A stretch of DNA of 64,000 nucleotides from a virus. The notes below the pieces were generated by a model. It saw only the letters and a program-made list of their open reading frames with translations. It was not told the origin of the DNA and ran no database searches. The position numbers and the translations under genes were made by a program. Shown here in pieces: positions 1-64,000 of the stretch (within the stretch, counting starts at the first letter, position 1; each line of letters opens with the position of its first letter). Where the stretch lies: positions 28,495 through 92,494 of IMG/VR virus record IMGVR_UViG_3300017917_003339; one strand, written 5' to 3'.

Positions 1-219
1 GAATTTACCACCTCTTGATTCCAAATAGGAAACCATTTTGGTCATTTCAGTACCGTAAAACTCATGATGCGAATACTTGTAAGCATCAGAACAAAGAATT
101 AAATTCTCTGGTTTTTCTAGGATTTTAGCAATTGGTTTTGCTAAGGATTCAACCAACGCCATGTCGTTGATTTCAATCGCTTCCCTAAGTCGCTCAATAA
201 GATATTTTTTTAGTCTCAT
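1..219 (-). CDS. nadV: nicotinamide phosphoribosyltransferase (NAMPT), N-terminal part; runs off the window edge
   Basis: Manual translation from ATG 219 gives MRLKKYLIERLREAIEIND...NLILCSDAYKYSHHEFYG...VSYLESRGGKF; DxYKxSH is the NAMPT N-terminal motif. Confidence 0.8.
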   Translation of the reverse strand, partial: MRLKKYLIERLREAIEINDMALVESLAKPIAKILEKPENLILCSDAYKYSHHEFYGTEMTKMVSYLESRGGKF

Positions 220-261
220 ATTAATTAAAATTTATGCAAATATACAATTTTATTTTTGTTC

Positions 262-606
262 CTACAAATTATTTGTGTTAATTATCAACACTTTTTTTCC
301 TAGTTTTTCCGCTTTGGATATGGAATCCTTGGTACCCTTAGATTCCATATCCCAGAAAGCAACTACAAATTCAGCTTCTTCAATTATTTGAGTATTGCGT
401 TTAAAACCAGCTGATTTACCATACTTTTCCCAATCAGGTAAAAAGATTTTTGTCGGTATGTTGTTTTCGTTGGCAAAGCGCTCACCTAATTTGTCAGCAC
501 CAACAGCGCCACCGCTAACTATTTCGGTTATTTTTAACCCTGATAGCGTTTCAACAACTTTATCATAGTTGTTAAACCCTCTTGAACCAACCACAGCTAC
601 TTTCAT
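262..606 (-). CDS. SLOG-family (YspA/DUF2493-like) protein
   Basis: VAVVGSRGF, IVSGGAVGAD, AGFKRN, FWDxxSKGT motifs. Confidence 0.8.
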   Translation of the reverse strand: MKVAVVGSRGFNNYDKVVETLSGLKITEIVSGGAVGADKLGERFANENNIPTKIFLPDWEKYGKSAGFKRNTQIIEEAEFVVAFWDMESKGTKDSISKAEKLGKKVLIINTNNL

Positions 607-2103
607 TCTAACACACCATTTTCGTTTCTAACCGCAAAGTACTCTGTGGTTAACTTTGATGGTTCTTTAACCCCAGCAGCAGCCAATAACTCTTTCATTT
701 CGTGCATAACAGCCTTGTGGTAGTTGTACACCCTAACTTTTTTGTCTTCTGGGTTAAGACCCTTGATAAGAATTTTGTTTTGGGTTGCTATACCTACTGG
801 GCATGTGTTTTTATTGCACTCTCTAGCTTGAATACATCCAAGGCTAAGCATGAACGCTCTAGCAGCGTTTACAATGTCAGCACCGTTGGCTCTTAGCTTA
901 AGTATGTCATAAGCTGACGTGGCTTTACCAGAAGCTATAACTCTGATATCCTCTCTAAGTCCAAACAAAGACAATGTTTCATCAACATAACGCAACGCAT
1001 CCATAAGTGGCATACCAACATGGTTGGTGAATACTATTGGAGCAGCACCAGTACCGCCTTCACCACCGTCAACTGTTATGAAATCTGGCCACATTTTATG
1101 AACAGCCATTTCATTACAAAGTCTTTTAAATTCATATTCATCACCCAAACACAATTTAATTCCGATTGGAAGACCATTGCTAAGGCTACGCAAACGTGCA
1201 ATAAAGATTAATAATTCTTTTGGATTTGAAAAAGCAGAGTGAAATGGTGGGCTTAACACATCAGTGTTTGGTTCTACACCACGAATATCCGCAATTTCTT
1301 GTGTATTCTTGGCAGCTGGCAATATACCGCCGTGACCAGGTTTGGCCCCTTGTGACAGTTTAATTTCCACCAACTTAACGTTGGCTTTTTTGATAGAAGC
1401 TAAGAATGCTTTCTCATCAAAAACTCTTTTACCATCAATGGTTTTACCAGCTCCAAAATACCCTGTACCTATTTGGAAACACAAATCACCACCGTTTTTG
1501 ATATGGTATGGGGAAATCCCACCCTCACCAGTATTGTGATAAAATTGTCCCAACTTGGCACCACCATTCAAAGCCAACACAGCAGCGTTGGACAATGCGC
1601 CATAACTCATGGCGCTGATATTGAAGATAGAAGCTGAATAAGGCTTCTTACAAAATTTTGAACCTATTTGTATTCTAGGGATTGTTACATCGTCAACAGA
1701 TACTGGGTACATAGAATGTCTAAGGAATTCGTACCCTTTTTTGGTATACGTCTAGCTGAGTTCCAAATGGTGTGCTATTGACATCACCCTTGGCTTTTTG
1801 GTAAACGTCAGAGCGTTTCTCTCTGTTGTAAGGCGTTCCGTTAGTATCGTGTTCAATAAAGTATTGCTGTATCTTTGAACGCTCGTGTTCAAAAACCCAT
1901 CTAAGCCTACCCAATAGTGGATAGTTTCGTAACAACGCGTGTTTTGTTTGCATAATGTCGTGAATAACAACAACCAAACAAACAGCTGAAATAGTTGCCA
2001 AAGCCCATAACACAGGACTTTGTAGGAAGTATGATGCAAATCCGAAGATAAACATCCAAGCGATAAAAAATGTCAGTATTTTATCTCTAGTAAGATTGCT
2101 CAT
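603..2103 (-). CDS. FMN-binding glutamate synthase family protein, split into ORFs 1720-2103 and 603-1712 by a frameshift near 1737-1742
   Basis: N-terminal part has TM helices and HALLRNYPLLGRLR; C-terminal part has ISAMSYGALS, NTGEGG, EIKLSQGAKPGHGG, DGGEGGTGAA and CIQARECNKNTCPVG. Confidence 0.85.
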
Positions 2104-2105
2104 GA

Positions 2106-2711
2106 TTATTTAATTTTTACGTTCTCAAAATCAACGTGTAAGTCTGTGGTAAATTCTTTACCGAATCTGTTTTTAACAACTTTTAAAGTTGTGTTAGGTC
2201 TTTTCTTCCAAAACAAAAGAAAATCATACCATTTTTTTCCGTGGTTAACTCTTTTAATAGCGACAAACATGTCAGCAAGATGTAATTGAGAACGATTGGT
2301 TTGAAAACTATCGTTCTTTGGTGCAAAACGTTTTAACTGAGTTGAGACGAATATTGGTGTATTGTAGTCTTGAGACAGACGAGCCAAATCTTCATAATTT
2401 ATAATCGGAAAATCAATTATCACCAAATCAAATCCCTTTTGGAAAAAAGGTTTTAAGTTAGTTTCAGGTAAGACCACAGAGTCAATAGTGATAGCACCAT
2501 TAACATCTACTTTTTTACCCAAATATTTCTCAATTCTTTTTAAGATTGGTTTAGATTTTGTTTCGGTAAGATATAATACTTTCTTCCCATCTAAATAAAC
2601 CTCAGCGGCCAATATAGAAAGCAATGTGGTTTTACCACTACCAGCGTATGAACCAAAAAACACTTTTGGTTTGTCTTCTAGGTTTAGCCCTAGTAATTTT
2701 AATAATTTCAT
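2106..2711 (-). CDS. P-loop NTPase, RecA/DnaB C-terminal-like
   Basis: AGSGKTT Walker A, LVIID Walker B, STQLKR, VVKNRFG. Confidence 0.65.
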   Translation of the reverse strand: MKLLKLLGLNLEDKPKVFFGSYAGSGKTTLLSILAAEVYLDGKKVLYLTETKSKPILKRIEKYLGKKVDVNGAITIDSVVLPETNLKPFFQKGFDLVIIDFPIINYEDLARLSQDYNTPIFVSTQLKRFAPKNDSFQTNRSQLHLADMFVAIKRVNHGKKWYDFLLFWKKRPNTTLKVVKNRFGKEFTTDLHVDFENVKIK

Positions 2712-3694
2712 TTTAAAGCAATCAATTTGTCGGTTACTACTTTTTTCAAGAATGTTTTCATAAGTTCAATATGCTCTGGAACGATTTTATCCTCCAATTT
2801 CCATGTGTATTTGATTGGTGGTACGTGACCGTCGCCAAGACTTGGTTCTTGTTCATGTTCAAACAAATCAGTCAAATCAAAATATTTAACCTCAGCAATA
2901 TCGTCAGAAGCCTCAGGTTTTCCCATTTGGTCCCATTCATAGAACAAGAACAATGTTGTCATGATACCAGAATCTTCTCTCTCATAACGCCAATCCTTGA
3001 TTTGTTGACTGGCAACATACGTTGGTTTAAGGCCAGATAATTTGGTTTCTTCAAACAACTCTCTACGAGCAGCGGTTTCATAACAATCATCCGTTCTGTC
3101 GACAAACCCACCAACAAATCTAAATTTGTCTTCTGCTGGTTTTCTCGCTAAAAGGATTTGTCCGTTATAGTTGGCTACAACAATGTCAACAGTTGGATAA
3201 GTTACTGGTCTTTGTTTTGAAATACCGTAGATGACCCCAGCTCTGAAATCCTCAGAGTCTAACACTTCACTAGAAGCATTTGCTCTAATATCTGTAGCGT
3301 TGTGTGAAGACACTTGGTCTAGCATTTCTGTTTTGTGTTCCCCTGAATAGAAAGGAATAAATGAATCTCTGCTACCATACAAGATAGCTTGTTTTTCAGG
3401 GAATATCGTTGCAAGAGTGTTGTCAACATTTTCAGACCATTTTTCATCGCTTCTATGGTCTGGCAACGCCATAACAATAACCTCTGGGTATCTTTCTTGG
3501 ATTAATTTTCTACGAGTTGCAAAATCCAATGGATTTCTTTTTGTGTTTTGAATTCTAGGGATTCCCAAGAAAACAACAACGTTTGAGTGCATTTCACATA
3601 CTTTGTCTAAAACGCTAGTATGTCCTTCGTGTAAATATGGTGTTTGGAATCTTCCAATCATTACACCAACTTCTGGTTTTTTAATATCTTCCAT
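2708..3694 (-). CDS. bifunctional NMN adenylyltransferase / ADP-ribose pyrophosphatase (NadM-Nudix)
   Basis: IGRFQ..HEGH, RNPLDF, Nudix box GGFVD...AARRELFEET. Confidence 0.9.
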   Translation of the reverse strand: MEDIKKPEVGVMIGRFQTPYLHEGHTSVLDKVCEMHSNVVVFLGIPRIQNTKRNPLDFATRRKLIQERYPEVIVMALPDHRSDEKWSENVDNTLATIFPEKQAILYGSRDSFIPFYSGEHKTEMLDQVSSHNATDIRANASSEVLDSEDFRAGVIYGISKQRPVTYPTVDIVVANYNGQILLARKPAEDKFRFVGGFVDRTDDCYETAARRELFEETKLSGLKPTYVASQQIKDWRYEREDSGIMTTLFLFYEWDQMGKPEASDDIAEVKYFDLTDLFEHEQEPSLGDGHVPPIKYTWKLEDKIVPEHIELMKTFLKKVVTDKLIALK

Positions 3695-3762
3695 TTTTTA
3701 TTCTTTTACGATGCAAATATACACAAAAAATCCCAATAAAAAAATTTATTGGGACTTTTTTT

Positions 3763-5124
3763 TTAGTTAATAAAACCCATTTTGGATTTTTCTTTGTCTA
3801 CTTGGCTCATATAGAAGCCTTTGTACGACTCTTTGATAAGACTCACAGTGTCTTCAAGGGTCCAATTTTCATCTTCTTCTGACATTTCAATGATGTTGTC
3901 AGCCAAGTTAGCAATAAACGCACCAGTAATATTTGGTTTTTTACCACCAATGTTTTCGGTTAACGCATCATATACTTCTTTGATTCTCCATTTCTCTGGT
4001 AAGTGGATATCACAAACTTTGATGATTTGTTCTTCGTTCAAGAATGTGTAATCCAAAGTGAAGTTGAAACGACCTGGTCTCTCTGCCGCTTTGTCAACAA
4101 GTCCTTTGTCGTTGGTTGAAGCCAAAAGGCTGATTTTACGTTTCTTAACACCATCAAAGAATGATAAGAATTGACCAAGCATTCTTGTGTAGGACCCGTT
4201 ATCACGAGAACCCAAGTACAAGTCGATGTCGTCCATGATGATTACAGCGCTTTCAAAAATCTCACATGCTTCCATGATTGAATTCAAGTCACCAGTAGTG
4301 GTAAAGTCTGGAATCACAAAGGTAACATCTGGGATAAGACGACGACAGATTTCACGGATACTTTCGGTTTTTCCCGTACCAGGCTCGCCATTCAATAAGT
4401 ATCTAGCACTACCACCTCTGGCCACACGAGTAATAAAGTGTTCAATGTATCTACGTTGAACAGGAGTCATAATTAACTCGTTAGACGCCTCTTTGATGTC
4501 GATTACAGAGATACCCTTAAAACGACCCTCGATAAGAGAAATTTTAATACACTTGCCTTTGTACTCAGAGTTGTTGAACGCAAGAGATTTGATTTTCTTG
4601 AACGCTTCTTCGAACTCTTTGTATTTGAGACCTTTCTTGCTTGTGATGTGGATTTGGTTAATTAAATCACCTCTACCATCTGTAAACATTTTGGTTTGGA
4701 TAAACCACTCATTTTCATCCTCGGCAAACGTACAGTTAAACCAGAAAGAATCAATGTTGTTGAAAGAACCACCAATAGTAATTCTACCGATGTTATCAGT
4801 GTCACCGTACATTCTAACACTGATGTCTTTGTTGTTTTTTTTGACGTATGCGTCATGAAGAAAAGAATTTACGATAGCAAATTCAACAAACGATACTTCT
4901 TCTGTGTGTTCGTTGCTAGTATAGTCATCAAATTCATCTTCATCTAGGTCGATTGGCTTAGATTCTGGGTCCGTATAAGTAATTTCTGGTTCTTGCATGT
5001 TTTTACTTTTTTTATTTGATTTTAAAGAGTTAACAATGTCTTCAAATGGTAACTCTATTGTTTTAATCTTATTTGACATAAAATTTGTTTTAATGGTTAT
5101 TTTAATGGTGGTCAACTGATTCAA
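3763..5124 (-). CDS. AAA+ ATPase (true start probably 5079, MSNKIK)
   Basis: GEPGTGKT, IIMDDID, ASTND, AAERPGRF. Confidence 0.85.
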   Translation of the reverse strand: MNQLTTIKITIKTNFMSNKIKTIELPFEDIVNSLKSNKKSKNMQEPEITYTDPESKPIDLDEDEFDDYTSNEHTEEVSFVEFAIVNSFLHDAYVKKNNKDISVRMYGDTDNIGRITIGGSFNNIDSFWFNCTFAEDENEWFIQTKMFTDGRGDLINQIHITSKKGLKYKEFEEAFKKIKSLAFNNSEYKGKCIKISLIEGRFKGISVIDIKEASNELIMTPVQRRYIEHFITRVARGGSARYLLNGEPGTGKTESIREICRRLIPDVTFVIPDFTTTGDLNSIMEACEIFESAVIIMDDIDLYLGSRDNGSYTRMLGQFLSFFDGVKKRKISLLASTNDKGLVDKAAERPGRFNFTLDYTFLNEEQIIKVCDIHLPEKWRIKEVYDALTENIGGKKPNITGAFIANLADNIIEMSEEDENWTLEDTVSLIKESYKGFYMSQVDKEKSKMGFIN

Positions 5125-5692
5125 TTTCTCTACTTTTCATAATCTCTTTGATTTGAGAATAGCTGACTGGCTTATAATCCCATCCGTTGCAACCCATATC
5201 CAAAACTTTACGTTTGTAATACTCTGGGTTGTTTGGTACCAGACTCTGGTGACAGTGACCGTGCAAATGCCAATCACCGTGGTGTGCTTTGTCCCATGAT
5301 AATATAGGATAGTGCATTATCATTATCCCTTGATATTTTCTTGGGTTATCAGTGTCTAACACCGATAAGTTAATGTAATCGCTTACTGTTTCAAATCTGC
5401 CTAGTTTGCGTATGTCTTTTTCATTGTCATGATTACCCAATACGAAGTGTATCTTACCGTTTAGCTGGTCTACAATCGCCTTTGCAGCACCGCCAGAGCG
5501 GTCGAAGCATAAGTCACCCATGTAGATTACTGTATCGTTTACACCAACCAATTCGTTCCAATTCTCTATGAGCGTATGGTCCATCTCTTGCGAGTTGGCG
5601 AATGGTCGGTTATCGTATTTAATAACGTTAGTATGACAAAAATGATAATCAGACGCAAACCAAACGTTTTGGTTATCTATTTTTAATCTCAT
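5102..5692 (-). CDS. calcineurin-like metallophosphoesterase
   Basis: SDYHFCH, MGD, GNHD, HGHCH. Confidence 0.9.
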   Translation of the reverse strand: MRLKIDNQNVWFASDYHFCHTNVIKYDNRPFANSQEMDHTLIENWNELVGVNDTVIYMGDLCFDRSGGAAKAIVDQLNGKIHFVLGNHDNEKDIRKLGRFETVSDYINLSVLDTDNPRKYQGIMIMHYPILSWDKAHHGDWHLHGHCHQSLVPNNPEYYKRKVLDMGCNGWDYKPVSYSQIKEIMKSREIESVDHH

Positions 5693-6275
5693 TTTTTTCT
5701 AACTGTTCTTTTAATTTTAACAGCGCTTCACTGGCGTCACCCAATGAATATGTTGCACCATGTTTTTTTGTTTCTAATTTTTTTACTTTGTTTTGGATGT
5801 TCTCGTCTCCAATTTGTTTTGCTCTTTCTAAGAAAGACTCACGTCTGATGTCACCCAACAACCAATTGATGTGTTTATCACCTCTAAGTGATTTGGTGAT
5901 AACCCAATCAAAAAATTCTTGATAGGCATCGATAGACATGAACGTTGTGGTTTTTTCGCCAGTCACCCCAAGTTTTCTATCACCAACTAATTTTTTCATT
6001 GGTGTAATGCTAGGTGCCTTGTCATCCAACGCTAGTTTAAGACTTTCCAAAAAGTCTTTTTTGAACTGCTCAGTTTGTGTTCCTTCAAGGATGTCTTGGA
6101 TTGAGAATAGTTTATCCCCAGTTAAAACACAAACGAATGGTCCTTTTGGTCTGTCGAAAACTTTTTCAGCTTTGTTTATTGGTACATATGAACGTACCAA
6201 ATGGTTTAAAAAGTTTCTCTTTTTGTTGTCGGTTAGCATAGCATCTAGCTTTGCGAAAATTTCTTGTTTGTCCAT
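5673..6275 (-). CDS. hypothetical protein
   Basis: 200 aa ORF in tight operon. Confidence 0.7.
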   Translation of the reverse strand: MDKQEIFAKLDAMLTDNKKRNFLNHLVRSYVPINKAEKVFDRPKGPFVCVLTGDKLFSIQDILEGTQTEQFKKDFLESLKLALDDKAPSITPMKKLVGDRKLGVTGEKTTTFMSIDAYQEFFDWVITKSLRGDKHINWLLGDIRRESFLERAKQIGDENIQNKVKKLETKKHGATYSLGDASEALLKLKEQLEKNEIKNR

Positions 6276-6277
6276 TT

Positions 6278-6673
6278 TTATGATAAAATTATGTAATTAA
6301 ATACTGCAAAAATTTGAAGATAATGTAACCATTGGTCAAAGCCTATGGTGGTGAAAAACTGCCTATATTTTTTGTTTTTGTAATATCTTCCAGTGATACG
6401 ACTGGTGATGTAATCCGTAATAAAATGCATCACAAATATCGACAAAGCTGCTATTACGTATTGTAATAAGGTTGCATGTAAGCCAACTATCGAAAATAGT
6501 ATAAACCATGATAGAATAGTCGTTAAAGTATAAACACCTACATGCATCCCTAACCAATAATTGCTGGTACTTTTATTGTTAGCCATTTGTTCGGTTTGCA
6601 AAACGAAATCCGCAACCCAATGAACAAATAGGAAAAATAATACGTAAGCAAAAAATATAGTAACTAAATCCAT
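6278..6673 (-). CDS. DUF3307-like membrane protein
   Basis: HWVADFVLQ, MHFITD, GFDQWLH. Confidence 0.8.
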   Translation of the reverse strand: MDLVTIFFAYVLFFLFVHWVADFVLQTEQMANNKSTSNYWLGMHVGVYTLTTILSWFILFSIVGLHATLLQYVIAALSIFVMHFITDYITSRITGRYYKNKKYRQFFTTIGFDQWLHYLQIFAVFNYIILS

Positions 6674-7065
6674 TACACTTCTGCAATTATAGTAGAAACT
6701 AGCTTCATATCAGCTAACCCTTTATATTCTTTGCTAAACAAGCCCATGATTTGACCTGCGTTTGTAAAACCGCTATTTTTGTAACCACTGATGATTTCTC
6801 TGATTTGAGCTTCATCCATCAATTGTGGTAAATACGGTTTTAAGTATTCCAACTCAGTCAAAGATTGTTCGTTGTCAGTTTGTTTAAGCGATTTTTCCAA
6901 TCTACGTAGAATAGTCAATGTGTTACCGTCATTGCTAACCACATTTGGTCGCATTTCTTCATTTTGGATTTCACTCTTTAAGAGACCCAAAAAATTCTTT
7001 CTATCCATGTCCTTGGCTTTAAACGCTTCGATAAAATCTGCGTTAATTCTTTCTTTAATTGTCAT
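6673..7065 (-). CDS. GatB/YqeY domain protein
   Basis: AFKAKD, ELEYLKPYLPQLM, GQIMG...KGLAD. Confidence 0.85.
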   Translation of the reverse strand: MTIKERINADFIEAFKAKDMDRKNFLGLLKSEIQNEEMRPNVVSNDGNTLTILRRLEKSLKQTDNEQSLTELEYLKPYLPQLMDEAQIREIISGYKNSGFTNAGQIMGLFSKEYKGLADMKLVSTIIAEV

Positions 7066-7070
7066 GATAA

Positions 7071-7409
7071 TTAATGTTTGTTTATGAAATAATAATGATA
7101 AGCGTTGTCTCCGTCAACAGCATAATACGCTAAAGTTAACTCACCTTTTTGTACTCTATCGGCTATGTGTTTTCTTTCTTCGATATCAGCATTGGATGCG
7201 ACTCTTATCGTTTTAAAATCTGTTTTTTTTCTTTTTTCTTCTTTTGGTTTTGGTTCCTCTATAGAAACCTCAACGGGTTTAACTTCCTCAACTTTAGGTT
7301 TTGTAACTCTAGTCTTAACGGGTTTTGGTTCCTCAACTTTCTCCCTTTTTTTAGGAACTATGGGTTTAACCACTGGTTTAAGTTCTGCTTTTTTTCTTTC
7401 CTTAGCCAT
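7071..7409 (-). CDS. hypothetical K/E/P-rich protein
   Basis: ORF. Confidence 0.6.
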   Translation of the reverse strand: MAKERKKAELKPVVKPIVPKKREKVEEPKPVKTRVTKPKVEEVKPVEVSIEEPKPKEEKRKKTDFKTIRVASNADIEERKHIADRVQKGELTLAYYAVDGDNAYHYYFINKH

Positions 7410-7436
7410 ATGTTACAAAGTTACTAAATTAAAATG

Positions 7437-7943
7437 TTAAAAACAATCTTTTAGTTGTTTTTTTTCGTATAATTCAAATCTGAATTTAAGACCATTTTCT
7501 TCGTGCATCTCACTACCTTCAACAAGACACCAATCTTCTGAGTTTAACCCTTCCAAAAAGACATCACCTTCAATCTCGTGGTGTATTTGAGTCAAATACA
7601 ATCTGTGAGCGTATTTAAACGCTTCTCTGTACAATTCAGCACCACCAATTATGAAAACTTGGTCATGGCTATTTTCGTTTGATGTTAGGATTTGTTCTAA
7701 GTCATTTGACACAATAGCACCGTTGGCCACATAATTTTCATCTCTAGTCATCACAATGTTCTTACGATTAGGCAAAGGTCTGAATTTTTCTGGTATACTC
7801 TCCCAACACTTACGACCCATAACCACAGTGTGTCCCTTGGTTGTGTCTTTAAAGTATTTCATGTCTGTTGGCAAATGCCATGGCAAATCGTTATCTTTAC
7901 CGATAACTAAATTAGTTGACGCTGCTACGATTATGTTTATCAT
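7437..7943 (-). CDS. folA: dihydrofolate reductase
   Basis: IGKDNDLPWHLPTDMKYFK, VMGRK.WESI, PLPNRKNIV, IIGGAELY. Confidence 0.97.
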   Translation of the reverse strand: MINIIVAASTNLVIGKDNDLPWHLPTDMKYFKDTTKGHTVVMGRKCWESIPEKFRPLPNRKNIVMTRDENYVANGAIVSNDLEQILTSNENSHDQVFIIGGAELYREAFKYAHRLYLTQIHHEIEGDVFLEGLNSEDWCLVEGSEMHEENGLKFRFELYEKKQLKDCF

Positions 7944-8121
7944 CTTCTTGTTGTTTTAAGGTTTCGTCTGTTATTGATACTAGAGTGTTTTTATCGTAAG
8001 TCATTACATCAAAAACAACTGAGCGGCCTTGGTTTAGCCAGCGTTTGAAAATGAGTTCTCCTTTTCCATTGAATAAGTACAACTCGTTTCCGTGAATTTC
8101 TTTTCTAAATGTCCCTTCCAT
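7912..8121 (-). CDS. hypothetical protein
   Basis: ORF in operon. Confidence 0.55.
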   Translation of the reverse strand: MEGTFRKEIHGNELYLFNGKGELIFKRWLNQGRSVVFDVMTYDKNTLVSITDETLKQQEDDKHNRSSVN

Positions 8122-8123
8122 AA

Positions 8124-9035
8124 TTATGATTTTAAGGTTTCAAGCATTGTTTTAAACAATTTATGTGTTGGTAAATCGTTAGGGTCTCCAGCAAACGGAT
8201 TTTCAATCTCACTACTGATAATCTCAACCCCAGCAATTATATAATATATCAACATTACTAGTGGAACTGACCAGATACCTAAGTCATGGAACATACCGAA
8301 TGGCAATGTTAACAAATAAATCATCACACTAACTTTGATATGAAACACGTAAGACAAAGGGATTGGTGTGTTTTTGATTCTTTCCAATTGGTTAGAATAT
8401 TCCATCAATTTTAAGAAAGAATTATTTAACATACCCTTTACGTTATCGTCTTGTTTAAGATATGAAACGTTTCTAAACAAACTTTCCAAGTAATTTTTTT
8501 GTTTTACATGAAAAGCAAGTGAATGTTGATTGTCTTGACCAATGGTAAGGTAATTTCTAAGTGATAATAGAAAATCATTCAATTGTTTCTTTATTTCACG
8601 TACATGGTCCGATTCATATATATCTAAATGTGATATTCTTAAACTATTAAGTCTAGCTGTTACGATTGATACTTCGCTGGCTACACTAGCGATAATCTTT
8701 CTACCATCCCACCAACGGTCATACGCTGTATTGGTTCTAAATACTAACAATAAACCAATCACGATACCAATAAGGCTGTGCATAGCTGATGGGATTGTAA
8801 AAGATGTTAATTCAAAATATTTTATTGAATACCAAACAACAAATGTAAACAACCCCATCCCTAGTGTTCTGTATAACAAAACCTTCAAGTAAATGTTCGG
8901 TTTAGCAAACAATAAATAAAAAATGTTACCCTTGATTTTACTCTGAATCTCGTTGGATTTAATATCTGAAATCACAACTAAGTTCTTGCCTTTTTTCGTT
9001 AAGCTTTTCAACCAATTTGGTATAAAATTCTTCAT
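8124..9035 (-). CDS. bestrophin-family ion channel
   Basis: LLVFRTNTAYDRWWDGR, ERIKNTPIP, EIENPFAGDPNDLP. Confidence 0.92.
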   Translation of the reverse strand: MKNFIPNWLKSLTKKGKNLVVISDIKSNEIQSKIKGNIFYLLFAKPNIYLKVLLYRTLGMGLFTFVVWYSIKYFELTSFTIPSAMHSLIGIVIGLLLVFRTNTAYDRWWDGRKIIASVASEVSIVTARLNSLRISHLDIYESDHVREIKKQLNDFLLSLRNYLTIGQDNQHSLAFHVKQKNYLESLFRNVSYLKQDDNVKGMLNNSFLKLMEYSNQLERIKNTPIPLSYVFHIKVSVMIYLLTLPFGMFHDLGIWSVPLVMLIYYIIAGVEIISSEIENPFAGDPNDLPTHKLFKTMLETLKS

Positions 9036-9189
9036 TGTTTGTTTGTTGTTTAAAATTTTCTAAATAGTTTGCAGCATTCTTTACATGCACACATGTTGTA
9101 CATGAAGCTATAATGTTACTAGCCTTGTTAACCGCTTTTGTTAAATCAAGTTTATTCATATTATTCCTCTTTAAGAGAAAGCTTTTCAA
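8959..9189 (-). CDS. hypothetical protein
   Basis: ORF in operon. Confidence 0.5.
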   Translation of the reverse strand: MKSFLLKRNNMNKLDLTKAVNKASNIIASCTTCVHVKNAANYLENFKQQTNNEEFYTKLVEKLNEKRQELSCDFRY

Positions 9190-9580
9190 AACTCAAATTG
9201 TGGTGGTGAGATTTTTTGTTTTTCATACTAACAAACGTAAAGTTAGCAGCACATATTTCTTCAACTTCACCAGTTTGGCTTTCTCGCGTTACTGTAATTT
9301 TGATTTGGATAGAAGAACGACCTAGTCCCTTAATCTCAGCTTTCATTGTAATTAAATCACCTAAGAAGGCTGGTTTCTTGAAGTCGATTTTGTCGACACT
9401 AGCGGTAACCGCCCCATCACATTCTGTGTCATATAATGCTCTACGAACAACCTTAACACCAGCAACGTCCATCTCGGCCATTACTTTACCACCAAATAGT
9501 GTATCAGCATAATTTAAGTCTTGCGGGAACACTGTGAATGAATGAGTGGCAGTTAATCTATCACCTTTAAATTTTTCCAT
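9161..9580 (-). CDS. acyl-CoA thioesterase (hotdog fold)
   Basis: VFPQDLN..TLFGG, VTASVDKIDFKKP. Confidence 0.9.
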   Translation of the reverse strand: MEKFKGDRLTATHSFTVFPQDLNYADTLFGGKVMAEMDVAGVKVVRRALYDTECDGAVTASVDKIDFKKPAFLGDLITMKAEIKGLGRSSIQIKITVTRESQTGEVEEICAANFTFVSMKNKKSHHHNLSFEKLSLKEE

Positions 9581-9867
9581 TACTTTAATTCTTTATTTAG
9601 TCTAACAATAATTTTTGTAATCATGTCATTCCCATTGACGTATCCGTTGTCTTCGGCCACACCAACCATAAAACATAACGCTTCTGTTAAACAGTTTATG
9701 TCTGTGGTAATCACCTCTTTAGCTTCTTCAGCTGTTGTTGGTGGTGCCACATCCTCAGGTTTGTTTATTGAAATCGGAGTTTTGCTTTCTGTGTCGATGG
9801 TAATGTTTATTACGGTTTTCATACTAATATTTTTTGCAAATATACTAATTATTTCAACAAATACCAA
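9580..9867 (-). CDS. hypothetical protein
   Basis: ORF; likely start MKTVIN. Confidence 0.55.
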   Translation of the reverse strand: MVFVEIISIFAKNISMKTVINITIDTESKTPISINKPEDVAPPTTAEEAKEVITTDINCLTEALCFMVGVAEDNGYVNGNDMITKIIVRLNKELK

Positions 9868-9890
9868 TATTTATAGTAAAAATTAATGTT

Positions 9891-10043
9891 ATGGCTAAAA
9901 CACAATCAAAATCAACAAGCGTTTCTGTTAGAATTGCAAAACCTAAGAAAAAAAGACCAGGCGTACACGCAAAGTCAAAGTCGTCAAAATTAAAGAAATC
10001 TAAAAATTACTTGAAAAAGTACAAAGGACAGGGTCAAAATTAA
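9891..10043 (+). CDS. 50-aa very basic protein
   Basis: Manual translation MAKTQSKSTSVSVRIAKPKKKRPGVHAKSKSSKLKKSKNYLKKYKGQGQN, preceded by ATATTTATA motif and followed by a bidirectional terminator. Confidence 0.7.
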   Translation: MAKTQSKSTSVSVRIAKPKKKRPGVHAKSKSSKLKKSKNYLKKYKGQGQN

Positions 10044-10069
10044 AAAGAGGGGTCAAACCCCTCTTTTTT
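10042..10069. terminator. bidirectional intrinsic terminator
   Basis: aaaaagaggggtcaaacccctctttttt between convergent genes. Confidence 0.85.
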
Positions 10070-11523
10070 TAATATGTGTATTTAAACCACGTTTCATAAT
10101 TTTTACCTAACGCATCCAGCGCTAACTCAACTTCTTTTAAACATTCGTTGATACCGCCACCGACGAGAACTATATTGTTAAGTCTATCTATAAAATCCAT
10201 AAGGTCTGGAATGTTAATACAATCATCAGAATCTTCCATAAGTTCTCTTATGTTCTCTGAACCATATTCATCAACAAACGCCCCCCAAAAATCCTCATCT
10301 AGCTCCCTAGAATCGTTTATGTTGTTATCACGCATGAATTTAACTAAGTTTACTAGTTCTTCATCATCACCACCACGGTCCATACAATTCCTAAAGAAGG
10401 CATAACCCTTGTCGTATAAAGTAGCTTCATAAGCTATATCTTCATCAAGCCCATTTTCAAAAAGCCAATTTCTATACTCACCTTCTGATACCATACCTAA
10501 AGTGTCATAACCATTGTATAAGAATGTAAGACCAGCTAACTCATCTATGTGTTGGTTGATATATTGAAACAATTTATATTGCATACCACCCATATATGGT
10601 GCGTACTCTGGTTGAACATCTACCACGACTAAGTGTCTACCAACAGCGCTTTCTTTAATAAGGTCAGATTCTTTAAGTGTTTTTTGTTGTAATTTGTCTA
10701 CCCCTCTATTTAATAACTTTTCCCTTACAGAGATATAATAGGTGTATAGTCGTTTAATTAAACGAGTAGCCATTTTAGGTTTAATAACTTTAAACCCTTC
10801 AAATTTTTGTTCAAATTCGTTTTTTACCCTATCAAAAGGCACCATATCAAAAGAACCATCGCTTTTTTTAAAGATTAATCTTAGATTTTTAATTGTTTCT
10901 GTGAATCTAGCGTTTATTTCGTGTGGTAACCTTAAATAATCTTTGTATTGTTGTGGTGTGATTGGAGCGTTTTCATCTGGATAATCAGCTCTATATTTTG
11001 CAACAGTCTTATTAGCCACATATTTTCTTTTGCTTCTCCAAGCATCATAAGCATGTTGTAATTCATGTGCAACCGTATCACGCATATCATTGGTTATAAT
11101 ATCTTTATAAACATTATCAACCATTTGTTCAATTGATTCTTGGGTGATAGGTCCTGATAACTTTGTTAACACATGTCTTTCTAACGATTCTTTAATTTGT
11201 TGTGGAGACAACCTTAATATTAACAAACCATCATCATCTGAATATGGTTTGAATTTCCCTGCGGTGCTATCATCACCTAATGACCTACTAAATTTAACAA
11301 CTAATTTAAAATTACTTAAAAAATCATTTATTTTAGTGTATATAGCTTTGGTTTTATCAAATATATTAAAAATAGATGTAAAAACGTTTAAAGCACTTCT
11401 TTGTCGTATTGCAAGATTAACAATATTCCTAATAGCCGCTTTTAAGACATCAGCGCTCAACACACTGATATCCGTAATTGTTTCAAAATCTTCTTTTAAT
11501 AGTTTTTTGATTAAATCTCTCAT
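10069..11523 (-). CDS. putative late/virion protein with HExxH domain and cysteine-hydrolase-like C-terminal domain
   Basis: MRDLIKKLLKE N-terminus, VAHELQHAYD, LVVVDVQ. Confidence 0.55.
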   Translation of the reverse strand: MRDLIKKLLKEDFETITDISVLSADVLKAAIRNIVNLAIRQRSALNVFTSIFNIFDKTKAIYTKINDFLSNFKLVVKFSRSLGDDSTAGKFKPYSDDDGLLILRLSPQQIKESLERHVLTKLSGPITQESIEQMVDNVYKDIITNDMRDTVAHELQHAYDAWRSKRKYVANKTVAKYRADYPDENAPITPQQYKDYLRLPHEINARFTETIKNLRLIFKKSDGSFDMVPFDRVKNEFEQKFEGFKVIKPKMATRLIKRLYTYYISVREKLLNRGVDKLQQKTLKESDLIKESAVGRHLVVVDVQPEYAPYMGGMQYKLFQYINQHIDELAGLTFLYNGYDTLGMVSEGEYRNWLFENGLDEDIAYEATLYDKGYAFFRNCMDRGGDDEELVNLVKFMRDNNINDSRELDEDFWGAFVDEYGSENIRELMEDSDDCINIPDLMDFIDRLNNIVLVGGGINECLKEVELALDALGKNYETWFKYTY

Positions 11524-11697
11524 TTGATTATTTTAATTTACTTAGAATTTCTTCGTTTTGTCTGATTAATTTAATTCTTTTTACAATGTTACCTCTGTTA
11601 GGTTTTGCTTTGGGTTTTTCTTTTCTTCTTGCCATAATATTGTTTTTACTATAAATATCTGGCCTAAATAAAAAAACCCATCATATGATGGGTTTAG

Positions 11698-11822
11698 TGG
11701 AGGGGGCGGGAATCGAACCACGCGTTTTTCAAATTTACAGTTTGCTTGATAATAAATTTATTTGCTGCAAACATTCTTTAACAGAAGCAGAATGTGTGTT
11801 TAACCAACATTTCAACCCCTCC
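11698..11822 (-). tRNA. tRNA-Tyr(GUA)-like RNA with inserted helix+CAGCA module
   Basis: Acceptor GGAGGGG/CCCCTCC, loop CTGTAAA, T-loop TTCGATT; ~50-nt insertion after the D arm. Confidence 0.6.
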
Positions 11823-11830
11823 TTGTTTTA

Positions 11831-11945
11831 GAGCCTAGCAGAGGACTCGAACCTCTCCTTATTCACCTAACGCAGCTTGTACAATGCCACTTGGTTCTCT
11901 TTCTGCTGGGATTTGCAGCGTGCTCCCTGATACACTAACTAGGCA
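11831..11945 (-). ncRNA. tRNA-like RNA with expanded anticodon region
   Basis: Acceptor GCCTAGT/GCTAGGC, D arm, T arm AGAGG-TTCGAGT-CCTCT; no 7-nt anticodon loop. Confidence 0.5.
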
Positions 11946-11963
11946 AATTCATGAAGCTTTTTC

Positions 11964-12050
11964 ACACCTGACAGGATTCGAACCTGCAATCTGGGGCTAT
12001 CTAAAACGCAAGTGCTGGGTCCCCATGTGATACCCTTTCACTACAAGCAT
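11964..12050 (-). ncRNA. tRNA-like RNA with expanded anticodon loop
   Basis: D arm GTGA..TCAC, stem TGGGG/CCCCA enclosing ~24 nt, T arm GCAGG-TTCGAAT-CCTGT. Confidence 0.5.
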
Positions 12051-12271
12051 AATACTCACTTCAAGACTACTCAGTACACGTACTAACCATACCTACGCAT
12101 CTTTTTACTCATTTACCATTCTTTACCGCTTTTTCCCAAAATACCTTATCATGCCCTTCCCATGATTTGGTTTTTAAAGCCTTTGCGTTTGATATATTCT
12201 GGAATACTCACAGCACGCCTTGATAAACTTTCAATCAACTCTCAATATGCTTTTCAACATACCTTTCATAG

Positions 12272-12303
12272 AGCGGATGACGGGATTCGAACCCGCGACC
12301 TCT
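12272..12303 (-). pseudogene. 3' half of a disrupted tRNA (Gly-type acceptor)
   Basis: GAGGTC-GCGGG-TTCGAAT-CCCGT-CATCCGC-T; complements the 5' half at 12838-12867. Confidence 0.8.
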
Positions 12304-12304
12304 G

Positions 12305-12376
12305 AGCGACTAACCAGAATCGAACTGGCATCCTCGACTTGGCAAGCCGATGCACTAACCGTTGTGCTATAGTCGC
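12305..12376 (-). tRNA. tRNA-Gly(GCC)
   Basis: Cloverleaf, loop TTGCCAA. Confidence 0.9.
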
Positions 12377-12377
12377 G

Positions 12378-12788
12378 TTATTTTTTTTCTTGTCTCTTTA
12401 CCCTACGTAATTCTCTACCATTACCTTTATTCAGCGCACCAAATGTTGGTGTTAGAGAATGACAATTAGGGCAAAGTAACTTTAAATTATCCAAAGAATT
12501 ATTATCAGAATTCCCATCAATATGTTCTAATTGTATTGGAACGTTATTGGTGATTGGGTTTCTTTCATTCCAACCACATTCCATACATTTTTCACCATAT
12601 TTGAAAATTAAATAATTTCGATAATTATTGATATAAAGAGTGGTATCACCTTTTTCAATATTTTCAAATATTAATTTTCTTTTATGTTCACCTTGGCAGT
12701 TATTATTACAGTATACATTCCTATTAGGGATTTTACCACCGCAATTTAAACATTCTTTTTCTAATTTTTCTCTTTCTCTCACGGACAA
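12378..12788 (-). CDS. HNH homing endonuclease (start approximate; ORF-track start 12863 lies inside a tRNA half)
   Basis: CxxC, LEHIDGNSDNNSLDNLKLLCPNCH. Confidence 0.88.
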   Translation of the reverse strand: MSVREREKLEKECLNCGGKIPNRNVYCNNNCQGEHKRKLIFENIEKGDTTLYINNYRNYLIFKYGEKCMECGWNERNPITNNVPIQLEHIDGNSDNNSLDNLKLLCPNCHSLTPTFGALNKGNGRELRRVKRQEKK

Positions 12789-12837
12789 CCTTATTTTATT
12801 ATAAATATCGGTCGTCCGTGAAAAAGTTAAAAAAAAT

Positions 12838-12867
12838 TTGGCGCTCAACCAGCCGAGCTCCATCCGC
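12838..12867 (-). pseudogene. 5' half of a disrupted tRNA (Gly-type acceptor)
   Basis: GCGGATG-GA-GCTC-GGCTGGTT-GAGC-G-CCA. Confidence 0.8.
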
Positions 12868-12947
12868 AGTTTGTGGCACTCTCGCCACCCGTCACCTTAT
12901 CCTGTGTTGTTTAATTTCGGACGTTTAAGGTCACACCGACGTACTTC

Positions 12948-13754
12948 TTACCAATACCACCATTTAGCTTCGTTTCTTGGTCTGTATTTGAACTCGTAGA
13001 AGTCTTGACTCCAAGCACTTGCACAAGCCCAATTGGTCCAATCACTATCGGTGATAAATTCTTTTTCAGACATCTCAACACCTTGTTCTTTATACCACTC
13101 ATAAGAGTCGTTAATGAAATCAGTGTTAAGGTTCTTTTGAAGAGCCATTTTATCATTTCTTCTGTTGGCTTTTTTGTATCTTTTCAAAAATCTAGAATAA
13201 CCGCTGTCGTTCCATGGTTTCATTCTAACTTCAATAGCCCAGATTTGGTCTTTGATAAAAGCTCTTTCACTTTCCAACTCACCATCTACCACTTTGCGGT
13301 GAGTGATGTAGCTGTTTTTGATTTTAGTAACCAAGTAGTGTTGTGGGATGTAAGGAACATAGTAACTATATTCTTGTCCCCAAACAAACTCGGTTCTTTT
13401 GTGAAGATACTCTTGAACCCATGGTAAAAAACCATCGTATTCTTTTTGAGTGACTCTTCTAAAGTATGGTCTTTTGTCCCACACTTTACCTTTTTTGTTT
13501 TTGATATAGAACTCTTTGGTTCTAGACCAAGTTTCAACTGCAAAGTTGTCAATAAAGTATTGGTATAACCAAGCTACTCTATCTTCTCGTTTTGCAACAT
13601 CTTCTCTTAGAGTTAAGAAAGCGTTGTAACCGTGATGTACTGGTTTTTCAAGCTCAACATAACCTAAATTTCTGATGGCTTGGATAAGCTCATCTTCTCT
13701 TTCGCGTAACGCTAATAAGCGTTTGTAATCTTTGTGTTTTGTGTTTTTACTCAT
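12948..13754 (-). CDS. hypothetical protein
   Basis: 268 aa ORF. Confidence 0.7.
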   Translation of the reverse strand: MSKNTKHKDYKRLLALREREDELIQAIRNLGYVELEKPVHHGYNAFLTLREDVAKREDRVAWLYQYFIDNFAVETWSRTKEFYIKNKKGKVWDKRPYFRRVTQKEYDGFLPWVQEYLHKRTEFVWGQEYSYYVPYIPQHYLVTKIKNSYITHRKVVDGELESERAFIKDQIWAIEVRMKPWNDSGYSRFLKRYKKANRRNDKMALQKNLNTDFINDSYEWYKEQGVEMSEKEFITDSDWTNWACASAWSQDFYEFKYRPRNEAKWWYW

Positions 13755-13818
13755 TGTTCTCGGTGTTGGTAATTAGTACCTTACCACCTCGAACCTTTAA
13801 AAATTGCCATCATAGTTT

Positions 13819-14127
13819 TTATTTTAAATCAATTTTACCAACTATTGTAAAACCCTTAGGTTTCCATCTTTCTTTTTCTTTGTCACTTATTGTGTTGCCG
13901 TTTTTACCGACATGAAATTTATGACAAGACTTGCATTTATACGCCACCACTTTGAATTTTCTTTCAGGTAGTGCGTTCACACTCTTAGCGTGCTTGATAG
14001 CTTGCTCAAGTGTGTCGAAGGCTTTTTTAGGTTTATCAACCAATTGACCGTTTATTCTACTTACTACTTGAGTTGTGCAATCCATTATGAATTTTCTTTG
14101 ATGTATCTTCTGATTACCGCTTCGCAA
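13819..14127 (-). CDS. hypothetical protein with CxxC-H motif
   Basis: AYKCKSCHKFHVG. Confidence 0.6.
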   Translation of the reverse strand: MRSGNQKIHQRKFIMDCTTQVVSRINGQLVDKPKKAFDTLEQAIKHAKSVNALPERKFKVVAYKCKSCHKFHVGKNGNTISDKEKERWKPKGFTIVGKIDLK

Positions 14128-14312
14128 TCACGCTCAACATCTGGTTGTTTTCTTTTTTTCTTTTGACTTTCCCATTTGTCTTTCTCAACTTCTTTGAAAA
14201 ACAAATCATCAAAAATTTCTACATAACCAATAATTTTATCTTGATAAAGAATATATGTTAAATTGTTGGTTGAATAGAATTTTGGTACGATTCTGAAATC
14301 TTCTCTATTCAT
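14085..14312 (-). CDS. hypothetical protein
   Basis: ORF downstream of promoter at ~14331. Confidence 0.6.
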   Translation of the reverse strand: MNREDFRIVPKFYSTNNLTYILYQDKIIGYVEIFDDLFFKEVEKDKWESQKKKRKQPDVERDCEAVIRRYIKENS

Positions 14313-14351
14313 AATATTTACGTTTTATGATGCAAATATACGAATTATTTT

Positions 14352-14645
14352 TTAAATACCAAAATTTTCTTCACCCATTTTTTTTATTAACACAGCTTCA
14401 GAAATAGCATGTTTAGCATCTTCTAAATCCTTGGCAAATGTAACAACCTCACCATCCCATAGGGTTATTTTAATATAACCATCTTCACCCTTTTCAATGA
14501 CAGTGTTTTTCATATCTTCAACCATCTTAGCCAATCGTCTATTTCTACTTTCCCAGTCTCTGAGAAATCTTTTCTTTCCTTCTTCGGTCATAAAACGACC
14601 AGTAAAACTTAACCCTTTCATAATACTTAAATTTAATTTGAGCAC
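14352..14645 (-). CDS. hypothetical protein
   Basis: ORF; likely start MKGLSF. Confidence 0.55.
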   Translation of the reverse strand: MLKLNLSIMKGLSFTGRFMTEEGKKRFLRDWESRNRRLAKMVEDMKNTVIEKGEDGYIKITLWDGEVVTFAKDLEDAKHAISEAVLIKKMGEENFGI

Positions 14646-14713
14646 TAGACGGGCCTCGAACCCATGACCTCTCCCATACCAAGGGAGTGTTCTGCCTACT
14701 GAACTACAAGTGC
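14641..14713 (-). tRNA. tRNA-Thr(GGU)
   Basis: CTCCC-TTGGTAT-GGGAG. Confidence 0.9.
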
Positions 14714-14719
14714 ATTTAG

Positions 14720-14793
14720 AGCCTCCGACAGGAATCGAACCTGCGACCTTCTCCTTACAAGGGAGTTGCTCTGGCCTGCTGAGCTACGGAGGC
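14720..14793 (-). tRNA. tRNA-Thr(UGU)
   Basis: CTCC-CTTGTAA-GGAG. Confidence 0.92.
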
Positions 14794-14857
14794 ATAACGG
14801 CCTATAACGTTTGCCATTCGGTGCATTTTGTTTCTCGCAGAACACTTACTGCTTGTG

Positions 14858-14940
14858 TGAGAGTAGTAGGATTCGAACCTACTCAGGCATAGCCAACGGT
14901 TTTACAGACCGCCCCAGCTCTCCAACTCTGGCGTACTCCC
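14858..14940 (-). tRNA. tRNA-Tyr(GUA)
   Basis: GCGGT-CTGTAAA-ACCGT, long V arm. Confidence 0.92.
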
Positions 14941-14949
14941 AATATTTAG

Positions 14950-15028
14950 TGGGCCTAGTAGGAATCGAACCTACAAGAATTAACACGATTTTACAGACCG
15001 CTGAGCTCACCACCTGCTCAATAGACCC
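14950..15028 (-). tRNA. tRNA-Tyr(GUA)
   Basis: GCGGT-CTGTAAA-ATCGT. Confidence 0.85.
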
Positions 15029-15097
15029 AAGTTCAGGGTGGTGTATCGGTTTCAAATTAAAAGTTTGATGATAATGATTGCTGAAACCACCCTTTAG

Positions 15098-15169
15098 TTG
15101 GAGGATAGGGACTCGAACCCTAAAAACGACAGTCAAAGTGTCGTATGTTGCCAATTACATCATCCTCCA
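15098..15169 (-). tRNA. tRNA-Gln(UUG)
   Basis: CGACA-CTTTGAC-TGTCG. Confidence 0.9.
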
Positions 15170-15178
15170 ATATGTTAG

Positions 15179-15260
15179 TTGGGAAAGAGGGACTCGAACC
15201 CCCATGTACTTCGCGTCTTCTGGCTCAAAACCAGAGGTGTTACCATTACACCATTTCCCA
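15179..15260 (-). tRNA. tRNA-Gln(UUG) with extended variable region
   Basis: TCTGG-TTTTGAG-CCAGA. Confidence 0.85.
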
Positions 15261-15316
15261 AAATTTCTAATTCTATGCTTGTCCTCACGCAACTCTATGA
15301 ATTAGTAACAGTCTCA
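15261..15316 (-). repeat. tRNA-spacer structured repeat, copy 1
   Basis: GAGACTGTTA-CTAATTC-ATAG...GCATA-GAATTAG-AAATTT. Confidence 0.8.
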
Positions 15317-15323
15317 TCAACTG

Positions 15324-15396
15324 AGCGGAAGACGGGACTCGAACCCGCAACCCCCGACTTGGAAGGACGGTGCTCTACCAATTGAGCTACTTCCGC
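15324..15396 (-). tRNA. tRNA-Gly(UCC)
   Basis: loop CTTCCAA, GCGGAAG/CTTCCGC. Confidence 0.92.
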
Positions 15397-15455
15397 AAAT
15401 TTTTAATTCTATGCAGACACTTACAAATGGGCCCCTATGAATTAATAACAGTCTC
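15397..15455 (-). repeat. tRNA-spacer structured repeat, copy 2
   Basis: GAGACTGTTA-TTAATTC-ATAG...GCATA-GAATTAA-AAATTT. Confidence 0.8.
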
Positions 15456-15461
15456 TTCTCG

Positions 15462-15537
15462 TCGGGATGACTGGACTCGAACCAGCATGATGTCCTGCTC
15501 CCAAAGCAGGCGACTTAACCAATTAGTCCACATCCCG
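15462..15537 (-). tRNA. tRNA-Pro(UGG)
   Basis: CCTGC-TTTGGGA-GCAGG. Confidence 0.9.
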
Positions 15538-16074
15538 TTTAAATTTTTCTACATATTCTAAAACCGTTTCTTCTATTAAATTTCTATACCTACTATGCCA
15601 ATAAGCATGATGTGTTGCACATAGAGGTATTAAATTCTCAGGTTTATTATTGTTTCTATCCCCATCTAAATGGTGAACATCTAACAATAATTTTTCATCA
15701 CAAACAACACATTTATGTTCGTGGTGTAAGAAACATGTTGACCTGTATGCATGTTCTTTCCAGTTTGGGTTTTTATCACCACTTCTAAAGAAAGAGTTTG
15801 CACAAGCATGAGAACATGTAATTTTTTCTCTTTTTGAACCTGATTGAGTTTCAAATTCATTCTCACAAACAGGACAAATTTTAATTATTCGTTCATATTT
15901 GAGAAAATGTTTTTTCTTTCTATTAGGTTCAAATTTTAAACCATTTATTTCAAATAACGCATCTAACTTTTTATACCCAGCACCATTATTGCTGATATTT
16001 AACCTTTTACAAGCTTCATTTTTAGAACTACATTCTAGTATAATTTTTTCTAATTCTTCTTTTTCGATATTCAT
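15523..16074 (-). CDS. HNH homing endonuclease
   Basis: DVHHLDGDRNNNKPENLIPLCATHH; stop codon lies inside the downstream tRNA-Pro. Confidence 0.88.
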   Translation of the reverse strand: MNIEKEELEKIILECSSKNEACKRLNISNNGAGYKKLDALFEINGLKFEPNRKKKHFLKYERIIKICPVCENEFETQSGSKREKITCSHACANSFFRSGDKNPNWKEHAYRSTCFLHHEHKCVVCDEKLLLDVHHLDGDRNNNKPENLIPLCATHHAYWHSRYRNLIEETVLEYVEKFKRDVD

Positions 16075-16137
16075 AACTTATTTTTATTATAAATATCATC
16101 AAATGTCGAAAAAATCACTTTTGGGAAATTTTATTTT

Positions 16138-16181
16138 CTGCATCCCAAATGCAGCGGATTAGCCAACTTTCCCACTACCCG
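16138..16181 (-). pseudogene. truncated tRNA-Pro(UGG), 5' part only
   Basis: CGGGTAG..D arm..CTGCA-TTTGGGA-TGCAG, followed by AT-rich HNH upstream region; no T arm. Confidence 0.8.
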
Positions 16182-16190
16182 TAATATTTG

Positions 16191-16264
16191 TACCCCCGAA
16201 GGGACTCGAACCCATGACCCCCCGCTTAAAAGGCGGGTGCTCTAACCAACTGAGCTACGAAGGC
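16191..16264 (-). tRNA. tRNA-Lys(UUU)
   Basis: CCCGC-CTTTTAA-GCGGG. Confidence 0.92.
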
Positions 16265-16269
16265 ATTTG

Positions 16270-16342
16270 TTCCCCCGACGGGCCTCGAACCCGCTACCCA
16301 CTGGTTAAAAGCCAGTTGCCCGTCCACATGAGCTTCGAAGGA
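16270..16342 (-). tRNA. tRNA-Lys(UUU)
   Basis: ACTGG-CTTTTAA-CCAGT. Confidence 0.88.
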
Positions 16343-16359
16343 ATTTATATTTCTATTTG

Positions 16360-16431
16360 TTCCCCCGCCCAGAGTCGAACTGGATTCCGTAGATTAAAAG
16401 TCTACTGCATCACCACCAATGCTTCGAGGGA
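16360..16431 (-). tRNA. tRNA-Lys(UUU)
   Basis: GTAGA-CTTTTAA-TCTAC. Confidence 0.85.
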
Positions 16432-16515
16432 ATATGTATCTTGCCCCTCAAAACATTGAGGGAATTACTGTTTACTCTTTATCTTCTTTATTGTTTTCAT
16501 TGTTTTTATTTTATT

Positions 16516-16592
16516 TGGCCTCCCAGAAGGATTCGAACCTTCCATCCATAAGCCCCCAATGGGCTGCGCTTTTCCTACTAAGCTATGGGACG
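16516..16592 (-). tRNA. degenerate tRNA, possibly Gln(UUG)-derived
   Basis: Good D and T arms; AGCC-CATTGGG-GGCT loop lacks U33. Confidence 0.5.
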
Positions 16593-16607
16593 CATATTTT
16601 ATTTTTG

Positions 16608-16702
16608 TCTGGTAAACAGGATTCGAACCTGTGGTAGACACTACCTTTGTGCCCACATCGGATTCCAAGTCCGACCGCTTAAACCATCTCGCGCATTACC
16701 AG
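16608..16702 (-). tRNA. tRNA-Pro(UGG) with long variable arm
   Basis: TCGGA-CTTGGAA-TCCGA; acceptor CTGGTAA/TTACCAG. Confidence 0.75.
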
Positions 16703-16716
16703 TTATTTTGTTGCAT

Positions 16717-16753
16717 AAAAAAACCCAGTTTAGATTTTACTCTGAACTGGGTC
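16717..16753 (-). terminator. attenuator terminator of tRNA operon 1
   Basis: GACCCAGTTCAGA-GTAAAA-TCTAAACTGGG-T7. Confidence 0.9.
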
Positions 16754-16777
16754 TATAATTTGTACTTGCGTACTTTA

Positions 16778-16879
16778 TTATATTGTTGTCAAGTCTGAAA
16801 ACATGACATACCCAGTCGACCTGAACGGTTTCCCGCCCTTAGGTTGATATTGCGTTTGATATGTTTTAGTTGTTTTCAT
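16778..16879 (-). CDS. leader peptide 1 (K/T/Y/Q/P/G sensor): MKTTKTYQTQYQPKGGKPFRSTGYVMFSDLTTI
   Basis: Manual translation; lies between promoter and terminator; contains antiterminator ACTGGGT at 16810-16816. Confidence 0.88.
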   Translation of the reverse strand: MKTTKTYQTQYQPKGGKPFRSTGYVMFSDLTTI

Positions 16880-16954
16880 AACTTTGTTTTTTGTTTTGTT
16901 TATAAATATGTTGTTTTTTAAAAAAATTCTGTTTTTGTTTATTAATTTTTACAA

Positions 16955-16990
16955 TGCAAAGATACTAACTATTATAATACAAGTCAAGTT
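16955..16990 (-). promoter_or_regulatory. promoter of tRNA operon 1
   Basis: ACTTGACT...GTATCTTTGCA (TAnnTTTG -7 box); same arrangement at all four leaders. Confidence 0.75.
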
Positions 16991-17021
16991 TTTTTGTAAA
17001 AAAATTTAAAATATTTTATAA

Positions 17022-17570
17022 CTACTTGAATTTCAGTTTAATATCCATTGAAATTTTTTCTGGCGCTGGGGTTGAACCACCGAAATATGGGTTTAATTGG
17101 TATCTTACAAAATCCCATGATGAGGTTCTTTTTGCCGCCACAACTGATTTATTGATTCTTATCTTGTAATAATCGTCAAGAATATCAATTGCAAAATAGT
17201 GTTGTTTGTTAGGTTCCACGTGTGTTATTGCAAACACACTTCTAACGGTATTGTTGTAAATTATCCCAACTATCTCAACCATGTCTGGATATCTTGGGTT
17301 GTATCTCCAACCGATTCTAACGCTATCAATATGGTGTGACCAGCTATCTGATAACCCAATTAGTTTGTTTGAATCCTTTTGTTTTGGTATTGAATACTTG
17401 TAACCATCTATAAAGGTAAAGACCCCACTTATGGAGTCTTTGATAGTGAACGTTGGAATCAACGTACTTCTATGTTTACCTTTATTGATAGTGTATATCA
17501 TTTTCTTCTGTAAGAGTTTATCGCAAAATATGTTAGTGCTATAAAGCTGTAACCGATGTATAGACCACAA
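17022..17570 (-). CDS. hypothetical protein (likely start ~17501, MIYTINK)
   Basis: ORF. Confidence 0.65.
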   Translation of the reverse strand: MWSIHRLQLYSTNIFCDKLLQKKMIYTINKGKHRSTLIPTFTIKDSISGVFTFIDGYKYSIPKQKDSNKLIGLSDSWSHHIDSVRIGWRYNPRYPDMVEIVGIIYNNTVRSVFAITHVEPNKQHYFAIDILDDYYKIRINKSVVAAKRTSSWDFVRYQLNPYFGGSTPAPEKISMDIKLKFK

Positions 17571-17674
17571 GGGATTGTTATAAATTTAGACCAAGCTTCA
17601 TCTTGGAAAAGAAGACCTACAAAACCTAGTATGGCCGATGTTACTAATAAATATAAATTTACTTTCATTTATTT

Positions 17675-18115
17675 TTATTTTTTTGCTTTATTAGCGTTTC
17701 GCTTTGCGATTCTATCTCTTAGCTTTGCCGCCAACTCGTAATTTTCTTCTTTAACCGCAGTTTCCAATTGTTGTTCCAATGGGATTCTAGGTTTCTTGGT
17801 GTTTGTTTTGTTTTTTGATTCAGAAAACGGAACATCTGATATAACCGTCTTAATAATTTTACCGTGTTGTGTTTCCCAAATTCTTTTTTGGTAATACATA
17901 CCACCTTCCTCATAGCTTTCCACCTTGTCTGGCTCACCCAAAGAAGAATCAAAATTCTTAAGAGCCTTAATGTGGTCAAAAATGTCTCTGTCGCTGATAT
18001 CACCATTATCGTTTAACTTATTAAAAAGTTTATCCATAAAGTTTTCAGCCTCGTTTTTTTTATTGTTTGACTTATCATTCATAAAGTCATTGAACAATGA
18101 ATCGAAATCACTCAT
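17675..18115 (-). CDS. UVR (UvrB/UvrC motif) domain protein
   Basis: LEQQLETAVKEENYELAAKLRDRI. Confidence 0.8.
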   Translation of the reverse strand: MSDFDSLFNDFMNDKSNNKKNEAENFMDKLFNKLNDNGDISDRDIFDHIKALKNFDSSLGEPDKVESYEEGGMYYQKRIWETQHGKIIKTVISDVPFSESKNKTNTKKPRIPLEQQLETAVKEENYELAAKLRDRIAKRNANKAKK

Positions 18116-18594
18116 TTTTTAGCAGATTTATTTGTTAGTTTCTTTTTTGTTTTAATAGTACTGTATTTTAGAATTCTATAAACATTTATCTTTGACAAAT
18201 AAATGAATAAACCGAAAAATACTGTAGCCAAAAAATACATTATTGACATTGTGTACCAATAGTTTTGTGTTAGTTGGTTTATACCGTAAACAACCCAATC
18301 GTAACCTAACGGATTTAAAAATAACCCTACCGTTACCAACATGTTGCCTACAGCTCTTTTGTTTGTTTTAAAGAAGTAGTAAGACAAGGATAACGCTAAC
18401 AGCGCCAACCCATATAGAACGTACATTGTACTCCAATAATCGTTGGTCAATTGAGTCAGTTTGTATACCAAAATATCGAACCCAAAAGGGTTTAGAAAGG
18501 TCGCCATCATCAAGCTGGCTGTCGCCATTTTCTTTCTCATTCCTGTAACTATCACCTTCCATACATTTGTGTTTAATGACATGTCGGGTAACAC
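18112..18594 (-). CDS. membrane protein with internal duplication
   Basis: Two repeats FLNPxGxD...QLTxxYWxTM. Confidence 0.7.
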   Translation of the reverse strand: MLPDMSLNTNVWKVIVTGMRKKMATASLMMATFLNPFGFDILVYKLTQLTNDYWSTMYVLYGLALLALSLSYYFFKTNKRAVGNMLVTVGLFLNPLGYDWVVYGINQLTQNYWYTMSIMYFLATVFFGLFIYLSKINVYRILKYSTIKTKKKLTNKSAKK

Positions 18595-18657
18595 ATCATA
18601 TTGTTACCCAACATCTTATTTTATTATAAATATACTGAAATATTTATTTTTGTCAAC

Positions 18658-19479
18658 TTATGAGTTTAACAAAATTTCTTTCATTTCAGTCACTAACTTT
18701 CTATGACCCTCACCGTACTGTGTCCAAGCCAACCCCATTTGTTTTAGGTCATAGTGTTTCAATACTGTACTGTAGTCTTCAACACCCTCTGGTCTACCGA
18801 TGATATAGATACTGTCAGCTAATTCAGCCGCAAGTCTAATATCGTGTGTTGAGAACATAATGGTGTTAGACTCATGTGCAGCACCAATTCTTTCAAAGGA
18901 TTGTTTAACCTTTTCAATGTTACCAACATCCAAACCAGAGAATGGTTCATCAAGAATCATAAAGTGTTTGTTGGTAAGCATTTGCTCAATAATCGCTGTG
19001 CGCTGTCTTTGACCACCCGACAATTCACAAGGGTATTTGTCTTTGTGTTCTAACAACCCCCATTCAGTTAAGTAATCCGTGATGATTGTGTCCTTTTCAG
19101 CTTTTGATAAGTTTGATTTACGCATAGCGTATTGACAAATCTGAGTCACGGTCTTGTGTCTGAAAAGCGTGTATTTTTGGTCCACAAAACCTACATCACC
19201 CTCATCAAGTTGTTTGGCATCATTCACATCGTCTGTGTTCATGTTGGCCAAAAGGATTTGGCCAGATATTGGTTTTAACAACCCAGTTAACACTTTAAAC
19301 AATGTTGATTTACCACGTCCAGAACGACCTAATACTGCAATCACTTGACCAGTTGAGTCGATGTCTTTTCTGATAACATTCTTTTCAATAATGCTAATGT
19401 CTTTGATGATAACCTTACCATCGTAGCCAGCGCTTACGTTATCAACGTATAATAGCGTTTCATTTGTTGTATATGGCAT
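18658..19479 (-). CDS. ABC transporter ATP-binding protein (NitT/TauT type)
   Basis: GRSGRGKST, LSGGQRQR, LDEPFSGLD, STHD. Confidence 0.93.
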   Translation of the reverse strand: MPYTTNETLLYVDNVSAGYDGKVIIKDISIIEKNVIRKDIDSTGQVIAVLGRSGRGKSTLFKVLTGLLKPISGQILLANMNTDDVNDAKQLDEGDVGFVDQKYTLFRHKTVTQICQYAMRKSNLSKAEKDTIITDYLTEWGLLEHKDKYPCELSGGQRQRTAIIEQMLTNKHFMILDEPFSGLDVGNIEKVKQSFERIGAAHESNTIMFSTHDIRLAAELADSIYIIGRPEGVEDYSTVLKHYDLKQMGLAWTQYGEGHRKLVTEMKEILLNS

Positions 19480-19490
19480 AATTCTTAGTT

Positions 19491-20324
19491 TTAGAAGTTA
19501 GAATATCTGAAAATTAACTTTCTTAATTTAGTCATTAAGAAGTCCAATAAAATCCCTACAAGGATAATAACAATCTGTACCGCAATAACTCTACCGTTAT
19601 CACCCACTTTGTCACCATTTTTGATAAGTACACCCAAACCACCAGCAGCGATAAGGATACTTTCAATACTTACAAGCATCATCCATACAATCGCAAGGTT
19701 TTGTCTTACCAATTCAAATACGTAGTCAAAACGACCTTTGATTACCACTTCCCAAAGCATTTCCCATCTGTTACAACCCAACGTTCTAGCATGGTCAAAT
19801 TCTTCTTGTGGAATGTCTTTAATCATCTGTACAAGGCTTGTAATCAAATAAGTCGACATGAACATTACAAGCACCCATACTTGGATAGTTCTTGCGCTAG
19901 AAAGGATAATAGTAATGTAGAACGTAATACCAGCCAGAGGTAAGAATCTAAGTTTTGAAATGAAATCAGCCCAACCCTTAAAGAATGGCAACGTACTCAA
20001 ATAGGTGAAAAACAAAGAGATAATCACCGATAGTACAACAGCTTGAGCACACAATGACAAAGAACTGAACAAATGTACAATAAGACCATCGTTCCAGATT
20101 GTACTAAAACCCTTCAACACCTGTGCTGGTGTTGGAAACAAATTTGTCGTCCCAGTAGACGATAAACCCCAAAAAGCAAACAATAGACCTAACCAAATGG
20201 TCAGCATCAATGTTTTACTAGAACCCTTTACTGACTGAAAGGGGATAAACATTTTCAATACGTTTTTCATTATTGTTATTTTTAAATTCTTTACAAAAAT
20301 ACGATTTAATTTCCATTCTACCAA
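19491..20324 (-). CDS. ABC transporter permease (NitT/TauT type)
   Basis: FPTPAQV, ARTLG, AAGGLG; multiple TM helices. Confidence 0.88.
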   Translation of the reverse strand: MVEWKLNRIFVKNLKITIMKNVLKMFIPFQSVKGSSKTLMLTIWLGLLFAFWGLSSTGTTNLFPTPAQVLKGFSTIWNDGLIVHLFSSLSLCAQAVVLSVIISLFFTYLSTLPFFKGWADFISKLRFLPLAGITFYITIILSSARTIQVWVLVMFMSTYLITSLVQMIKDIPQEEFDHARTLGCNRWEMLWEVVIKGRFDYVFELVRQNLAIVWMMLVSIESILIAAGGLGVLIKNGDKVGDNGRVIAVQIVIILVGILLDFLMTKLRKLIFRYSNF

Positions 20325-20384
20325 ATAATTAGGTAAAAAAAAAAATCCCTGATTTCTCAGGGACTTTTTAATTAAGCATAAGCA

Positions 20385-22199
20385 TTATTTCAAGAGAGTA
20401 ATTTCTACACGTCTGTTTTTAGCTTTACCTGACACGGTGTTGTTGTCACCGATAGGTTGAGTATCACCTCTACCGTCTACCAATTGGAAACGTTCTTTTG
20501 AGATACCACGGCTAGTTAAGTATTCAACTACTGAGTTAGCACGACCTCTAGACAATACTAAGTTTGAATCTGGGTTACCTACGTTGTCAGTGTGACCAAC
20601 AATTTTAAGTTTAGTTTCCTCAGCTTGAACTAACAAGTTGTAAATGGTTTCTAAGTCTTTTTCGGAACCTTGGATAGCAGTACTACCAGTTGCGAAGTTG
20701 ATATTCCATTGACCGTTAGCCAATACTTTAGTTTTTGTTTCAGCATATGAAATCTTTTCAACTTTACCAGCATCACCGATGTTGATTGATTTCAAGAAGT
20801 ACAAGTTAACTGCATCATCGTAAGGTACTACACCGTCAGGACACATACCGTTGAAATCCATAGGGTTCAAGTCGGTTAAGTAAGCAGAAACTTGGTCGTA
20901 CACAGCTTTATATCTGTTGTTACCGTCAGAGATACCGTTGTATTGCATCGCATCAGCGTAGTTGAATACTCTTGTACCACCGATATCGTAACCTAAACCA
21001 GCTTTGGTACCTTTTTGCCCTTTGAACATGTTGTACCAATATTCAGGTGTTTCAGCATTGTATGTTTTAGCGACACATTCAGCAGCTTTACGAGCCCACT
21101 CGTCATATTGTTTGATTTGGTTACAAGCCACGTAAGTTTGTTTCAATAAGTTGATAACTTCTTTATCGTGTTGTACAGCCCACTCTTTGATGATTACAAG
21201 TGTAGTAGCCATTTGATTTACGAACTCTTTAGTTGATACCACATCGGTGAAACCTGTTAGAGCATCGAAAGCCATTTTGTCACCTGGAGTCCACGTAGTG
21301 GCACCATCAATTTTACGGTTAACTGTTTTACCAGTCAATTTACCATCTTTAACCTCTTTCAAAGGCACAGTGTAACCTGCGGTTTGAGATTTAATTAAGT
21401 CTTTTACAGACTCAATGAAATCATCGTTTGGTGATGGAACGAAGTTAATCGCATTAGGGTCGTAAGTTTTAGGGTCTGGGTTTACTGGAATTTTGTTAGC
21501 GAACGCATAGTTACAAGCTACAACCCAGTCACCGTCACCGATTACAGAAGAGATAACACAACCTTTCATCGATTGAGGATTATCTTTCCAAATTTGTGGA
21601 CCAATCAACTTGTCCTCACCGTATGATAAACCATATTGTGCGATAGCTTGAACGTGGTATTTACCCTTACCGAATTTTTCGTCTAATGATTTCTGAGTAG
21701 TTGTGATATAGAACGGTACACCATCACCCATGATAGATACAGCTACAGCTGATTTATCAGATTTAGGATAAGCGGCACCACCGTCAAATTCCTCAACAAA
21801 CTTGATTTGCATATCACGTAAACCACCAACCATGTCTTGACGAACGATTTCTAAGTTTACACCTGCGGCTTCCATAAGTGACCCCTCAGTTGTACGAGGA
21901 CCACCGTTGGCTACAATCATACCAGAGTTACCATTCCATGCATACTCTGCAATTCTAATAAGACCTTTTGAAGCAACTTCACTTGATGGAGCGCTAGATG
22001 GCAAAGGCAATTTAGCACCAGCCGTTACGTTGTTCAAGTTTTCGGAATTAAGTTCCAAACCACCAAGGGTTTTTGAAACTTCCACTCGTAGACCTGGTGA
22101 AACGAAATACACCACAGCCATTACCAATACTGCTCCAAGAGCAACTAAAGCACCTTCTGCGAAGGTTGTCAATTTCTGAATTTTAAGGATTCTTCCCAT
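20385..22199 (-). CDS. ABC substrate-binding protein fused to C-terminal OmpA-like domain
   Basis: N-terminal TM helix; C-terminal GHTDNVG..NLVLSRGRA..NRRVEI. Confidence 0.88.
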   Translation of the reverse strand: MGRILKIQKLTTFAEGALVALGAVLVMAVVYFVSPGLRVEVSKTLGGLELNSENLNNVTAGAKLPLPSSAPSSEVASKGLIRIAEYAWNGNSGMIVANGGPRTTEGSLMEAAGVNLEIVRQDMVGGLRDMQIKFVEEFDGGAAYPKSDKSAVAVSIMGDGVPFYITTTQKSLDEKFGKGKYHVQAIAQYGLSYGEDKLIGPQIWKDNPQSMKGCVISSVIGDGDWVVACNYAFANKIPVNPDPKTYDPNAINFVPSPNDDFIESVKDLIKSQTAGYTVPLKEVKDGKLTGKTVNRKIDGATTWTPGDKMAFDALTGFTDVVSTKEFVNQMATTLVIIKEWAVQHDKEVINLLKQTYVACNQIKQYDEWARKAAECVAKTYNAETPEYWYNMFKGQKGTKAGLGYDIGGTRVFNYADAMQYNGISDGNNRYKAVYDQVSAYLTDLNPMDFNGMCPDGVVPYDDAVNLYFLKSINIGDAGKVEKISYAETKTKVLANGQWNINFATGSTAIQGSEKDLETIYNLLVQAEETKLKIVGHTDNVGNPDSNLVLSRGRANSVVEYLTSRGISKERFQLVDGRGDTQPIGDNNTVSGKAKNRRVEITLLK

Positions 22200-22452
22200 T
22201 TTGTTATAAATTTTAATGTTATTGTTTTACGGTACAAATATACGAACTAATTTTTAATGTACCAAATTTTCTTTTGTTTGTTAACTTTTTTTTAATGTTC
22301 GCCAGTTAGAGGAACTACCCATGCGGTATAAAACTCTTCTGACTTCCTACTTACGTATATTGGCTCGGCAATCCTCATTATTATGTCCACCACTTTGCTT
22401 GGGGATACATGGTCAACCCACAGCTACTCGAACAGTTCTTTATTGTTTTTGA

Positions 22453-23583
22453 TTAGAACAACTCACCAAAACCACCAGATTTTTGTCTGTCAGTTGATGA
22501 CAACACATACTCTGGGTTGTTGTATTGTTTTGCGCTAGGGATGATATCTTCTCCCACTTTGATTTTGTCAGCAACAGCATTCAAGTTAGCGAACAACTCA
22601 TCAGAGTCTAACGTGTAGTTAGTGGTAAGTGTTTCGATATCCTTCAAATTACCAGCGGTAATTGCGATATCAGCGGCAATTGTTGATGTTACTACGTCAA
22701 GGGCATAGTCGAACTCCCATCCTTTGGTGAAGCCCATTGCGTTTTTAGCGGCAGTTGTAGCAGCGTTTGATTTACGACCAAACTCGTAGTCTTTCTTAAG
22801 CATTTCAACGGTAGCGTCAAAATCAGAGATTTTAATCTCCATGGCAGTTTCAACCATTGTCAACTTGTGACCCATTTTCTTCATGATGTTGGCACGGGTA
22901 CCATATTTTTGCACGAAGTCTTTGGCTTGAGTCAATTTGTTTGACACACGCAACGCTTCAGCGTTTACTTTTTGGAATTCAGCGGCCAAGTTTACATATT
23001 CATCTTCACCTCTAGCTTCAACACCACCCTTTTGAACCATTTCGTCCATTCTGGTTTTGATTTTTTGTGCTTTAGCTTGAAGTCTTAGAATAGACTTTTG
23101 CCCTTCCTCAGCTTCTGTTTGTGCTCTACTAGCTTCCAATTCCATGTCGTTTTTCAACTGAGCGATGTTACCCTTAGCAACTCTAAATGTTTGTTGGTTG
23201 GCAATCATCTTTTGACGCTCAATGTCCAACTGAGCAAAAGGGTCGTGACGGATAATCATCTTGTGAAGACCTCTTGTAAGCGCTCTAAGACCCTTAAGGA
23301 TTACTGGTGCAGCGATTATAAGACCTACAATCATTACCCCAGTTGCGGCAACAGCAAGCATGTGACCGATGGCTTGGAATACGGTTGGTAATACATATTT
23401 CCATAACCCGTATCCAATAGCACCAAATGCGGCTAATTTAATGAACCAGAAAAGGTTTTTTTCACCTTTACGGAAAGTGTCTACCTTAGTAGCAATTTGA
23501 TTTTGGTCAAAGTGCTTAAGGATTGGTAACTCCATCAAATTGGCATTCAATGTAGTTTGTTTGAATTGTGTTTGTGTACTCAT
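22453..23583 (-). CDS. membrane-anchored coiled-coil protein
   Basis: Two TM segments followed by long heptad-rich region. Confidence 0.65.
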   Translation of the reverse strand: MSTQTQFKQTTLNANLMELPILKHFDQNQIATKVDTFRKGEKNLFWFIKLAAFGAIGYGLWKYVLPTVFQAIGHMLAVAATGVMIVGLIIAAPVILKGLRALTRGLHKMIIRHDPFAQLDIERQKMIANQQTFRVAKGNIAQLKNDMELEASRAQTEAEEGQKSILRLQAKAQKIKTRMDEMVQKGGVEARGEDEYVNLAAEFQKVNAEALRVSNKLTQAKDFVQKYGTRANIMKKMGHKLTMVETAMEIKISDFDATVEMLKKDYEFGRKSNAATTAAKNAMGFTKGWEFDYALDVVTSTIAADIAITAGNLKDIETLTTNYTLDSDELFANLNAVADKIKVGEDIIPSAKQYNNPEYVLSSTDRQKSGGFGELF

Positions 23584-23584
23584 C

Positions 23585-24307
23585 TTATTTAATGTTTATG
23601 TTAATTCCAGATTTTACTGTTTCGATAGCTTCAACAATTTTGTTTTTAGCAATAGTGTTAGCATTTAACTTGCTATCAACTTCATCCAACTGTGGTTGGT
23701 ATTTACCATCAATGTCTTGAAGCTTGGATTGTCTGTCAGCAATTTGAATTTGCAACGCTTCCAATTGTTGTTGGAACATTGTCAATTCGTTAGCTAGAGT
23801 TTGATTCTCAGATTCTTTTTGTTTCAAAAGATTGTCTTTTTTACCCTTACCCTTAGCAACGTTTTCATCGTATACTTTGGTAATCTCACCAATATAGAAA
23901 TCAGCTTGAGAGATAAGTTTCTCTTTGCTAATCGTTTTATCCATTGCCGTACCCATAGCGTATGCCATTGCATATACTTGTGGATTGGTCATACCACCAT
24001 GTGATACTGATTGGAAAAACTCATAGAAATCAAAACCATCTTGGTTAAGGGAGTTAAAACCATTCTCATACAATTCAACAGCTTTTTCTAAGTGTTCTTG
24101 AGACACGTTAGCTTGCGATGCAAATGTTGGTTGTGGAGTTGGTGCTGAAGTTGGAAACGAGAAAACAGGTGTTGCAACCTCAGATGTTTGCGCATTTTCA
24201 GGAAACTTTGTAGCAGTTTGCTGTTTAGCAGGTGCTGGCGCTTGTTGACTAGTACCCTCACTAGAATTTTCATCTTGAGTGAAGATTAGATTTCTTAAAA
24301 AACTCAT
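23585..24307 (-). CDS. coiled-coil protein
   Basis: GFDFYEFFQ motif, Q/E-rich C-terminus. Confidence 0.65.
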   Translation of the reverse strand: MSFLRNLIFTQDENSSEGTSQQAPAPAKQQTATKFPENAQTSEVATPVFSFPTSAPTPQPTFASQANVSQEHLEKAVELYENGFNSLNQDGFDFYEFFQSVSHGGMTNPQVYAMAYAMGTAMDKTISKEKLISQADFYIGEITKVYDENVAKGKGKKDNLLKQKESENQTLANELTMFQQQLEALQIQIADRQSKLQDIDGKYQPQLDEVDSKLNANTIAKNKIVEAIETVKSGININIK

Positions 24308-24542
24308 TTTGTAATTGTTTATGTTTTACGATGCAAATATACGAAGTGTTTTTGTGTGTACCAAATTTTTAATGTTAACTGATTGTTAACAAAGACAGCG
24401 GCACGTGGGAATGACAAAACCTAAGTTCTAGAAACCGTTCACTCGTAAACGAGCTACACGCGCTTGTCTTTTTTATTAAGTTTAGAGGTAGCTTTACCGA
24501 TAAAGTCAATGGACGATATCAATACATTTTACTAAACTAGTA

Positions 24543-24624
24543 CAAGGAGCAGGACTCGAACCTGCGACCCTTCGGTCTGGGATTTCTCCCTCGCCAACCG
24601 CTCTAACCAACTGAGCTACCCCCG
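24543..24624 (-). ncRNA. tRNA-like RNA with non-canonical anticodon arm
   Basis: Canonical D arm TAGCTCAGTTGGTTAGAGC and T arm; anticodon region replaced by a GGGA-GAAA-TCCC hairpin. Confidence 0.55.
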
Positions 24625-24628
24625 TATA

Positions 24629-24780
24629 TAGGCAACAAGATTAACTTTTTAATACGCGCTCTAAACCAACTGAGCTACCACCCGAAATCTTTAATCTAGT
24701 TGGGTGGGAAGGACTCGAACCTCCGACCTCGTGCTTAAGAGGCTATTGATTTAAATTGCTGAAATAATCTTTTATACCTA
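24629..24780 (-). tRNA. circularly permuted tRNA-Lys(CUU) framed by helix+CAGCA module
   Basis: 3' half (24700-24743) precedes 5' half (24654-24684); acceptor GGGTGG/CCACCC; flanks pair TAGGTA..AAGATTA/TAATCTT..TGCCTA. Confidence 0.75.
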
Positions 24781-24784
24781 TTTT

Positions 24785-24964
24785 TTAAGCCTTAACTTTG
24801 GCTTTTAAAATGTCAATCTGTTTGTTGATGCGTTGTCTATCCGCATCGGTCAAAGCAACCTTTACGTCACTTGTACCCTTTTGGGTTTTTACACCACTTT
24901 TAAGTTGCGCCTCAAATTGCGCTAATGCTCTAGCTTGTCTAGATTTTTGTGCTAATGTAGCCAT
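24785..24964 (-). CDS. 59-aa basic hypothetical protein
   Basis: Manual translation MATLAQKSRQARALAQFEAQLKSG...KAKVKA. Confidence 0.65.
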   Translation of the reverse strand: MATLAQKSRQARALAQFEAQLKSGVKTQKGTSDVKVALTDADRQRINKQIDILKAKVKA

Positions 24965-24985
24965 ATTTAAAAATTAATAATTTAG

Positions 24986-25061
24986 TCGAGGAGAAGGGAC
25001 TCGAACCCTTCAGCAACTAGTATACACCCCGCAATGAGGCTGCCGCACCAATACCATCCCC
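24986..25061 (-). ncRNA. tRNA-like RNA (acceptor and T arm, atypical core)
   Basis: CGGGGA/TCCTCG, GAAGGG-TTCGAGT-CCCTTC. Confidence 0.45.
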
Positions 25062-25235
25062 GTGTTTTGGTGCTAACTTTCCCACGATAGCACCGTTGCA
25101 GTCTTTTCTTTGGGAGAGGGTCCGAACTGCAAACCCAGAAGTTGTAGCACTTCCTCAGCTGTTACGCTCATTTCCTTTTAACACCTTCCATGGTATGTTA
25201 AAATTCTTTACGTAAGTGTAACCGTCTTACTGTAG

Positions 25236-25308
25236 TGGTACCGACTGGAATCGAACCAGTGACACATGGATTTTCAGTCCATTGCTCTACCAACTGAGCT
25301 ACGGTACC
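25236..25308 (-). tRNA. tRNA-Phe(GAA)
   Basis: ATGGA-CTGAAAA-TCCAT. Confidence 0.93.
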
Positions 25309-25536
25309 TTGAATGGATAAACATTTCCAAGTGTTTACCCTAGCAGTTTTTACGCACTAGCACGGCTAAAAAACTACAAAAAACCTACTCGATGTTTTAT
25401 GCTTGGACAAGGGGCTGCACGAGCAACAACCCAGTTGTTCTGGTACAACTTTAAACCCCAAACTTGAGTCGTTGGCACTGAGTCAATAGTTCCGACACAA
25501 AGATTCCTAGGTTTTTGTGTGTTTCCTATTTAGTCG

Positions 25537-25613
25537 TGGGGGAAGCTGGACTCGAACCAGCGACCTTTCGCTCTCCTAAGACAGCGAACATCTGCCAACT
25601 GAAATATTCCCCC
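25537..25613 (-). ncRNA. tRNA-like RNA with 10-nt anticodon loop
   Basis: TTCGCT-GTCTTAGGAG-AGCGAA; good acceptor and T arm. Confidence 0.55.
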
Positions 25614-25842
25614 GATTGCCTCGGTTAAAAACCGAGGGCTTGTTCCGTGACGCTACCGCCCCAGAGATTTACGTCTTTGTGTTTGATACCACCGCCAGTA
25701 CAAAGTTTCATTATCACAAAGATAAGAGGAGGAACTTTCCTATTGGCTACTACTCTCAAACACCCTACGATGTCTAATTAAAATTACAATGCAAATATAC
25801 TAAGTGTTTTTCAATCTTGCAAGTTTTTTAAAAGTTTTTTTT

Positions 25843-26469
25843 TTAAGAGTTAGGGTAATTTATCAACTTTTCACTAAAATAGTAAAAACTTGTTTTACCC
25901 ATTCTTTTAAACCCTAAATTTTCCCAAAACTTTTTAACTCTTTTATGGCTTGCTTTGTTTTCTCTGTCGTCAATCGCAAAAGGTATAACAACAAACAAAC
26001 TATCAGGTTTACCTATAGTGTCTATTATTTCATGTATTACAGCAGAACCAATACCCATACCTCTATTTTTTTCATTTATTCTAAATAAATCAATATAGAT
26101 ATATTCACTAAACTCTTCCAAACTAAATTTAGTTTTGCTTCTGCTATCAGAATCTTTGAAACACGCATCGAAACCATCCACAAAGTTTTGTGATATAATA
26201 TCACAAAAATCATAAGCTTCTTCAAACCCCATCCAAGAAATGTGACGCATAAAATTTATTTTAACTTCACCAATTTCTTCAACGACATCTTTATTTGTCT
26301 CTTCGTCATATGAATAATTATCAACTATTTTAACGTTAATATCTTTTATATGACCCTCACATTCATAATGGATAGATGTTGAATAGTTTATTTCTATCAA
26401 GTTTTCTCTCAAAAGTTCAATAGAATCTGCCACATCTTCACCTAGCATTAACTCAAAGTATTGTTCCAT
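25843..26469 (-). CDS. GNAT acetyltransferase
   Basis: NRGMGIGS, KFWENLGF. Confidence 0.8.
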   Translation of the reverse strand: MEQYFELMLGEDVADSIELLRENLIEINYSTSIHYECEGHIKDINVKIVDNYSYDEETNKDVVEEIGEVKINFMRHISWMGFEEAYDFCDIISQNFVDGFDACFKDSDSRSKTKFSLEEFSEYIYIDLFRINEKNRGMGIGSAVIHEIIDTIGKPDSLFVVIPFAIDDRENKASHKRVKKFWENLGFKRMGKTSFYYFSEKLINYPNS

Positions 26470-26537
26470 TTTTTTTATTATTATTATTATTAATACAATG
26501 CAAATATACTAAGTGTTTTTTAATGTTACAAGTATTT

Positions 26538-27053
26538 TTAAAATTTTTTTCCAATCAACAGATAATAGTTTGAATTTGTTTTTCTTACAGATGTTGATTC
26601 TGATGCGTATATAGGTTCATCAGAATCAATATAGTAATCACGTACTATATCATCTAAAACCTCTTTCAAACTACAACCATCTTCTGAAAAATAAAGTTCA
26701 GCATAGTTTACGTAATCATCCTCATCGATTCCAACAGTGTCTTCAATCATCGATGTATCACAATCATCACTAGTGATGACAATAATGTTATCCGAATTAT
26801 GTAAACTTTTTCTTGAAAAAGCTTCAATTTGTTCATAAAGACCCTTACCGATAATCGCGAAATCTTCACACGCATCAACTTCTGCTGGTACGATAACCAT
26901 TTGGTCACATTCCAATAATTGTTTATGTGAATAGGTACCACCTTTGAATTCAACTATTTCCAAGTTGTAATTGGAAAGAGTTTGGCGAACTCTAGCCACC
27001 ACATCTGGGTTAGCTTTGTTAGACTTCGCCAAGTACACTTTCATCTTTTTCAT
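26538..27053 (-). CDS. hypothetical protein
   Basis: ORF. Confidence 0.65.
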   Translation of the reverse strand: MKKMKVYLAKSNKANPDVVARVRQTLSNYNLEIVEFKGGTYSHKQLLECDQMVIVPAEVDACEDFAIIGKGLYEQIEAFSRKSLHNSDNIIVITSDDCDTSMIEDTVGIDEDDYVNYAELYFSEDGCSLKEVLDDIVRDYYIDSDEPIYASESTSVRKTNSNYYLLIGKKF

Positions 27054-27059
27054 AGCAGA

Positions 27060-27452
27060 TTACTTTTCAGTTTCTTCTTCACCGAAGTATTCGTTGTAGA
27101 TAGCTTCGGCTTCAGCCAATTCAACCTCTTTCAAAGCTAAATCCATACGACATTGGTGTAATTCGGAAACCCATTTAGCTGGTTCGAAATCTGGATGACC
27201 AGGTCTCAACGATGTTGTGTTTTCTGGTGCCAAGTCGGTTAACTTGTTGATAGTGCTTTTTAATTTAGATTTCTCTTTTTTCAAGTTGTTGATGAAAGAG
27301 TTTAACTCCAATACAACATCTTCTGCCAAGTCGCTTGCTCTATTAGCCAATGTAGCTGAATTGCTAGACGAAATCATTTTTTCAAATTTACTCATAAAGT
27401 TTATTTTTAATGTTATAATTAATACATTGCAAATATACGAGTAATTTTCCAA
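27060..27452 (-). CDS. hypothetical coiled-coil protein (likely start 27395, MSKFEK)
   Basis: ORF after promoter at ~27428. Confidence 0.65.
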   Translation of the reverse strand: MENYSYICNVLIITLKINFMSKFEKMISSSNSATLANRASDLAEDVVLELNSFINNLKKEKSKLKSTINKLTDLAPENTTSLRPGHPDFEPAKWVSELHQCRMDLALKEVELAEAEAIYNEYFGEEETEK

Positions 27453-27463
27453 TCTAGCAAATC

Positions 27464-29791
27464 TTACTTAAGAAATTTTTTGATTTTTTTGATTTCTTCA
27501 AATAATTTGTAGTTTTTGAAGTAAGAAGGGATATCTTTGATAAACATGAATCCATTATAGGTGCTGTTATCATCCTTATGGACCACAGTGGTATATATTG
27601 AACCGTTGGTTTTGATTTTGCTTCTGTCGAAGACAATTCTAACCAATTCGTTTTCTATCTCATTGGTGTTTTCATCTTGACCTAAATTTTTAAGTGTTTT
27701 TTCAAAAGCGGTAAGAATATCGTACTTGGTTTTCTTCAGAGCTTCAATTTCATCTTCTGAACGTTCATCTTCCTCATCGTTATCATATATTTTGTCATCT
27801 ATGATTTCGTAGATTTCATCTTTTATACGTTGCTCTATCGCAGCACTATCAATATTCATGTTATTATGTTCTCTTATGGTTTCCCATAATTCATCATAAC
27901 TGCTCGGTAACTCAGCTTGTTCAAGCATGTCCTCCAACAAAGATTCAAAAGCACTTTCAAAGTCTGTTTTGTCTTTGGTTAAAATATCAGCATCTGAAAT
28001 CAACGCACCAATAAAATTAGGTATTGCTATTGTTATCTCTTTATAGTCTCTACTACGATAACTATATCTATTTGATTCATATGTTATTATTTTTTGAAAC
28101 TTATTACTAAGGTCTGTAAAGGTTTCTTCTTCAGCTTCATCTTGAGCATTTGAATATACTTCGTCTATGTATTCTTTGATTGAATCTTCTACCCCAAATT
28201 TTTCTAACATAGAAGCTACAATTTCTTGTGTTGGGTTGATTCCATTTTTTCTTAACCTCGTAACCAATTCTGAATCTGTTAAGACTCTTTCAATAAAATG
28301 CTGATATTCTTCGTCAAGACCATCTCTCCATCCTTCAAAATAACTATCATTCCATGACTGCCAATTGCTATCTGACAATTCAGACATTAAGTCTTCCAAA
28401 TTATGACCAAACTTAACATCAGAACCAAATTCAAATGTAAGTTTATCTGAATAATCGCCATATGTAACAGATACTGTATCTGGTAGCATTTCATTTAAAG
28501 TTTCAATGGTCGCATCATCTTCTTTATACCTATGTTCAGCACTATGTTTTAACCCATCGATAATTGGTTTAATTTCAGAATAGTTTTTTACCAATTTACC
28601 AGAAGCATGTTTTTCAAGCATTTCTAATTTATCAGCACCGTTAATAGCAATGAAATTACCAATTTGTTTTTTGTTTAGGCTACTTAAATACGCTGAAATT
28701 CTATCGTCTGGTAAAACAACCAACTCAGTATACATCATACGTAGCCTTTTTCTATTCCAATTGTCAGCGTTCAAATAAGTGTCCAATTTTCTATCACTAA
28801 TTTGTGCATAACGCTTAACAAGTTTAGAATTGTTTTTGATACTAGCAAATTGCTCATCATCCAATCCAATACCAAATGAAACATACAAATTCTTTAAGTC
28901 ATCTGGCAGCATCAAGAATTGGTTAGTTGAAATTGGCCTTGCAATTGTTGGGTATATATCCAAATAAGCCTTTTTATCTTCGTAGCTAAGACTTTTAAAT
29001 TCGTTGTCGCTTATCCCTTTTTTGAATCTCTCATGTTGAGCTCTTTCTTCTGGTGTGAACGGTTTTGGTTTTAATACTTCTTTGATACCAGCTAACTTAG
29101 GGTTTATTTCAAGTATTTGGTTCCAACTCATTTGATTATCACCATCATTGTTTGCTGATGTAACTATGTATTGTGGTGTTTCGTTATCCTCAGGGTTAAG
29201 GTTCTTAGGTACTTGAATAACAAAGAAGTGGTATCTATTTTCAAAACCACCACTAACACCGCCTTTTTTTGCAATAGCAGCCAATTCTGTTTCAGTTGCT
29301 TTAACATCCTTAACAAAATAAAATGCTGGTTCGTATGGTTTAAATCTGTAAGTATAGAACATGTTTGAAGAGTCTGACCTTGCGACACACCAGCTATATG
29401 GCATACTACCCTTGTATTTGATACAAGCTCTTGGGCTATCAGCATAAAACACTTCTATACCATTTTTGTTGTACACAGCTTCACCAGTAACTTCAATGTC
29501 ATTTTGTTTCGACATAGTTGTTTTTACTGGTCTTTGACCTGACACATAATCTACAAGAGTTTCAAGGGAATTAAATGTTGGATAAGCGTCAATATCAAAA
29601 CGCTTTTCAACTGGAACGTTGATATTTAAGTCTGGATTAAGAGCTTCACGGTATTTACCATCTCTAATGTGTTTGAATTTTTCAATATAACTTCTAACAA
29701 TCTCTGGGTCATAATTTTGAGATATGAATTTCTGAGTTTGACTCTTGAAATCTTCGTTTAATAAATCCTTGAATATATGTGATAATTTCAT
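27464..29791 (-). CDS. large putative late/virion protein
   Basis: 775 aa; MKLSHIFKDLLNE N-terminus; ATATTTATA upstream; YSWCV motif. Confidence 0.6.
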   Translation of the reverse strand: MKLSHIFKDLLNEDFKSQTQKFISQNYDPEIVRSYIEKFKHIRDGKYREALNPDLNINVPVEKRFDIDAYPTFNSLETLVDYVSGQRPVKTTMSKQNDIEVTGEAVYNKNGIEVFYADSPRACIKYKGSMPYSWCVARSDSSNMFYTYRFKPYEPAFYFVKDVKATETELAAIAKKGGVSGGFENRYHFFVIQVPKNLNPEDNETPQYIVTSANNDGDNQMSWNQILEINPKLAGIKEVLKPKPFTPEERAQHERFKKGISDNEFKSLSYEDKKAYLDIYPTIARPISTNQFLMLPDDLKNLYVSFGIGLDDEQFASIKNNSKLVKRYAQISDRKLDTYLNADNWNRKRLRMMYTELVVLPDDRISAYLSSLNKKQIGNFIAINGADKLEMLEKHASGKLVKNYSEIKPIIDGLKHSAEHRYKEDDATIETLNEMLPDTVSVTYGDYSDKLTFEFGSDVKFGHNLEDLMSELSDSNWQSWNDSYFEGWRDGLDEEYQHFIERVLTDSELVTRLRKNGINPTQEIVASMLEKFGVEDSIKEYIDEVYSNAQDEAEEETFTDLSNKFQKIITYESNRYSYRSRDYKEITIAIPNFIGALISDADILTKDKTDFESAFESLLEDMLEQAELPSSYDELWETIREHNNMNIDSAAIEQRIKDEIYEIIDDKIYDNDEEDERSEDEIEALKKTKYDILTAFEKTLKNLGQDENTNEIENELVRIVFDRSKIKTNGSIYTTVVHKDDNSTYNGFMFIKDIPSYFKNYKLFEEIKKIKKFLK

Positions 29792-29823
29792 GCTAATTTT
29801 TTAATATAAATATCACAAAAAAA

Positions 29824-30348
29824 CTAAACAGACATCCTTTTAACCATCTTTCTGTATATTCTATCTTCAAAATCTTTCATCAAAGAATCTGGGATTCTAA
29901 TTCCTTTAGATTCGAATTCACCTATAATCTCACGTTTAAGAAATGTACCCTCAACAATTCCATCACCCCATTGGTCACACCAAAGTCCCCAGCTTTTCTT
30001 ACCAACAATCACAGCCTTGACTATGTTTGGGTGTCTGGTTACTATGGGTTTTCCACCAGAGTATTGTCCGTTATCGAATTTTCTAAATGTGTTTTTACCT
30101 TCGGATTCATTGACATCAAATTCAACATTGACGATAGAACCGCAAAAGGTAAGAATACCTTTCCTATAAGAAGATAGAAAGAAATTGAAGATTTCATTGA
30201 AGTTGTCGGAATACTTTGATAACTTTCTATCAAGTCTGTTACCAGTTTCCTTTTTGCGTAATTCAATACGCTCTTGTTTTGTTAGGCTCCCAAGCGGTCG
30301 CCTCCTGATTGTGTTGTTTTCATATTCTTGTGTTTTTTGTTTAACCAA
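29824..30348 (-). CDS. hypothetical protein
   Basis: ORF. Confidence 0.6.
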   Translation of the reverse strand: MVKQKTQEYENNTIRRRPLGSLTKQERIELRKKETGNRLDRKLSKYSDNFNEIFNFFLSSYRKGILTFCGSIVNVEFDVNESEGKNTFRKFDNGQYSGGKPIVTRHPNIVKAVIVGKKSWGLWCDQWGDGIVEGTFLKREIIGEFESKGIRIPDSLMKDFEDRIYRKMVKRMSV

Positions 30349-31085
30349 TTTAATTTATTCAAGTCAATACTTGAATTAGATTTTACAATATGACCATCTG
30401 GAAAATGTTTTATCATATCAGACATACTCAATACTGGAAAATCTTTGTCAAAGTTTGCGTTTGGATGTGACCAACCAAATTTAAACAACCAATTCAACAA
30501 CGCATCAACATCATAGTCATTATAATCATCCGTAGTACAGTTACCAGTTCTTTTAGATAACTTACTACCCTTATAAAACAATAAACCAGCATGTTGAACA
30601 TTTGGAAATTGTTTTTGACCATATACGTTGCAAATCATATCCCACAACTTTTGTTGTTTTGGTAAATTTGTAATGTGGTCCACACCTCTGATTATGTCTG
30701 TAATGTCATAATCATAGTCATCTAATATCGAAGCAAAATTATAGGTTGGATAACCGTTATCTCTAAGGATAACCATATCGTAATCTCCCATGTTTACGTT
30801 TAACGTACCATCGTCTTTTTTAAACCCTATAGCTGTTGCCACTTGTTTGTATCGGTCAAGTCTGCTACTTTGCTTAAATGTTACATCATAATTTAACCCA
30901 AAGTAATTCATTTGTTGATATATGAAATCTACATCTGAATCATTGTTCCTAGACAAATCTGTGTCATCGATTCTAAGGATAAAATTACCATCATTTGATT
31001 TACTCAATAAATAATTGAATAAAGCAGTACGTAATGTCCCTAAATGAAATTTGCCCGTTGGTGAAGGGGCAATTCTTGTTTTCAT
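30282..31085 (-). CDS. glutamyl-tRNA synthetase-like catalytic-domain protein (GluRS/GluQ-like)
   Basis: TRIAPSPTG.FHLG, LRIDDTD, IIRGVDH, KLSKR; no anticodon-binding domain. Confidence 0.85.
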   Translation of the reverse strand: MKTRIAPSPTGKFHLGTLRTALFNYLLSKSNDGNFILRIDDTDLSRNNDSDVDFIYQQMNYFGLNYDVTFKQSSRLDRYKQVATAIGFKKDDGTLNVNMGDYDMVILRDNGYPTYNFASILDDYDYDITDIIRGVDHITNLPKQQKLWDMICNVYGQKQFPNVQHAGLLFYKGSKLSKRTGNCTTDDYNDYDVDALLNWLFKFGWSHPNANFDKDFPVLSMSDMIKHFPDGHIVKSNSSIDLNKLNWLNKKHKNMKTTQSGGDRLGA

Positions 31086-31106
31086 AATACTATTTTTTAT
31101 ATTTTG

Positions 31107-31179
31107 TGGAGCTGACGGGAGTTGAACCCGCATCCTCTACCTTGCAAAGGTAGCGCTCAGCCAGTTGAGCTACAGCCCC
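31107..31179 (-). tRNA. tRNA-Ala(UGC)
   Basis: CTACC-TTTGCAA-GGTAG; G3:U70. Confidence 0.92.
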
Positions 31180-31180
31180 A

Positions 31181-31235
31181 AAATTTCTAATTCTACGCTT
31201 ACAATATGTAGTTCTATGAATTAGTAACAGTCTCA
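31181..31235 (-). repeat. tRNA-spacer structured repeat, copy 3
   Basis: GAGACTGTTA-CTAATTC-ATAG...GCGTA-GAATTAG-AAATTT. Confidence 0.8.
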
Positions 31236-31241
31236 TCTGTG

Positions 31242-31362
31242 CGGACGCAGTGGGACTCGAACCCACAGCTTTTTCGTGACAGGAAAATTAACTAATGCTG
31301 CTGGAGATAACCTTGTCAGGTTATGACTTGTTTTTAACATGTTACCCTTACACCATACGTCC
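31242..31362 (-). tRNA. tRNA-Asp(GUC) with inserted helix+CAGCA module
   Basis: GGACGTA/TGCGTCC, TTTTC-CTGTCAC-GAAAA; ~50-nt insertion after the D arm. Confidence 0.7.
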
Positions 31363-31500
31363 AAAAATACCTTTACATTTCAAAGGTTAAGCAGGTTTAG
31401 TTGCGGACTTTCCTTCCAGTCAGTGCTTCTTTTTCCAGAGATTGCCTCTATACGCACGTTATCTGACAATTTTAACACGAAGCGACCGTGTTAGCAATCG

Positions 31501-31574
31501 TGGAGACTGCGGGAGTCGAACCCGCGACCTTCTGCGTGCAAGGCAGACGCTCTAGCCAGCTGAGCTAAGTCCCC
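31501..31574 (-). tRNA. tRNA-Ala(UGC)
   Basis: TCTGC-CTTGCAC-GCAGA. Confidence 0.93.
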
Positions 31575-31584
31575 AAATATTTTA

Positions 31585-31655
31585 GAAGCGCAATTGGTTT
31601 CGAACCAATGTTTCCAGCTACGCGCCAGCGTCCTAAGCCCCTAGACGATACACTT
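31585..31655 (-). pseudogene. degenerate tRNA (Glu/Asp-type D arm, collapsed anticodon loop)
   Basis: TCGTCTAGGGGCTTAGGAC D arm, ATTGG-TTCGAAA-CCAAT T arm. Confidence 0.5.
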
Positions 31656-31757
31656 TAACTACTCTCAATACAACTGCCATCATATATTGAGTAGAATGGC
31701 CTTGTTACTTCACCTTTCAGTTGGCAGACCTACTTGGTTTTTCACTCACCTTTTTTG

Positions 31758-31831
31758 CCGAGATACTGGGATTCGAACCCAGTTCGCACGCCGTGACAGG
31801 GCGGCATCCTTCGCCAGTGGACCTTACCTCG
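31758..31831 (-). tRNA. tRNA-Asp(GUC)
   Basis: CGCC-CTGTCAC-GGCG. Confidence 0.8.
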
Positions 31832-31837
31832 AATCTA

Positions 31838-31914
31838 TGGCGGTCTGTACGGGACTCGAACCCGTGACCTTCGCCGTGACAGGGCGACATTGTAACCAAC
31901 TCTACTAACAGACC
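31838..31914 (-). tRNA. tRNA-Asp(GUC)
   Basis: TCGCC-CTGTCAC-GGCGA, encoded CCA. Confidence 0.92.
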
Positions 31915-31920
31915 AAATAT

Positions 31921-31996
31921 TGGTAGTCTGTACGGGATTCGAACCCGTGTTTTACCCGTGAAAGGGGCACGTCCTGACCAACTAGACGAACAGACC
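31921..31996 (-). tRNA. tRNA-Glu(UUC)
   Basis: GCCC-CTTTCAC-GGGT, encoded CCA. Confidence 0.92.
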
Positions 31997-32030
31997 ATTT
32001 AGATTTTTGATTACTGGAATCTTAACCAGA

Positions 32031-32669
32031 TTATTTTCTCCCTTTTAACCAACCTTCGTTTAAATAAGTTTCAAGGTCTTCTTTTTTAATTTTTTTGTTA
32101 GTACCATCCTTGGTTATCCAACATGTACCATATTGACTGTTTGTTTCACCAGTCCCAGTACCTTTTCTTTTTTCTGATATTAATTGTTTAGTTTCTTCCG
32201 AATGACATTTACCTTCAAAAGTATTATAATTAATTTTACCTAATTTATGTGCTTTTTTTAATGTTTCAGATGATATTTCTGTATGTTTTTTAAAAAACTC
32301 TTCATCAATTTTTAATTTGTCAGAAAACGCTTTTCCACCAGCCTTAATACATTTCTCCATATGTTCTTTATTAGCAAAACCACCTTGACCACCTTCTTTT
32401 AAATTCATACATAAACCATCAGATATCAACTCTTTTGTTATAATTTCAATCTCTCTAAGAACTAATTTTTCTCTTGTTGGTAAAAATTCTAATATTTCTT
32501 TTGTATGGTTTTCAACACCATATTTCCTAATACTATATCTTAATATCTTACCACTTCCCATGTAACCGTCATCTAATTTCGTAGTTGAATGCATTCCAAT
32601 ATACCATCTTCCTGTTACATTACATGTTGTTTTATATATGTAATGTATATTTGCTTTTTTTCTTGCCAT
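32031..32669 (-). CDS. GIY-YIG (Seg-like) homing endonuclease with NUMOD3
   Basis: YIYKTT..WYIGMH..YMGSG; HSEETKQLISE. Confidence 0.9.
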   Translation of the reverse strand: MARKKANIHYIYKTTCNVTGRWYIGMHSTTKLDDGYMGSGKILRYSIRKYGVENHTKEILEFLPTREKLVLREIEIITKELISDGLCMNLKEGGQGGFANKEHMEKCIKAGGKAFSDKLKIDEEFFKKHTEISSETLKKAHKLGKINYNTFEGKCHSEETKQLISEKRKGTGTGETNSQYGTCWITKDGTNKKIKKEDLETYLNEGWLKGRK

Positions 32670-32726
32670 TTCAGTTTATCTTTAATAATAAATATCAAGA
32701 TAAACTGAAAAGTACAAAAAAGTTTA

Positions 32727-32805
32727 TGGTAGCCTCGACGGGGCTCGAACCCGCATTGCACACCTTGAAAGGATGGCTTCCTAGTCCGATTTAGAAGACA
32801 AGGCC
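32727..32805 (-). tRNA. tRNA-Glu(UUC)
   Basis: CATC-CTTTCAA-GGTG, encoded CCA. Confidence 0.85.
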
Positions 32806-32862
32806 ATGTTTATCGTTTCGGTTACCCCCACGCAGTGCACTTACGCAGGGACCTACTCCTTG

Positions 32863-33026
32863 TAGGAATGAGTGGATTCGAACCACTGACCTTCTCCCTT
32901 ATGATGGGAGTCGTTCTGAATGTGTTTTTTCAACCAACTTAATGGTAATTCATTAAGCACACACCCCGATTGTTGTTATTTACCATCTCCTTAAGGAGCC
33001 AATCAGACCGCTGAACGTACATTCCT
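32863..33026 (-). tRNA. tRNA(CAU)-like RNA with ~90-nt insertion in the D loop
   Basis: AGGAATG/CATTCCT, D stem CGTTC/GAACG, CTCCC-ATCATAA-GGGAG, canonical T arm. Confidence 0.65.
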
Positions 33027-33028
33027 AG

Positions 33029-33101
33029 TGGTACCTCCCAGATTCGAACTGGGGACACCTGCATCTTCAGTGCAGTGCTCTACCAACTGAGCTAAGGTAC
33101 C
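33029..33101 (-). tRNA. tRNA-Phe(GAA)
   Basis: CTGCA-CTGAAGA-TGCAG. Confidence 0.93.
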
Positions 33102-33104
33102 TTT

Positions 33105-33165
33105 TAATTTCGTTGCAAAGATACAACTTATTTTTTAATCTCCAAATTTTCAATGAACTTTTTTT
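33105..33165 (-). promoter_or_regulatory. internal promoter cassette, near-identical to 55065-55125
   Basis: GTTGTATCTTTGCAACG within a ~60-nt repeat. Confidence 0.7.
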
Positions 33166-33180
33166 ATTTTTTTTTTCTTG

Positions 33181-33251
33181 TGGAATCAACGGGAGTCGAC
33201 CCCGTGTCTCTGGCTCTTCAGGCCAGCGCTAAACCCCTCAGCTATGACTCC
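33181..33251 (-). tRNA. tRNA-Phe(GAA)
   Basis: CTGGC-CTGAAGA-GCCAG; variant T loop GTCGACT. Confidence 0.8.
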
Positions 33252-33264
33252 AATTTTTGTACAT

Positions 33265-33295
33265 AAAAAAAGCCTGACTTATTAGGGTCAGGCTT
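33265..33295 (-). terminator. attenuator terminator of tRNA operon 2
   Basis: AAGCCTGAC-CCTAATAA-GTCAGGC-T7. Confidence 0.9.
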
Positions 33296-33323
33296 GTTAC
33301 TATGGTTGAGTTATTTCTAACTG

Positions 33324-33413
33324 TTAACTATTGGCAACACACGACCCTCCAGAAGAGCAATCCTCCTCGGCAGCAAAAAATGCAAAATCAAATATGTTAG
33401 CAAAAGTTCTCAT
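33324..33413 (-). CDS. leader peptide 2 (F/A/D/E sensor): MRTFANIFDFAFFAAEEDCSSGGSCVANS
   Basis: Manual translation; antiterminator AGGGTCG at 33342-33348. Confidence 0.88.
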   Translation of the reverse strand: MRTFANIFDFAFFAAEEDCSSGGSCVANS

Positions 33414-33488
33414 AGTAATATTTTTATGTTTGTTTATAAATATGTTCTTTTTTTAAAAAGTTTATTTTTTGTTTGTTTTTAAATTCTT

Positions 33489-33525
33489 TGCAAATATACG
33501 AACTATTTTAATACTAGTCAAGTTT
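33489..33525 (-). promoter_or_regulatory. promoter of tRNA operon 2
   Basis: ACTTGACT...GTATATTTGCA. Confidence 0.75.
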
Positions 33526-33548
33526 TTTTGCAACTTTTTTAAATTATT

Positions 33549-34136
33549 TTATAATTCGTTGTTTCTCAATTGATTAAGATAAGCTTCCATTTCATCTTTT
33601 TCATCGTATTTGAATGTTTTTAACACTCTCACGCTTTTGGTTGAAATTGATTTACCACCAGCTGCTCCTTTCCTAACATATATTCTATCAGAATCTAACT
33701 GATGTGCTGGTACAGCTTGATAGTAATATTTAGGGTCTAAATATGCCATTGGTATTATGATTTCAATAACTGCATAATCTGGACCTTCAAATTCTTCTGT
33801 CATGTTGAATAAATCATCGTGGTGTTTATGTTTGAATTTAACACCTAAGTCAGTCATCATAGAAGGAACGTATTTTGCATCTGGATGTTGTTGTTTAATA
33901 TACTGCATCATCTTAGAACCAATTCCTAACCTTCTATATTTTGGTAAGACTATAATATTACCAACAGTCAATTCACCATCGTATATTGTGTATTGTACCA
34001 TTCCAAGAATGTCATCATTCAAATACACACCCAACTCATAATCATCTTGACCATGGTGATAACCCATGTGTTCTGTTCTATAATCTAACTCGCCAGTGAG
34101 CCCTTCTCTTAACAATTTTTTTATTAGTGCTTTCAT
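33549..34136 (-). CDS. GNAT acetyltransferase with MKALIKKLLRE N-terminus
   Basis: VLPKYRRLGIGSKMM; start corrected because the ORF-track start lies in tRNA sequence. Confidence 0.75.
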   Translation of the reverse strand: MKALIKKLLREGLTGELDYRTEHMGYHHGQDDYELGVYLNDDILGMVQYTIYDGELTVGNIIVLPKYRRLGIGSKMMQYIKQQHPDAKYVPSMMTDLGVKFKHKHHDDLFNMTEEFEGPDYAVIEIIIPMAYLDPKYYYQAVPAHQLDSDRIYVRKGAAGGKSISTKSVRVLKTFKYDEKDEMEAYLNQLRNNEL

Positions 34137-34165
34137 ACTAATAAATATGTCAAAGAATTGATTTG

Positions 34166-34248
34166 TACCGCTGACTGGACTCGAACCAGCACACCCTTTC
34201 GGGCACCAGATTCTTAGTCTGGCGTGTCTACCATTCCACCACAGCGGC
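34166..34248 (-). tRNA. tRNA-Leu(AAG)
   Basis: CCAGA-CTAAGAA-TCTGG, long V arm. Confidence 0.9.
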
Positions 34249-34254
34249 AGGTAC

Positions 34255-34340
34255 AAGATAGTTAATTTTGTGGATTTGAACCACTTCGTTCGCATTTTAA
34301 GTGTGAATTTTTAACCAATTTTGTTTGCTGAAACTATCTT
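34255..34340 (-). ncRNA. mini tRNA-Leu(UAA) mimic closed by helix+CAGCA module
   Basis: AAGATAG-TTT-CAGCAAA...TTCACA-CTTAAAA-TGCGAA..GTGG-TTCAAAT-CCAC...CTATCTT. Confidence 0.6.
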
Positions 34341-34343
34341 TTG

Positions 34344-34418
34344 TAGGTCTGGAGGGATTCGAACCCCCGACTTTTTCCTTGTAAGAGAAACACTCTGAAC
34401 CAACTGAGTTACAGACCC
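34344..34418 (-). tRNA. tRNA-Val(UAC)
   Basis: TTTCT-CTTACAA-GGAAA. Confidence 0.9.
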
Positions 34419-34427
34419 ATTATATTG

Positions 34428-34510
34428 TACCGCTGGCGAGACTCGAACTCGCACGCTTATTTCAGCACTGGTTTCTAAGACCAGCGGGTCTACCATTCCC
34501 CCACAGCGGC
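34428..34510 (-). tRNA. tRNA-Leu(UAG)
   Basis: CTGGT-CTTAGAA-ACCAG. Confidence 0.9.
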
Positions 34511-34694
34511 ATATATGATGTTAAGCTTCTTCTAGCTCAACATCTTCAATTTCTTTATCTTGTTCTAATTTTTTAGCACATGTAATGTGCATAAATTTTT
34601 TGTCTACTACTAAAGCAGCACCGTGGATAACACCACCACATTCACAACAATTAAACTTCATACTTCCATAATTTTAATTAACACGTTATTTTTG

Positions 34695-34778
34695 TAGCCA
34701 GAGTGGGAATCGAACCCACACGTCCTTGCGGACACCAGATTTTGAGTCTGGCGCGTCTACCAATTCCGCCATCTGGCC
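34695..34778 (-). tRNA. tRNA-Leu(CAA)
   Basis: CCAGA-CTCAAAA-TCTGG. Confidence 0.93.
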
Positions 34779-34783
34779 AGTTG

Positions 34784-34869
34784 TAGCCGAGGAGGGACTC
34801 GAACCCTCACGCCCATTACTGAGCACGGGATTTTAAGTCCCGCGTGTCTACCAATTCCACCACTCGGCC
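34784..34869 (-). tRNA. tRNA-Leu(UAA)
   Basis: CGGGA-CTTAAAA-TCCCG. Confidence 0.93.
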
Positions 34870-34970
34870 ATTTATGTGTTGTGAGAACTGTACCGTAGGC
34901 TATTCTCCGCATACCACATGGGTATTGTTCTATCGCCATAGCAGCCTCCATAAAGGACAACACATATTTT

Positions 34971-35048
34971 TGGTACACCCAACTGGATTCGAACCAGTGG
35001 CCTCTTGCGTGTAAAACAAGCGCTCTCAACCAACTGAGCTATGGGTGC
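34971..35048 (-). tRNA. tRNA-Val(UAC)
   Basis: CTTGT-TTTACAC-GCAAG, encoded CCA. Confidence 0.9.
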
Positions 35049-35060
35049 ATATGGTAGGGT

Positions 35061-35378
35061 TTAACCTACCTTGATAAAATCTTCATTATCGATGGCTCTT
35101 TCAATCCATCTGATTAATTCTGAACCCTTGATTTCTGCATCGAATGTGGTTGTACCCAAATCCTCAGCCAATACTAGTGTTGCAATTTTTTCTCTTTCAA
35201 AAGAATCCATTACAAATGATTTTTGTACAGTTTTGATTGGAAACTGATAGGTTCCATCCAACACATCAACTTTATAATATAGGTTCCCACCTACATAGTG
35301 ACTAAATTTAGCCAGATTCTTTGACTTATACAAGTCTTTTTTAATTTCATTCTTTTCCATTGTTTCACTCTTTATCAT
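35061..35378 (-). CDS. hypothetical protein within tRNA operon 3
   Basis: ORF. Confidence 0.7.
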   Translation of the reverse strand: MIKSETMEKNEIKKDLYKSKNLAKFSHYVGGNLYYKVDVLDGTYQFPIKTVQKSFVMDSFEREKIATLVLAEDLGTTTFDAEIKGSELIRWIERAIDNEDFIKVG

Positions 35379-35380
35379 TG

Positions 35381-35451
35381 AGGCGCCGACTGGATTCGAA
35401 CCAGTGTACGGGGTTTTGCAGACCCCTGCCTAGCCACTCGGCCACGGCGCC
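35381..35451 (-). tRNA. tRNA-Cys(GCA)
   Basis: GGGGT-CTGCAAA-ACCCC, U73. Confidence 0.95.
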
Positions 35452-35464
35452 ATTGTTATAAAAT

Positions 35465-35492
35465 AAAAAACCCATCTGGTTAGGATGGGCTT
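35465..35492 (-). terminator. attenuator terminator of tRNA operon 3
   Basis: AAGCCCATC-CTAACCA-GATGGG-T6. Confidence 0.88.
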
Positions 35493-35518
35493 TTTGAGAG
35501 ATACTTATCTTATTCAGA

Positions 35519-35602
35519 TTAGTTAACACACAAGTAGCCCAGCTGTGTTTCCACTAGCAAGCATAAACCTAAAAGGACTAATATGTTAAAAGTATTTCTC
35601 AT
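35519..35602 (-). CDS. leader peptide 3 (L/V/C sensor): MRNTFNILVLLGLCLLVETQLGYLCVN
   Basis: Manual translation; antiterminator TGGGCT at 35536-35541. Confidence 0.88.
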   Translation of the reverse strand: MRNTFNILVLLGLCLLVETQLGYLCVN

Positions 35603-35631
35603 TGTTTTTTATGTGTTTCTAATTAAATATA

Positions 35632-35668
35632 TGCAAAGATACTAAAAGTTCTAATACAAGTCAAGTTT
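35632..35668 (-). promoter_or_regulatory. promoter of tRNA operon 3
   Basis: ACTTGACT...GTATCTTTGCA. Confidence 0.75.
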
Positions 35669-35694
35669 TTTTTGAAAAAAATTTTTAAAAAATT

Positions 35695-36147
35695 TTAATT
35701 TACGTCTTTTAGTGAGTCACCACCCATGGTTTGTCCAGTAGAACAACTACCCTTTTTCTCCCCACGTTTACAAGCCTTATTCACTTCTAGGCCGTCTAAC
35801 CCAACATCTGGTTTTCTAGCTAATTTTTTTAAATATCTCTTGTATTCCTCTTCATCTGTAAAACCAGCCGCTGCCATAGTTCTTAAGAAGTCTTCACGTT
35901 TTTTACCAGATATTTCATCACGGTTTAATTGAACTATTTTTTGAATTTCAGCTCTTTTCTCTTGTGGTGAAAGAGTGGTGATTTTTTGGATTGAATCAAT
36001 CTTAGCTTTATATTCTGGTTTTATTTGTCCCCATGATAATCCAGTCATCATAAGAAGACCAGCCAAGAATGGTTTTATACCTTCTTCTATTGGTTCTTCT
36101 TTTTTCAATAAGGATTCTCTAAGTAGTTGTTTTATTAAAGGTTTCAT
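35695..36147 (-). CDS. putative late protein (MKPLIKQLLRE) with hydrophobic segment
   Basis: N-terminal motif, ATATTTAT upstream. Confidence 0.6.
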   Translation of the reverse strand: MKPLIKQLLRESLLKKEEPIEEGIKPFLAGLLMMTGLSWGQIKPEYKAKIDSIQKITTLSPQEKRAEIQKIVQLNRDEISGKKREDFLRTMAAAGFTDEEEYKRYLKKLARKPDVGLDGLEVNKACKRGEKKGSCSTGQTMGGDSLKDVN

Positions 36148-36199
36148 ATCTTTGTTTTAGTAATAAATATTTACATATCATAAAAACATCGATATATTT

Positions 36200-36529
36200 A
36201 TGATTATGGGATATGTTTATTTACTACTACAGATTGATTTTGAAGGCAAAGAGTCTTATAAGATTGGTATTACCAAAAATGACCCAAACCTTAGAGTTAA
36301 ACAACTTCAAACGGGGAACCCAAACAAGATTAGTCTTCATAGAAAATATGAAACACCTAACTACTTAAAGGTAGAAAAATGGCTTCATAGACAATACTTT
36401 GAAAAGACTGAGGCTAAAAATGAATGGAGAACACTTACAGATGAGCAAGTATTCTCCTTTCTTGATGACTGCCAAGCAGCCGATAATACCATTCAATTCT
36501 TGTTAGACAACAACAGCTTCTACAAATAA
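36200..36529 (+). CDS. GIY-YIG / T5orf172-family protein
   Basis: GYVYLL..YKIGIT..RVKQLQTGNP..EW. Confidence 0.85.
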   Translation: MIMGYVYLLLQIDFEGKESYKIGITKNDPNLRVKQLQTGNPNKISLHRKYETPNYLKVEKWLHRQYFEKTEAKNEWRTLTDEQVFSFLDDCQAADNTIQFLLDNNSFYK

Positions 36530-37021
36530 TACGTTGTACGCTTCTAAGAATGTTTTTTTGGCTTTTGCGTGGTCCCAACATTGAAAAATTTTGGTATCAT
36601 CTAATACCAAATTTTCCCATTCAATTTGTAACATTCTAGCATCAATTTCTTTTACCGTTTCATTCAACGGATATTCAAAACCAAATTTGTCAGCAATCAT
36701 AAGCATAAGATTGTGTTCACATTCTTTGTATTCTGGTAGTCTAGCTTTTATGGGTGTTGGAATGTCGCCCAAATAAGCTTCACTCGCATCATGCATAAGT
36801 GCAGCTTTTTTGTCTTCAAAAGAAGATGCTTTCATCATACACATAACACTGTGTTGTGCTACGGAATAATGCCTGTTCAAATGACCACCAAATCTAGGCA
36901 CCGATGCCAATGCATGTGCTATGTCTTCAATAGCGATGACATCTTTTGTTGGTTCAAAAACATTTATAAAGAGTCCAGAATTAGTTCTGATACATCCTTT
37001 AGGTGATTCGTGTATATCCAT
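36503..37021 (-). CDS. HD-domain phosphohydrolase (YfdR/5'-deoxynucleotidase-like)
   Basis: IAHALA..RFGGH, YSVAQHSV, LMHDASEAYLGDIPTP. Confidence 0.9.
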   Translation of the reverse strand: MDIHESPKGCIRTNSGLFINVFEPTKDVIAIEDIAHALASVPRFGGHLNRHYSVAQHSVMCMMKASSFEDKKAALMHDASEAYLGDIPTPIKARLPEYKECEHNLMLMIADKFGFEYPLNETVKEIDARMLQIEWENLVLDDTKIFQCWDHAKAKKTFLEAYNVLFVEAVVV

Positions 37022-37024
37022 AGA

Positions 37025-38275
37025 TTAAAAATTAAATGGCCAAAAATTGAATTTGGACTTTTTAGGTTTGTAAAACTCTTTTCTGATTTTGGTAAGAAGT
37101 TTATTTACCAACTCTTTGTCTACGTTATTAGGTAGATTTGAGTTTTCGAATACTTCATCCATATTTTCAATGGCTTTGTCAGCGATGTCAATGAGCGAGT
37201 CTAAATCAACTTCACCACGTCTGATTGCTAGAAGTTCTTGAGCATCTGGTCGTCTTACGATAATACCCTTACCTTCACCAATTTCAGTAGCCATTCTAAT
37301 AAGACGCATACAGTGCATCATATTCTTACCGTCAATTCTTTGACCATGTTCTTGAGTTTCAACGTAACGAGCTTCGTTACGGTTCTCAAGCCATTCTTGG
37401 TATTCTTTGTAATCCTTACAGTGTTCTGAATAACCGTCTTTGTTATAAACGATTGTACAGATTGATTTCTCACCCTTTGGAATACTAGAAAGACGTAGTT
37501 GGTTAGAGATACCGTAGTTAACCTTACCATCTTCATCTTCATGACCAGTGTTAACAAGTCCTTTATACCCAAGACCCATTGGCTTGCCAGCATCTTTGAG
37601 AATTTGTTTCATTTTCTCTCTGGTTTCTTCATCATTAGCATTTGTATGAATCATTGCTGCTGTTCTATCATAAAACAAAGCATAAACATCTCTAGCGTTT
37701 GGTACATTTACAGCACCGATGAATTTTTCGTTGAAACCACGACCTTTGTTCCATTTTCTCCATGGGATTGATTTTTCACCTTCAAGAACATAACAGAAGT
37801 CTAACAAGTCTTTTCTTGTTACCTTGTCTTTCTCCCAGTTTTGTTTCTTGTTAAGACCCTTGGCTTTCTTGATTTGCTGTCTTGCATAACCACCAAATGA
37901 ATCCTTACAGATTTTGGTAATGAAGTCTTCTTTGTGCGCAAGAATAAGGTCAAAAAGCGGGTGCTTATGAACAATACAATCCTCTGGGCTGTTAAGAAGT
38001 TCAAGAACTGTTGGGTTGTTAGAACCCATTAGTTCAAGGAAACGCCTAATCTCCCAACCAGTGTAATCTTTATTTACGTTAATTTGTTCTACATACCCAG
38101 TACCTAGGATGTAATCCTCAGGCAATATGTAAACAAATTTCTTGTCGATGTCACTTGCAGGTGTTTGCGTACCGTATGCTTGAGAACCGATAATGGTTTC
38201 AAACAAGATAAGGCCGTTTTCCACAAGGAACTCATGTGTTATTTGTTTACTCATAATTCTTTTAATTTTTTGCAA
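37025..38275 (-). CDS. nucleotidyltransferase domain protein
   Basis: GSQAYG..SDID, NPTVLELL, KNMMHCMRL. Confidence 0.85.
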   Translation of the reverse strand: MQKIKRIMSKQITHEFLVENGLILFETIIGSQAYGTQTPASDIDKKFVYILPEDYILGTGYVEQINVNKDYTGWEIRRFLELMGSNNPTVLELLNSPEDCIVHKHPLFDLILAHKEDFITKICKDSFGGYARQQIKKAKGLNKKQNWEKDKVTRKDLLDFCYVLEGEKSIPWRKWNKGRGFNEKFIGAVNVPNARDVYALFYDRTAAMIHTNANDEETREKMKQILKDAGKPMGLGYKGLVNTGHEDEDGKVNYGISNQLRLSSIPKGEKSICTIVYNKDGYSEHCKDYKEYQEWLENRNEARYVETQEHGQRIDGKNMMHCMRLIRMATEIGEGKGIIVRRPDAQELLAIRRGEVDLDSLIDIADKAIENMDEVFENSNLPNNVDKELVNKLLTKIRKEFYKPKKSKFNFWPFNF

Positions 38276-38323
38276 AGATACATAATTTATTTCTAACCAC
38301 CAAATATTTATAATAAAAACGTC

Positions 38324-38665
38324 ATGTGGAAAGAAATTAAAAAATTTTTTGGAGAGACATTTAAGGATGAGCGTGGTCGTTATTCATCTAAGCGTCTTAT
38401 TGGTATTATCGCAGGTTTAACACTATGCGTTACTCTAGTTTTAAATAGTTTTTACAATGAATCAATTAAACCATCAGATACGCTAGTCTATGCTGTAGCT
38501 ATGTTGTCATTTGGTTGTTTGGGGCTTGCCTCAATTGATAAAATCTGGGGTAGAGTGCAAATGCCATATACACCAAAAGAAAACGAATATAATTCAGATA
38601 CTTACCCTGACACTGGGACCAACACAGTACCAGATAGTGAAGAACCACTTATTACACCACAATAA
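38324..38665 (+). CDS. two-TM membrane protein (holin-like)
   Basis: SSKRLIG followed by two hydrophobic helices; ATATTTATA upstream. Confidence 0.55.
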   Translation: MWKEIKKFFGETFKDERGRYSSKRLIGIIAGLTLCVTLVLNSFYNESIKPSDTLVYAVAMLSFGCLGLASIDKIWGRVQMPYTPKENEYNSDTYPDTGTNTVPDSEEPLITPQ

Positions 38666-38675
38666 TTTAAAAGGG

Positions 38676-39200
38676 CTATTTTATGTAGCCCTTTTTTATT
38701 AACTCATGCAAGTATTCTGAGTGTTCTATATTTTTTTCGTTGGCATACCCAATACTCATGTGCATTCCAAAAAAGGGTCTCCCTAATCCTAACTCAGTTC
38801 TTATGGATTGTAACAATTCTCTTTCTTCGTGAGGAATATTAAACCACCATGTTCTACCATCAGTCCTTGGGTCCAAATCAATCACAAGTGGAATTTTTTT
38901 CCCATGCCATTTTTGTTTGGTAGTTTCCCACGCATTTAAAACCTCTTCCTCGGACTTTTCTCCGTTCTGGGTTAAATCCTTCATACTGTCGTTAATAAAC
39001 GAAATATGAGCCCCTCTGAGTGGTTTATTGAGCGGTAAGTTGTATCTTCTTTTTATAAACCATGCGTAATATTCGCATATCTCACCATCCACCATAACCA
39101 TGGCTACTTTTTTCCATGATGCTTGATTTAAGTGTTTCTTTGTCTTGTCCTCAGGCTCAAACTCAATCTTGCCTGTAAGGTGTAATATTTTGGTTTCCAT
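38676..39200 (-). CDS. hypothetical protein, possible 2H-phosphoesterase fold
   Basis: HISF and HMSI motifs. Confidence 0.55.
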   Translation of the reverse strand: METKILHLTGKIEFEPEDKTKKHLNQASWKKVAMVMVDGEICEYYAWFIKRRYNLPLNKPLRGAHISFINDSMKDLTQNGEKSEEEVLNAWETTKQKWHGKKIPLVIDLDPRTDGRTWWFNIPHEERELLQSIRTELGLGRPFFGMHMSIGYANEKNIEHSEYLHELIKKGYIK

Positions 39201-39582
39201 TGATTGCTAATAAATCGTTAATAATTTGTCTATCAATCTCGTTTGCTATTTCTTGGGCTAATAAATTTTCTAGTTCAGCTGTTACATCAATTCCATGGAA
39301 CTCTTGTAAGTCTTGTGCCATTTCAACAGACCAATAAACTGGTCTCTTGTAGGCTGAACCAAAAGAATCTTTATCTAATCCATTAGCAAACGCCCATCTT
39401 CTAAATACTTTTTCACAAGCTAAAATGTCAAAATCAAAAACAATATGACACTCAAGGACTATGTCCTGACCATATTCTAATTGAGTTGTGTTGACATGAT
39501 AAAATTTATTATCACGAACGTAATAATGTCTGTCTAAGTATTTGTTTAGGGTTTTTTTAATGTCAATGGGTTTCATACACAA
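39163..39582 (-). CDS. protein carrying a gp23-like major-capsid segment
   Basis: WSVEMAQDLQEFHGIDVTAELENLLAQEIANEIDRQIINDL. Confidence 0.7.
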   Translation of the reverse strand: MCMKPIDIKKTLNKYLDRHYYVRDNKFYHVNTTQLEYGQDIVLECHIVFDFDILACEKVFRRWAFANGLDKDSFGSAYKRPVYWSVEMAQDLQEFHGIDVTAELENLLAQEIANEIDRQIINDLLAINGNQNITPYRQD

Positions 39583-39612
39583 TTATACGAAACCCATAGA
39601 TATTAGTAAATG

Positions 39613-40374
39613 TTAAGCTAACCTAAGTGGTTTTAAATAATCTCTTAAAAAGACATTTTTTTCACCACCAACTCTTTCAACCCATGCAGCGTAGTTTTTG
39701 TTGTTGGCTTCTTCCCACTTTGCATACTCTTTGTCAGATGGTGTTTTGTGTGATGGCCAAGTGTATGGTGTTCCAACAAAGTCTGGGTATAACTCTCGGT
39801 TGAATACTCTTTCATCCACCAAGAATACAACAGCTGTTAATTGGTCACCCAAGTCTGGTTCGTTAAACTCTGCTGTTAACACACCGTTGTCTTTTAGAGT
39901 CTGAGCGTGTTTGTTTAGAGTACCAAGTCTGTCAATCGTATTGTTGGTTGTACCACCGTTAAGGATAATAAATGTTTTATCATTCTTAGCCCATTTGTTG
40001 TAAATATCAACATGCGGCTTCATATCACGAGTGTTTTGTTGGTACTCAACCACAGCATGACCAAACTGAATACCTTGTTGAATCGGACTCAAATTGTAAG
40101 GTACGAGACCGTACATTCTGTATTCCAAATACATTTCAGTTTTTCTTGGCATCGAGTTCGCTTTTACCTTGCATTGTGACAACGCTTCAAGAAATTCATC
40201 CTTAGGCATTGATGGAAATGTAAAGTAATGTTTCTCTTTTGAACCGTCCAATTCTAGTGGCCATTCATTTAGGTCCAAGACTCTTATTTTAAGTTCTAAA
40301 CACCATTGGTATGGTGATTTAAATTCTAATTCTTCCATTAGTTTTCCATTTGTATTAAGTGAGAAATTGTACAT
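39613..40374 (-). CDS. Pth2-like (peptidyl-tRNA hydrolase II fold) domain protein
   Basis: LSPIQQGIQFGHAVVE, FNEPDLGDQLTAV. Confidence 0.6.
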   Translation of the reverse strand: MYNFSLNTNGKLMEELEFKSPYQWCLELKIRVLDLNEWPLELDGSKEKHYFTFPSMPKDEFLEALSQCKVKANSMPRKTEMYLEYRMYGLVPYNLSPIQQGIQFGHAVVEYQQNTRDMKPHVDIYNKWAKNDKTFIILNGGTTNNTIDRLGTLNKHAQTLKDNGVLTAEFNEPDLGDQLTAVVFLVDERVFNRELYPDFVGTPYTWPSHKTPSDKEYAKWEEANNKNYAAWVERVGGEKNVFLRDYLKPLRLA

Positions 40375-41627
40375 TGCGCTGGGTTGTAAACGATGAACTC
40401 ATCATTTCTTAAGTCAGCACCACCATGAGCATACACACTATCAAAATTGTCTTTTTGAATGTTTGAATAACTCAAAGTGTAGCATGAAGAATCATGCTTG
40501 TAGATGTGTTTCTCGTTTCCTAAATGCACATCAAACAAGGCTAGGAAACCTACGTTAGAGTTACCTCTGGTCCAATAAGAACCAGAGAGTGAACTGTAGC
40601 CTAACGATTTTTGGCTTTTGTTGGCGAAATAAATACCGTCACCAAACATCGAACCTGTGTAAACAGCACCTGAAGGTCTAATCATAAGACCAGTCTGGAT
40701 GATGTTAAACCAGTTCTCATTTCTTGAACCGTGCCAGTAAAGTCTTTTCTTTTTAACTCTGGCCGTGTTAAAGTGTTTGTCGAAGCGTTCTTGGGTTGCA
40801 ATGTTAACAACCTTGAAAATCTTCTTGGCTTTGCTGGCGTTATCACCCAACAATTTGGTAATAAGACTTAGCATTTCAGCGTCTTTCTCAACCTCAACCT
40901 TAAGACCCATTTGAGTAAGAATGTCAATGTCTGACATTTCTTTACCAGTAGTCTCCACAGATTGTTTTTGTTGTTTGATAAGCTTAACTTGACCAGCCAT
41001 GGTGTCCAACGCACTTTGTTCTTCACCCAAGAGTCTTTGGGCTTTTTCCAATTGGTCGTCATTGTCAAGACCTTGCACCAAGTGGTTCTTTACGTTGTCC
41101 ATTTTACGTGGAATGATTGTAAATAAACGTAACAACTCGTTGTTCACCTCTTTGGTATCACCACCAACCTTAAGCATAGCGGTAATCTTAGATAACACTT
41201 CTTGTGCGGCATCAACTTGTTGTTCAGAAACAGCGTCTTGAGTAACCTTATAGTTCTTCTGAATGGATTTATTCGCGTATGCCATAAGGTCTTGAACCAA
41301 TTTCTTAACCATGGCATCTTTGATGGCATCTACCGCATTGTTTTTTGGGTCACCGTTTGTGTTATCAACAACTGGTTCGGCCAATAACTCAGTTACATCA
41401 GTGTAACCCTTGGTAGATGAGGTTTTTTCTCTTAAGATTTTATCCCATTCATGTTTGTTTTTGTAAACAACAGACATGTTTTTACCAACACGACCGTATT
41501 CACATTTAATTCTACCATCAGCAAGCTCTTCCATGATATAGACTTTGTTGCTGTTATCTGTTTTGCCATTGTCGACCGATACGTGAATCAACTTGGCATA
41601 TCTTAAACCGTTTTCTTTAACAATCAT
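40338..41627 (-). CDS. WGR + PARP regulatory + PARP catalytic domain protein
   Basis: YGRVG, FTIIPR, YWHGSR, GSMFGDGIYFA, NDEFIVY (H-Y-E triad). Confidence 0.9.
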   Translation of the reverse strand: MIVKENGLRYAKLIHVSVDNGKTDNSNKVYIMEELADGRIKCEYGRVGKNMSVVYKNKHEWDKILREKTSSTKGYTDVTELLAEPVVDNTNGDPKNNAVDAIKDAMVKKLVQDLMAYANKSIQKNYKVTQDAVSEQQVDAAQEVLSKITAMLKVGGDTKEVNNELLRLFTIIPRKMDNVKNHLVQGLDNDDQLEKAQRLLGEEQSALDTMAGQVKLIKQQKQSVETTGKEMSDIDILTQMGLKVEVEKDAEMLSLITKLLGDNASKAKKIFKVVNIATQERFDKHFNTARVKKKRLYWHGSRNENWFNIIQTGLMIRPSGAVYTGSMFGDGIYFANKSQKSLGYSSLSGSYWTRGNSNVGFLALFDVHLGNEKHIYKHDSSCYTLSYSNIQKDNFDSVYAHGGADLRNDEFIVYNPAQCTISHLIQMEN

Positions 41628-41679
41628 ACTTTCACATTTATTTTTGCAAAGATATTAAATCTTTTTTATACTTCCAAAT

Positions 41680-41886
41680 TTATTTCCATTTTTTTGTAAC
41701 GTCTTCCAAGATACTTTGATTCTCATTGACAAAACGTAAGAATAATGGTTGTAGTTCTGGTGGCAATGGATAACCATTCATATAAACCACATCCATAACG
41801 ACTTCGATTTCTTGACCAGCTTGAAGTGGCATATTTCTAGCCACCTCAACATTTTTGGTCAATTTAAAAACTTTCTCAGTAATCAT
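41680..41886 (-). CDS. hypothetical protein
   Basis: ORF. Confidence 0.6.
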   Translation of the reverse strand: MITEKVFKLTKNVEVARNMPLQAGQEIEVVMDVVYMNGYPLPPELQPLFLRFVNENQSILEDVTKKWK

Positions 41887-42323
41887 TATGCACCAAGAGA
41901 TTTTCTGATTTCTTCAAGCTCCATTTGTGCTCTAAGCTCTGGGCTGATTAATTTGTTAAGACGTTCCTCAAGCATTTCCAACTCTTTTTTCTTCATTGTA
42001 ATCTCGATTTTGTCGATTCTTGTTTTGATGTCTTCAGCCCAATCATCAAATGTGAAGTTAAACCATTTGAACTCTAAGTTGGTTCCGATGATTTTTTGTG
42101 CCTCATTGAACGCGTTGCGTTTCTCACATAAGAACCCTAAGATGTTAACCAAGTCTTCCACGTTACCACATACTTGTAGGTTGATGCTGGCAGCTGAATC
42201 TTTGCTGTATCTGAAAGCACAGTTAGTGTTCCAGTTAGGTCTTTCAGCCTTAGCGATGGCTGCTTTTTTCTCGTTAACAATCTTGGTTAACTCTTGTACT
42301 AATTTGTCGTTGTTTGCACTCAT
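41886..42323 (-). CDS. hypothetical protein
   Basis: ORF. Confidence 0.7.
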   Translation of the reverse strand: MSANNDKLVQELTKIVNEKKAAIAKAERPNWNTNCAFRYSKDSAASINLQVCGNVEDLVNILGFLCEKRNAFNEAQKIIGTNLEFKWFNFTFDDWAEDIKTRIDKIEITMKKKELEMLEERLNKLISPELRAQMELEEIRKSLGA

Positions 42324-42325
42324 AA

Positions 42326-43672
42326 TTAAAATACTAATACTCTGTTTTTGTTATTTTTATTTACTGTTACTAATTTTAGTTTCATATCCTTAAGTGTTTG
42401 GTATGAAATCTTTTCGATTAATTTTGGTTTGATGGTTTTCAATTTAATATCACCATCTTTAATAGTGACAACTTTTTTAGCTGTCAACTTGTAAGTCTTA
42501 ATTCTATTTCTAGAATTTCTATTGTAATAATAGCTAGCGTTAGGATACTCAACATCATCTGTTTCTAAAACATATTCTTCGTATTGGTTATTACCCAAAG
42601 GTAAATAACAATGACCAATAGTCTCATGTGAATGATGTGAATACATTAACTCTGTTGGGATATAAGCATCAATCTCTTCAACGTTGCTAATAACACCACT
42701 GTGTTTAGAAGCGTTGAATTCATCCAATAATTCAGCATAGTTTGATACTGGGGTGTCACTTGTTCTCATCGCAAATTTGGTAAGACCATTAAACGATTCA
42801 ACTCTTTCACCATATCTAGGTTTTTCAACCTTGTAGAATACATGTCTTTTTACACAGCTAACTTTATCATGTCTGTCAGAACTGTATCTGTAATGTTCTT
42901 CAAACCAATTGAATCTACCCAAATATATGTAATCTTCCATTTGTTTGGTTCTGTATGTACAACCCTCAACCAAGTCTTTAACACCGATTTTTTGTGATTG
43001 CATTTCAGTGAACTTCTGTGATTCTTGGTAATCAGAACTGGTTGTTGGTAACAATACCAAATCCTTACCATCCCAAGCGTAAACAAAAGTACCTTCAAGA
43101 CCCTTACCTTTCATCGCGTTGCATTCTTGAAGAATGAACAATAAGTTAGGAACACTGATTTCAAATTCGAAACCTCTTGGGTCGTAAACACGACAATAAG
43201 TTGACCTGTGGTCCCAACCATTAGAATAACCACCAACTTTTTTGTTCAATACAAAACCCTCAGTTGGTACGTTGTCAAACTCGATTGGTTTTAAACCTTC
43301 ATCAGAAGAAACTCTACCAAGACTAGGTTGGTATTTTTCATAAGCAGGGACTCTTTGATTAATATACTCTTCTTCTGTCATTTCAGCATATTGTTTATAC
43401 CAAGAATATCTGTTAGGGTCTTGAGCATAAGACTTAACATAATCAGCATGGTTTTTTTTCTCTCTAGCAATATTGTCGTTATATTGCTGTCTTCTTTTTT
43501 GTTGATAAGTATCATCATCCATAAAATGATATCTCCAACCATCCCATGATGGTTCTTTACGCCATTTTTTACCGTCAAAGCCGATAACATAACCCAATTT
43601 TCCACTATAAGTATCGGTTCTTGGGTTAAAACCAACCTTAACTTTTTCTGCAATAAATAGTTTTGAATTCAT
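42326..43672 (-). CDS. hypothetical phage protein
   Basis: 448 aa; RVYDPRGFEFEIS motif. Confidence 0.7.
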   Translation of the reverse strand: MNSKLFIAEKVKVGFNPRTDTYSGKLGYVIGFDGKKWRKEPSWDGWRYHFMDDDTYQQKRRQQYNDNIAREKKNHADYVKSYAQDPNRYSWYKQYAEMTEEEYINQRVPAYEKYQPSLGRVSSDEGLKPIEFDNVPTEGFVLNKKVGGYSNGWDHRSTYCRVYDPRGFEFEISVPNLLFILQECNAMKGKGLEGTFVYAWDGKDLVLLPTTSSDYQESQKFTEMQSQKIGVKDLVEGCTYRTKQMEDYIYLGRFNWFEEHYRYSSDRHDKVSCVKRHVFYKVEKPRYGERVESFNGLTKFAMRTSDTPVSNYAELLDEFNASKHSGVISNVEEIDAYIPTELMYSHHSHETIGHCYLPLGNNQYEEYVLETDDVEYPNASYYYNRNSRNRIKTYKLTAKKVVTIKDGDIKLKTIKPKLIEKISYQTLKDMKLKLVTVNKNNKNRVLVF

Positions 43673-43766
43673 TCGTTTTTTTTATTATTAATATACGTTA
43701 TTTTCTAAAAAAATAAAGAGTTTTCACCAAAAAAAGCGAACTTTTTTCAGCTACTAACTCTTTGAT

Positions 43767-44807
43767 TTACACCAACTTAAAGAACATATCTCTAACCTTA
43801 GAAGAGATATATTTGTTCACATCTTTTGGTTCAATTTTGTTGTCAACCATGGTATCCATTTCCTCTTTGATAACGTCATTTACCACCCATCTGATTACAT
43901 CACCCAACTTGTTGTTTTGGATTGGTTCTTCGTTAGGGAAAACGTTTTCAAGCGCTTGGTTGAAACGGCTTTCAGTTACAGCGTATTCAACAAACTTTTG
44001 GATTGATTCCAATTTTTCGGTATCAACAGCAGCAAGTGTTTTTACTTTGCTTGAACTGTGTTTCTCACCCTTTACTTTGAAACGGTGTACGTTTCCGTTG
44101 AGAGTTGTTGACCATACGATACCTTCACCAATACCAGAGAAACCAAATGCCTTAGCAACTGGACATTCTTCTTCAACCGCAAGGGTAAGTTCTGACAATT
44201 TGTTTTGAACCAACTGAGGCATGTTGAAGTCGATATCGATTGTCCATGTTGGGTAATCGTCAATGTTGAAAATTCTGTTTTCTGGGCTTTTCAAGTATGA
44301 GTAATCAACCCAATAAGCTGGTTTAACTTTAGCATCTTCTTCTGTTGTGGTGTGAGGTGTAACTTTAACACCAAAGATGAAGAATGATTTTTCAATGTTA
44401 GTGATACCAACACCCTTTTGAATGTTACCACCAGCCCATTCACCGTAAATAGTTACAGTATTTTCAAGCATGTCGATTTCGTTTTTGGTGAAAATGCTAG
44501 CAATCAACTCAGTGAATAGTTCTTTGTTTGATTCAACAAAAAATGCGAAACCAGCGTTGTCTTTTTTAGGTGTGATAATGTTTTCACGAGACTGAGCCCA
44601 AATACCATCTGATAAATTACCAGATACAGCAGCGTTTGTACCGTGAAGTTTAACGGTACCCTTAAACGTAAGCGTTGGCTTTGGTCTGGTGGTATCATAG
44701 ATTGCATCACCGTTTTCGTCAAGACCAGCAAAATTGTATTGTCTAAGAACAGTAGCAACTACACTTCTGAATTGTTCAATAGACGGAAATTTAATCATTT
44801 TTTTCAT
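43767..44807 (-). CDS. RNA ligase (Rnl2-like)
   Basis: KLHGTN motif I, YGEW, GEGIVW, FKVKG. Confidence 0.85.
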   Translation of the reverse strand: MKKMIKFPSIEQFRSVVATVLRQYNFAGLDENGDAIYDTTRPKPTLTFKGTVKLHGTNAAVSGNLSDGIWAQSRENIITPKKDNAGFAFFVESNKELFTELIASIFTKNEIDMLENTVTIYGEWAGGNIQKGVGITNIEKSFFIFGVKVTPHTTTEEDAKVKPAYWVDYSYLKSPENRIFNIDDYPTWTIDIDFNMPQLVQNKLSELTLAVEEECPVAKAFGFSGIGEGIVWSTTLNGNVHRFKVKGEKHSSSKVKTLAAVDTEKLESIQKFVEYAVTESRFNQALENVFPNEEPIQNNKLGDVIRWVVNDVIKEEMDTMVDNKIEPKDVNKYISSKVRDMFFKLV

Positions 44808-44887
44808 AATCGTTAATTTTTACCTAGAAAAAATGGGTGCTGTTACACACCCATTTTTGTTTAAATTTATAATAAAATGGTTTGTGT

Positions 44888-45382
44888 TTAGAACGCTAAA
44901 CTAACACTTGGTGTTACATAATTCACACCATTCCAGTTGCTGTATGATAAACCGTAGCTTAAATCACCATAGCTTTTAGATACACCTAAACCGTATTCAA
45001 TAAAACCAGCGTCAGATGTTGCAAAGTAGCTACCAGCACCTAAAATTACACTACCAGTTACTGAACCCAAAGGAAATGTTGGTTGTACTCTTACTTCCCA
45101 GAAATAGTTTCTGAAATTTTCACCAGTTGTGTTTGACATTACATCACCGTTTAACTGGCCACGACCAACTGCTAAACCGTACATAACACCCTTACGAACG
45201 ATACCATACTCAACGCTGGCATAAGTGCTTTGACTGAAAGCTTGATGGTTATCACCTGTTCCAGCATTTGCCAAGGACAAACTTGCCGATACGTAATTTG
45301 TTTTTTCTTTTTTAGTTTCTTGGGCTTGTGCCGTAACTGTTAACGCGATGAACGCGATTAATGCATAAAATAAATTTTTCAT
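44888..45382 (-). CDS. secreted / outer-membrane beta-barrel protein
   Basis: Signal peptide MKNLFYALIAFIALTVTAQA, alternating beta strands, C-terminal F. Confidence 0.7.
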   Translation of the reverse strand: MKNLFYALIAFIALTVTAQAQETKKEKTNYVSASLSLANAGTGDNHQAFSQSTYASVEYGIVRKGVMYGLAVGRGQLNGDVMSNTTGENFRNYFWEVRVQPTFPLGSVTGSVILGAGSYFATSDAGFIEYGLGVSKSYGDLSYGLSYSNWNGVNYVTPSVSLAF

Positions 45383-45482
45383 AATTTTCTTGTTTTTGTG
45401 TTTAAAATTAAATTTTTTGTTATTAGGTTACAAAGTTACGAATTTATTTTAACTCTGTCAAATTTTTAATGTTATTTTTTTG

Positions 45483-46883
45483 TTATTCTACCAAAAGAGT
45501 CTTTGCCATGTTCTCAATTTCTTTGATAGACTCAAGTGTATCACAAGTGTCTTTATCATCTCTGAACCCAGCAAATGAAGGGTATAACAATGAATAGTTA
45601 CCGTCAACATCATGTGACAAACCGTTACATTTACATTGAATTACAGACCCCAACAAATTCTCTTGGTTGTCAGTAACATACTGCATCAATTCTTCAGTAA
45701 GACCTTGTGGTCTTGTCTTAACAAGTCCATCAGCAGATTCACAGTTAAGACTTGAGATTACATTCTCGTTCTTGGTACCCTTGGTCCCGTAGTTAAACCC
45801 AACGATACGTAAATCGACATCCATTTCAAGTTTCATTTTGATTTGCCATGTTGGTTTACCGTCTTTCCACTCACCGTCCCATGCTTTAAGGATTGTACCT
45901 TCTTCGCCAGCTGACAACACTTCTTGGAAATGTGTCATGGCTTGTGCATAGTTGTGAACAATCAAACCTTCGATGATGTTTACGTGAGTTGAACCGACCT
46001 TCTCAATCGCTCTTTCCAAATAAGCTAAACGCTCAGCATATTTAAGTTTTGATGATTTGTTGAAGTATTCATCAACTGTGATACGGTCCCAAACAGTGTA
46101 ACGGATTTTATCCAACGCCTCTTCAACTGAACCATGTTTGTCAGTAAACGCTTTTAATTTCTTCTCGTTTTCTTTTTCAGTTCTTGAATCTTTTTTACCC
46201 AAGATATCAATAAGAGAAGCGATGATACCGTTTGATTCATAACGAGGTGTATCAATCATTGTTAACTCACCATTTAACACACAATCTTCGAAGTATGTTA
46301 ATTCTTCCAAGAACTTAGCGCCAGTAAGAATTGTTGGTTCACCTTGACGAGATTCCAATTCCACTTCACCGCTACGGATAACAGCGTTACAGTAACGACC
46401 ATCCATTTTGATTTGAGAAATACCCTTACCGCCTTTTTCAAAGATTTTACGAGCTTTCTTCTCATCGAAAGAGACAGCGCCCATATAAGGTGTTTCTTCA
46501 ATAAGACCCTTGAATACTTTGTTCATGAATGTGGTACCCATACCAATCTTACAATCTTTCTCGATGATACGTTCGATAATATAAGCATCATCATGAGAAA
46601 CACCACTTAACAAAACTACTAACCAGTTTATCGCTTGGGTTCCAGTGTATTCTCTGTTCGATATTTTTTCAAGTCCAGCTAAAGCCCATTCAAGGGTTTC
46701 TGAACCTTCATTATCTGGTGTGTATTCTGGAACACGTTTCAAATAGAATTTAACTCGTTTAGAGTTTGCCATGTAAAGGACTTTCTTTAATAACTCATTG
46801 TCTGAGTATTTTCTAAGGATATCAACCTTAGCGTTGTTACCGCTCTCAGCGGCAATCTCGTCAAATATTTGTTTTATCGTCAT
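45483..46883 (-). CDS. ATP-dependent DNA ligase (T4 gp30-like)
   Basis: KMDGRY, LNGEL, EEGTILK, IKMK, FRDDK. Confidence 0.92.
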   Translation of the reverse strand: MTIKQIFDEIAAESGNNAKVDILRKYSDNELLKKVLYMANSKRVKFYLKRVPEYTPDNEGSETLEWALAGLEKISNREYTGTQAINWLVVLLSGVSHDDAYIIERIIEKDCKIGMGTTFMNKVFKGLIEETPYMGAVSFDEKKARKIFEKGGKGISQIKMDGRYCNAVIRSGEVELESRQGEPTILTGAKFLEELTYFEDCVLNGELTMIDTPRYESNGIIASLIDILGKKDSRTEKENEKKLKAFTDKHGSVEEALDKIRYTVWDRITVDEYFNKSSKLKYAERLAYLERAIEKVGSTHVNIIEGLIVHNYAQAMTHFQEVLSAGEEGTILKAWDGEWKDGKPTWQIKMKLEMDVDLRIVGFNYGTKGTKNENVISSLNCESADGLVKTRPQGLTEELMQYVTDNQENLLGSVIQCKCNGLSHDVDGNYSLLYPSFAGFRDDKDTCDTLESIKEIENMAKTLLVE

Positions 46884-46888
46884 GTTGA

Positions 46889-47140
46889 TTAAAGTTTTGT
46901 TATTGGGTCTACTTCACATGTAACTTCGTCACCAGTGAATTCTTTTTGTAATTTTGCCAAAGCATCAATAAATTCTTTTACAGTTTGCTTCGCATTTTCA
47001 CCGTGAGCCTTTAGGGTTATCTCCCATTCACCAGTAATAGTTTGTTTTGCTTTAAACTCAGCAGCAGCCTTGGCCATGTTCTTGGCTTCTTGTTCACGCA
47101 TAGAGGCTTCAGCTCTGTCGTTTTTCCAATCGTCACTCAT
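46889..47140 (-). CDS. hypothetical protein
   Basis: ORF. Confidence 0.55.
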   Translation of the reverse strand: MSDDWKNDRAEASMREQEAKNMAKAAAEFKAKQTITGEWEITLKAHGENAKQTVKEFIDALAKLQKEFTGDEVTCEVDPITKL

Positions 47141-47147
47141 ATTTGTA

Positions 47148-47456
47148 TTAATTTAAGATTATCGAATCACCCTCTTTCTTGTTTAGGTACAAGTCTGGGT
47201 TTATTGTATAGACATCCTCACCCTTTTGGGTTCTGATTACCATTTTATTGTTAGGGAGTTTTTTGGTCACAAGACCACGTGTTGGCGGTTCTGGTTCTCT
47301 TGTCGCTAAGAAGTATACACCACCAATAATCAAACATAATATGATTGTCATAAATAAACAACCCATACCAGATTTCTTGTTACCAGAACCACTAGCGGCC
47401 TCAAGGCCTAATTCTGCAACACCTACTATTATCTCACCGATTGCTTCGTGTGCCAT
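47148..47456 (-). CDS. single-TM hypothetical protein
   Basis: Hydrophobic helix. Confidence 0.6.
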   Translation of the reverse strand: MAHEAIGEIIVGVAELGLEAASGSGNKKSGMGCLFMTIILCLIIGGVYFLATREPEPPTRGLVTKKLPNNKMVIRTQKGEDVYTINPDLYLNKKEGDSIILN

Positions 47457-47494
47457 GATGTTATTGTTTTAGGTTACAAATATACGAAAAATAT

Positions 47495-47998
47495 TTAACC
47501 CTCCAAACTTTTACCCAATAATTTTTCCAAGTGGTCCCACATTGGTCTAGCCCCTATTGGTGTGTTTAAATACAAAGCACCTTTAAACTCAGCGTATTCC
47601 TTGGCATACATGTCAATTTTACCACCATGTTCAATGTTGGCAATTCTATCAGCCAATTTAAGAATAATCGCATCTGGATTGCTGGCAGTCTTAGGAAGAG
47701 TTTTCTCTTTTTTCTCTTTTCTGTTTCTACCAAGCTCGTCAGTTACACAGAAAACCATTTCAGCAACTTCAATACCGAAGTGTTTTTTGATGTCGTTATA
47801 GCTAATACCATCGTCCTCTATGCTATCATGTAGATAACCAGAAACAATGTATTTTCCAGAATACCCAAAACGCTTCAACACATCAACAACATCGTCTAAG
47901 TGTTTTTCGTATGGGAATATTTCGTCATAGGATTGGTTGCTGTGTGCTTTAACAGCTACCATTCTAGCTTCTTTGTATGTTTTATCTGTGTAAATCAT
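47495..47998 (-). CDS. small alarmone hydrolase-like HD protein (SpoT/Mesh1 family)
   Basis: AH..Q..PY..H, LHDSIED, VTD, KLADRIAN. Confidence 0.85.
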   Translation of the reverse strand: MIYTDKTYKEARMVAVKAHSNQSYDEIFPYEKHLDDVVDVLKRFGYSGKYIVSGYLHDSIEDDGISYNDIKKHFGIEVAEMVFCVTDELGRNRKEKKEKTLPKTASNPDAIILKLADRIANIEHGGKIDMYAKEYAEFKGALYLNTPIGARPMWDHLEKLLGKSLEG

Positions 47999-48183
47999 TA
48001 TCGTCTGATTAAAAGGTATTTGTATTTGTTTTCTTTCTCTTTGACTTCTGGTAAATCAATACCAGTCGCTGGACTAATTTTAATATCTGGAAAATTCCAG
48101 TTAGGGTAATAGTTATTATAACCCATTAGTTGTCCATATTCGTTGATTACATTACCGTATTGGTCTATTTTGTTCATCTTCAT
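47998..48183 (-). CDS. small protein ending NKYKYLLIRR
   Basis: ORF. Confidence 0.6.
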   Translation of the reverse strand: MKMNKIDQYGNVINEYGQLMGYNNYYPNWNFPDIKISPATGIDLPEVKEKENKYKYLLIRR

Positions 48184-48521
48184 CGTCTGATTAAAAGGTA
48201 TTTATAATTATTTTTTGGTACTTCTTGTGATGGAACATCAGTTGCTTCTAATTCCCAACCGTATCGTTCAAATTTACGTGGAGCGTAACCTCCATTACAT
48301 TTTCTCCACCTTTTTTCAGTGGTTGCTGTAAGATTACAACCATTTAGAGAACCAATGTGACTAGCGGTAGTTAAACTCCCGTCATTGTGTCTAACCACAT
48401 CTACTTCCCAACCACCACCATCTCGGAAATAACCATAATGTTTACCATCATAAGTTAACCTTAACGCAGTATTACCGTTCATCAATACGAACTGTGGATA
48501 TAAGGGTGTTATTTTTGCCAT
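48180..48521 (-). CDS. protein ending NNYKYLLIRR
   Basis: ORF. Confidence 0.6.
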   Translation of the reverse strand: MAKITPLYPQFVLMNGNTALRLTYDGKHYGYFRDGGGWEVDVVRHNDGSLTTASHIGSLNGCNLTATTEKRWRKCNGGYAPRKFERYGWELEATDVPSQEVPKNNYKYLLIRR

Positions 48522-48559
48522 ATTTTTTATTTTAAGAGTTATGCTCTAACCCCTTAGGA

Positions 48560-49684
48560 TTAGAGCATTTTGTATAACAATTTGTCATCGTAGTTAACAA
48601 TGAAGTTTTCTACTGAATCAACTTTACCATCAACAAGACCGAAATACAACCCAGTGAATTGTTTCAAGTCATATTTACCACAAACTTCAAAGACAGCCGC
48701 AGCATATCTTTTCTTTTCTTCTTTGGTAATGTTTTTTGGTTTACGAGCGCTTAACTCAACCCAAACTTCATTCAACTTATCAACCAACTTATCGTAATTT
48801 TCTTTAAGTCTGAATAATTCATCTTTTCTTTCTGGGAAAGTTGAAGCGAATTCTTCAATCTCGTTAGATTTAACGATAGTTATGATGTTGTGTTCAGCTG
48901 TTTTACCTTTCAAGTGGTGAACCGCAACGTAAGCTGGGTTTTTTATCTTGATACGGTTGAAGTTAGCGTCAACTACAACGTAGCCTTCGTCGTGCCATAT
49001 CATGTTTTCAAAGGTTCTTAACAAAACACCAACGTTGTTAGCGTTTAAGTCAAATCTTTTAACAAGTGGTACTCTCAACGATTCTGCAATCATAGTTAAG
49101 TCTTTCCATGAAACTTCTTGCAAAGTAACAAGGTTTCTAACAGTCAACAAAGTTGCTGATGATTCACCGTGTGGTTTTACAACGATGTTGTATGGAGTTG
49201 TTAACTCGAATACATACACGTGGTCTTTATCAAGCATGCATGGGTTTAACGCATATTGTTTTGTAACAGTGTCCCAAAACAACGAGTTGAATGTAGTTCC
49301 CATTTTGTTGTTAACTTCACCTTCACCCTCAGCTGTACCAGTGGTACCAGCAAACCATTCGTTTTTATGCCAATCCCAATATAGTTGGATAAGTGTACCG
49401 TCAAGTTTTTCTAATACGTGCGCTGTGTTCCAATCTACTTTATGTGCGTTTGATTCCTCAGCGTTGAAGAATTTGGTGAACGCCAATGACATAACATCCC
49501 ATGAACCTTTTTCAAGGATAAGTCCTCTACATTCTTGAACTTCTATGTTTGACATAAGAGTTGGTGCAGACAATTGGTCGTATTTCAATAACACTTTGTA
49601 GTCGTATTCACGAACCTTTAATTGAAATTTGTTAACGGCTGCATTTAAACCGTGTTGTCTTATGTAATTTTGTATCTGTAACAT
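48560..49684 (-). CDS. RNA ligase 1 (T4 Rnl1-like)
   Basis: ECRGLIL, KFFN, EKLDGT, FEL, EGYVV, KIK. Confidence 0.9.
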   Translation of the reverse strand: MLQIQNYIRQHGLNAAVNKFQLKVREYDYKVLLKYDQLSAPTLMSNIEVQECRGLILEKGSWDVMSLAFTKFFNAEESNAHKVDWNTAHVLEKLDGTLIQLYWDWHKNEWFAGTTGTAEGEGEVNNKMGTTFNSLFWDTVTKQYALNPCMLDKDHVYVFELTTPYNIVVKPHGESSATLLTVRNLVTLQEVSWKDLTMIAESLRVPLVKRFDLNANNVGVLLRTFENMIWHDEGYVVVDANFNRIKIKNPAYVAVHHLKGKTAEHNIITIVKSNEIEEFASTFPERKDELFRLKENYDKLVDKLNEVWVELSARKPKNITKEEKKRYAAAVFEVCGKYDLKQFTGLYFGLVDGKVDSVENFIVNYDDKLLYKML

Positions 49685-49747
49685 AACTTTTTATTTTTTG
49701 TGCAAATATATGTGTTTTTTTCTAATGCACAAAAATATTTGCGTTAA

Positions 49748-50206
49748 TTATTTATCATCTTCTTCATCATCGATATCATCATCGTTGTCAAGGTCATCGA
49801 GTTTACCGTTTCTGGCATCATCGATTAAACCATCAATACCACCTAGGATGTTTTCGTAAGTGTCCGATTCAGCTTTTTTTCTGATAGCCATAAGCACTGG
49901 GTCTCTGTCTTCTTCTAGCGATTCAACCAATTTTTTTGCTGAATACATTGAAACCAAATCACCAAATTTCATAACGTCTTCGTCATCAAAACAAATACCA
50001 CCTAAAAAAATAATCATACTCCCTAATTGAGCTATGATAGGGTCCTCTTTTTCTCTACCTTCTTCAACTAAGGCTTTACCCATTTGAACAAATTTTGACG
50101 TAAGTTGAAGACGTCTTTCTGGATTTTTCATATAATAAGATTTTTGCAAATATACTAAATAAACAAATACGATACAACTATTTGCTGTAATAATAACGTG
50201 GTACAC
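49748..50206 (-). CDS. acidic hypothetical protein (likely start 50131)
   Basis: ORF after promoter. Confidence 0.6.
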   Translation of the reverse strand: MYHVIITANSCIVFVYLVYLQKSYYMKNPERRLQLTSKFVQMGKALVEEGREKEDPIIAQLGSMIIFLGGICFDDEDVMKFGDLVSMYSAKKLVESLEEDRDPVLMAIRKKAESDTYENILGGIDGLIDDARNGKLDDLDNDDDIDDEEDDK

Positions 50207-50855
50207 TAACCTTTACACCATATCTAGCACCTATGGCTTCTATACCATCTGTAAATTTTGTGTCAATATCACATGTTTCTTCAGAAACACCTCTTAAATA
50301 AAGCGTGTATTGAGACTTTCCTAGCCAATTTTTTTCTTTTCGTAAATCTTTAACACTTACAGTATTACCATCAAATTTGTGGATTTCCATGAAAGCGTTT
50401 AAGTCGTCTTTTAGTGTTTCTACATCAATATCCATTTGAAATGGTACACCCATTGACAGCAAGGATTCACTTACCAATTCATTGTATCTACCAAAACTTC
50501 CGTTGATTAGAACTTGCATAGGAACCCATTTAACAACATGTGGTTCGTTATGGTTTATTTCACCAGAATACTTGGCCAAATATGTATAACCCATATTACC
50601 GCTCTTGTGGATAGCAAAAACCAATTGTAAATCTGAAACATCTAAACCAGTTTCTTCTTTACATTCTCTTATGGCTGTAACCATTGGGTCGTTGTTATCC
50701 TCTGGGTCCATCTTACCACCTGGTAAACCGAAATCAGTGTGGTTGTCTTTTCTAGACACACCAAGGATGAGTCCTAGTTCGTTAATTAAAACTACTTGTG
50801 CTGTTATCATAATATCTTTTTTTGCAAATATACGATATATTATCAATATATGCAA
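50178..50855 (-). CDS. Nudix hydrolase
   Basis: LPGGKMD...AIRECKEETG. Confidence 0.88.
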   Translation of the reverse strand: MHILIIYRIFAKKDIMITAQVVLINELGLILGVSRKDNHTDFGLPGGKMDPEDNNDPMVTAIRECKEETGLDVSDLQLVFAIHKSGNMGYTYLAKYSGEINHNEPHVVKWVPMQVLINGSFGRYNELVSESLLSMGVPFQMDIDVETLKDDLNAFMEIHKFDGNTVSVKDLRKEKNWLGKSQYTLYLRGVSEETCDIDTKFTDGIEAIGARYGVKVSVPRYYYSK

Positions 50856-50870
50856 ATAAAAAAAGGGGTC

Positions 50871-51809
50871 TTAAGACCCCTTTTTAACATCCGTTACAAC
50901 ACCCATTATATTAAATGGTTTTATTTTTTTCCAGTTGGTTATGTCATTGGACATAACTGGTTTTCCACCATCTGGATTTATGGCAATTGTAACGTGTGGT
51001 ATTTGTTTGGTTGATGGATATCCATCAACCTTTACAGCCATTGCCATATCTGACAACCCTAACTCAGTTACAGTTAAAGTTACTTGCTTACCCAAGTCTT
51101 CTTGGTTTGGTACTGGTTTACCCAACGCAATAGTCATGTGGTGAGCAATAACTTTCCAATCATCAGGAATTAAATCATCAACTCTCGACAACAAAGCTGC
51201 TCTGGACCCTTCATCCAATACAACAGCTGAGTATAAGATATCAGACTGTTTGTACATGTCTTTGGATTCCAACACGCTTTTAAGTGTCATAGCACCTTGT
51301 CCTTTGTGTGATTCAATCATTGATTTAATTTTTTCAAGAGGAACACCGTGAGTGTTTCTTCCAGCCAATTGCTCAGCTGTAAGACCACCAGTACCAACAT
51401 CAACGAATTTTATGTTGTGGTCCGCTAAACCCAATTCCAATGCAGCCTTAACAGCGGCCTTTGGTTCGTTTTGTTTGATGTTTGTGTTATCAAGGATAAC
51501 TGGTGAAACACCTTCTTTTAACGAAGCTACAACGTTTTTCAAGTTGGTTGAGTGCGCACGTGACAATGGTGTGAAATCCTTAGATTCAACCATCAATTCG
51601 AAAAATTTGTTGTAGTCACCTTGTGATTCTATAACAGTATCTGTTGAATGGATAACTCCTTCACCTACTAGTTCTTTGGCTTTTGTTGATTTGCCAGAAC
51701 CAGGTATACCACGCATCACGATAAGCACTTGGTCTGGTCTTGAAACCGAAACCCCTAATGAGTTTTTTAACATACCTTCTCTTAATATTGTTCTTATTTC
51801 TTTTTTCAT
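50871..51809 (-). CDS. P-loop kinase fused to 2H phosphodiesterase (RNA end-healing enzyme)
   Basis: GIPGSGKST, LDNTN, RNTHGVP; HHMTI and HVTIA 2H motifs. Confidence 0.85.
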   Translation of the reverse strand: MKKEIRTILREGMLKNSLGVSVSRPDQVLIVMRGIPGSGKSTKAKELVGEGVIHSTDTVIESQGDYNKFFELMVESKDFTPLSRAHSTNLKNVVASLKEGVSPVILDNTNIKQNEPKAAVKAALELGLADHNIKFVDVGTGGLTAEQLAGRNTHGVPLEKIKSMIESHKGQGAMTLKSVLESKDMYKQSDILYSAVVLDEGSRAALLSRVDDLIPDDWKVIAHHMTIALGKPVPNQEDLGKQVTLTVTELGLSDMAMAVKVDGYPSTKQIPHVTIAINPDGGKPVMSNDITNWKKIKPFNIMGVVTDVKKGS

Positions 51810-51836
51810 GATGCAAATATACTACTTATTTTTAAA

Positions 51837-52598
51837 CTACAAAACTTTTTTAGGTTTTGCATACATTAATTTTTTAACGTTCGGGGTTATTGAGAAATTT
51901 GGGACTTCTTTTTCACACCATCTTAAATAATTTGGATTTGTTTTGGCAACTTCACCAAGGGTTTTACCCTTATGTTTTCCAAACGGTAAAACGTCATCCT
52001 CATCTAAGGGTTTATATTTCTTTGTCGGTTTAGGTTTTTTATCTTCTTTTAACACATCTTTGGTGTTTTTTAAACCGACCATGTGTAAAAGTATCTTAGC
52101 CTCATCTTTAGCATCAACCCCAGCCCTATGTTCTTCAATGTAAACTTCCCCATCTTTCATGAAAAACTGGTTGTAAATTTCTTCTACTGATGGTTTTTTA
52201 ACTTTGCCATTTTTGTCTTTGTATTGTGAATATTGAGTCGCGGTATGCATTAAGCACTTAACATCATCCATTTTAAAACCAGCCGCTTTTAAAAACCTAA
52301 GGTCAAACGACTTATTATAAGCTGTCATTTTGTATTTATCAAACAACGCTTGAATCTCGTCTTTATAATCACTTAATGGCTTTGCGTTTTCAACATCCTC
52401 AACTGTGAGGGTTGTGTTTTGGAATATCCAAGCGTTTTTATGTTTTTTTGAGTTAAATTTATCGTGTTTGATAACATTATCAAATACCAATTCAATTTGT
52501 TTTGTTTCAGTGTCAACTAGAGCAATACCTATTTCTACTATTGCATCCGAATTAACAAAAAACCCTGTTGTTTCAATGTCTACTACTAATAATTTCAT
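51837..52598 (-). CDS. DEDDh 3'-5' exonuclease
   Basis: DIETTG, YNKSFD, HRAGVD; C-terminal PFGKHKG..YLRW module. Confidence 0.88.
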   Translation of the reverse strand: MKLLVVDIETTGFFVNSDAIVEIGIALVDTETKQIELVFDNVIKHDKFNSKKHKNAWIFQNTTLTVEDVENAKPLSDYKDEIQALFDKYKMTAYNKSFDLRFLKAAGFKMDDVKCLMHTATQYSQYKDKNGKVKKPSVEEIYNQFFMKDGEVYIEEHRAGVDAKDEAKILLHMVGLKNTKDVLKEDKKPKPTKKYKPLDEDDVLPFGKHKGKTLGEVAKTNPNYLRWCEKEVPNFSITPNVKKLMYAKPKKVL

Positions 52599-52649
52599 GT
52601 TTTTGTGTTAAAAACAAAGATACTAATTTTGTTTTAAACTGTAAACATT

Positions 52650-53333
52650 TTAACTGTAATAAGTGTCAATACCATCCCAAGTTATCCCATAATCAATAAG
52701 AACAATAGTATCAACACCATCTCTTTTAACAAGCCCATATGAACTAAGTCTTTTTAAGTCACCAACTGGTGTGTCATAACCACCCATAAACGTGAAAATA
52801 TCGTAAATAAATTCGTTGTCCCACATGGCATCATATTTTGCTTGGTCTAAATCTGAACGACTCCAACTTCTACGAGCTCTTTGTGGGTTAGCAGCTTCAA
52901 AGTATTTGTCTAAACCAGCACAATAGTCGTCAAAACTAACACCAACAACTTTTTCAAATATCTTGGGTGTTACTTTTCTAGCCAATTCCATCTCAACCCA
53001 TAAGTTGTTTTGGTCATATGCGAATACTTGAGCTGTAATGTCTTTTATGTCGTAGTAGTTTGAATACTCAGCTTCAATCTCATTTTGATTAAGACCCTTC
53101 TCATTTCTTGCAATCTTAAGCACTTTGGTATCATCAACCATATACACAATTCTAGACGAACCAGATGATATTCTTTTAAGCCTTTCTTGACAGTATTGGA
53201 TTCTTTTGTTGAAGCTAGTTAATTTTGAGAATTCTTCCAAATCAAAATTAGACGGGTAATCCTCTTCAAGATATGACTCGATTACCTCGTAAACTAAACT
53301 CTCTGATAATTTTTGTTTAATAAAATGTTTCAT
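52650..53333 (-). CDS. protein kinase-like fold protein
   Basis: SSGSSRIVY..VLKIA, QNEIE, GDL, IDYG; start corrected because the ORF-track start lies in tRNA-Ser. Confidence 0.65.
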   Translation of the reverse strand: MKHFIKQKLSESLVYEVIESYLEEDYPSNFDLEEFSKLTSFNKRIQYCQERLKRISSGSSRIVYMVDDTKVLKIARNEKGLNQNEIEAEYSNYYDIKDITAQVFAYDQNNLWVEMELARKVTPKIFEKVVGVSFDDYCAGLDKYFEAANPQRARRSWSRSDLDQAKYDAMWDNEFIYDIFTFMGGYDTPVGDLKRLSSYGLVKRDGVDTIVLIDYGITWDGIDTYYS

Positions 53334-53378
53334 TACCGATATTTTTAAATAAATATCTGAAAATAATGAATAAGACAG

Positions 53379-53463
53379 CGGAGAGTGTGGGATTCGAACC
53401 CACGGGCCCCTTTCGAGGCCACGGTTTAGCAAACCGCTCCAATAACCACTCTGGCAACTCTCC
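53379..53463 (-). tRNA. tRNA-Ser(GCU)
   Basis: GCGGT-TTGCTAA-ACCGT. Confidence 0.93.
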
Positions 53464-53667
53464 ATAAATAAAATAACAATCCCACCCTTGGGTCGTGACG
53501 GGCTACAAAGGGATTAGTGGAATTCCGTGTGTAAGTCACCACTGTACCAGTCCGTATCTACCTTGAATTTAATCAGTCACTGTTGGGAGGCTACCCCTAT
53601 CAACACACCTAGTTTCTTTTCAGGAATATCTTGAAGGTGAAACAAACCTTGATTGTTATTTTATTTG

Positions 53668-53740
53668 TACCCCCACAGGGATTCGAACCCCGATTATACA
53701 TCTTAGAAGGATGTTGCATTTCCATTTATGCTATGAAGGC
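53668..53740 (-). tRNA. tRNA-Arg(UCU)
   Basis: ACATC-CTTCTAA-GATGT. Confidence 0.85.
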
Positions 53741-53747
53741 ATGTATT

Positions 53748-53824
53748 TGGTGACTCTGGTAGGACTCGAACCTACGACCCACAGATTAGAAATCTGTTGC
53801 TCTATCCAACTGAGCTACAGAGCC
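53748..53824 (-). tRNA. tRNA-Arg(UCU)
   Basis: ACAGA-TTTCTAA-TCTGT. Confidence 0.93.
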
Positions 53825-53834
53825 AATTATTTAG

Positions 53835-53908
53835 TGACCACGGTAGGATTCGAACCTACAACCTCCGCAGTCGTAATGCGGTGCGCTATCCAGTTGCGCC
53901 ACGTGGCC
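53835..53908 (-). tRNA. tRNA-Arg(ACG)
   Basis: CCGCA-TTACGAC-TGCGG. Confidence 0.93.
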
Positions 53909-53916
53909 AATTTTAG

Positions 53917-53986
53917 TACCGCATTCGGGAGTCGAACCCGATTATTCATCTTTATGAGGGATGAACGTTTTCCAATAACCTGCGGC
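53917..53986 (-). tRNA. atypical tRNA(CAU)
   Basis: loop CTCATAA, weak D arm. Confidence 0.55.
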
Positions 53987-54131
53987 TTCTTTCAATCTTT
54001 GCTTTAATCTCAGCAATCTTTTCTGGACTTGGATTTCGGTCTACTGTATAGGTAACACCCATTTTATCCAAGTAATCATAAAGACGCTGCATATCAGCTT
54101 CACTTGTCTTTTCCATTTTTGTTTTATTTTG

Positions 54132-54205
54132 CGGCCTCGACAGGACTCGAACCTGTAACCCTTGAGTTAACAACTCACCGCTCTAACCATTATAGCTACG
54201 AGGCC
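54132..54205 (-). tRNA. tRNA-Asn(GUU)
   Basis: TGAG-TTGTTAA-CTCA. Confidence 0.9.
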
Positions 54206-54215
54206 TTATTATTTG

Positions 54216-54288
54216 AGGGCGGAGTGGGACTCGAACCCACGACCAGTTGATTAACAGTCAACTGCTCTACCGACTGAGCTATCCACCC
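54216..54288 (-). tRNA. tRNA-Asn(GUU)
   Basis: GTTGA-CTGTTAA-TCAAC. Confidence 0.9.
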
Positions 54289-54296
54289 TTTTCTTG

Positions 54297-54368
54297 CTCT
54301 TCGGGGGAATTTTGAAATCCCGACCATCGCCTTAACAGGGCGCCGCTCTGCCTCTGAGCTACCGAAGA
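54297..54368 (-). tRNA. tRNA-Asn(GUU)
   Basis: CGCC-CTGTTAA-GGCG; variant T loop TTCAAAA. Confidence 0.85.
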
Positions 54369-54476
54369 ATTTAATATTTTTACCGAAACACCGAGTACCA
54401 CAATTACGGTGTGCCTCCACGCCATTCCGTGGACCAATGCTGTTTTTACCCGTGGTTACACCATTCGGTAGGGTAG

Positions 54477-54574
54477 TGGATGTACTGGGACTCGAACCCA
54501 GACTAACGGTACAGACTTACCTCTCCATAGAGTAATTCCAATTGATTATGTCAGTCTTATTAGTAATTACACCC
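54477..54574 (-). ncRNA. tRNA-like RNA (acceptor and T arm, replaced core)
   Basis: GGGTGTA/TACATCC, CTGGG-TTCGAGT-CCCAG. Confidence 0.45.
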
Positions 54575-54579
54575 TTTAG

Positions 54580-54653
54580 TGGTCCATACAGGGCTCGAAC
54601 CTGTGACCTTCGCGTTATGAGCGCGCCGCTCTAACCAACTGAGCTAATGGACC
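54580..54653 (-). tRNA. tRNA-Met/Ile2(CAU)
   Basis: CGCG-CTCATAA-CGCG. Confidence 0.9.
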
Positions 54654-54896
54654 CTATTTTAATTTATCGAAAAGATACCTTAAATAATCTTCGTTAATAT
54701 CATCATTGAATTCATCTTCTTCTAAATAGCTTTCTTCTATTTCAACATTTTCGTCTAATCTTTTATCCAGAACATCAAGAGCAATTTTTGTTACTTCTTT
54801 TTCTCTACCTTTTAATTCTGGAGCGTCAATCAAAATAAATAAACCAACCAACGATTCAACAATTTTTATTACGTTCTCACTGTATTCTCTTTTCAT
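54654..54896 (-). CDS. acidic hypothetical protein within tRNA operon 4
   Basis: MKREYSENV... Confidence 0.6.
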   Translation of the reverse strand: MKREYSENVIKIVESLVGLFILIDAPELKGREKEVTKIALDVLDKRLDENVEIEESYLEEDEFNDDINEDYLRYLFDKLK

Positions 54897-54898
54897 AG

Positions 54899-54982
54899 TT
54901 GTGACGATGGGACTCGAACCCATATTGTGCTATAAGCACCCAGCGTATCAGGCTGGTGACTAAACCATTCATCCACGTCACA
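54899..54982 (-). tRNA. tRNA-Ile(GAU) with long variable arm
   Basis: CCAGC-CTGATAC-GCTGG; V arm GTGCT-TAT-AGCAC. Confidence 0.8.
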
Positions 54983-54989
54983 GTGTTTG

Positions 54990-55063
54990 TAGGACCGAGC
55001 GGACTCGAACCGCTAACCTCTTGAGTATCAGTCAAGTGCTCTAACCAGTTGAGCTACGGTCCT
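54990..55063 (-). tRNA. tRNA-Ile(GAU)
   Basis: CTTGA-CTGATAC-TCAAG. Confidence 0.92.
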
Positions 55064-55064
55064 A

Positions 55065-55125
55065 TAATTCGTTGCAAAGATACAACTTATTTTTTAATTT
55101 CCAAATTTTTCAACGAACTTTTTTT
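55065..55125 (-). promoter_or_regulatory. internal promoter cassette, near-identical to 33105-33165
   Basis: GTTGTATCTTTGCAACG. Confidence 0.7.
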
Positions 55126-55126
55126 G

Positions 55127-55213
55127 AAGAGAGGGTGGGACTCGAACCCACACACCTCTAGGGCCTACCGCTTTCAAGGCGGTTGCAGTTAGGCCAACTC
55201 TGCTTACCTCTCC
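55127..55213 (-). tRNA. tRNA-Ser(UGA)
   Basis: CCGC-CTTGAAA-GCGG. Confidence 0.85.
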
Positions 55214-55222
55214 ATTATTTAG

Positions 55223-55293
55223 CACGGCCACTAGGACTCGAACCTAGAACTTTGGTTTTGGAGACCAAGATTATACCATTTCACTATGGCCGT
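55223..55293 (-). tRNA. tRNA-Trp(CCA)
   Basis: TTGGT-CTCCAAA-ACCAA. Confidence 0.88.
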
Positions 55294-55301
55294 ATTTAAT
55301 T

Positions 55302-55395
55302 TGTTATCGAGGGATTCGAACCCTCACACCCTCACAGGGGTTACGGTTTACCTGCCGCAGTCATTACCCAGTTTACTCTTTTGACTCAGATAACA
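55302..55395 (-). ncRNA. degenerate class-II tRNA-like RNA
   Basis: TGTTATC/GATAACA, canonical T arm, irregular anticodon loop. Confidence 0.5.
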
Positions 55396-55402
55396 AATTT
55401 AG

Positions 55403-55475
55403 GGTGAACGAGGAATTTTGAAATCCCGACCTTCTGAATCACAATCAGACGCTCTGCCTCTGAGCTACGCACACC
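55403..55475 (-). tRNA. tRNA-His(GUG)
   Basis: TCTGA-TTGTGAT-TCAGA, G-1/C73. Confidence 0.85.
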
Positions 55476-55479
55476 ATGT

Positions 55480-56127
55480 TTATTTTCTCCCTTTTAACCA
55501 ACCATCATTTAGATAAGTTTCAAGGTCTTCTTTTTTAATCTTTTTATTAGCACCATCCTTGGTTATCCAACAAGTACCATATTGACTATTTGATTCACCA
55601 ACACCAGTACCTTTTCTTATTTCAGATATCAACTGTTTAGTTTCTTCAGAATGTTTTTTCCCATTCCAATCATAATTAACATTCCTATCAATTTTACCTT
55701 CTTCATATGCTTTTTTAATCGATTTAGACAACGTATCACTTTTTTTCTTATTCCACTCTGGGTCTTGTCTTAAAAGTTTTTGTTTTTCATTTGATTTAAT
55801 AGCATTTAATTTTTGTTCTTCACTAGTAAACCCACGACCACCTTCACCGCCAACAATTAAATTCATACATAAGTACTCTTTAATTAATTCTTTATTAACT
55901 ATCTCACGTTCTCGCTTAGCTAATTTTTCTCTAGTTGGTAAATATTCAAGGATTTCTTTTGTGTGGTTTTCTACGCCATACTTTCTAATTGAATATCTCA
56001 ACCTTTTACCACTTCCCATATAACCATCTTCTAGGTTACACGTACTATGCATCCCTACATAATATTTTCCAGTTACATTACATGTTGTTTTATATATGTA
56101 ATGTATTGTTTTTTCTTTTCTTGCCAT
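55480..56127 (-). CDS. GIY-YIG (Seg-like) homing endonuclease, paralog of 32031-32669
   Basis: MARKEKTIHYIYKTTCNVTGKYYVGMH; near-identical C-terminus. Confidence 0.9.
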   Translation of the reverse strand: MARKEKTIHYIYKTTCNVTGKYYVGMHSTCNLEDGYMGSGKRLRYSIRKYGVENHTKEILEYLPTREKLAKREREIVNKELIKEYLCMNLIVGGEGGRGFTSEEQKLNAIKSNEKQKLLRQDPEWNKKKSDTLSKSIKKAYEEGKIDRNVNYDWNGKKHSEETKQLISEIRKGTGVGESNSQYGTCWITKDGANKKIKKEDLETYLNDGWLKGRK

Positions 56128-56180
56128 TGTCGTATATCTTTTTAATATAAATATACGACAAAGTACAAAAAAGTCAAGTG

Positions 56181-56255
56181 GGTGACTGATGGGGTTCGAA
56201 CCCACGGCCTTCTGAACCACAATCAGACGCTCTAACCAGCTGAGCTACAGCCACC
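56181..56255 (-). tRNA. tRNA-His(GUG)
   Basis: TCTGA-TTGTGGT-TCAGA. Confidence 0.93.
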
Positions 56256-56324
56256 ATGTTTAATTTACTTTCACCGCATTTTTGCGGTGATTATCACCGC
56301 TATTCACCGCATGTGTAAATTTTG

Positions 56325-56415
56325 CGGAGGAGGTGAGACTCGAACTCACACGTCCCTTTCGGGTACCCTCGGTTTTCAAGACCGCTGCCGCTAGGCCAAC
56401 TCGGCTTACTCCTCC
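56325..56415 (-). tRNA. tRNA-Ser(UGA)
   Basis: CGGT-CTTGAAA-ACCG, G73. Confidence 0.93.
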
Positions 56416-56596
56416 GTATTTATAATAACAAAAATTTCAATGAACCCACCTTCTTTTTTAAATTTCAGTTCGCCAGTATATCCACTAGCATCTGCCATTT
56501 TTCTGTACTTGTCAACTATGAGGTCAAAATTCTCTGTTAAGTCGACAGCTTTTTCTCTACCTAAACATTTTACTAATTCACCCATAGTCTTAAAAT

Positions 56597-56631
56597 AAAA
56601 AAACCCGACTTAGTTTTAACTTGTCGGGTTT
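56597..56631 (-). terminator. attenuator terminator of tRNA operon 4
   Basis: AAACCCGAC-AAGTTAAAACTAA-GTCGGG-T7. Confidence 0.9.
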
Positions 56632-56653
56632 ATGTTTTATATTGTTTTAAGGT

Positions 56654-56755
56654 TTAGGTCCAAGTCCCTCCACCTTTACAATTAGACATACCCGACTCTG
56701 GGTGACTATTGCGTCTCCAATTTCTCGAAATCATATGTATGTTAATTGTTCTCAT
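56654..56755 (-). CDS. leader peptide 4 (R/I/N/H/M/S/W sensor): MRTINIHMISRNWRRNSHPESGMSNCKGGGTWT
   Basis: C-terminal part of track ORF 56654-56836; antiterminator GTCGGGT at 56690-56696. Confidence 0.88.
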   Translation of the reverse strand: MRTINIHMISRNWRRNSHPESGMSNCKGGGTWT

Positions 56756-56791
56756 TGTTGTTTTATTTTTAATGTTGTTTTTTAAATTCTT

Positions 56792-56828
56792 TGCAAAGAT
56801 ACGAAGACTTTTTATACGAGTCAAGTTT
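56792..56828 (-). promoter_or_regulatory. promoter of tRNA operon 4
   Basis: ACTTGACT...GTATCTTTGCA. Confidence 0.75.
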
Positions 56829-57045
56829 TTTTGCAATTTTTTTTCTATTTTTTTCTTTTTACCGTTGCTCTAGAAACTTGAACTGTTTTTCTACTGTTAG
56901 TTGTACCTTTTCTTGTTTCTATAACTCTAGTGTGCGCTTTTCTTTTATGTGTCGGCATATCGTTTTATATTAAATATGCTTAAAGATAAAAAAGTTTCAA
57001 AAAATGTAAATATTATTTTAATTATATATGACCATTTAAATTTCG

Positions 57046-57354
57046 TTAGCGTTCAATATATTTTTTACCGTTAAAAGAAACTTCAACAAAAGACCATGTT
57101 GGGTTTAATACTTCTTTTAATATTTCATTAACTTTTTCATGAACTTGTGACACACAAAGATTAACCCTTTCATCGGTTGTAACTTCTGGGTTATCATAGT
57201 TTATATTTATTTTAGCAAATGAATATTGACCGATATTTTCATTTAAACTAGTTTCATCAGTATTTTCATTTATCAACCCCTTTGATTCTAAATATCTTTG
57301 TTCAGTCAGCAAATTAGCTTTTTTAATATTTTTAATTTTATCAAATCTTCTCAT
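57046..57354 (-). CDS. putative late protein
   Basis: MRRFDK..LLTEQRYLE; ATATTTATA upstream. Confidence 0.55.
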   Translation of the reverse strand: MRRFDKIKNIKKANLLTEQRYLESKGLINENTDETSLNENIGQYSFAKININYDNPEVTTDERVNLCVSQVHEKVNEILKEVLNPTWSFVEVSFNGKKYIER

Positions 57355-57386
57355 ATCAATAATTTAATTATAAATATCATAAAAAT

Positions 57387-57836
57387 TTAAAAAATTTCTG
57401 CTGTGATATAAACTTCATTTGTAGTTCCAACCAATTCTCTTCGTTTGAGCCAATCGTTTAAGTTATTAAGACCCTTGAATTGTTGGCCCCAGATATAACC
57501 ATAACCCAAAGATTTTGGGTAGTCTTTTAGTTTGTTACCCCAGCCTTGTCCTCTCACTGATTCATCAACAGCTAGAAGTAAACCTTCAACACCTATAAGA
57601 CCAACGTATTTGTCTTGTACGTATTGTGATGGCAACTGATGGTTTCCTAGTATATAAACACCCTTTATATTGTCATCATCATCCAACAGCAAGGCTGATT
57701 GTTTCCAATTAGCATTGGCTAGGTCTCTCATATAATAATCAAAACCACCTCTGGAGATTACGTGTTTAAAAAAAGGGAAACTGAAATCTAAGACTTCTTG
57801 AACTTGGTTTAAATTGATACCTTGTTTAATTTTCAT
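57387..57836 (-). CDS. GNAT acetyltransferase
   Basis: AVDESVRGQGWG. Confidence 0.7.
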   Translation of the reverse strand: MKIKQGINLNQVQEVLDFSFPFFKHVISRGGFDYYMRDLANANWKQSALLLDDDDNIKGVYILGNHQLPSQYVQDKYVGLIGVEGLLLAVDESVRGQGWGNKLKDYPKSLGYGYIWGQQFKGLNNLNDWLKRRELVGTTNEVYITAEIF

Positions 57837-58314
57837 TTGTTAATATTTCAAAAAATTGATACTGTCTTGGGGACCAAATGTGGTCGAGTTGTTCTTGTGT
57901 GTATTGTATTTGACCGAGCCATGGGTCAAGTATGTTGTATTTTTCGTTATCATACCCATTTACAATTATCCAATGTGGAACCCCTTGTGTGATTGTTCTA
58001 ACAATTGGAATATTTTCAGAATCAATAACACTTTTTAACAATAAGTATGGGTTGGGAGAGTGTACGTATTCAACATATTTCATATCGTACTTCTCAAAGC
58101 CTCTTACCATTCTTTCTGGTGGCGTTCCTACCACCCAATCAGTTCCACAATCTTCAGCGATTTCTTCTATGGGCTTTGTGATAAATACGTCAAAAGGTAA
58201 GTCGTTGGGTTTATTGATTATGTAGTTAAGCGCCATGTACAAACATGTTGGTCCACATGTGTTGCCAGTTGGTTGCTGCTTATAACTAATCGTAATCTTC
58301 TTCATAATCGTCAC
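57826..58314 (-). CDS. C39-like cysteine peptidase
   Basis: QQ...TCGPTC, HWIIVNGYD, DPW. Confidence 0.85.
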   Translation of the reverse strand: MTIMKKITISYKQQPTGNTCGPTCLYMALNYIINKPNDLPFDVFITKPIEEIAEDCGTDWVVGTPPERMVRGFEKYDMKYVEYVHSPNPYLLLKSVIDSENIPIVRTITQGVPHWIIVNGYDNEKYNILDPWLGQIQYTQEQLDHIWSPRQYQFFEILTNEN

Positions 58315-58672
58315 CGTAGTTGTCGTACATATCGTCTATATCGTCTTCGTCGTCATCAAAGTCTGAATCATCTTCATCGCCTATGATTTCTTCTAAGAAT
58401 GCTTCATCAATAAATACTCCGAATGAATCACCAAACAATTTTTTAAGTGATTTAGCTTCTTCGTTTGTGATTTCTTTAAAATCGATTCTTGATAAGAAAT
58501 CATCTCCACTTGAAAATTCTAATTCGTCTTGACCCATTGCGTATACGAAAGGCCATGTAATGCTCATCGCGGTTTCTTCAAAGCTATCAACCTCTTTTTC
58601 GGTCATAACGGTAAAACCGTTGATTTCAATATCATCTAACGTGTCAGTAAATGTTACTAAAAATTTTGTCAT
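58286..58672 (-). CDS. acidic hypothetical protein
   Basis: D/E-rich ORF. Confidence 0.65.
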   Translation of the reverse strand: MTKFLVTFTDTLDDIEINGFTVMTEKEVDSFEETAMSITWPFVYAMGQDELEFSSGDDFLSRIDFKEITNEEAKSLKKLFGDSFGVFIDEAFLEEIIGDEDDSDFDDDEDDIDDMYDNYGDDYEEDYD

Positions 58673-58709
58673 ATTCTTTTTGGTTTATACGAATAAATAT
58701 ACTAACACG

Positions 58710-59288
58710 TTAGTTGAAATCAAGTTTATTTTTCATAAATTGTTTAAAACGTTCAAAGTCTTTTTTTGAACCTAATATATGAGTTTTATTTGCAAATCTT
58801 ATTGCAAAATCTGCCGAATGTAAAGACAACACAAATTCTAACGATTTTGGTTTATTGATATCAAATGTTTGATATATTAAATCAGCGCCTTCTGGAAATA
58901 TACCACGTTGAAAATCATCAAAAGACACAGCTTTTGGGTTCGATACGTCAATGACAACCGCTTTAGTGTTTCTACCCCAATGATTTACATTTTCTTCATC
59001 TCTATTATTCGTTAAAAATATACCTTCTCTAGCAGTAAAGTCTTTATCAACAAATTTTCTTCTTGGTGCTCTGTCATTGAATTCATCAAAATCGTTATTT
59101 GTACCATGATAAAGAATATTTTTAACTTTACTATTAGGAAAAATAGTTTTTAAATATTCGGAATATTCTTTTGGTGTCCCAATTGAATTAAATTCAGGGT
59201 GTTGTTCATATACAAAATACACACCAGAATCAATGTCATTATTAATGTCATTGACTTTGTCTATCATTTTACGAATATTTTCACTCAT
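58710..59288 (-). CDS. possible ADP-ribosyltransferase-fold protein
   Basis: LYHGT..FDEF, GIFLT. Confidence 0.5.
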   Translation of the reverse strand: MSENIRKMIDKVNDINNDIDSGVYFVYEQHPEFNSIGTPKEYSEYLKTIFPNSKVKNILYHGTNNDFDEFNDRAPRRKFVDKDFTAREGIFLTNNRDEENVNHWGRNTKAVVIDVSNPKAVSFDDFQRGIFPEGADLIYQTFDINKPKSLEFVLSLHSADFAIRFANKTHILGSKKDFERFKQFMKNKLDFN

Positions 59289-59296
59289 GTGTTTAA

Positions 59297-60514
59297 CTAT
59301 TTTAATAATTTTTCAAAGTTAGCTGTTTCCATTTTTTGAATGGCTTTACCCAACTCAGGACCTGGTTTCAAGTCGAACTTCTCCATTGCCTCAGGGCCGC
59401 TAACACTAAGTCTGTATTGTTCAAAAGCGTTTAGCAATTTTTCTGGTATGTTTTCTTTCTCACCAAATTCTATAATTTGTTTATCAGAAACACCCGCAGT
59501 TTGTTGCATCTTTTTAAGCAAGTATGCTGTATCAACACTCAACTTTAACAATGAAATCAAAAACACAATAGCTTTGATTTCGTTATCTGAGTATTTCAAT
59601 TCATTTAGCTTTTTTCTTAATAAATCAATATCATTATCCTTTAACAAACTAGCCAATTCAACAATATAACTATCAGCTTTACCAGATTTATTAGTGTACG
59701 CTTTTTTGTTCAATAACATGTTAGGTAATATCCATCTGAATAAATCATATTTATCTAACATTTCCATGTATTTTTTAAGTGATTTAGCTGATATGATACC
59801 TTTAATGAATTCATCTCTTATACGCTCTTGGGAAATATTTTTTGAAGTTTTTGAACCATCTGGATTTATATAAACTGGAAAACCACCTAATCTAGAATCT
59901 TTTTTTAGGGCAGCATCTGTTTCTGGTTCTAAATCTTTCCCAAATAAACCAGCAAATCGTACTGCTCTAAGTATTCTAAGTCTATCTTCACCAAATCTAT
60001 CTTCTGGGGCACCAACTGTTCTAACTGTACCGTTTTTAAGGTCATCAACACCACCTACAAGGTCAACAATTTCTTTTGTATCTATGTCATAGAACAATGC
60101 GTTGATTGTTAAGTCACGTCTTTTAACGTCACCTTCTATGTTGGTAAATGAAACTGCGTCTGGTCTTCTGCCACTAGATAAATCTTCTCTAAATGTTGCG
60201 ATTTCGTATTCCCCTTGGTCTGTAAACACGTTGATAACACCGAATGCTTTACCCGTTGGTAGAGTTCTGAACCCCGCATCTTGCATTATTTCTTCAACTT
60301 TGTCAGGAACAGCGTCTGTTGCTAAGTCAAAGTCTTTAGGTGTTTTACCCAAAAGAGCATCACGCACAGCGCCACCAACCACATATAATTTGTATCCGTT
60401 TTTGGTAAACACCTTTTGGATTTCAATTATATCTGACGGTATCTGGAAGTCGAATTTAATTCTTTCTTCCATGACAAGCCCTTCTCTAAGTATTTGTTTT
60501 ATTTGTGTTTTCAT
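59297..60514 (-). CDS. cca: CCA-adding tRNA nucleotidyltransferase
   Basis: VGGAVRD..DFDLAT, DVKRRDLTINAL, EDRLRILRAVRF. Confidence 0.92.
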   Translation of the reverse strand: MKTQIKQILREGLVMEERIKFDFQIPSDIIEIQKVFTKNGYKLYVVGGAVRDALLGKTPKDFDLATDAVPDKVEEIMQDAGFRTLPTGKAFGVINVFTDQGEYEIATFREDLSSGRRPDAVSFTNIEGDVKRRDLTINALFYDIDTKEIVDLVGGVDDLKNGTVRTVGAPEDRFGEDRLRILRAVRFAGLFGKDLEPETDAALKKDSRLGGFPVYINPDGSKTSKNISQERIRDEFIKGIISAKSLKKYMEMLDKYDLFRWILPNMLLNKKAYTNKSGKADSYIVELASLLKDNDIDLLRKKLNELKYSDNEIKAIVFLISLLKLSVDTAYLLKKMQQTAGVSDKQIIEFGEKENIPEKLLNAFEQYRLSVSGPEAMEKFDLKPGPELGKAIQKMETANFEKLLK

Positions 60515-60536
60515 TTTGCAAAGATACGAATTGTTT

Positions 60537-61730
60537 TTAAATAAAAAAATTTCTTAGTGATTTTTTTATTTCATTTAAATTTCTAGACACTTGTTTTTTC
60601 TCTTTTGGTTGTTTAATTCCAAAATCCATTATCTTCATGGCCGTTGGTAAATCTAGATAAGTTTCAATCATTCTATTTACAAAGCTATCATAAATTTCAC
60701 CATCATCGTTAGAATCACCCATATCTCTGTTAGCCATATTGTATAATCTTCCAGCATCCCCACCATAATCTGAATAATCATACATAAGCGGTTTTGTAAG
60801 CACATGCATGAAATTTTCTGAGTCTGAAGGATATGAAAAATCTATAATTATGTAACAATATCCGTTGGTAGAATTTTTATACCAATCTTCCAGATTATTA
60901 GAACTACCTTTTTTATTGTAAGTAAAACACCAAACAGAATTACAACCAATTTGTTTTATACCTTCTGGTCCAGAAACTTCGATAATCATTATGTTACCTT
61001 TGTTGTATTTAACTTTTAACTCATTAGCGTTCTGTTTATCTTGTTTAAGGATTTGTTGTATTTGTTCTCTACTTAAATCGAAACCACCCAATAGACTATC
61101 TTTGTTGTAAAGGAAATCCATTACGTCATCAAGCGTTGTGTTGTTTGTGAATATCTTAGCTAGAATTCTACGTCTGGCATCTTCATTTCTATTGTTTAAT
61201 TGACTAAGATATCTATCACCATTTTCCAACATATCTCTATAACGGTTCATTTCGTTACCATCTCTCTCTTTTCGTATATCAGCTTTCATGTTTCGCTTTG
61301 CGATTGATGGCCATTCGTTAAAAATGTTAATTATCTTTGCGCGCTGAGTTAATGCTCTGATTAAACCATTTGTATCTTGAACACCGTTTATGTTGAATCC
61401 TTTGATTGGAAAGACATTTTTATTATATTCTTTTAATTGGTTGTATAACGGTCTTAATTTTTTTAAGTCTTCAATATTCATAACATCATTCTCTGGTTTT
61501 TCAGTTTCTTGATGTTCTGGGTCAATCTGTTTTAAAGCCCAATCACCAGTTCTATGATTATTCATTAACATTGTATGATAAATGTCAGTCATAATTTTAG
61601 TGTATGGGTCTCCATTGGTGACGCGTAATATTATTTCTCTAACTCTAGGTGATAATTCACCAGAATTAAAATAAACTTTATCAGCCAATTGTAGGTTTTC
61701 TTTAAGTAATTTCTTAATCAGTTGTTTCAT
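60537..61730 (-). CDS. putative late/virion protein (MKQLIKKLLKE)
   Basis: N-terminal motif; SVWCF motif resembling 27464-29791. Confidence 0.6.
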   Translation of the reverse strand: MKQLIKKLLKENLQLADKVYFNSGELSPRVREIILRVTNGDPYTKIMTDIYHTMLMNNHRTGDWALKQIDPEHQETEKPENDVMNIEDLKKLRPLYNQLKEYNKNVFPIKGFNINGVQDTNGLIRALTQRAKIINIFNEWPSIAKRNMKADIRKERDGNEMNRYRDMLENGDRYLSQLNNRNEDARRRILAKIFTNNTTLDDVMDFLYNKDSLLGGFDLSREQIQQILKQDKQNANELKVKYNKGNIMIIEVSGPEGIKQIGCNSVWCFTYNKKGSSNNLEDWYKNSTNGYCYIIIDFSYPSDSENFMHVLTKPLMYDYSDYGGDAGRLYNMANRDMGDSNDDGEIYDSFVNRMIETYLDLPTAMKIMDFGIKQPKEKKQVSRNLNEIKKSLRNFFI

Positions 61731-62925
61731 CTTTTTTAAATGGATTTGTGTTGCCAATTCCGTTGGCCTCATAATACAGGTCCCAATCCAATATTGATTC
61801 GTTGGTAGCTCTAGCGTTTATTTTTGACATAACATCTGATTGTTCATCATCCTTAGCCAGAGCATATAGTTTGTGTATTTTTTTTATCATTTTATCACTA
61901 AAATACTTGAAACGTTTTTCTTCATATTTAAAGAATTGTTGGTAAGAATCGAATTTATCTAAGTTTTTTTGATATTTTTGTATTTCTTTTCTAGCAACTC
62001 TATTCATTTGTAATAACATACTAATAAATGGGTCGTTTAATCTAGCTGAGGATTTGTAGCTTTCAACCTTATGACTTCTGATTAGGTCAAATGTTACTTT
62101 CAATAGTAAACTAATCAATTCGTCTTCAGTCGGTGGAATATCATAACCAGCATCATCTAATATTTTTGCTATGCGTCTTCTATATGGTCTTAAATCGTTT
62201 ATAAGACCTTCTAATGAGAATGAATTTATTTTCTTTAAATTGTTGTAAGTATCATTTGTTTTTAAGAACTCCAAGAATTGTTTTTTGGTAATGTCTAATT
62301 GCTCAATATATGAGGCAACTTCAGTGGCTCTAACAGCATATTCTATTTCTGTCATAAAATACAAATCATGAATGAATTCATCCAATGGTGGTATTTGTGT
62401 TTGTATCTGTGTATAGACTCTATACTCACTATCCGATTGTATTGGCCTAGATTTGATTTTTGTGAGGTCAAAAGCGTGTTTAAGTTCATGAGTTATCGCC
62501 ATTGTAAGTTTAGGTTGTTCTTTTTCCAAGGAAGCAAGAACATCACCAACAGTCGTTGTTGGGCTCACAGCGATGTTTATAAATAATTTTGTTTGACCTT
62601 CTTTATTTATAACAATGTTTCTAAATTTATCTGGGTCAAAACTACTTCGATTTCTTACACTCATACCATATACTACTGGTAACGATGGGTCTGGTCTTTG
62701 GATTGTATTTAAATTGATTTCAAGTTTTATCTTACTAAACACTACATCACCGATTTTATATTCACCTCTTAATGTAGTTTTTTTCTTTATTGCAAAGATA
62801 CTTGCATCAGAAGGTTGTTGTCTAAAATATTCCAATAATTCACCATATACTTGAATTCCAACTTTGGTCAAGTTTTCTGGTACCCCTAGGGCTTCTCTAA
62901 GTAATTGTTTAATTATATTTTTCAT
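61714..62925 (-). CDS. putative late protein with HExxH motif (MKNIIKQLLRE)
   Basis: ITHELKHAFD. Confidence 0.6.
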   Translation of the reverse strand: MKNIIKQLLREALGVPENLTKVGIQVYGELLEYFRQQPSDASIFAIKKKTTLRGEYKIGDVVFSKIKLEINLNTIQRPDPSLPVVYGMSVRNRSSFDPDKFRNIVINKEGQTKLFINIAVSPTTTVGDVLASLEKEQPKLTMAITHELKHAFDLTKIKSRPIQSDSEYRVYTQIQTQIPPLDEFIHDLYFMTEIEYAVRATEVASYIEQLDITKKQFLEFLKTNDTYNNLKKINSFSLEGLINDLRPYRRRIAKILDDAGYDIPPTEDELISLLLKVTFDLIRSHKVESYKSSARLNDPFISMLLQMNRVARKEIQKYQKNLDKFDSYQQFFKYEEKRFKYFSDKMIKKIHKLYALAKDDEQSDVMSKINARATNESILDWDLYYEANGIGNTNPFKKDETTD

Positions 62926-62975
62926 ACCTATAAATATTCAGTAAAATAAAAAAGGGCTTGTTACAGCCCTTATTT

Positions 62976-63347
62976 TTATTGTTTTACCAACTCTAATTCT
63001 TTAACTTTAGATTTGATTTTTTCAACTAAGTTCTTGTTGTCAGTAAGACTTAATTCGCTTTCAATCGATTCTACCAAATTTCTCATCGCTTTGAAATATG
63101 GAATTGATGAAGTCTTAACGTATTGTGGGAACAAACTGTGTTTTAAATCCCATTTATATCCGTTGGTGTTAACCACTCTGATATTTACGTTTTCACCAGC
63201 AATTGTAAGTGTTGCGTAGTGTAATTCACCATCTCTAGTAAAAGGGATGATTTTGTAAAATGTTTTTTCGTTGATAACGAATAAGTGTTGTGCTGATTTA
63301 GCAATGTAAGCCTTAGCTTCTTTGATTTTTTGTTCTTGTGTTTTCAT
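62976..63347 (-). CDS. hypothetical protein
   Basis: ORF. Confidence 0.6.
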   Translation of the reverse strand: MKTQEQKIKEAKAYIAKSAQHLFVINEKTFYKIIPFTRDGELHYATLTIAGENVNIRVVNTNGYKWDLKHSLFPQYVKTSSIPYFKAMRNLVESIESELSLTDNKNLVEKIKSKVKELELVKQ

Positions 63348-63408
63348 TTTTGTCCAAGTTTAAGTTTATTTTTATTATTTTTCGTTAGTCTTGGACAATA
63401 ATTAAAAC

Positions 63409-63864
63409 TTAACATCTTTTTTTACCACAATATGTTTCTGTTTGAGAATGACAATTAGCACACAAAAACCTTAAGTTTTCTAATCTATTGTCATTATTAA
63501 CACCATTTATATGGTCTAACTGTAATGAAAGAGGTTTACCCATCCATTCACCTAAGTTTCCGCAAGTTTTACATTTGTATTCTAATTTTTCTTCTTGTAC
63601 TAACCTAATTTTTAATCTAAAATTATTTGTGTATTCAGAATTTTCTACTAATATATCTTCCAACGGTACTCTATGGTTTCCACAAACCCATCTATTTGAG
63701 GTTATGGTTAACCCCTCACTGGTGATTCTTTCTTTTATTCTTTTAAAATTGTAACCAGTTTTGGTATAGTTTAGTTTTTGACAAATCTCACCAATACTAG
63801 TTGACGTATCAACTAAATATTTAATTTGTTCAGATGTTTGTTCGTCTATTTTTGTTTTTTTCAT
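63409..63864 (-). CDS. HNH homing endonuclease
   Basis: LQLDHINGVNNDNRLENLRFLCANCHSQT. Confidence 0.9.
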   Translation of the reverse strand: MKKTKIDEQTSEQIKYLVDTSTSIGEICQKLNYTKTGYNFKRIKERITSEGLTITSNRWVCGNHRVPLEDILVENSEYTNNFRLKIRLVQEEKLEYKCKTCGNLGEWMGKPLSLQLDHINGVNNDNRLENLRFLCANCHSQTETYCGKKRC

Positions 63865-64000
63865 AATATTTTTTTATTATAAATATACAATAAAGACAAA
63901 AAGTTTTAATTGTTGTCCAAGATAGTGTCCAAGTTAAAACAAACTTAATTTGGTGGTCGTGCAATCTACATCATGATTTCTATGTTTTAAGTGTTAATAA

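What the first reader, a model, noticed from the sequence alone, without database searches (positions are those of the whole stretch)
24629..24780. Circularly permuted tRNA-Lys(CUU) gene
On the minus strand the 3' half (GC-CTCTTAA-GCACG-AGGTC-GGAGG-TTCGAGT-CCTTC-CCACCCA) comes before a ~15-nt linker and the 5' half (CGGGTGG-TA-GCTCAGTTGGTTTAGAGC-G-CGT). Together they give acceptor GGGTGG/CCACCC and anticodon stem CGT+GC/GCACG. The outer flanks pair with each other and carry the same CAGCA module found as an insertion in other tRNAs here. Permuted tRNAs are known in some algae and an archaeon; I know of none in phages. The phage RNA ligases could join the halves, or the RNA may be a non-chargeable decoy.
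Basis: partly seen in the sequence, partly recalled or inferred. Interest (0 to 1): 0.8.

Follow-up and report, generated by a model that had tools for sequence, protein, structure and literature searches.

The report
Phage tRNA-shaped Y-like RNA
The "back-to-front tRNA-Lys gene" is real in the sequence. It is most likely not a tRNA gene but a small phage RNA that imitates a whole tRNA with a sealed acceptor end, mounted on a conserved "handle" that in many phages lies beside the gene of a Ro60-shaped RNA-binding protein.

Summary
Observation confirmed. On the minus strand at 24781-24628 the 3' half of a tRNA precedes the 5' half, and joined in silico they give a clean tRNA-Lys(CUU) cloverleaf.

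It is one of at least 35 distinct members of a conserved RNA family in related jumbo phages and metagenomes. A model built without the window scores it at 122.6 bits (E 1e-22). Every helix covaries.

The acceptor stem is a closed hairpin of 7-10 bp, and 20 of 35 members cap it with loops of 3-4 nt (UUCG in three). The RNA ends pair in a covarying stem followed by UUU-CAGCAA. The anticodon-like loop keeps YU-NNU-AA while the triplet varies (GUU, CUU, CCU, UUU, UGU, AUU). This is the YrlA (Y RNA-like) layout, and Rfam YrlA matches full-length but below threshold (34.7 vs 69 bits).

The same handle lies within 250 nt downstream of DUF2828 genes in 76 phage loci. The DUF2828 protein of the closest relatives folds like Ro60. 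No such gene is on this 26%-complete contig.

Best reading: a tRNA-mimic partner RNA of a phage Ro60-like protein, not a tRNA to be cut and re-joined. This scan has noted CAGCAA-handle RNAs on other DNA before. No transcript or binding data could be obtained.

The parts
24628..24781 (-). Whole RNA element, from the 5' strand of P1 to the 3' strand of P1 (about 154 nt). It follows the stop of a 59-codon ORF and is followed at once by a tRNA-shaped gene (24541-24625).
   Evidence: Leave-one-out model R1: 122.6 bits, E 1.1e-22, window 24625-24784, full length. Rfam YrlA RF02553: 34.7 bits, E 4.6e-6, model 1-114.
24775..24781 (-). P1, 5' strand (ATAGGTA). It pairs with 24628-24634.
   Evidence: P1 covaries across the family: TAGGTA/TACCTA, GGG/CCC, GATA/TATC, GGGA/TCCC, TAGACA/TGTCTA, AAAAGG/CCTTTT.
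24765..24771 (-). P2, the handle's closing stem, 5' strand (AAGATTA). It pairs with 24637-24643.
   Evidence: Paired in 35 of 35 sequences. Compensatory AGCTTA/TAAGCT in 3 sequences and AGTTTA/TAAGCT in 1. Same stem type as in the RNAs next to DUF2828 genes.
24756..24764 (-). Handle motif UUU-CAGCAA (CAGCAA at 24756-24761), single-stranded, followed by an A-rich linker at 24745-24755.
   Evidence: Invariant in 35 of 35 sequences. CAGCAA is enriched about 15-fold in the 250 nt downstream of DUF2828 genes, on the gene strand only.
24732..24744 (-). Anticodon-like hairpin: 3-bp lower stem (AGC/GCA, with an A.A mismatch here) and 7-nt loop CTCTTAA (CTT at 24737-24739).
   Evidence: All three pairs covary (AGC/GCT, GCT/AGC, AGG/CCT, ACT/AGT). 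Loop triplets: GTT 26, CTT 4, ATT 2, CCT 1, TTT 1, TGT 1, always with T33, T36, A37 and A38.
24730..24731 (-). Upper anticodon stem, 3' strand (CG). It pairs with CG at 24655-24656 after the D arm.
   Evidence: Invariant C-G and G-C in 35 of 35 sequences, so there is no covariation to test.
24708..24724 (-). T arm (GGAGG-TTCGAGT-CCTTC).
   Evidence: Three of 5 pairs show changes on both sides and 100% of cells are paired. The T-loop TTCGA is invariant.
24678..24707 (-). Acceptor-like hairpin, closed: CCACCC/GGGTGG with an 18-nt loop, or 8 stem positions with one mismatch and a 14-nt loop.
   Evidence: Across the family the stems are 7-10 bp and covary. Loops are 3-14 nt, and 20 of 35 are 4 nt or shorter (UUCG, GCA, GAUA, CUAG).
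24658..24677 (-). TA (positions 8-9) and the D arm (GCTC-AGTTGGTTTA-GAGC).
   Evidence: 100% paired. GG in the loop is conserved.
24644..24654 (-). 3' linker (TATTAAAAAGT) between the tRNA body and the 3' strand of P2.
   Evidence: A-rich in all members, starting TATG or AAAA in most. The YrlA consensus also has UAUG at this place.
24637..24643 (-). P2, 3' strand (TAATCTT), followed by GT at 24635-24636.
   Evidence: A G after the stem is also the rule in the DUF2828-adjacent RNAs.
24628..24634 (-). P1, 3' strand (TGCCTAT).

Best explanation
This is the gene of a roughly 150-nt non-coding RNA of the Y RNA-like (YrlA-like) kind. Shown: it belongs to a conserved, covarying RNA family of a clade of jumbo phages. 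Its two ends pair into a stem (P1, P2) followed by a single-stranded UUU-CAGCAA 'handle'. The rest folds as a complete tRNA look-alike written in permuted order: anticodon hairpin, variable loop, T arm, sealed acceptor hairpin, D arm. The anticodon stem is interrupted on its 5' strand, where the handle leaves. Inferred: it is transcribed with the neighbouring tRNA-type genes, and its 3' end is set free when RNase P cuts at the 5' end of the tRNA-shaped RNA that follows directly. It adopts the tRNA L-shape, since the T-loop, D-loop GG, U8 and the 15-48 pair are kept, but it cannot be charged because the acceptor end is closed. Inferred from association: the handle is bound by the phage's Ro60-shaped protein (DUF2828 + DUF7788, PHROG 850 'RNA-binding protein'). 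The tRNA-shaped part, with its anticodon loop on show, then recruits or occupies a factor that recognises tRNAs. Candidates are a host anticodon nuclease, a tRNA-modifying enzyme, or the phage's own Rnl1/Rnl2 repair enzymes. This would parallel the way Y RNAs tether Ro60/Rsr to PNPase. The partner protein is likely; the downstream activity is a guess.
For: Anatomy: joined halves give tRNA-Lys(ctt). Family: 35 distinct members from viral and metagenome contigs parse into one architecture. Membership: the leave-one-out model gives 122.6 bits, E 1e-22. Covariation: 98.6% of cells are paired against 89.6% in shuffles (0 of 500 reach it), with 67 double-change cells against 19.5; sliding the partners drops pairing to 19-42%. 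P1 and the acceptor stems differ in sequence yet stay paired. Sealed acceptor: stems 7-10 bp, loops 3-14 nt, 20 of 35 at 4 nt or less, UUCG in three. YrlA layout: RF02553 aligns full-length at 34.7 bits, E 4.6e-6, here and at 24-46 bits in relatives. Partner: relatives G001, G002 and G018 encode a 484-aa DUF2828/DUF7788 protein. Its AlphaFold model (pLDDT 70.5) has Ro60/Rsr/TROVE structures as its 13 best Foldseek matches: phiLo Ro60 at 1.2e-8, D. radiodurans Rsr at 1.8e-6, then Xenopus and human Ro60. Handle-gene link: in 76 phage loci CAGCAA occurs 46 times in the first 250 nt and 28 times in the next 250 nt downstream of the DUF2828 gene on the gene strand. Background is about 3 per bin, the other strand has 0 and 4, and permuted hexamers give 1-4. 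Those RNAs show the same handle, a 7-8 bp stem beginning A-AG, 2-3 nt, CNGCAA, an A-rich stretch, the return strand and then G, with covarying stems. Context: Rnl1-like and Rnl2-like RNA ligase genes lie on the same contig. Precedent: Rsr-YrlA tRNA mimicry (PMC4201824) and phage phiLo Ro60 binding Yrl RNAs through a stem-plus-bulge motif (PMC12135203).
Against: No Ro60-like gene (PF05731 or PF11443) lies on this 92-kb contig. In the closest near-complete relative it is 55 kb from the RNA, so adjacency, the criterion used for YrlA, is not met for this RNA. The YrlA match is far below Rfam's threshold, and the published Rsr-binding motif GNCGAAN0-1G is absent. Model R1 finds no permuted-tRNA cargo next to DUF2828 genes in 78 loci, only two weak hits. 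The link therefore rests on the shared handle alone. The 76 loci are related to one another (55-100% protein identity), so the enrichment counts are not independent events. The window's copy has an A.A mismatch in the anticodon stem and could be a decaying copy.
Confidence: 0.68

Rival explanations
1. A protein-independent anticodon-arm or tRNA decoy. The sealed tRNA mimic itself soaks up or inhibits a host tRNA-cutting defence enzyme or a tRNA-modifying enzyme. The handle only stabilises the RNA or directs its processing.
For: The loop keeps the tRNA signature YU-NNU-AA while the triplet changes between relatives (GUU, CUU, CCU, UUU, UGU, AUU). Other handle RNAs in the window show the exact loops of the phage's own tRNA-Lys(UUU) and tRNA-Leu(UAA). 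The phage carries about 50 tRNAs and two RNA ligases, the usual equipment against tRNA-cutting defences. No Ro60-like gene lies near this RNA.
Against: This does not explain why the handle, not the cargo, is the invariant part. It also does not explain why that handle lies directly behind DUF2828 genes in many phages. It is compatible with the best explanation as the downstream activity.
Confidence: 0.15
2. A true circularly permuted tRNA-Lys(CUU) gene. The transcript is cut in the acceptor loop by RNase P and a 3' nuclease. Its outer ends are trimmed and ligated by Rnl1/Rnl2 at the anticodon stem, giving a chargeable tRNA.
For: The joined halves give a perfect cloverleaf. The window's copy and two relatives have long acceptor loops (13-18 nt) that could be removed. 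No other tRNA-Lys(CUU) is on the contig. Rnl1-like and Rnl2-like ligases are present. M. smegmatis YrlA is cut by RNase P and receives CCA (PMC4201824).
Against: Most family members close the acceptor stem with 3-4 nt loops and have stems of 8-10 bp, which cannot yield a 7-bp stem plus discriminator plus CCA. Position 1-72 is a C.A mismatch. There is no bulge-helix-bulge motif and no splicing endonuclease. The break lies inside the anticodon stem, at 28|29, where no known permuted tRNA is split (C. merolae junctions, my own knowledge). The triplet includes AUU, which is not a usual anticodon. Three tRNA-Lys(UUU) genes can already read AAG.
Confidence: 0.04
3. A processing or regulatory element of the tRNA operon. 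A tRNA-shaped punctuation mark would attract RNase P or other tRNA enzymes to cut the polycistronic transcript, or would regulate the downstream 240-aa gene with which it is syntenic.
For: It sits between an ORF and a tRNA-shaped gene inside a tRNA-rich transcription unit. It is syntenic with the 240-aa gene across protein identities of 49-81% in the viral loci.
Against: A punctuation mark needs neither an anticodon hairpin nor an invariant CAGCAA handle. In the more distant relatives the RNA lies about 1 kb from the 240-aa gene. The same handle occurs in other contexts.
Confidence: 0.06
4. Non-functional remnants of two tandem tRNA genes that lost an outer half each.
For: This is the accepted route by which permuted tRNA genes arise. 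The window's copy has one stem mismatch.
Against: The arrangement is kept in 35 distinct sequences with compensatory changes in every helix, and the model score is 122.6 bits.
Confidence: 0.01

Closest known systems
YrlA (Y RNA-like A), Rfam RF02553: the tRNA-mimicking Y RNA bound by bacterial and mycobacteriophage Ro60/Rsr (Chen et al. 2014, PMC4201824; structure preprint 10.1101/312249)
   Same: The RNA ends pair into a protein-binding stem. The rest imitates tRNA in the same permuted order: T arm, closed acceptor-like stem, D arm. tRNA tertiary nucleotides are kept. UAUG follows the D-side stem and CUUGU lies near the 3' strand. The whole model aligns.
   Different: The score is half the Rfam threshold. 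CAGCAA after the stem replaces GNCGAAN0-1G within it. There is an extra hairpin with a genuine 7-nt anticodon loop, so the whole cloverleaf is imitated. No TROVE (PF05731) gene is in the phage, and the candidate partner is a DUF2828-type Ro60-fold protein that is not adjacent to this RNA.
Thermus phage phiLo Ro60 with Yrl1/Yrl2 (PMC12135203; PDB 9KOP, 9L5Y)
   Same: A phage-encoded Ro60-fold protein binds phage RNAs that have a 5'-3' stem flanking a bulge with a short conserved motif. It is the best structural match of the DUF2828 protein.
   Different: The motif is CGAA, not CAGCAA. The paper's text does not use the term tRNA-like for Yrl1/2. Those RNAs lie directly upstream of the Ro60 gene. 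Sequence similarity between the proteins is insignificant (E 0.26-0.36).
Circularly permuted tRNA genes of Cyanidioschyzon merolae and other algae, and of an archaeon (my own knowledge; mentioned in PMC4238349 and PMC3400036)
   Same: The 3' half is encoded before the 5' half. The leader and trailer pair with each other. The joined halves give a cloverleaf.
   Different: Those genes are matured through a bulge-helix-bulge cut, ligation to a circle and removal of the acceptor linker, and they give working tRNAs. Here there is no such motif or enzyme, the acceptor is sealed by short stable loops, and the flanks are a conserved handle.
CAGCAA-handle RNAs noted by this scan on other phage DNA (unpublished AI notes, e.g. 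e1-5375047, e1-5823508, e1-5365180)
   Same: Closing stem, 2-3 bases, CNGCAA, and varied tRNA-like cargo inside tRNA arrays. The proposed partner is a DUF2828 Ro60-like protein.
   Different: Here the cargo is a complete cloverleaf including an anticodon loop, and the partner gene is not on the contig. Those notes are leads. I re-tested the link.

Membership tests
YrlA (Rfam RF02553) | tRNA-like module in the order T arm, closed acceptor-like stem, D arm, with tRNA-type T and D loops | tested here: met
YrlA (Rfam RF02553) | Score at or above the family's gathering threshold (69 bits) | tested here: not met
   34.7 bits here and 24-46 bits in relatives. Tandem tRNAs give 20-31 bits, but only partial alignments.
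YrlA (Rfam RF02553) | GNCGAAN0-1G motif near the 5' end (proposed Rsr contact, PMC4201824) | tested here: not met
   The invariant motif is UUUCAGCAA. No GNCGAA occurs in the 5' strand.
YrlA (Rfam RF02553) | Encoded within about 4 kb of a TROVE-domain Ro60/Rsr gene, on the same strand | tested here: not met
   No PF05731 match in the own contig or in 24 related records. A Ro60-fold DUF2828 gene lies 55 kb away in G001.
YrlA (Rfam RF02553) | Bound by Ro60/Rsr in cells | not testable with these tools
   Needs immunoprecipitation or a gel-shift assay.
Circularly permuted tRNA gene | 3' half upstream of 5' half; the joined halves fold as a canonical tRNA | tested here: met
Circularly permuted tRNA gene | Bulge-helix-bulge motif at the paired termini, and a splicing endonuclease to cut it | tested here: not met
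   The flanks form P1/P2 with an A-rich internal loop. PF01974 is absent from the own contig and from G001.
Circularly permuted tRNA gene | A removable linker between the acceptor strands that leaves a 7-bp stem, discriminator and CCA site | tested here: not met
   Stems are 7-10 bp and loops 3-14 nt; 20 of 35 loops are 4 nt or shorter, including UUCG. The window's own copy (loop 14-18 nt) is inconclusive.
Circularly permuted tRNA gene | A mature, re-joined, aminoacylated tRNA exists | not testable with these tools
CNGCAA-handle RNAs associated with DUF2828 Ro60-like genes (uncatalogued) | 7-8 bp closing stem beginning A-AG, 2-3 nt, CNGCAA, an A-rich stretch, cargo, the return strand, then G | tested here: met
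   The window has AAGATTA-ttt-CAGCAA-tttaaatcaa...TAATCTT-g. The pattern was taken from RNAs behind DUF2828 genes.
CNGCAA-handle RNAs associated with DUF2828 Ro60-like genes (uncatalogued) | A DUF2828/Ro60-fold gene in the same genome | tested here: inconclusive
   Absent from the 26%-complete contig. Present in relatives G001, G002 and G018. By synteny with G001 it would lie about 16 kb beyond the contig end (my arithmetic).

The most novel reading that the evidence does not exclude
The phage Ro60-like particle displays exchangeable anticodon arms. Each handle RNA presents a sealed tRNA, or only its anticodon hairpin, matching a tRNA species that host defence nucleases attack (Lys, Asn, Arg, Leu, Asp). 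The particle would then trap these nucleases, or guide Rnl1/Rnl2 repair, in an anticodon-specific way. The triplet swaps between related phages would track the defences of their hosts.
Probability: 0.15. Interest if true: 0.85.

Novelty: new variant of a known kind. Interest (0 to 1): 0.6.

Why it matters
Ro60 and its Y RNAs are a conserved but poorly understood RNA-surveillance particle, and bacterial YrlA already showed that Y RNAs can imitate tRNA.

This RNA family extends that idea in four ways:
- It imitates the whole cloverleaf, including a real anticodon loop whose triplet changes between phages.
- It uses a different handle (CAGCAA).
- It points to a Ro60-fold protein family, DUF2828, that the TROVE model (Pfam PF05731) did not match in the records that encode it.
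- It is common in large environmental phages, yet absent from Rfam and from the papers I could search.

It also warns annotators that a permuted tRNA in a phage tRNA array is probably a mimic, not a gene that needs splicing. If the anticodon loop is what the particle presents, these RNAs would offer a direct way to test how phages deal with tRNA-cutting defences.

Tried and rejected
- Megablast and blastn of the region against deposited phages gave no relative, only ordinary tRNA matches.
- An exact pattern for the permuted Lys arrangement found nothing in viral contigs.
- The 18-mer TTTCAGCAATTTAAATCA found 5 unrelated chance loci besides the 4 known relatives.
- The neighbouring 208-aa protein gave no related loci.
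- In the metagenome scan, 75 of the 110 distinct matched stretches were chance matches: 71 without a T loop plus L077, L088, L106 and L176. I removed them by eye and by a T-loop test.
- TROVE and RtcB were not found in the own contig. TROVE was not found in the 24 related records either.
- Pfam and PHROGs gave nothing for the five neighbouring ORFs tested in both libraries.
- A single-sequence AlphaFold model of the DUF2828 protein was unusable (pLDDT 38.7). The model from a 21-sequence alignment was used instead.
- Sequence and profile searches of that protein against PDB gave TROVE as the top hit, but without significance (E 0.26-0.36).
- A loose 'stem + CNGCA' finder is not specific on its own: 60 hits against about 52 in shuffles. 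Only hits with the full pattern inside tRNA arrays were kept.
- Model R1 found no permuted-tRNA cargo beside DUF2828 genes.
- The RNAfold MFE of the region does not draw the cloverleaf. I set this aside because tRNA folds depend on tertiary contacts.

Full report
**What is in the sequence.**
The window is part of a 92.5-kb viral contig judged 26% complete, so the phage is probably about 350 kb. It carries about 50 tRNA genes, all on the minus strand. At 24743-24701 (minus strand) lie the last two bases of an anticodon-stem 5' strand, the loop CTCTTAA, the 3' strand, a variable loop, a T arm and CCACCCA. After 17 nt come GGGTGG, TA, a D arm and G-CGT, at 24683-24654. Joined in a script, the two halves are called tRNA-Lys(ctt) by ARAGORN, with 76 nt, all four arms and a C1.A72 mismatch.

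**Relatives.**
Deposited phage genomes hold nothing similar. I found relatives through the neighbouring 240-aa protein.
- The protein led to four close IMG/VR contigs (81% protein identity) and, using an alignment of its homologues, to 20 more distant ones.
- The close relatives have the same permuted layout at the same place.
- A metagenome scan with two conserved flank motifs raised the set to 35 distinct sequences.
- One regular expression parses all 35 into the same parts.
- A covariance model built from the 34 sequences other than the window scores the window at 122.6 bits, E 1.1e-22, over the full model. Tandem ordinary tRNAs give only partial alignments of 50 bits or less.

**Structure.**
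From 5' to 3' the parts are:
1. The P1 strand.
2. A short A-rich internal loop.
3. The P2 strand (AAGAUUA).
4. UUU-CAGCAA and an A-rich linker.
5. A hairpin of 3 bp with a 7-nt anticodon-type loop.
6. CG, a variable loop and the T arm.
7. An acceptor-like hairpin.
8. UA, the D arm, and A-CG, which pairs with the earlier CG.
9. An A-rich linker.
10. The P2 return strand, then G, then the P1 return strand.

On the core helices, 98.6% of cells pair against 89.6% after shuffling (0 of 500 shuffles reach this). There are 67 cells with changes on both sides against 19.5 expected. Sliding the partners by 1-3 columns drops pairing to 19-42%. P1 and the acceptor stem have quite different sequences in different members yet always pair. 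In 34 relatives the anticodon stem is split as CG | NNN. The window alone has A.A at the first pair of the lower stem.

**Why it is not a tRNA gene waiting to be re-joined.**
- The acceptor stem is closed. Stems are 7-10 bp and loops 3-14 nt, and 20 of 35 loops have 4 nt or fewer, among them UUCG, GCA, GAUA and CUAG. Such hairpins cannot give a 7-bp stem with a discriminator and CCA.
- There is no bulge-helix-bulge motif, and neither this contig nor the 86%-complete relative has a splicing endonuclease.
- The invariant letters lie in the handle, not in the tRNA identity positions.
- The triplet in the loop varies: GUU 26, CUU 4, AUU 2, and CCU, UUU and UGU once each. U33, U36, A37 and A38 stay fixed.
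- The window holds smaller RNAs with the same handle that carry only an anticodon hairpin (15023-15106, loop CUUUUAA) or an anticodon-like hairpin plus a T arm (34243-34353, loop CUUAAAA). It also holds a whole tRNA-Asp(GUC) with the handle inserted as a closed hairpin between positions 26 and 27 (31241-31362).

For the window's own copy, whose acceptor loop is long, a cut by RNase P cannot be excluded. Such a cut was shown for M. smegmatis YrlA (PMC4201824). It would give a two-piece mimic, not a tRNA.

**Closest known family.**
The score was 34.7 bits, E 4.6e-6, against a gathering score of 69. The relatives score 24-46 bits. YrlA RNAs are Y RNA-like partners of bacterial and mycobacteriophage Ro60/Rsr. 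Their ends form the protein-binding stem, and the rest imitates a tRNA in exactly this permuted order (PMC4201824). Three defining features fail here: the Rfam threshold, the GNCGAAN0-1G motif, and a TROVE gene within 4 kb. I therefore say it works like a YrlA but do not file it as one.

**The handle and its likely partner.**
Earlier notes of this scan, which are AI leads and not evidence, named a 'CAGCAA handle' that goes with DUF2828 proteins. I tested this.
- DUF2828 (PF11443) is absent from the own contig.
- It is present in the closest relatives G001 and G002 and in G018. It is absent from G023, a 96%-complete and more distant phage in which the YrlA-model search also found no member of this RNA family.
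- By synteny with G001 the gene would lie about 16 kb beyond the end of our contig (my arithmetic).
- The 484-aa protein carries DUF2828 and DUF7788 and matches PHROG 850 'RNA-binding protein'.
- Its AlphaFold model from a 21-sequence alignment (pLDDT 70.5) has Ro60-type structures as its 13 best Foldseek hits. These are phage phiLo Ro60 at 1.2e-8, D. radiodurans Rsr at 1.8e-6, and Xenopus and human Ro60. TM-scores are modest (0.32-0.45).
- In 76 viral loci holding a DUF2828 gene, CAGCAA occurs 46 times in the first 250 nt and 28 times in the next 250 nt downstream on the gene strand. Other bins have about 3, the opposite strand has 0 and 4, and permuted hexamers give 1-4. CTGCAA adds 25 in the first bin.
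- These downstream RNAs have a covarying 7-8 bp stem beginning A-AG, then 2-3 nt, CNGCAA, an A-rich stretch such as CUUAAAUCAA, their cargo, the return strand and G. This is the handle of the window's RNA.
- In G001 one such RNA starts about 90 nt after the gene's stop.
- Phage phiLo Ro60 binds RNAs with a stem and a bulged CGAA motif (PMC12135203), which is a precedent for this kind of recognition.

**Mechanism proposed.**
- Shown: a conserved structured RNA with a sealed tRNA mimic and a handle shared with RNAs encoded beside Ro60-fold genes.
- Inferred: co-transcription with the tRNA-type genes, and release of the 3' end by RNase P cleavage of the tRNA-shaped RNA that starts 3 nt after P1.
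- Inferred: binding of the handle by the DUF2828 protein.
- Inferred: use of the tRNA-shaped part to recruit or occupy a tRNA-recognising factor.

The contig also encodes Rnl1-like and Rnl2-like RNA ligases. The setting therefore resembles the rsr-yrlBA-rtcBA RNA-repair operon of Salmonella (PMC7790460). Which factor is engaged is unknown. A decoy for anticodon nucleases is the most attractive guess, because the anticodon loop is kept and its triplet varies.

**Novelty.**
- In print: Ro60 with tRNA-like Y RNAs in bacteria and mycobacteriophages (PMC4201824).
- In print: a remark that some jumbo phages carry a ROT/TROVE protein, which in cellular organisms has a tRNA-like partner (PMC7824862).
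- In print: phiLo Ro60 with Yrl1 and Yrl2 (PMC12135203).
- Not found: any paper linking DUF2828 to Ro60 or to RNAs, and any Rfam family that reaches its threshold here.
- This scan has already noted CAGCAA-handle RNAs, some with permuted tRNA cargo, on other phage DNA. Within the scan this is a further instance.

**Limits.**
- There is no expression, end-mapping or binding evidence.
- The partner gene is not on this contig.
- The 76 loci are related to one another.
- The structural match to Ro60 rests on a medium-confidence model.

Noticed in passing
window 15023-15106 (-): Mini handle RNA between tRNA-Gln and tRNA-Tyr. It has an 8-bp stem AGGGTGGT/ACCACCCT, then tt-CAGCAA. Its only cargo is a 5-bp hairpin whose loop CTTTTAA is identical to that of the phage's tRNA-Lys(UUU).
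   Followed up: partly
window 34243-34353 (-): Handle RNA between tRNA-Val and tRNA-Leu. It has the stem AAGATAGT/ACTATCTT, then tt-CAGCAA. Its cargo is an imperfect hairpin with loop CTTAAAA, the loop of tRNA-Leu(UAA), plus a T arm (GTGG-TTCAAAT-CCAC). It has no D arm or acceptor. R1 scores it at 25.6 bits, full length.
   Followed up: partly
window 31241-31362 (-): A complete tRNA with open acceptor ends and anticodon arm TTTTC-CTGTCAC-GAAAA (Asp, GUC). It carries about 50 nt inserted between the D arm and the anticodon stem: an A-rich stretch, a closed 7-bp hairpin, then CT-CCAGCAGC. This looks like the unpermuted isomer of the handle-plus-tRNA design. ARAGORN miscalls it Cys with an intron.
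   Followed up: partly
window 11622-12051 (-): Several more odd tRNA-shaped RNAs with CCAGCA or CAGCAA inside enlarged anticodon regions (11831-11944, 11962-12051), and a possible handle RNA at about 11622-11790 (R1 23.6 bits).
   Followed up: no
window 24541-24625 (-): The tRNA-shaped gene directly downstream scores 42 bits against Rfam tRNA but has an 18-nt anticodon loop containing the hairpin GGGA-GAAA-TCCC. The relatives have a shorter, different loop at this place.
   Followed up: no
window 24785-24964 (-): A conserved 59-codon ORF, basic and with no family match, sits between tRNA-shaped genes and ends 3 nt before the RNA element. It is conserved in the four close relatives.
   Followed up: partly
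window 48929-49534 (-) and 44070-44657 (-): Rnl1-like (PF09511, 52.7 bits) and Rnl2-like (PF09414, 40.5 bits) RNA ligase genes. The same pair is present in relative G001.
   Followed up: partly
L202:10962-11072 (+) = G001:189961-190071: An RNA with the CCCAGCAAC motif and paired ends (UUAAU/AUUAA, GUCUU/GAGAC) starts about 90 nt after the stop of the DUF2828 gene of the closest near-complete relative. A hairpin followed by a run of T, likely a terminator, comes after it.
   Followed up: partly
window 32862-33026 (-): ARAGORN calls a tRNA-Met(cat) with an 88-nt insertion. R1 gives a weak full-length hit at 32788-32940 (22.1 bits). This may be another cargo-bearing tRNA.
   Followed up: no

Follow-up and report, generated by a model that had tools for sequence, protein, structure and literature searches.

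A tRNA gene array in a giant phage genome is probably gated by a ribosome-mediated transcription attenuator of the leader-peptide kind, in which a stalled ribosome would lead to readthrough into the array. This reading of the locus, here called unit B, is supported: its sequence-level parts are conserved, both of its helices carry compensatory changes, and leaders track the arrays that they precede. We infer the direction of the switch and its response to tRNA supply. The stretch of DNA analysed (the window, 64,000 nt) comprises bases 28495–92494 of a 92.5-kb IMG/VR virus record with a CheckV completeness estimate of 26%; it has a G+C content of 35.7% and holds 46 tRNA genes, every one on the minus strand. 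With tRNA genes clustered on one strand and a homing-endonuclease ORF between them, the window has the organisation of a phage tRNA array. IMG/VR includes complete relatives of up to 362 kb, while the nearest GenBank phage (LR745206, uncultured, 635 kb) has a single gene in common with the window, the GluRS-like gene listed below, and no tRNAs within 20 kb of it. The features of unit B and of the array behind it are as follows.

33491–33521, minus strand: promoter of Bacteroidota type by pattern match, with TTG (-33), a 20-nt spacer and TAnnTTTG (-7)
33433–33443, minus strand: 5′-UTR box ATATTTATAAA, which repeats AACAUAUUU of segment 1
33324–33413, minus strand: leader ORF of 29 codons plus TAA (ATG at 33413, TAA at 33326–33324)
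33360–33404, minus strand: sensor codons 4–18 (FANIFDFAFFAAEED)
33384–33398, minus strand: segment 1 (codons 6–10), which holds the conserved AACAUA box
33336–33350, minus strand: segment 2 (codons 22–26), whose partner is either segment 1 or the terminator 5′ arm
33265–33295, minus strand: intrinsic terminator, with a 9-bp stem (33295–33270), an 8-nt loop and a 7-U tract (33271–33265)
33295–33284, minus strand: segment 3, the terminator 5′ arm and first loop bases
33278–33270, minus strand: segment 4, the terminator 3′ arm
33180–33251, minus strand: tRNA-Phe (GAA), first gene of array B
33116–33145, minus strand: promoter-like site between the two tRNA-Phe genes, by motif match
33028–33101, minus strand: second copy of tRNA-Phe (GAA)
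32861–33026, minus strand: candidate tRNA with a CAU anticodon, its D arm split by an insertion of about 86 nt, read from sequence
32727–32805, minus strand: tRNA-like gene with a UCA anticodon and a weak anticodon stem (37 bits)
32031–32669, minus strand: GIY-YIG/NUMOD3 homing-endonuclease-like ORF within array B
31757–31996, minus strand: tRNA-Glu (UUC) and two tRNA-Asp (GUC)
31106–31574, minus strand: two tRNA-Ala (UGC), with 320 nt of structured sequence between them
30282–31133, minus strand: truncated GluRS-like ORF of 283 aa

The composition of the leader peptide matches the array. The original prediction had counted five Phe and five Ala residues and noted an EED run, and the ORF translation bears this out: all five Phe codons are TTT, four Ala fall in codons 5–15 with one in the tail, and Glu-Glu at codons 16–17 is followed by Asp at codon 18, which with Asp at codon 9 gives totals of two Asp and two Glu. 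These four amino acids account for 13/17 of codons 2–18, against a background of 0.234 in the long ORFs of the window (binomial P 5.6e-6), and by this count the leader ranks first among 454 small ORFs in the window (13, versus 9 for the runner-up). Every sensor codon can be read by the anticodons GAA, UGC, GUC and UUC of array B. Asn-Ile at codons 6–7 are not sensor residues and belong to the conserved AACAUA box, which is common to leaders of other classes (Asn-Ile is cognate in neither B nor C) and which pairs with UAUGU or GUGUU directly 3′ of segment 2. No Pfam or PHROG family was matched by the leader peptides.

Several features are signs that the leader is translated. It begins 78 nt downstream of the -7 box, behind an A-rich region (48% A, like that of the long ORFs) without a Shine-Dalgarno motif, so that its start context is that of real genes. 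Among four distinct B-type sequences, codons 8–18 are invariant at the amino acid level and differ only synonymously, while residues change in 8/11 tail codons (19–29) and in three of codons 2–5. Within classes, 13/21 substitutions in sensor blocks were synonymous or stayed within the cognate set, compared with 9/37 in tails; 15–40% would be expected for random single-base changes. It is from this substitution pattern and the start context that we infer translation. The 5′-UTR box ATATTTATAAA occurs in only two copies in the window, at 33433–33443 and 16899–16909 (minus strand), in the 5′ UTRs of units B and A, and again in all three leaders of lineage II, a related 248-kb record with three units; it may act as a further promoter, bind a protein or provide another pairing partner.

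The promoters have a recognisable type. The general motif TTG-N17-21-TAnnTTTG, which we take to be the consensus for housekeeping promoters in Bacteroidota, was counted 26 times on the minus strand of the window versus 2.5 expected, and a Shine-Dalgarno motif was found before 0/49 long ORFs in the window, whose upstream regions are 48% A. The promoter motif and the lack of Shine-Dalgarno sequences fit a host of Bacteroidota type, which is the host that the sequence points to. An extended form of the promoter pattern occurs exactly four times in the window (0 expected), one per leader unit, and nowhere else in the record. A scan of IMG/VR with the promoter pattern gave 31 loci, and a looser pattern gained the lineage II units together with ten unrelated loci that lack tRNAs. 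In some relatives the extended promoter also occurs away from tRNA units: at six loci in related contigs (L007, L008, L011, L020, L029 and L032) it precedes a 21-codon ORF. This fifth class of loci was rejected as a leader unit, terminator and tRNAs both being absent.

The RNA of unit B can form competing helices. The terminator (3:4, -13.5 kcal/mol) ends 13 nt upstream of the first tRNA-Phe (start 33251). The proposed pairing of AGGGTCG with TGACCCT is present as AGGGUCG (codons 22–24) against UGACCCU, the end of the terminator 5′ arm and the first loop bases, in seven pairs including one G-U, and the antiterminator proved longer than the 7 bp predicted: folding gave an interrupted helix of about 14 bp, in which UGUUGC also pairs with GUAACA. 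Energies for the 1:2 and 2:3 regions were -19.8 and -18.9 kcal/mol, and the leader as a whole folded more stably than 200 shuffles (z = -4.5). The protector helix that had been suggested for the early leader segment stood as far as the pairing goes (AACAUAU..GAUUUU with GGAGGGUCGUGUGUU appears in the minimum-free-energy fold), with statistical support that is moderate (p about 0.04–0.08). The 1:2 duplex in unit B was worth -11.6 kcal/mol, and 3.7% of shuffled partners did as well (p 0.037); in a test that excluded unit IV-Q, where the terminator had been mis-called, p was 0.003–0.04 in five units and 0.09–0.25 in the others. In the closest B-type relatives the topology of this helix is kept in a different register. 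Taken alone, the unit B antiterminator did not differ significantly from shuffles, a fraction of 0.165 of which did at least as well; across units, segment 2 paired with its cognate 5′ arm at a mean of -12.3 kcal/mol, compared with -8.3 kcal/mol for the terminators of other classes.

Covariation argues for both helices. The alignment, made with MAFFT and fitted to no structure, spanned segment 2 through the U-tract in 18 units. Results for each helix were:

Antiterminator (segment 2 and 5′ arm): 85.7% of cells paired (slid controls 17–45%), 6/7 pairs changing on both sides, 25 compensatory cells, equalled in 0/500 shuffles
Terminator: 99.2% of cells paired (slid controls 15–44%), 6/7 pairs changing on both sides, 32 compensatory cells, equalled in 0/500 shuffles

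Two helices that have one strand in common and that both covary are the signature of a switch. In a single column, three changes separate the window B unit from B-type relatives (5′ arm C to U, 3′ arm G to A, segment 2 G to A), so that the window has G-C where relatives have A-U in the same column of both helices. The shorter loop of relatives (CC versus CCC) is matched by AGGUCA in place of AGGGUCG, and in one relative with a different loop another leader segment is used (ACUGUCA with UGACAGU).

Position of the ribosome would decide between these helices. In kinetic snapshots, that is, a folding model of RNA ending before the 3′ arm and carrying a ribosome mask, the probability that the unit B 5′ arm is sequestered was about 0.6 with the A site at codons 1 to about 15, about 0.03 with the A site at codons 19–29, and 0.34 without a ribosome. 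This picture was stable across three ribosome footprints; with the small footprint, stalls at codons 14–17 (Ala, Ala, Glu, Glu) favoured the antiterminator less. In 14 units from two lineages the cognate codon block ends where sequestration probability drops, which suggests that sensor codons end where a ribosome would, by the model, begin to cover segment 2. Equilibrium folding with ribosome masks and the full terminator was also tried and set aside: it gave no switch, the terminator being formed at nearly every ribosome position, so that any switch must be kinetic, like that of classical attenuators. For several units, the antiterminator is predicted even when no ribosome is present.

Unit B is one of four paralogous units of identical layout in the window. 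The other three are:

16723–16991, minus strand: unit A, with a K/T/Y/Q/P/G leader, followed by Pro, Gln, Lys, Gly, Tyr and Thr tRNAs
35470–35668, minus strand: unit C, with an L/V/C leader, followed by Cys, Val and Leu tRNAs
56603–56828, minus strand: unit D, with an I/N/H/M/S/R/W leader, followed by Ser, His, Trp, Ile, Met, Asn and Arg tRNAs

Array B carries the isotypes Phe (two genes), Glu, Asp (two) and Ala (two). No isotype occurs in more than one of the four arrays, which between them serve all 20 amino acids, and the leaders divide these in the same way. Codons for the leader's own array make up 17/17 in A, 13/17 in B, 9/17 in C and 16/17 in D, giving 55/68 for the true assignment of leaders to arrays, compared with 35/68 for the best of 23 wrong pairings; in unit C, the Leu codons match all four Leu anticodons of the array. 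Among 12 terminator-like hairpins on the minus strand, four have an ORF of 15–45 codons ending no more than 75 nt upstream, and these are exactly the four with a tRNA 19–188 nt downstream.

Other ORFs also stand at the heads of arrays. A small ORF, conserved and about 56 codons long (56416–56602, minus strand), lies between the unit D terminator and its first tRNA, placed so that the unit D attenuator would gate a protein gene too. The corresponding position of unit B is occupied in one relative by an inserted ORF resembling homing endonucleases (L039, reverse strand, after 5600).

Leader composition covaries with array tRNA content where arrays have been rearranged. Leaders of types A, B, C and D among the scan loci precede matching arrays, and the leader ORF is retained throughout the relatives' leader units (17–38 codons). 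In lineage II, whose third unit is D-type, a fused Cys/Val/Leu/Asp/Phe/Ala array is preceded by a leader that is likewise fused and that has no Glu codon; three Glu tRNAs sit instead in the K/T/Y/Q/G/P array, whose leader has gained a Glu codon. Lineage III, found through the GluRS-like gene, has a P/D/Q leader before Pro and Asp tRNAs, then an endonuclease ORF, then a second leader, with five Gln codons in a row, before two Gln tRNAs. The three units of lineage IV (182 kb) comprise an L/R/N/I/T/V/C leader that precedes exactly those isotypes, a P/D/Q leader that precedes Pro, Asp, His and Pro tRNAs, and a leader with five consecutive Gln codons before three Gln tRNAs. Over 12 leader–array pairs the summed log10 P was -61.7, a figure to be read in the light of the small number of independent evolutionary events (about four lineages and five classes), since units in one lineage share ancestry. 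There are exceptions: Trp is missing from the II-A leader and His from the lineage IV leader despite these isotypes being present in the arrays, and the P/D/Q leaders of lineages III and IV contain many Val, Ile and Asn codons foreign to their own arrays.

The proposed mechanism would run as follows. Transcription would start at the host-type promoter, and a ribosome would load onto the 29-codon leader. With Phe-, Ala-, Asp- and Glu-tRNAs plentiful, it would reach the end of the ORF, where it would cover segment 2 (codons 22–26), or would be released and leave segment 2 to re-pair with segment 1; the terminator hairpin would then form and RNA polymerase would stop 13 nt before the first tRNA-Phe. 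Slow decoding at any sensor codon from 4 to about 16 would instead stall the ribosome upstream, with segment 1 covered and segment 2 free to capture the emerging 5′ arm of the terminator, and polymerase would read into the array. Because the products are the very tRNAs that are sensed, this would be a negative-feedback loop of supply on demand, extended by the three sister units to all 20 amino acids. More tentatively, the four attenuators might amount to a complete homeostat of the tRNA pool for 20 amino acids, each unit acting as an OR gate over its subset and limiting host tRNAs being replaced, a reading that we regard as possible and somewhat short of an even chance. Its triggers might include, for example, host shut-off, mismatch of codon usage, or host anticodon nucleases that cleave specific tRNAs; if it held, the leaders would serve a counter-defence circuit as its sensors, besides being devices of economy.

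How much of array B such an attenuator would gate depends on the promoter-like site at 33145–33116, which may, on its sequence, let the distal array bypass the attenuator in this genome. A near-identical site occurs in array D (55104–55075, minus strand), each directly 5′ of a canonical-looking tRNA, which suggests that sites 33116–33145 and 55075–55104 derive from a duplicated or inserted promoter–tRNA module. It could then be argued that leader and terminator are real and gate little beyond the first tRNA-Phe, the rest being driven from within and the attenuator serving as a fine-tuner or surviving as an evolutionary remnant. The quality of the motif match and its near-identical copy in array D speak for this. 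However, a motif match is all that marks the site, leader B retains codons for Ala, Asp and Glu although the matching tRNAs lie past the site, and relatives with compact B arrays, which have no room for an internal promoter, retain the same leader; we consider this account unlikely.

Three further accounts concern the leader itself. The logic could be reversed or different, with efficient translation giving readthrough (a closely following ribosome blocking the hairpin, for instance) or with translation controlling the processing or stability of the precursor, and it is true that the equilibrium model gives no classical switch and that several units are predicted to reach the antiterminator without a ribosome. 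This is nonetheless highly improbable, given that the stop codon lies 24–36 nt before the terminator stem, beyond the reach of a terminating ribosome, that a ribosome near the end of the ORF would mask segment 2 and so favour the terminator, and that positive feedback on tRNA supply would make little regulatory sense. Slightly more remote again is a regulator made of RNA only, the leader RNA binding a protein or, in the manner of a T-box, tRNAs directly, with the ORF incidental: such a regulator would give a role to the conserved AACAUA and ATATTTATAAA boxes, which have none assigned, but one RNA would need to recognise four to eight different tRNAs, no T-box or other Rfam family was found at threshold, and conservation of the sensor block is at the amino acid level, with changes that are synonymous or within the cognate set. 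Least credible of all is coincidence, an ordinary terminator or insulator hairpin beside an ORF that arose by chance or encodes a small protein with no link to the tRNAs. Phe codons are abundant in AT-rich genomes and leader C resembles a hydrophobic peptide; against this stand the composition ranking of the leader, the P value over 12 pairs, the association of hairpins with tRNAs, and the joint change of leader and array content in four lineages. Nor can the hairpin terminate the upstream gene, because the promoter lies between that gene and the hairpin.

The attenuator reading places unit B beside well-known systems. Multivalent leader attenuators of enterobacteria include thr (Thr and Ile) and ilvGMEDA (Ile, Leu and Val), alongside trp, his, leu and pheA, and these resemble unit B in having a short ORF enriched for regulatory codons, antiterminator and terminator helices that exclude each other (segments 1–4) and, in several, more than one amino acid per leader. 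Unlike them, the phage unit would regulate tRNA genes rather than biosynthetic enzymes, so that the sensed molecules are the products (the genes downstream of unit B are tRNAs, a homing endonuclease and the truncated GluRS-like ORF, with no biosynthesis gene); its family of leaders would sense up to seven or eight amino acids each, the four units partitioning all 20; and its carrier is a phage of a Bacteroidota-type bacterium without Shine-Dalgarno sequences. Rfam leader families scored well below the cut-off of 55 bits in unit B (Thr_leader RF00506, 19.9 bits; Phe_leader RF01859, 14.6 bits), in sub-threshold matches driven by the terminator, and at gathering thresholds Rfam found only tRNA in the entire window. 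The pheST attenuator of E. coli, with its pheM leader, is similar in that a leader of Phe codons attenuates a gene of the translation apparatus, and differs in controlling a synthetase through a single amino acid, whereas unit B would control tRNA genes through several. The E. coli tRNA-Phe gene pheV was considered as a precedent and rejected, its upstream sequence in K-12 having neither a Phe-rich ORF nor a terminator. T-boxes also use terminator and antiterminator helices to couple translation-related genes to the charging state of tRNA, but bind one uncharged tRNA directly, without ribosome or ORF; the T-box covariance model of Rfam had no match in the window.

Among tRNA arrays, the tRNA cluster of phage T4 with SegB is likewise a phage array with an embedded homing endonuclease of GIY-YIG type, and we know of no leader-peptide attenuator there. 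Leader-peptide attenuation is textbook knowledge for genes of amino acid synthesis or tRNA charging; a literature search on attenuation of tRNA genes found no published account, and attenuation of the tRNA genes themselves appears to be the new point. The nearest published functional analogue is the trn L-array of Anabaena sp. PCC 7120, a mobile, endonuclease-bearing tRNA array that responds to translation: it is horizontally mobile, carries a homing endonuclease, is silent by default, and is switched on by impaired translation, with a protein repressor, TrcR, acting at the promoter (PMC8421152, PMC10272220). There the signal is general translational stress, in contrast to specific codons in unit B, and attenuation and leader peptides go unmentioned in both papers.

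If the attenuator reading is right, it would account for the regulation of the big tRNA sets of large phages, these being made on demand rather than constitutively, and a single leader could monitor up to seven or eight amino acids. The rule that the leader lists the array would be readable in sequence and usable in phage genome annotation. The units would also offer compact natural parts for sensors of decoding speed at chosen codons, and the response of phage tRNAs to depletion of host tRNAs becomes directly testable.

Some genes of array B are unusual in themselves. The ORF at its end matched the catalytic domain of Glu/Gln-tRNA synthetases (E 1.7e-46), in keeping with the GluRS-like gene originally predicted; it has no domain but the catalytic one, is close to GluQRS in length and scores below every NCBIfam cut-off. 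It lies directly behind the Asp and Ala tRNAs, has its own promoter in lineage III, and has homologues of 58–64% identity in nine other IMG/VR contigs. The endonuclease-like ORF shows a DNA match to a homing endonuclease region of phage T4. In the CAU candidate tRNA, the acceptor and the 5′ part of the D arm occupy 33026–33003 and the remainder 32916–32861; neither ARAGORN nor Rfam calls a tRNA at 32861–33026, and the same interrupted arrangement is seen in lineage II (L036, reverse strand, about 1095–1330). If this gene is tRNA-Ile2, it would read AUA at codon 7 of leader B. The UCA gene (32727–32805) is possibly an opal suppressor, judging from its anticodon, and, together with genes for CUA anticodons in two relatives (L016 and L035), it raises the possibility that this phage group suppresses or recodes stop codons.

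A fifth promoter, of the general type found at the leader units, lies at 25614–25850 (minus strand), upstream of an odd tRNA (25536–25613, minus strand) that has an 8-nt anticodon loop and is possibly a suppressor; a third tRNA-Phe (25235–25308, minus strand) also lies behind it. This locus has no leader ORF and no U-tract terminator. A hairpin, CCCUCGG..CCGAGG, stands directly 5′ of the tRNA, is conserved and is present in lineage II too. Gaps of 180–320 nt occur in the arrays at 31180–31499, 31575–31756, 53464–53666, 54369–54578 and 25309–25535 (all minus strand). An ARAGORN call in intron mode at 31362–31241 was dubious and was set aside. The gaps contain T-arm-like ends (GGTTCGA..) and structured sequence with no called tRNA, and may represent interrupted, permuted or degenerate tRNA genes.

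Follow-up and report, generated by a model that had tools for sequence, protein, structure and literature searches.

Layout of the Cys/Val/Leu tRNA cassette

The window analysed here, a stretch of 64,000 nucleotides, belongs to a 92.5-kb contig deposited as an IMG/VR virus record, and as this contig is estimated to be only 26% complete, the phage from which it comes must be a giant one. All 46 of the tRNA genes in the window lie on its minus strand. Between 35664 and 35465 that strand carries, in this order, a putative promoter, an open reading frame (ORF) of 27 codons, and a hairpin followed by a tract of six Ts, after which comes tRNA-Cys, the first gene of a tRNA array (Table 1). The promoter, whose TTGACT and TATCTTTG elements are spaced by 20 nt, is inferred from the consensus, without transcription start site data; it is near-identical across the four cassettes of the window and is also kept in relatives. 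Upstream of the ORF is an A-rich stretch without a Shine-Dalgarno sequence. The Leu codons of the ORF are TTA (three times), TTG (twice), CTT, CTA and CTG, its Val codons are GTC, GTG and GTT, and its Cys codons are TGC and TGT. The hairpin and its T6 tract (35495-35465) have a folding energy of -12.5 to -14.2 kcal/mol, varying with the stretch that is folded. A first reading of the locus, made from the letters without database searches (the sequence-only reading), had listed this ORF, its Leu, Val and Cys codons, the isotypes of the array and the RNA pairings discussed below, and we find every one of them where it had been placed.

Between 35451 and 34165 the array holds exactly seven tRNAs, a result on which ARAGORN and Rfam agree, and they are the ones that had been recognized from the sequence: Leu UAA, CAA, UAG and AAG, two Val UAC and Cys GCA, with no other isotype. 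Between 35451 and position 33521, where the promoter of the following cassette lies, we find no promoter-like or terminator-like sites. Because the array lacks an internal promoter-like site, its Cys, Val and Leu tRNAs could be obtained solely by read-through of the hairpin. The array closes with a gene for a GNAT-family acetyltransferase, which is probably co-transcribed with it; the function of this enzyme is not known, and it could conceivably acetylate aminoacyl-tRNA or a host factor.

Several other features of the region touch on tRNA biology. A second type of promoter-like site (TTGGA.ATTAAAAAATAAGTTGTATCTTTG) occurs twice on the minus strand, in near-identical copies at 33145-33116 and 55104-55075, inside arrays 2 and 4 and after their first tRNAs, while array 3, that of the Cys/Val/Leu cassette, is without any. 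Owing to these internal sites, parts of arrays 2 and 4 could bypass the attenuator proposed below. Genes resembling homing endonucleases (GIY-YIG/NUMOD3, NUMOD3 and HNH) stand within or beside the tRNA arrays, as they do in the tRNA regions of T4 and T5. At the end of the Phe/Glu/Asp/Ala array, positions 30282-31133 of the minus strand encode a 283-aa protein that consists only of the catalytic domain of a class I Glu/Gln tRNA synthetase (Pfam tRNA-synt_1c, E = 1.7e-46), and its size and domain suggest that it is GluQ-RS-like. ARAGORN calls a tRNA with anticodon TCA, typed SeC, at 32727-32805 (minus strand), and one with anticodon CTA, typed Pyl, at 228804 of a complete relative (G001). It is possible that these two are opal and amber suppressors, a hint, if so, that some of the phage genome has recoded stop codons. 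At 25536-25613 (minus strand) the same program lists a tRNA-like gene whose anticodon loop is irregular. On the upstream side of the cassette, the region 36200-38275 forms a neighbourhood with a flavour of RNA repair.

Table 1. Features of the Cys/Val/Leu cassette and its surroundings, in window positions
Feature	Positions	Strand	Remark
RlaP-like RNA-repair nucleotidyltransferase	37025-38275		upstream of cassette
HD/YfbR-like phosphohydrolase match	36503-37021		weak, below cut-off; upstream of cassette
T5orf172/MUG113 protein	36200-36529	+	upstream of cassette
Putative promoter, Bacteroidota type	35634-35664	-	-33 element TTGACT at 35664-35659; -7 element TATCTTTG at 35641-35634
Leader ORF, 27 codons + TAA	35519-35602	-	ATG start; kept in 22 distinct relatives
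Region 1, TTAACATAT + TAGTCC	35575-35589	-	5' half of predicted protector helix; overlaps codons 5-10
Putative sensor run, codons 8-17	35552-35581	-	9/10 codons Leu, Val or Cys
Region 2	35523-35541	-	TGGGCT (35541-35536) can pair with region 1 or terminator 5' arm
Region 3, terminator 5' arm	35484-35495	-	AGCCCA (35491-35486) complementary to region 2
Region 4, terminator 3' arm GATGGG + T6 tract	35465-35476	-	ends 13 nt before tRNA-Cys
tRNA-Cys(GCA)	35451-35380	-	array position 1
105-aa ORF	35378-35061	-	between tRNA-Cys and first tRNA-Val
tRNA-Val(UAC)	35048-34971	-	ARAGORN, Rfam
tRNA-Leu(UAA)	34869-34783	-	ARAGORN, Rfam
tRNA-Leu(CAA)	34778-34694	-	ARAGORN, Rfam
46-aa Cys-rich ORF	34661-34521	-	between Leu(CAA) and Leu(UAG)
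tRNA-Leu(UAG)	34510-34427	-	ARAGORN, Rfam
tRNA-Val(UAC), second copy	34418-34343	-	ARAGORN, Rfam
tRNA-Leu(AAG)	34248-34165	-	last tRNA of array
GNAT-family acetyltransferase gene	33549-34136	-	array tail; promoter of next cassette directly after, at 33521
Homing-endonuclease-like genes	32031-32669, 55480-56220, 15523-16074, 12378-12863	-	GIY-YIG/NUMOD3, NUMOD3, HNH

Leader codons and the isotypes of the arrays

The promoter of the Cys/Val/Leu cassette occurs four times in the contig, each time followed by an ORF of 27-33 codons, a hairpin with a T-tract, and a tRNA array; the other three cassettes are at 16987-16717, 33521-33265 and 56824-56597. The four arrays have no isotype in common and jointly cover all 20 amino acids. 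When codons 2-18 of each leader are compared with the isotype set of each array, the matches on the diagonal are 17/17, 13/17, 9/17 and 16/17, and those off the diagonal range from 0 to 4. Leader and array thus agree at 55 of 68 positions, and in 2,000,000 random partitions, in which the 20 amino acids were split into sets of the same sizes as the arrays, the maximum was 49 and the mean 17. A complete relative of 368.5 kb shares all four cassettes and divides the amino acids among them in the same way. Over this fixed span the Leu/Val/Cys leader is the weakest of the four (9/17, binomial P = 5e-4), and 14 of its 27 codons encode something other than Leu, Val or Cys. A single call of tRNA-Ser(AGA) at 3820-3915 of the contig (G000), outside the window and far from the Ser-containing array 4, is the sole exception to the isotype partition in the contig and may be a false call.

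Within the Leu/Val/Cys leader the matching codons are concentrated in codons 8-17, nine of which specify Leu, Val or Cys. We compared this run with 228 windows of ten residues and equal hydrophobicity from the proteomes of this phage and of the complete relative; none reached the same count, and such windows typically contain four or five of these residues. In a six-frame translation, 22 of 497,024 stop-free windows attain nine in ten. Since short ORFs are frequent locally (6 kb contain 93 with 20 aa or more), it could be argued that the leader is a chance ORF in an AT-rich spacer beside an ordinary terminator, but the composition statistics, the four-fold paralogy and the conservation in 22 relatives all contradict this idea, and we regard its chances as negligible.

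Relatives of the cassette were gathered by way of the neighbouring RlaP-like nucleotidyltransferase, which yielded 80 IMG/VR loci, in about thirty of which the same Cys-Val-Leu array precedes a Phe-Glu-Asp-Ala array. A leader of 24-27 codons is present in 22 of 22 distinct upstream regions (21, plus one with a GTG start, L034), with a core rich in Leu, Val and Cys. Start, frame and stop are retained in every one of the 22, the position of the stop is fixed, and such gaps as the DNA alignment shows within the sensor are multiples of three. From the terminator to tRNA-Cys there are 9-23 nt in most relatives; the terminator lies farther upstream in a few (L014, L034), and in L034 a 44-aa Cys-rich ORF is found between it and tRNA-Cys. 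The more distant arrays L070 and L074 have no leader, and there the promoter stands directly before the tRNAs. The region gave no megablast match to GenBank phages, the exact pattern of the promoter had no hit in IMG/VR, and the anchor protein of cassette 1 retrieved only two loci. No tRNA genes are found near the nucleotidyltransferase homolog of Tenacibaculum phage PTm1 or that of the huge phage LR745206, and thus no cultured model emerged. The nearest GenBank relatives of the neighbouring gene belong to uncultured huge phages, Tenacibaculum phages and Prevotella Lak phages, and these relatives, together with the Bacteroidota-type promoters, fit a Bacteroidota host. Many of the related loci also have an overlapping short ORF in another frame (with its ATG inside TTATGT), which we set aside as a candidate because it varies in length and does not match the array; we take it to be a by-product of the conserved DNA.

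The sequence-only reading had proposed comparing homologs for conserved composition as against conserved sequence, and the outcome of that comparison is divided. Composition is kept: in codons 6-19 of 21 leaders, 70% are Leu, Val or Cys and 22% are polar, Phe is absent, and Ile makes up 13 of 294, mostly as ATA at one aligned position. At one conserved Leu column 12 phages use TTA and 7 use CTT, so that two nucleotides differ and the amino acid stays the same; even at the most variable column, 16 of 22 sequences have Val, Leu or Cys. But the L-C-L-L-V-V motif in the core is kept in its residue order, which means that composition is not alone in constraining the leader, and a function of the peptide cannot be fully excluded. 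In a sister cassette (Lys/Thr/Tyr/Gln/Pro/Gly), the order of the residues is shuffled among relatives and the set of residues is kept.

The partial conservation of the core as sequence, and its hydrophobicity, are what one would expect if the ORF encoded a small hydrophobic membrane peptide acting in trans, with the tRNAs transcribed constitutively through a leaky terminator. However, a run of ~13 hydrophobic residues is too short to span a membrane, and relatives break it with Asn, Gln, Ser, His and Thr. With no Phe and little Ile it is also unlike every hydrophobic segment in the phage proteomes. Moreover, its C-terminal half is fixed by RNA pairing, and the three paralogous leaders are hydrophilic or acidic with the same layout. 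We therefore give a membrane peptide very little credence; that this leader could be mistaken for a small membrane protein had been pointed out when only the letters had been read.

Codon usage within the leaders provides a further comparison. GTT accounts for 3% of leader Val codons versus 53% genome-wide, GTA and GTG, which the phage anticodon UAC decodes, are enriched, and the GTC that is frequent in leaders sits in the structural TAGTCC motif. One relative (L021) has an array of Cys and Leu tRNAs only, with no tRNA-Val by either tool, and its leader has 1 Val codon versus 3-6 in the other 20 leaders. Both the avoidance of GTT and this loss of Val codons fit a tRNA sensor. In another locus (L024) the neighbouring leader of the Phe/Glu/Asp/Ala type retains Ala codons, and no tRNA-Ala was found nearby. 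A third locus (L028) looked like a similar exception to the match of codons and array and was ruled out, as its tRNA-Asp is present but missed by ARAGORN. The use of five different Leu codons, which had been singled out as a mark of the sensor, does not carry the weight placed on it: five distinct codons among eight have P ~0.06 under genome codon usage, one of them (CTG) lies in region 2 and outside the effective sensor, and the feature is not conserved, relatives having three or four kinds. Across relatives, the choice of Leu codons is not correlated with the Leu isoacceptors of the array, and for this reason we rejected matching at the level of isoacceptors (TTG with Leu-CAA, CTT with Leu-AAG).

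That Leu codon choice is independent of the isoacceptors present raises the possibility that the cassettes sense general translation capacity and open whenever translation slows or ribosomes are lacking, for example through host shut-off or a ribosome-targeting defence, and that the codon match is only a weak or secondary tuning. The one promoter and one RNA scaffold that the four cassettes have in common could be read in the same way, as could the half of the codons in the Leu/Val/Cys leader that fall outside its own set. If general capacity were the signal, however, there would be no reason for each of four leaders to be composed of the amino acids that its array serves, and the avoidance of GTT and the loss of Val codons in the absence of tRNA-Val would go unexplained. 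In addition, folds calculated without any ribosome predict termination, not read-through. We consider a sensor of general capacity unlikely.

Alternative pairings in the leader RNA

The minimum-free-energy fold of the full-length leader consists of the terminator and a 1:2 helix (35589-35575 with 35541-35523), in which TTAACATAT/TAGTCC (35589-35575) is paired with GGGCTA...GTGTGTTAA (35540-35523); the partner of GTGTGTTAA, the distal part of region 2, is region 1. A stalled ribosome was represented by a mask that covers the RNA to ~10 nt past the stalled A site (codons 8-16), with the 3' arm of the terminator still untranscribed. Under these conditions, with region 1 masked and the 3' arm absent, TGGGCT (35541-35536) pairs with AGCCCA (35491-35486). 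An equivalent 2:3 helix forms under the mask in 4 of 4 cassettes, in each with a sequence of its own. In complete transcripts the terminator is still the most stable fold despite the mask, save in one cassette, so the switch would have to be kinetic and co-transcriptional, as it is in the classical systems.

The 2:3 pairing, TGGGCT with AGCCCA, had been proposed in the sequence-only reading, and beyond forming under the mask it covaries across homologs. Among 21 of these, duplexes between region 2 and the terminator arm have a mean energy of -13.4 kcal/mol when the two are cognate versus -11.1 kcal/mol when they are not, and none of 20,000 permutations was as good (p<5e-5). The six-pair core of the helix is nearly always retained, with one pair changed from U-A to C-G in 7 sequences. 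Divergent terminators (CCCGAAG, GTCCGA) are accompanied by matching segments of region 2; in L034 (14142-14219), the relative whose leader starts with GTG, region 2 and the terminator arm have changed together to TCGGAC/GTCCGA. The terminator's own helix keeps 88% pairing over 21 sequences, and at six of its pairs both partners have changed in a compensatory way.

The protector helix has fared less evenly. Its pairing had been listed in the sequence-only reading and is present in the minimum-free-energy fold, and in the window the 1:2 duplex has z = -3.0, but over the homologs its mean z is -1.25, cognate and non-cognate duplexes do not separate (p = 0.14), and covariation across homologs gives it no support. 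Both of its sides are conserved; its distal part aligns poorly and is 47% paired on a fixed alignment. The 1:2 helix therefore remains a thermodynamically plausible prediction that lacks covariation support. A point of geometry also bears on region 2: the distance from the GGG core to the stop downstream of it is 9-14 nt in most relatives and a borderline 15-20 nt in the window. As the ORF of the window is two codons longer than that of most relatives, a terminating ribosome would barely reach TGGGCT. Within the sensor, a hairpin GTTTAC ... GTAGAC (columns 55-74 of alignment A3) is conserved, with compensatory changes at two of its pairs; it spans codons 14-20 in most relatives, and the window has its own, different version. 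This hairpin may be a pause site for RNA polymerase or the apical part of the 1:2 helix.

Given that alternative RNA structures are present and covary, one might suppose that the RNA acts alone, as a riboswitch-like element, a leader that binds tRNA in the manner of a T-box, or a protein-binding leader, and that the ORF is incidental. Yet no Rfam family other than tRNA passes its threshold on the cassette when leader families and the T-box are included in the search (Phe_leader, the highest-scoring leader family, has 19.4 bits where 55 are required, and the T-box gives no match). The retention of start, frame and stop in 22 relatives, the sensor gaps in multiples of three, and the synonymous double-nucleotide changes of Leu codons also speak against an incidental ORF, and they imply that the ORF is under a constraint of the kind that translation imposes. 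An RNA-only switch is in our judgement highly improbable.

Proposed attenuation of tRNA genes

We think it quite probable that the cassette is a multivalent leader-peptide attenuator in the style of the trp and ilv systems, which raises transcription of the tRNAs when the decoding of Leu, Val or Cys codons is slow. The sequence-only reading had taken it for an attenuator, and what we observe upholds that view: the anatomy of the cassette, the match of codons to arrays across the four paralogs, the conserved frame of the leader, the covariation of antiterminator (2:3) and terminator, the absence of an internal promoter-like site, and the loss of Val codons in L021. That the ORF is translated, that stalling leads to read-through, and that tRNA supply during infection is the signal are inferences, for which there are no transcript, ribosome-profiling or reporter data.

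In the attenuator that we propose, host RNA polymerase would start at the conserved promoter and a ribosome would load on the 27-codon leader. With Leu-, Val- and Cys-tRNAs plentiful, the ribosome would reach the stop codon, where it would either sit on region 2 or free regions 1 and 2 to pair again; in both cases the hairpin and its T6 tract would form, and transcription would end 13 nt before tRNA-Cys. Without any ribosome, the 1:2 helix is predicted to form and the terminator after it. If one of the Leu, Val or Cys tRNAs were scarce, the ribosome could stall with its A site at codons 8-15 and cover region 1, and TGGGCT would then pair with AGCCCA before the 3' arm is transcribed. This 2:3 helix would pre-empt the terminator, and polymerase would go on into the seven tRNA genes and the ORFs interspersed among them. 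The three sister cassettes would exert the same control for the other 17 amino acids. Because the product tRNA itself would relieve the stall, the arrangement would amount to negative feedback on tRNA supply.

Multivalent leaders are known from the branched-chain amino-acid operons of enterobacteria, where ivbL, the leader of ilvBN, has Val and Leu codons and ilvL, the leader of ilvGMEDA, has Leu, Val and Ile codons; leuL, trpL, hisL and thrL are other leaders of this kind. The phage cassette resembles attenuators of the ilv type in that a short ORF with several kinds of regulatory codons comes right after the promoter, in having its stop codon in or beside region 2, and in three mutually exclusive helices (2:3, 3:4 and the predicted 1:2), with an intrinsic terminator standing ahead of the genes under control. 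The testable structural criteria of the leader-peptide attenuator class are all fulfilled, with the exception of 1:2 covariation. The cassette differs from the ilv type in its targets, which are tRNA genes, small ORFs and a GNAT gene rather than biosynthetic or synthetase genes, and in that the stall would be relieved by the product tRNA itself. It is also phage-borne, with a Bacteroidota-type promoter and no Shine-Dalgarno sequence, and is one of four cassettes that jointly cover 20 amino acids, and neither sequence nor an Rfam family links it to the ilv type. The pheM leader of pheST and the T-boxes attenuate synthetases in response to one amino acid each, and T-boxes bind uncharged tRNA without a ribosome. 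With these systems the cassette would share a decoding component tuned to the state of the cognate tRNA, and it would differ from them in controlling tRNA genes and in responding to several amino acids.

Clustered tRNA genes with small ORFs and homing endonucleases are a feature of T4, T5 and huge Bacteroidota phages, and the tRNA genes described here are interspersed in the same manner; to our knowledge, no leader-peptide control of those clusters has been described. The trn operon of Anabaena sp. PCC 7120 is reported to be a long accessory tRNA array that is silent under standard conditions and is switched on under translational stress (PMC8421152), and its control is attributed to the repressor TrcR (PMC10272220). 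The phage arrays would be like the trn operon in being accessory and regulated, but the operon is carried on a bacterial megaplasmid, is governed by a protein repressor and is not divided by amino acid, whereas the phage arrays are so divided and have putative leader-peptide sensors to match. In full texts, among which most subscription journals are missing, we found no published case, phage or other, of tRNA genes attenuated by a leader peptide. The class of attenuator is known; tRNA genes as its target would be new, insofar as we found no published account of them.

The purpose and timing of phage tRNA genes are debated, and they have been held to compensate for codon usage, to replace a degraded pool or to allow escape from tRNA-cleaving defences. 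The sequence alone does not tell which natural trigger would act on the cassette: a mismatch in codon usage, a lost host pool, defences that cleave tRNAs, or starvation for amino acids. We speculate, tentatively and with more doubt than confidence, that the four leader-gated tRNA operons form a demand-sensing system for the 20 amino acids, in which each operon is turned on only when its codons are read slowly, for instance when the host pool is degraded or is cleaved by anticodon-nuclease defences, and which would serve as a counter-defence and homeostat and not as a nutritional sensor.

If the attenuator reading is true, it is the phage itself that gauges decoding speed for each set of codons and answers with the matching tRNAs. 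Attenuation would then extend to RNA genes whose product relieves the stall, and to signals of the Bacteroidota type. The four cassettes would be compact, orthogonal sensors of tRNA supply and potential tools, and the question of why phages carry tRNAs would become one that can be tested with a reporter.

Follow-up and report, generated by a model that had tools for sequence, protein, structure and literature searches.

Organization of the proposed attenuator 4 locus

The window analysed here, 64,000 nt of DNA from an uncultured large phage, forms the last part of one virus record, which is 92.5 kb long. It contains 46 tRNA genes, which are located on the minus strand without exception and jointly cover all 20 amino acids. 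The largest tRNA block, array 4, is headed by a unit designated attenuator 4, in which a promoter is followed by a short ORF, an intrinsic terminator and the tRNA genes. Read on the minus strand from 56832 to 56597, the unit is represented by an A-tract with a -33 element, a -7 box, an ORF of 33 codons and a hairpin with a T-run; a 59-aa ORF and the tRNA block come next. An earlier sequence-only reading of this DNA had named a start codon, a residue list, pairs of synonymous codons, the complementarity of two arms and a motif shared with another leader, and each of these elements was found on the minus strand. The features of the locus are as follows.

56794-56832, minus strand: promoter, with an A-tract, the -33 element TTGAC (56824-56820) and a -7 box of the Bacteroidota type, TAnnTTTG (56801-56794)
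56654-56755, minus strand: leader ORF of 33 codons plus stop, with the ATG at 56755 and the stop codon at 56656-56654
56702-56752, minus strand: sensor codons 2-18 of the leader ORF, considered below for their residue set and anticodon coverage
56737-56749, minus strand: region 1, the protector arm (codons 3-7), pairing with 56691-56678
56678-56696, minus strand: region 2 (codons 20-26), the 5' half of which (56696-56686) makes the antiterminator with region 3, and the 3' half (56691-56678) the protector helix with region 1
56649-56676, minus strand: small predicted hairpin lying between regions 2 and 3 and covering the last part of the ORF with its stop codon
56623-56635, minus strand: region 3, the terminator 5' arm (56631-56623) with four upstream bases, common to the antiterminator and the terminator
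56597-56609, minus strand: region 4, the terminator 3' arm, then a run of seven T (56603-56597)
56406-56585, minus strand: conserved 59-aa ORF, the first gene past the terminator, overlapping the first tRNA-Ser gene by about 10 nt
53378-56415, minus strand: array 4, the putatively gated tRNA array of 15 genes, the largest tRNA block in the window
55480-56220, minus strand (longest frame, start codon uncertain): GIY-YIG homing endonuclease gene inside array 4
55075-55104, minus strand: internal leaderless promoter-like site directly before tRNA-Ile (55063)

A blastn search with positions 56400-57400 against 50,697 phage records gave no match, and the sole protein-level relative of a large neighbouring gene belongs to an unannotated 595 kb uncultured phage, LR756511.1. 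Directly upstream of the promoter, at 56845-56958 on the minus strand, lies a very basic 37-aa ORF rich in Lys, Arg and Thr, for which no Pfam or PHROG family was found. This ORF is conserved in three relatives of the unit (L156, L162 and L165), and in L165 it continues into the leader without a promoter between them.

The specific promoter pattern has four matches in the window, with none expected, and each of them precedes a leader, that is, a short ORF with a terminator heading a tRNA block. The more general pattern TTG-N20-TAnnTTTG is represented by 22 matches in the window against 2.2 expected. The leader ORF of attenuator 4 begins 39 nt past the -7 box, between the promoter and the first gene presumed to be controlled. 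An A-rich stretch upstream of its ATG remains outside all predicted folds. No Shine-Dalgarno sequence was found ahead of this ATG, which is usual for Bacteroidota.

Genes downstream of the terminator

The genes that the unit would control are the 59-aa ORF and the 15 tRNA genes, and not genes of amino-acid biosynthesis or of aminoacyl-tRNA synthetases, which are the classical targets of such control. The 59-aa ORF shows 62-83% identity across 21 loci and is the first post-terminator gene in 21 viral contigs; no Pfam or PHROG family was found for it, and the protein atlas suggested no function. In the order of transcription, array 4 contains genes for Ser(tga), His, His, Trp, Ser(tga), two Ile, Met(cat), three Asn, Arg(acg), two Arg(tct) and Ser(gct).

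The homing endonuclease gene inside array 4, of the GIY-YIG/NUMOD3 type, matches phrog_314 (E = 2.6e-35), and a second, similar gene is present at 32031-32669 on the minus strand, inside array 2. Homing endonuclease genes within tRNA arrays recall SegB of the tRNA region of phage T4.

The promoter-like site at 55104 may transcribe the distal ten tRNA genes without the attenuator, and thus part of array 4 may not depend on the latter. The site is absent from most relatives of the unit. It belongs to a leaderless promoter cassette (55075-55135, minus strand), 83% identical to another at 33115-33185 on the same strand; the two precede tRNA-Ile (55063) in array 4 and tRNA-Phe (33101) in array 2, respectively. 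Such cassettes may mark tRNA genes inserted along with their own promoter.

Codon composition of the leader ORF

The sequence-only reading had described the leader as a sensor for Arg, Ile, Asn, His, Met, Ser and Trp that covers all seven isotypes of the largest array, and this description was borne out. Among codons 2-19, 16 of 18 encode Ser, His, Trp, Ile, Met, Asn or Arg, which are exactly the isotypes of the tRNA genes downstream, and all seven are present. Residues 2-18 belong to this set with the sole exception of Thr at position 3, and in the sensor core (codons 7-18, positions 56737-56702) all 12 residues are in the set. At the level of anticodons, every one of the nine species of the array has a codon or more among codons 2-18. 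The synonymous pairs that had been listed for the leader (AGA/CGC, ATT/ATA, AAC/AAT, CAT/CAC and TCG/AGT) are all there. Codons 3 (ACA) and 6 (ATA) are not clearly served by array 4; codon 6 falls in region 1, a sequence common to three of the four leaders of the window, and might be served if the tRNA with a CAT anticodon at 54579-54653 were a lysidine-Ile and not a Met tRNA.

The match is specific to the reading frame, since the ATG frame has 16 of 18 codons in the set against 4 and 5 of 18 in the other two frames. In a six-frame scan of the whole 92.5 kb genome, about 95,000 stop-free windows of 12 residues were scored by the number of residues in the set and by isotype coverage, and the leader proved to be the only one with 12 of 12 in the set and all seven isotypes represented. 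Composition alone was rejected as a statistic for leader 4, as the set accounts for 34% of six-frame residues and Ser-rich off-frame stretches score high too.

Predicted RNA structures

Folding of the leader RNA yields three alternative pairings, namely, a protector helix between regions 1 and 2, an antiterminator between regions 2 and 3, and a terminator between regions 3 and 4. The fold of the full leader (z-score of -4.9 against shuffles) is represented by the protector helix (56749-56737 with 56691-56678), the small hairpin and the terminator. The latter (56631-56597) has a 9-bp stem followed by seven T, with a calculated energy of -13.0 kcal/mol, and is situated between the leader ORF and the genes presumed to be controlled; each of the 23 units examined has an equivalent one.

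When the terminator 3' arm is omitted, the best fold pairs 56696-56686 with 56635-56623 and thereby consumes the terminator 5' arm. This is consistent with the claim that GTCGGGT (56696-56690) pairs with ACCCGAC (56629-56623): the two are exact complements, and the second is part of the terminator 5' arm. The antiterminator duplex has a calculated energy of -15.0 kcal/mol, compared with -8.7 +/- 1.8 kcal/mol in dinucleotide shuffles of the 3' part of the leader, of which 3 in 1000 were as good (p = 0.003). Its AUGU/ACAU extension was found only in the unit of the window. In all 23 units, including units of every type, the duplex between a leader and its own terminator is stronger than the mean of the non-cognate pairs.

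The effect of a ribosome on these pairings was modelled with a mask of 27 nt. With the A site at codons 2-16 the antiterminator is retained (P = 0.83), while with the A site at codons 18-27 it is abolished; the positions that permit it match the sensor codons, in the three sister leaders as well as in leader 4. Folds of the growing chain predict that region 2 is held by region 1 until region 3 is complete. At the point where region 3 is complete and region 4 has not yet been made, the untranslated RNA favours the antiterminator by about 4 kcal/mol, so that the basal state must depend on folding kinetics, and thermodynamic modelling cannot settle the state of an untranslated leader. The full-length RNA at equilibrium always favours the terminator, as would be anticipated if the outcome of the switch is set while transcription is still under way. 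The equilibrium probability of the terminator under a masked ribosome was tried as a measure and abandoned in favour of nascent-chain folds: the terminator wins at every position, and the quantity is uninformative because the switch is kinetic.

Relatives of the proposed attenuator 4 unit

A scan for the promoter motif and a search with the 59-aa ORF as bait brought up this unit in many uncultured viral contigs, and a metagenome scan added seven leaders. The sensor is kept in 20 distinct relatives (13 viral-contig and seven further metagenome sequences). The alignment comprises the 13 distinct viral-contig relatives and the sequence of the window, 14 in total; the ATG, the reading frame and the position of the stop codon are conserved in all 13.

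The ATG and the sensor codons are near-invariant despite their location in the loop of the 1:2 helix, where they are not constrained by pairing. All changes in the sensor remain within the set: Met to Ile, His to Arg, and Arg to Ile-Ser by an insertion of 3 nt. Swaps of Ser codons between the two Ser tRNAs of the array, also within the set, were seen in relatives, and the indels in the aligned leaders all keep the frame, with lengths in multiples of 3. Variation is free in the linker (codons 19-21) and the peptide tail, while the sensor and the RNA arms are conserved. The distance from the stop codon to the terminator arm is 20-39 nt in all 27 units measured. The sequence of the small hairpin over the stop codon (56649-56676) is not conserved among relatives.

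Covariation was found in part of the structure. The terminator sequence differs in L166 and L173, where regions 2, 3 and 4 are altered together; changes on both sides were detected at three pairs of the terminator and two pairs of the antiterminator. Within the close family, double changes in the antiterminator are limited to two pairs, and the shuffle control was not significant. The protector helix is paired at 89.6% across the 14 sequences, without covariation.

Two relatives, L170 and L175, retain some codons for Ile and Met in the leader although the 4.2 kb examined contained no tRNA gene for either, so the match between leader and array is inexact at a fine scale. A scan of bacterial genome contigs for the sensor core gave one 20.5 kb contig (L177, CAUYTX010000233.1) with a leader of the attenuator 4 type and a tRNA array. 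The contig had been assigned to a gammaproteobacterial bin; it is probably of phage origin and misplaced, and no guide to the host.

Sister units and units of distant phages

The four leaders of the window contain 17, 13, 9 and 16 of 18 codons in the set of their own tRNA block, and only 0-4 of 18 in the sets of each other's blocks. A segment had been noted as common to leaders 4 and 1, and a search of the window confirms this: the nine bases GGGTATGTC occur only at 56693 and 16813, in both cases inside a leader. The common motif, promoter and layout make a shared origin of these two leaders plausible, as judged from sequence.

Units of the same plan were found in three other phages, which partition their tRNA genes differently. 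In G001, an 86 kb fragment, one block comprises Cys, Val, Leu, Asp, Phe and Ala, and Glu has moved into a block with Pro, Gln, Tyr and Lys; both leaders match the composition of their blocks. G002 (178 kb) contains a Trp/Glu/Val/Ala/Asp/Met/Leu block and a Pro/His/Gln block. The blocks of G003 (597 kb) are Val/Leu/Ile/Arg/Asn/Cys/Thr, Trp/Phe/His/Lys and Ser/Arg. At the head of every block in G001-G003 stand a short ORF, its composition matching that of the block, and a terminator.

The four units of the window and the seven of these phages were compared in an 11 x 11 matrix of leaders and arrays. Every one of the 11 column maxima belongs to a cognate pair, as do 10 of the 11 row maxima, and none of 200,000 permutations of leaders and arrays reached the observed diagonal sum. 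For the antiterminator duplexes of the sister and more distant units, p values against shuffles range from 0 to 0.064. In the three units of G003 (L301-L303), the -33/-7 promoter of Bacteroidota is replaced by another conserved motif that all three have in common, with an A/G-rich box and then an AT-rich box some 10 nt upstream of the ATG. This suggests a different promoter class or a different host.

A number of further elements were recorded in the window outside attenuator 4. No leader ORF accompanies a promoter at 25822 (25537-25822, minus strand); about 170 nt of GC-richer, structured-looking sequence come after it, and then a tRNA-like gene whose anticodon loop is odd (ARAGORN '???', anticodon ct). 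Rfam tRNA calls at 24541-24625 and 11963-12050 were missed by ARAGORN. At 32727-33000 on the minus strand, after an unassigned stretch of about 190 nt behind tRNA-Phe of array 2, there is a tRNA with the anticodon TCA, labelled SeC by ARAGORN; it recurs in relatives L015 and L051 and could be a UGA suppressor. A tRNA-Gly(gcc) gene is located at 12304-12376 on the minus strand, 2.3 kb downstream of array 1 and beyond several ORFs. The GGC codon of leader 1 is read, under standard pairing, only by this tRNA, and thus the transcription unit may extend to 12304-12376.

Proposed mechanism and alternative explanations

Attenuator 4 is likely to be a ribosome-mediated (leader-peptide) transcription attenuator, gauging the decoding speed of codons served by the downstream tRNAs. 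Such a reading of leader 4 had been proposed earlier, and it gains in silico support from several computed features: the four-region anatomy with mutually exclusive pairings; the frame-specific match of codons to the array, down to the level of anticodons; conservation with partial covariation in relatives; and recurrence in other units, including those of distant phages. The phage probably makes the array 4 tRNAs only upon slow reading of the sensor codons by ribosomes, where both translation of the leader and read-through are inferred, in the absence of expression data.

In the proposed sequence of events, transcription would start at the promoter 56832-56794 and a ribosome would begin the 33-codon leader. 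With plentiful tRNAs for Ser, His, Trp, Ile, Met, Asn and Arg, the ribosome would keep up with the polymerase, a coupling that is itself inferred, and would cover region 2 or wait at the stop codon between regions 2 and 3. Regions 2 and 3 would thus be kept apart, the 3:4 terminator would form and transcription would end at 56603-56597. The separation of these regions by a ribosome that has read through to the stop codon is an inference, as is the direction of the response. When any of the nine tRNA species is scarce, the ribosome would lag within codons 2-16 and occupy region 1; region 2 would then be free to pair with region 3, no terminator would form, and the polymerase would read through to the 59-aa ORF and the 15 tRNA genes. 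It is likewise inferred that a lagging ribosome permits the antiterminator, that read-through depends on charged tRNA and that the output tRNAs feed back: newly made tRNAs would let the leader be decoded faster and shut off read-through again, a negative feedback. With 17 codons for nine tRNA species, the leader may integrate minor delays or react when any single species is lost.

The physiological trigger is also a matter of inference, and the same switch would be conceivable with amino-acid starvation, in the form of uncharged tRNA, as its input in place of tRNA amount, which would tie tRNA output to host nutrition. Absent and uncharged tRNAs are alike to a stalled ribosome, amino-acid supply is what classical attenuators report, and the switch anatomy obtained from the folds and the mask scan fits either input. 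Extra tRNA would be no remedy for amino-acid starvation, however. Moreover, the leaders are sorted by the tRNA genes that follow and not by biosynthetic pathway, they track the re-sorted arrays in other phages, and their synonymous codons draw on different isoacceptors of the array. Starvation as the input is therefore considered unlikely.

It is also hard to credit that the polarity is reversed, or that the unit merely checks for translation, so that any translation of the leader would open the 1:2 helix, cause read-through and report active ribosomes. The folding results lend this some weight, since the antiterminator is favoured with a ribosome anywhere in codons 2-16 and region 2 of the untranslated growing chain stays in the protector helix. 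A mere check would nevertheless leave unexplained why codons match the downstream tRNAs in 11 of 11 units, why substitutions in the sensor are restricted to the set and why the distance from the stop codon to the terminator is nearly fixed.

If the terminator were constitutive, or an insulator, behind a small independent gene that encodes a micro-protein or nothing, the array would be driven by other promoters. The internal promoter at 55104 and the lack of expression data leave room for this, but it appears very improbable in view of the match in composition, which is frame-specific and unique in the genome, and of conservation, which extends to the sensor and the RNA arms but not to the peptide tail. 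In addition, both complementarity and covariation connect region 2 with the terminator arm, and most relatives have no other promoter from the leader to the last tRNA.

Least credible of all is an RNA-only switch that binds tRNA directly, like a T-box, without translation: it would share the choice between terminator and antiterminator and the connection to tRNA, and the near-invariance of a sensor lying in the loop of the 1:2 helix could be so explained, but neither a T-box nor any other Rfam family matched at the leader, T-boxes read one specifier codon, and 17 in-frame codons for seven isotypes, a conserved ATG and stop codon and indels of 3 nt indicate decoding by a ribosome.

Comparison with known systems

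The known mechanisms nearest to the attenuator proposed here are the multivalent ilv and thr leaders and the pheST attenuator. It resembles enterobacterial leaders in having a short ORF rich in regulatory codons (translation of leader 4 being inferred), 1:2, 2:3 and 3:4 hairpins, an intrinsic terminator and presumed read-through on stalling. As in the multivalent leaders of ilvGMEDA (Ile/Leu/Val) and thr (Thr/Ile), one leader would sense several amino acids, while the leaders of trp, his, leu and phe are single-residue ones. The differences concern both target and sensor: enterobacterial leaders control biosynthetic enzymes and use runs of one codon, whereas leader 4 would control tRNA genes and lists seven isotypes and nine anticodon species with few repeats. 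The stop codon of leader 4 lies beyond region 2, which would place a terminating ribosome between regions 2 and 3. Finally, leader 4 is phage-borne, has a promoter of the Bacteroidota type and matches no Rfam leader family.

The pheST attenuator of E. coli is a leader peptide that controls phenylalanyl-tRNA synthetase. As proposed for leader 4, it places an attenuator on a component of the decoding apparatus, with feedback via the decoding speed of its own cognate codons; pheST is cellular and concerns one amino acid and a protein gene, whereas in leader 4 the product is tRNA and the sensor spans a block of isotypes. T-box riboswitches likewise convert tRNA status into a choice between terminator and antiterminator ahead of translation-related genes, but they bind one uncharged tRNA via a specifier codon and act without a ribosome. 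A search of the window for a T-box (specifier loop, T-box motif and Rfam model) gave no match. At the Rfam gathering score only tRNAs matched in the window, and a local E-value search returned only chance-level sRNA matches.

The nearest published example of a conditional tRNA array is the trn operon of Anabaena sp. PCC 7120, a long extra array that is silent and switched on when translation is impaired, where a protein repressor, TrcR, is in control (PMC8421152, PMC10272220). Homing endonuclease genes are found beside such arrays, as also in array 4; the array of Anabaena is cellular and plasmid-borne, while array 4 is viral. The terms leader, attenuator and stall are not used in the present sense in either paper on the trn operon (PMC8421152, PMC10272220).

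Full-text literature searches found no publication on control of tRNA genes, arrays, operons or phage tRNAs by leader peptides or attenuation. In a search for huge phages, tRNA and attenuation, none of the matches listed was relevant by its title or abstract. To our knowledge, the control of phage tRNA genes remains largely obscure. On the reading proposed here, attenuator 4 would be a switch of a familiar type whose target and sensing logic are both new.

Significance for phage biology

Phage tRNA genes have been explained by codon compensation and, more recently, by replacement of host tRNAs destroyed by defence systems (PMC10264068, PMC11555353). Recent work shows such replacement to be possible, and losses of this kind offer a plausible trigger for the attenuator. 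Tentatively, and with less confidence than the attenuator itself, a wider role can be considered, in which the four leaders divide all 20 amino acids among them and jointly monitor the tRNA pool. They might then detect host tRNAs lost in infection, through shut-off or tRNA-cleaving defence nucleases, and switch on the matching block only, as an inducible counter-defence sensor assembled from the parts of a classical attenuator.

If confirmed, attenuator 4 would extend leader-peptide attenuation from metabolic operons to the decoding machinery and would represent a natural multi-input sensor of decoding speed, with nine tRNA species monitored in 17 codons. It would also explain the sorting of tRNA genes into isotype blocks in these phages. 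A rule testable on sequences follows, namely, that the content of an array is predictable from the composition of its leader. For the phage, attenuator 4 suggests a supply of tRNA matched to demand, in which the ribosome reports a shortage and the phage answers with that block alone.
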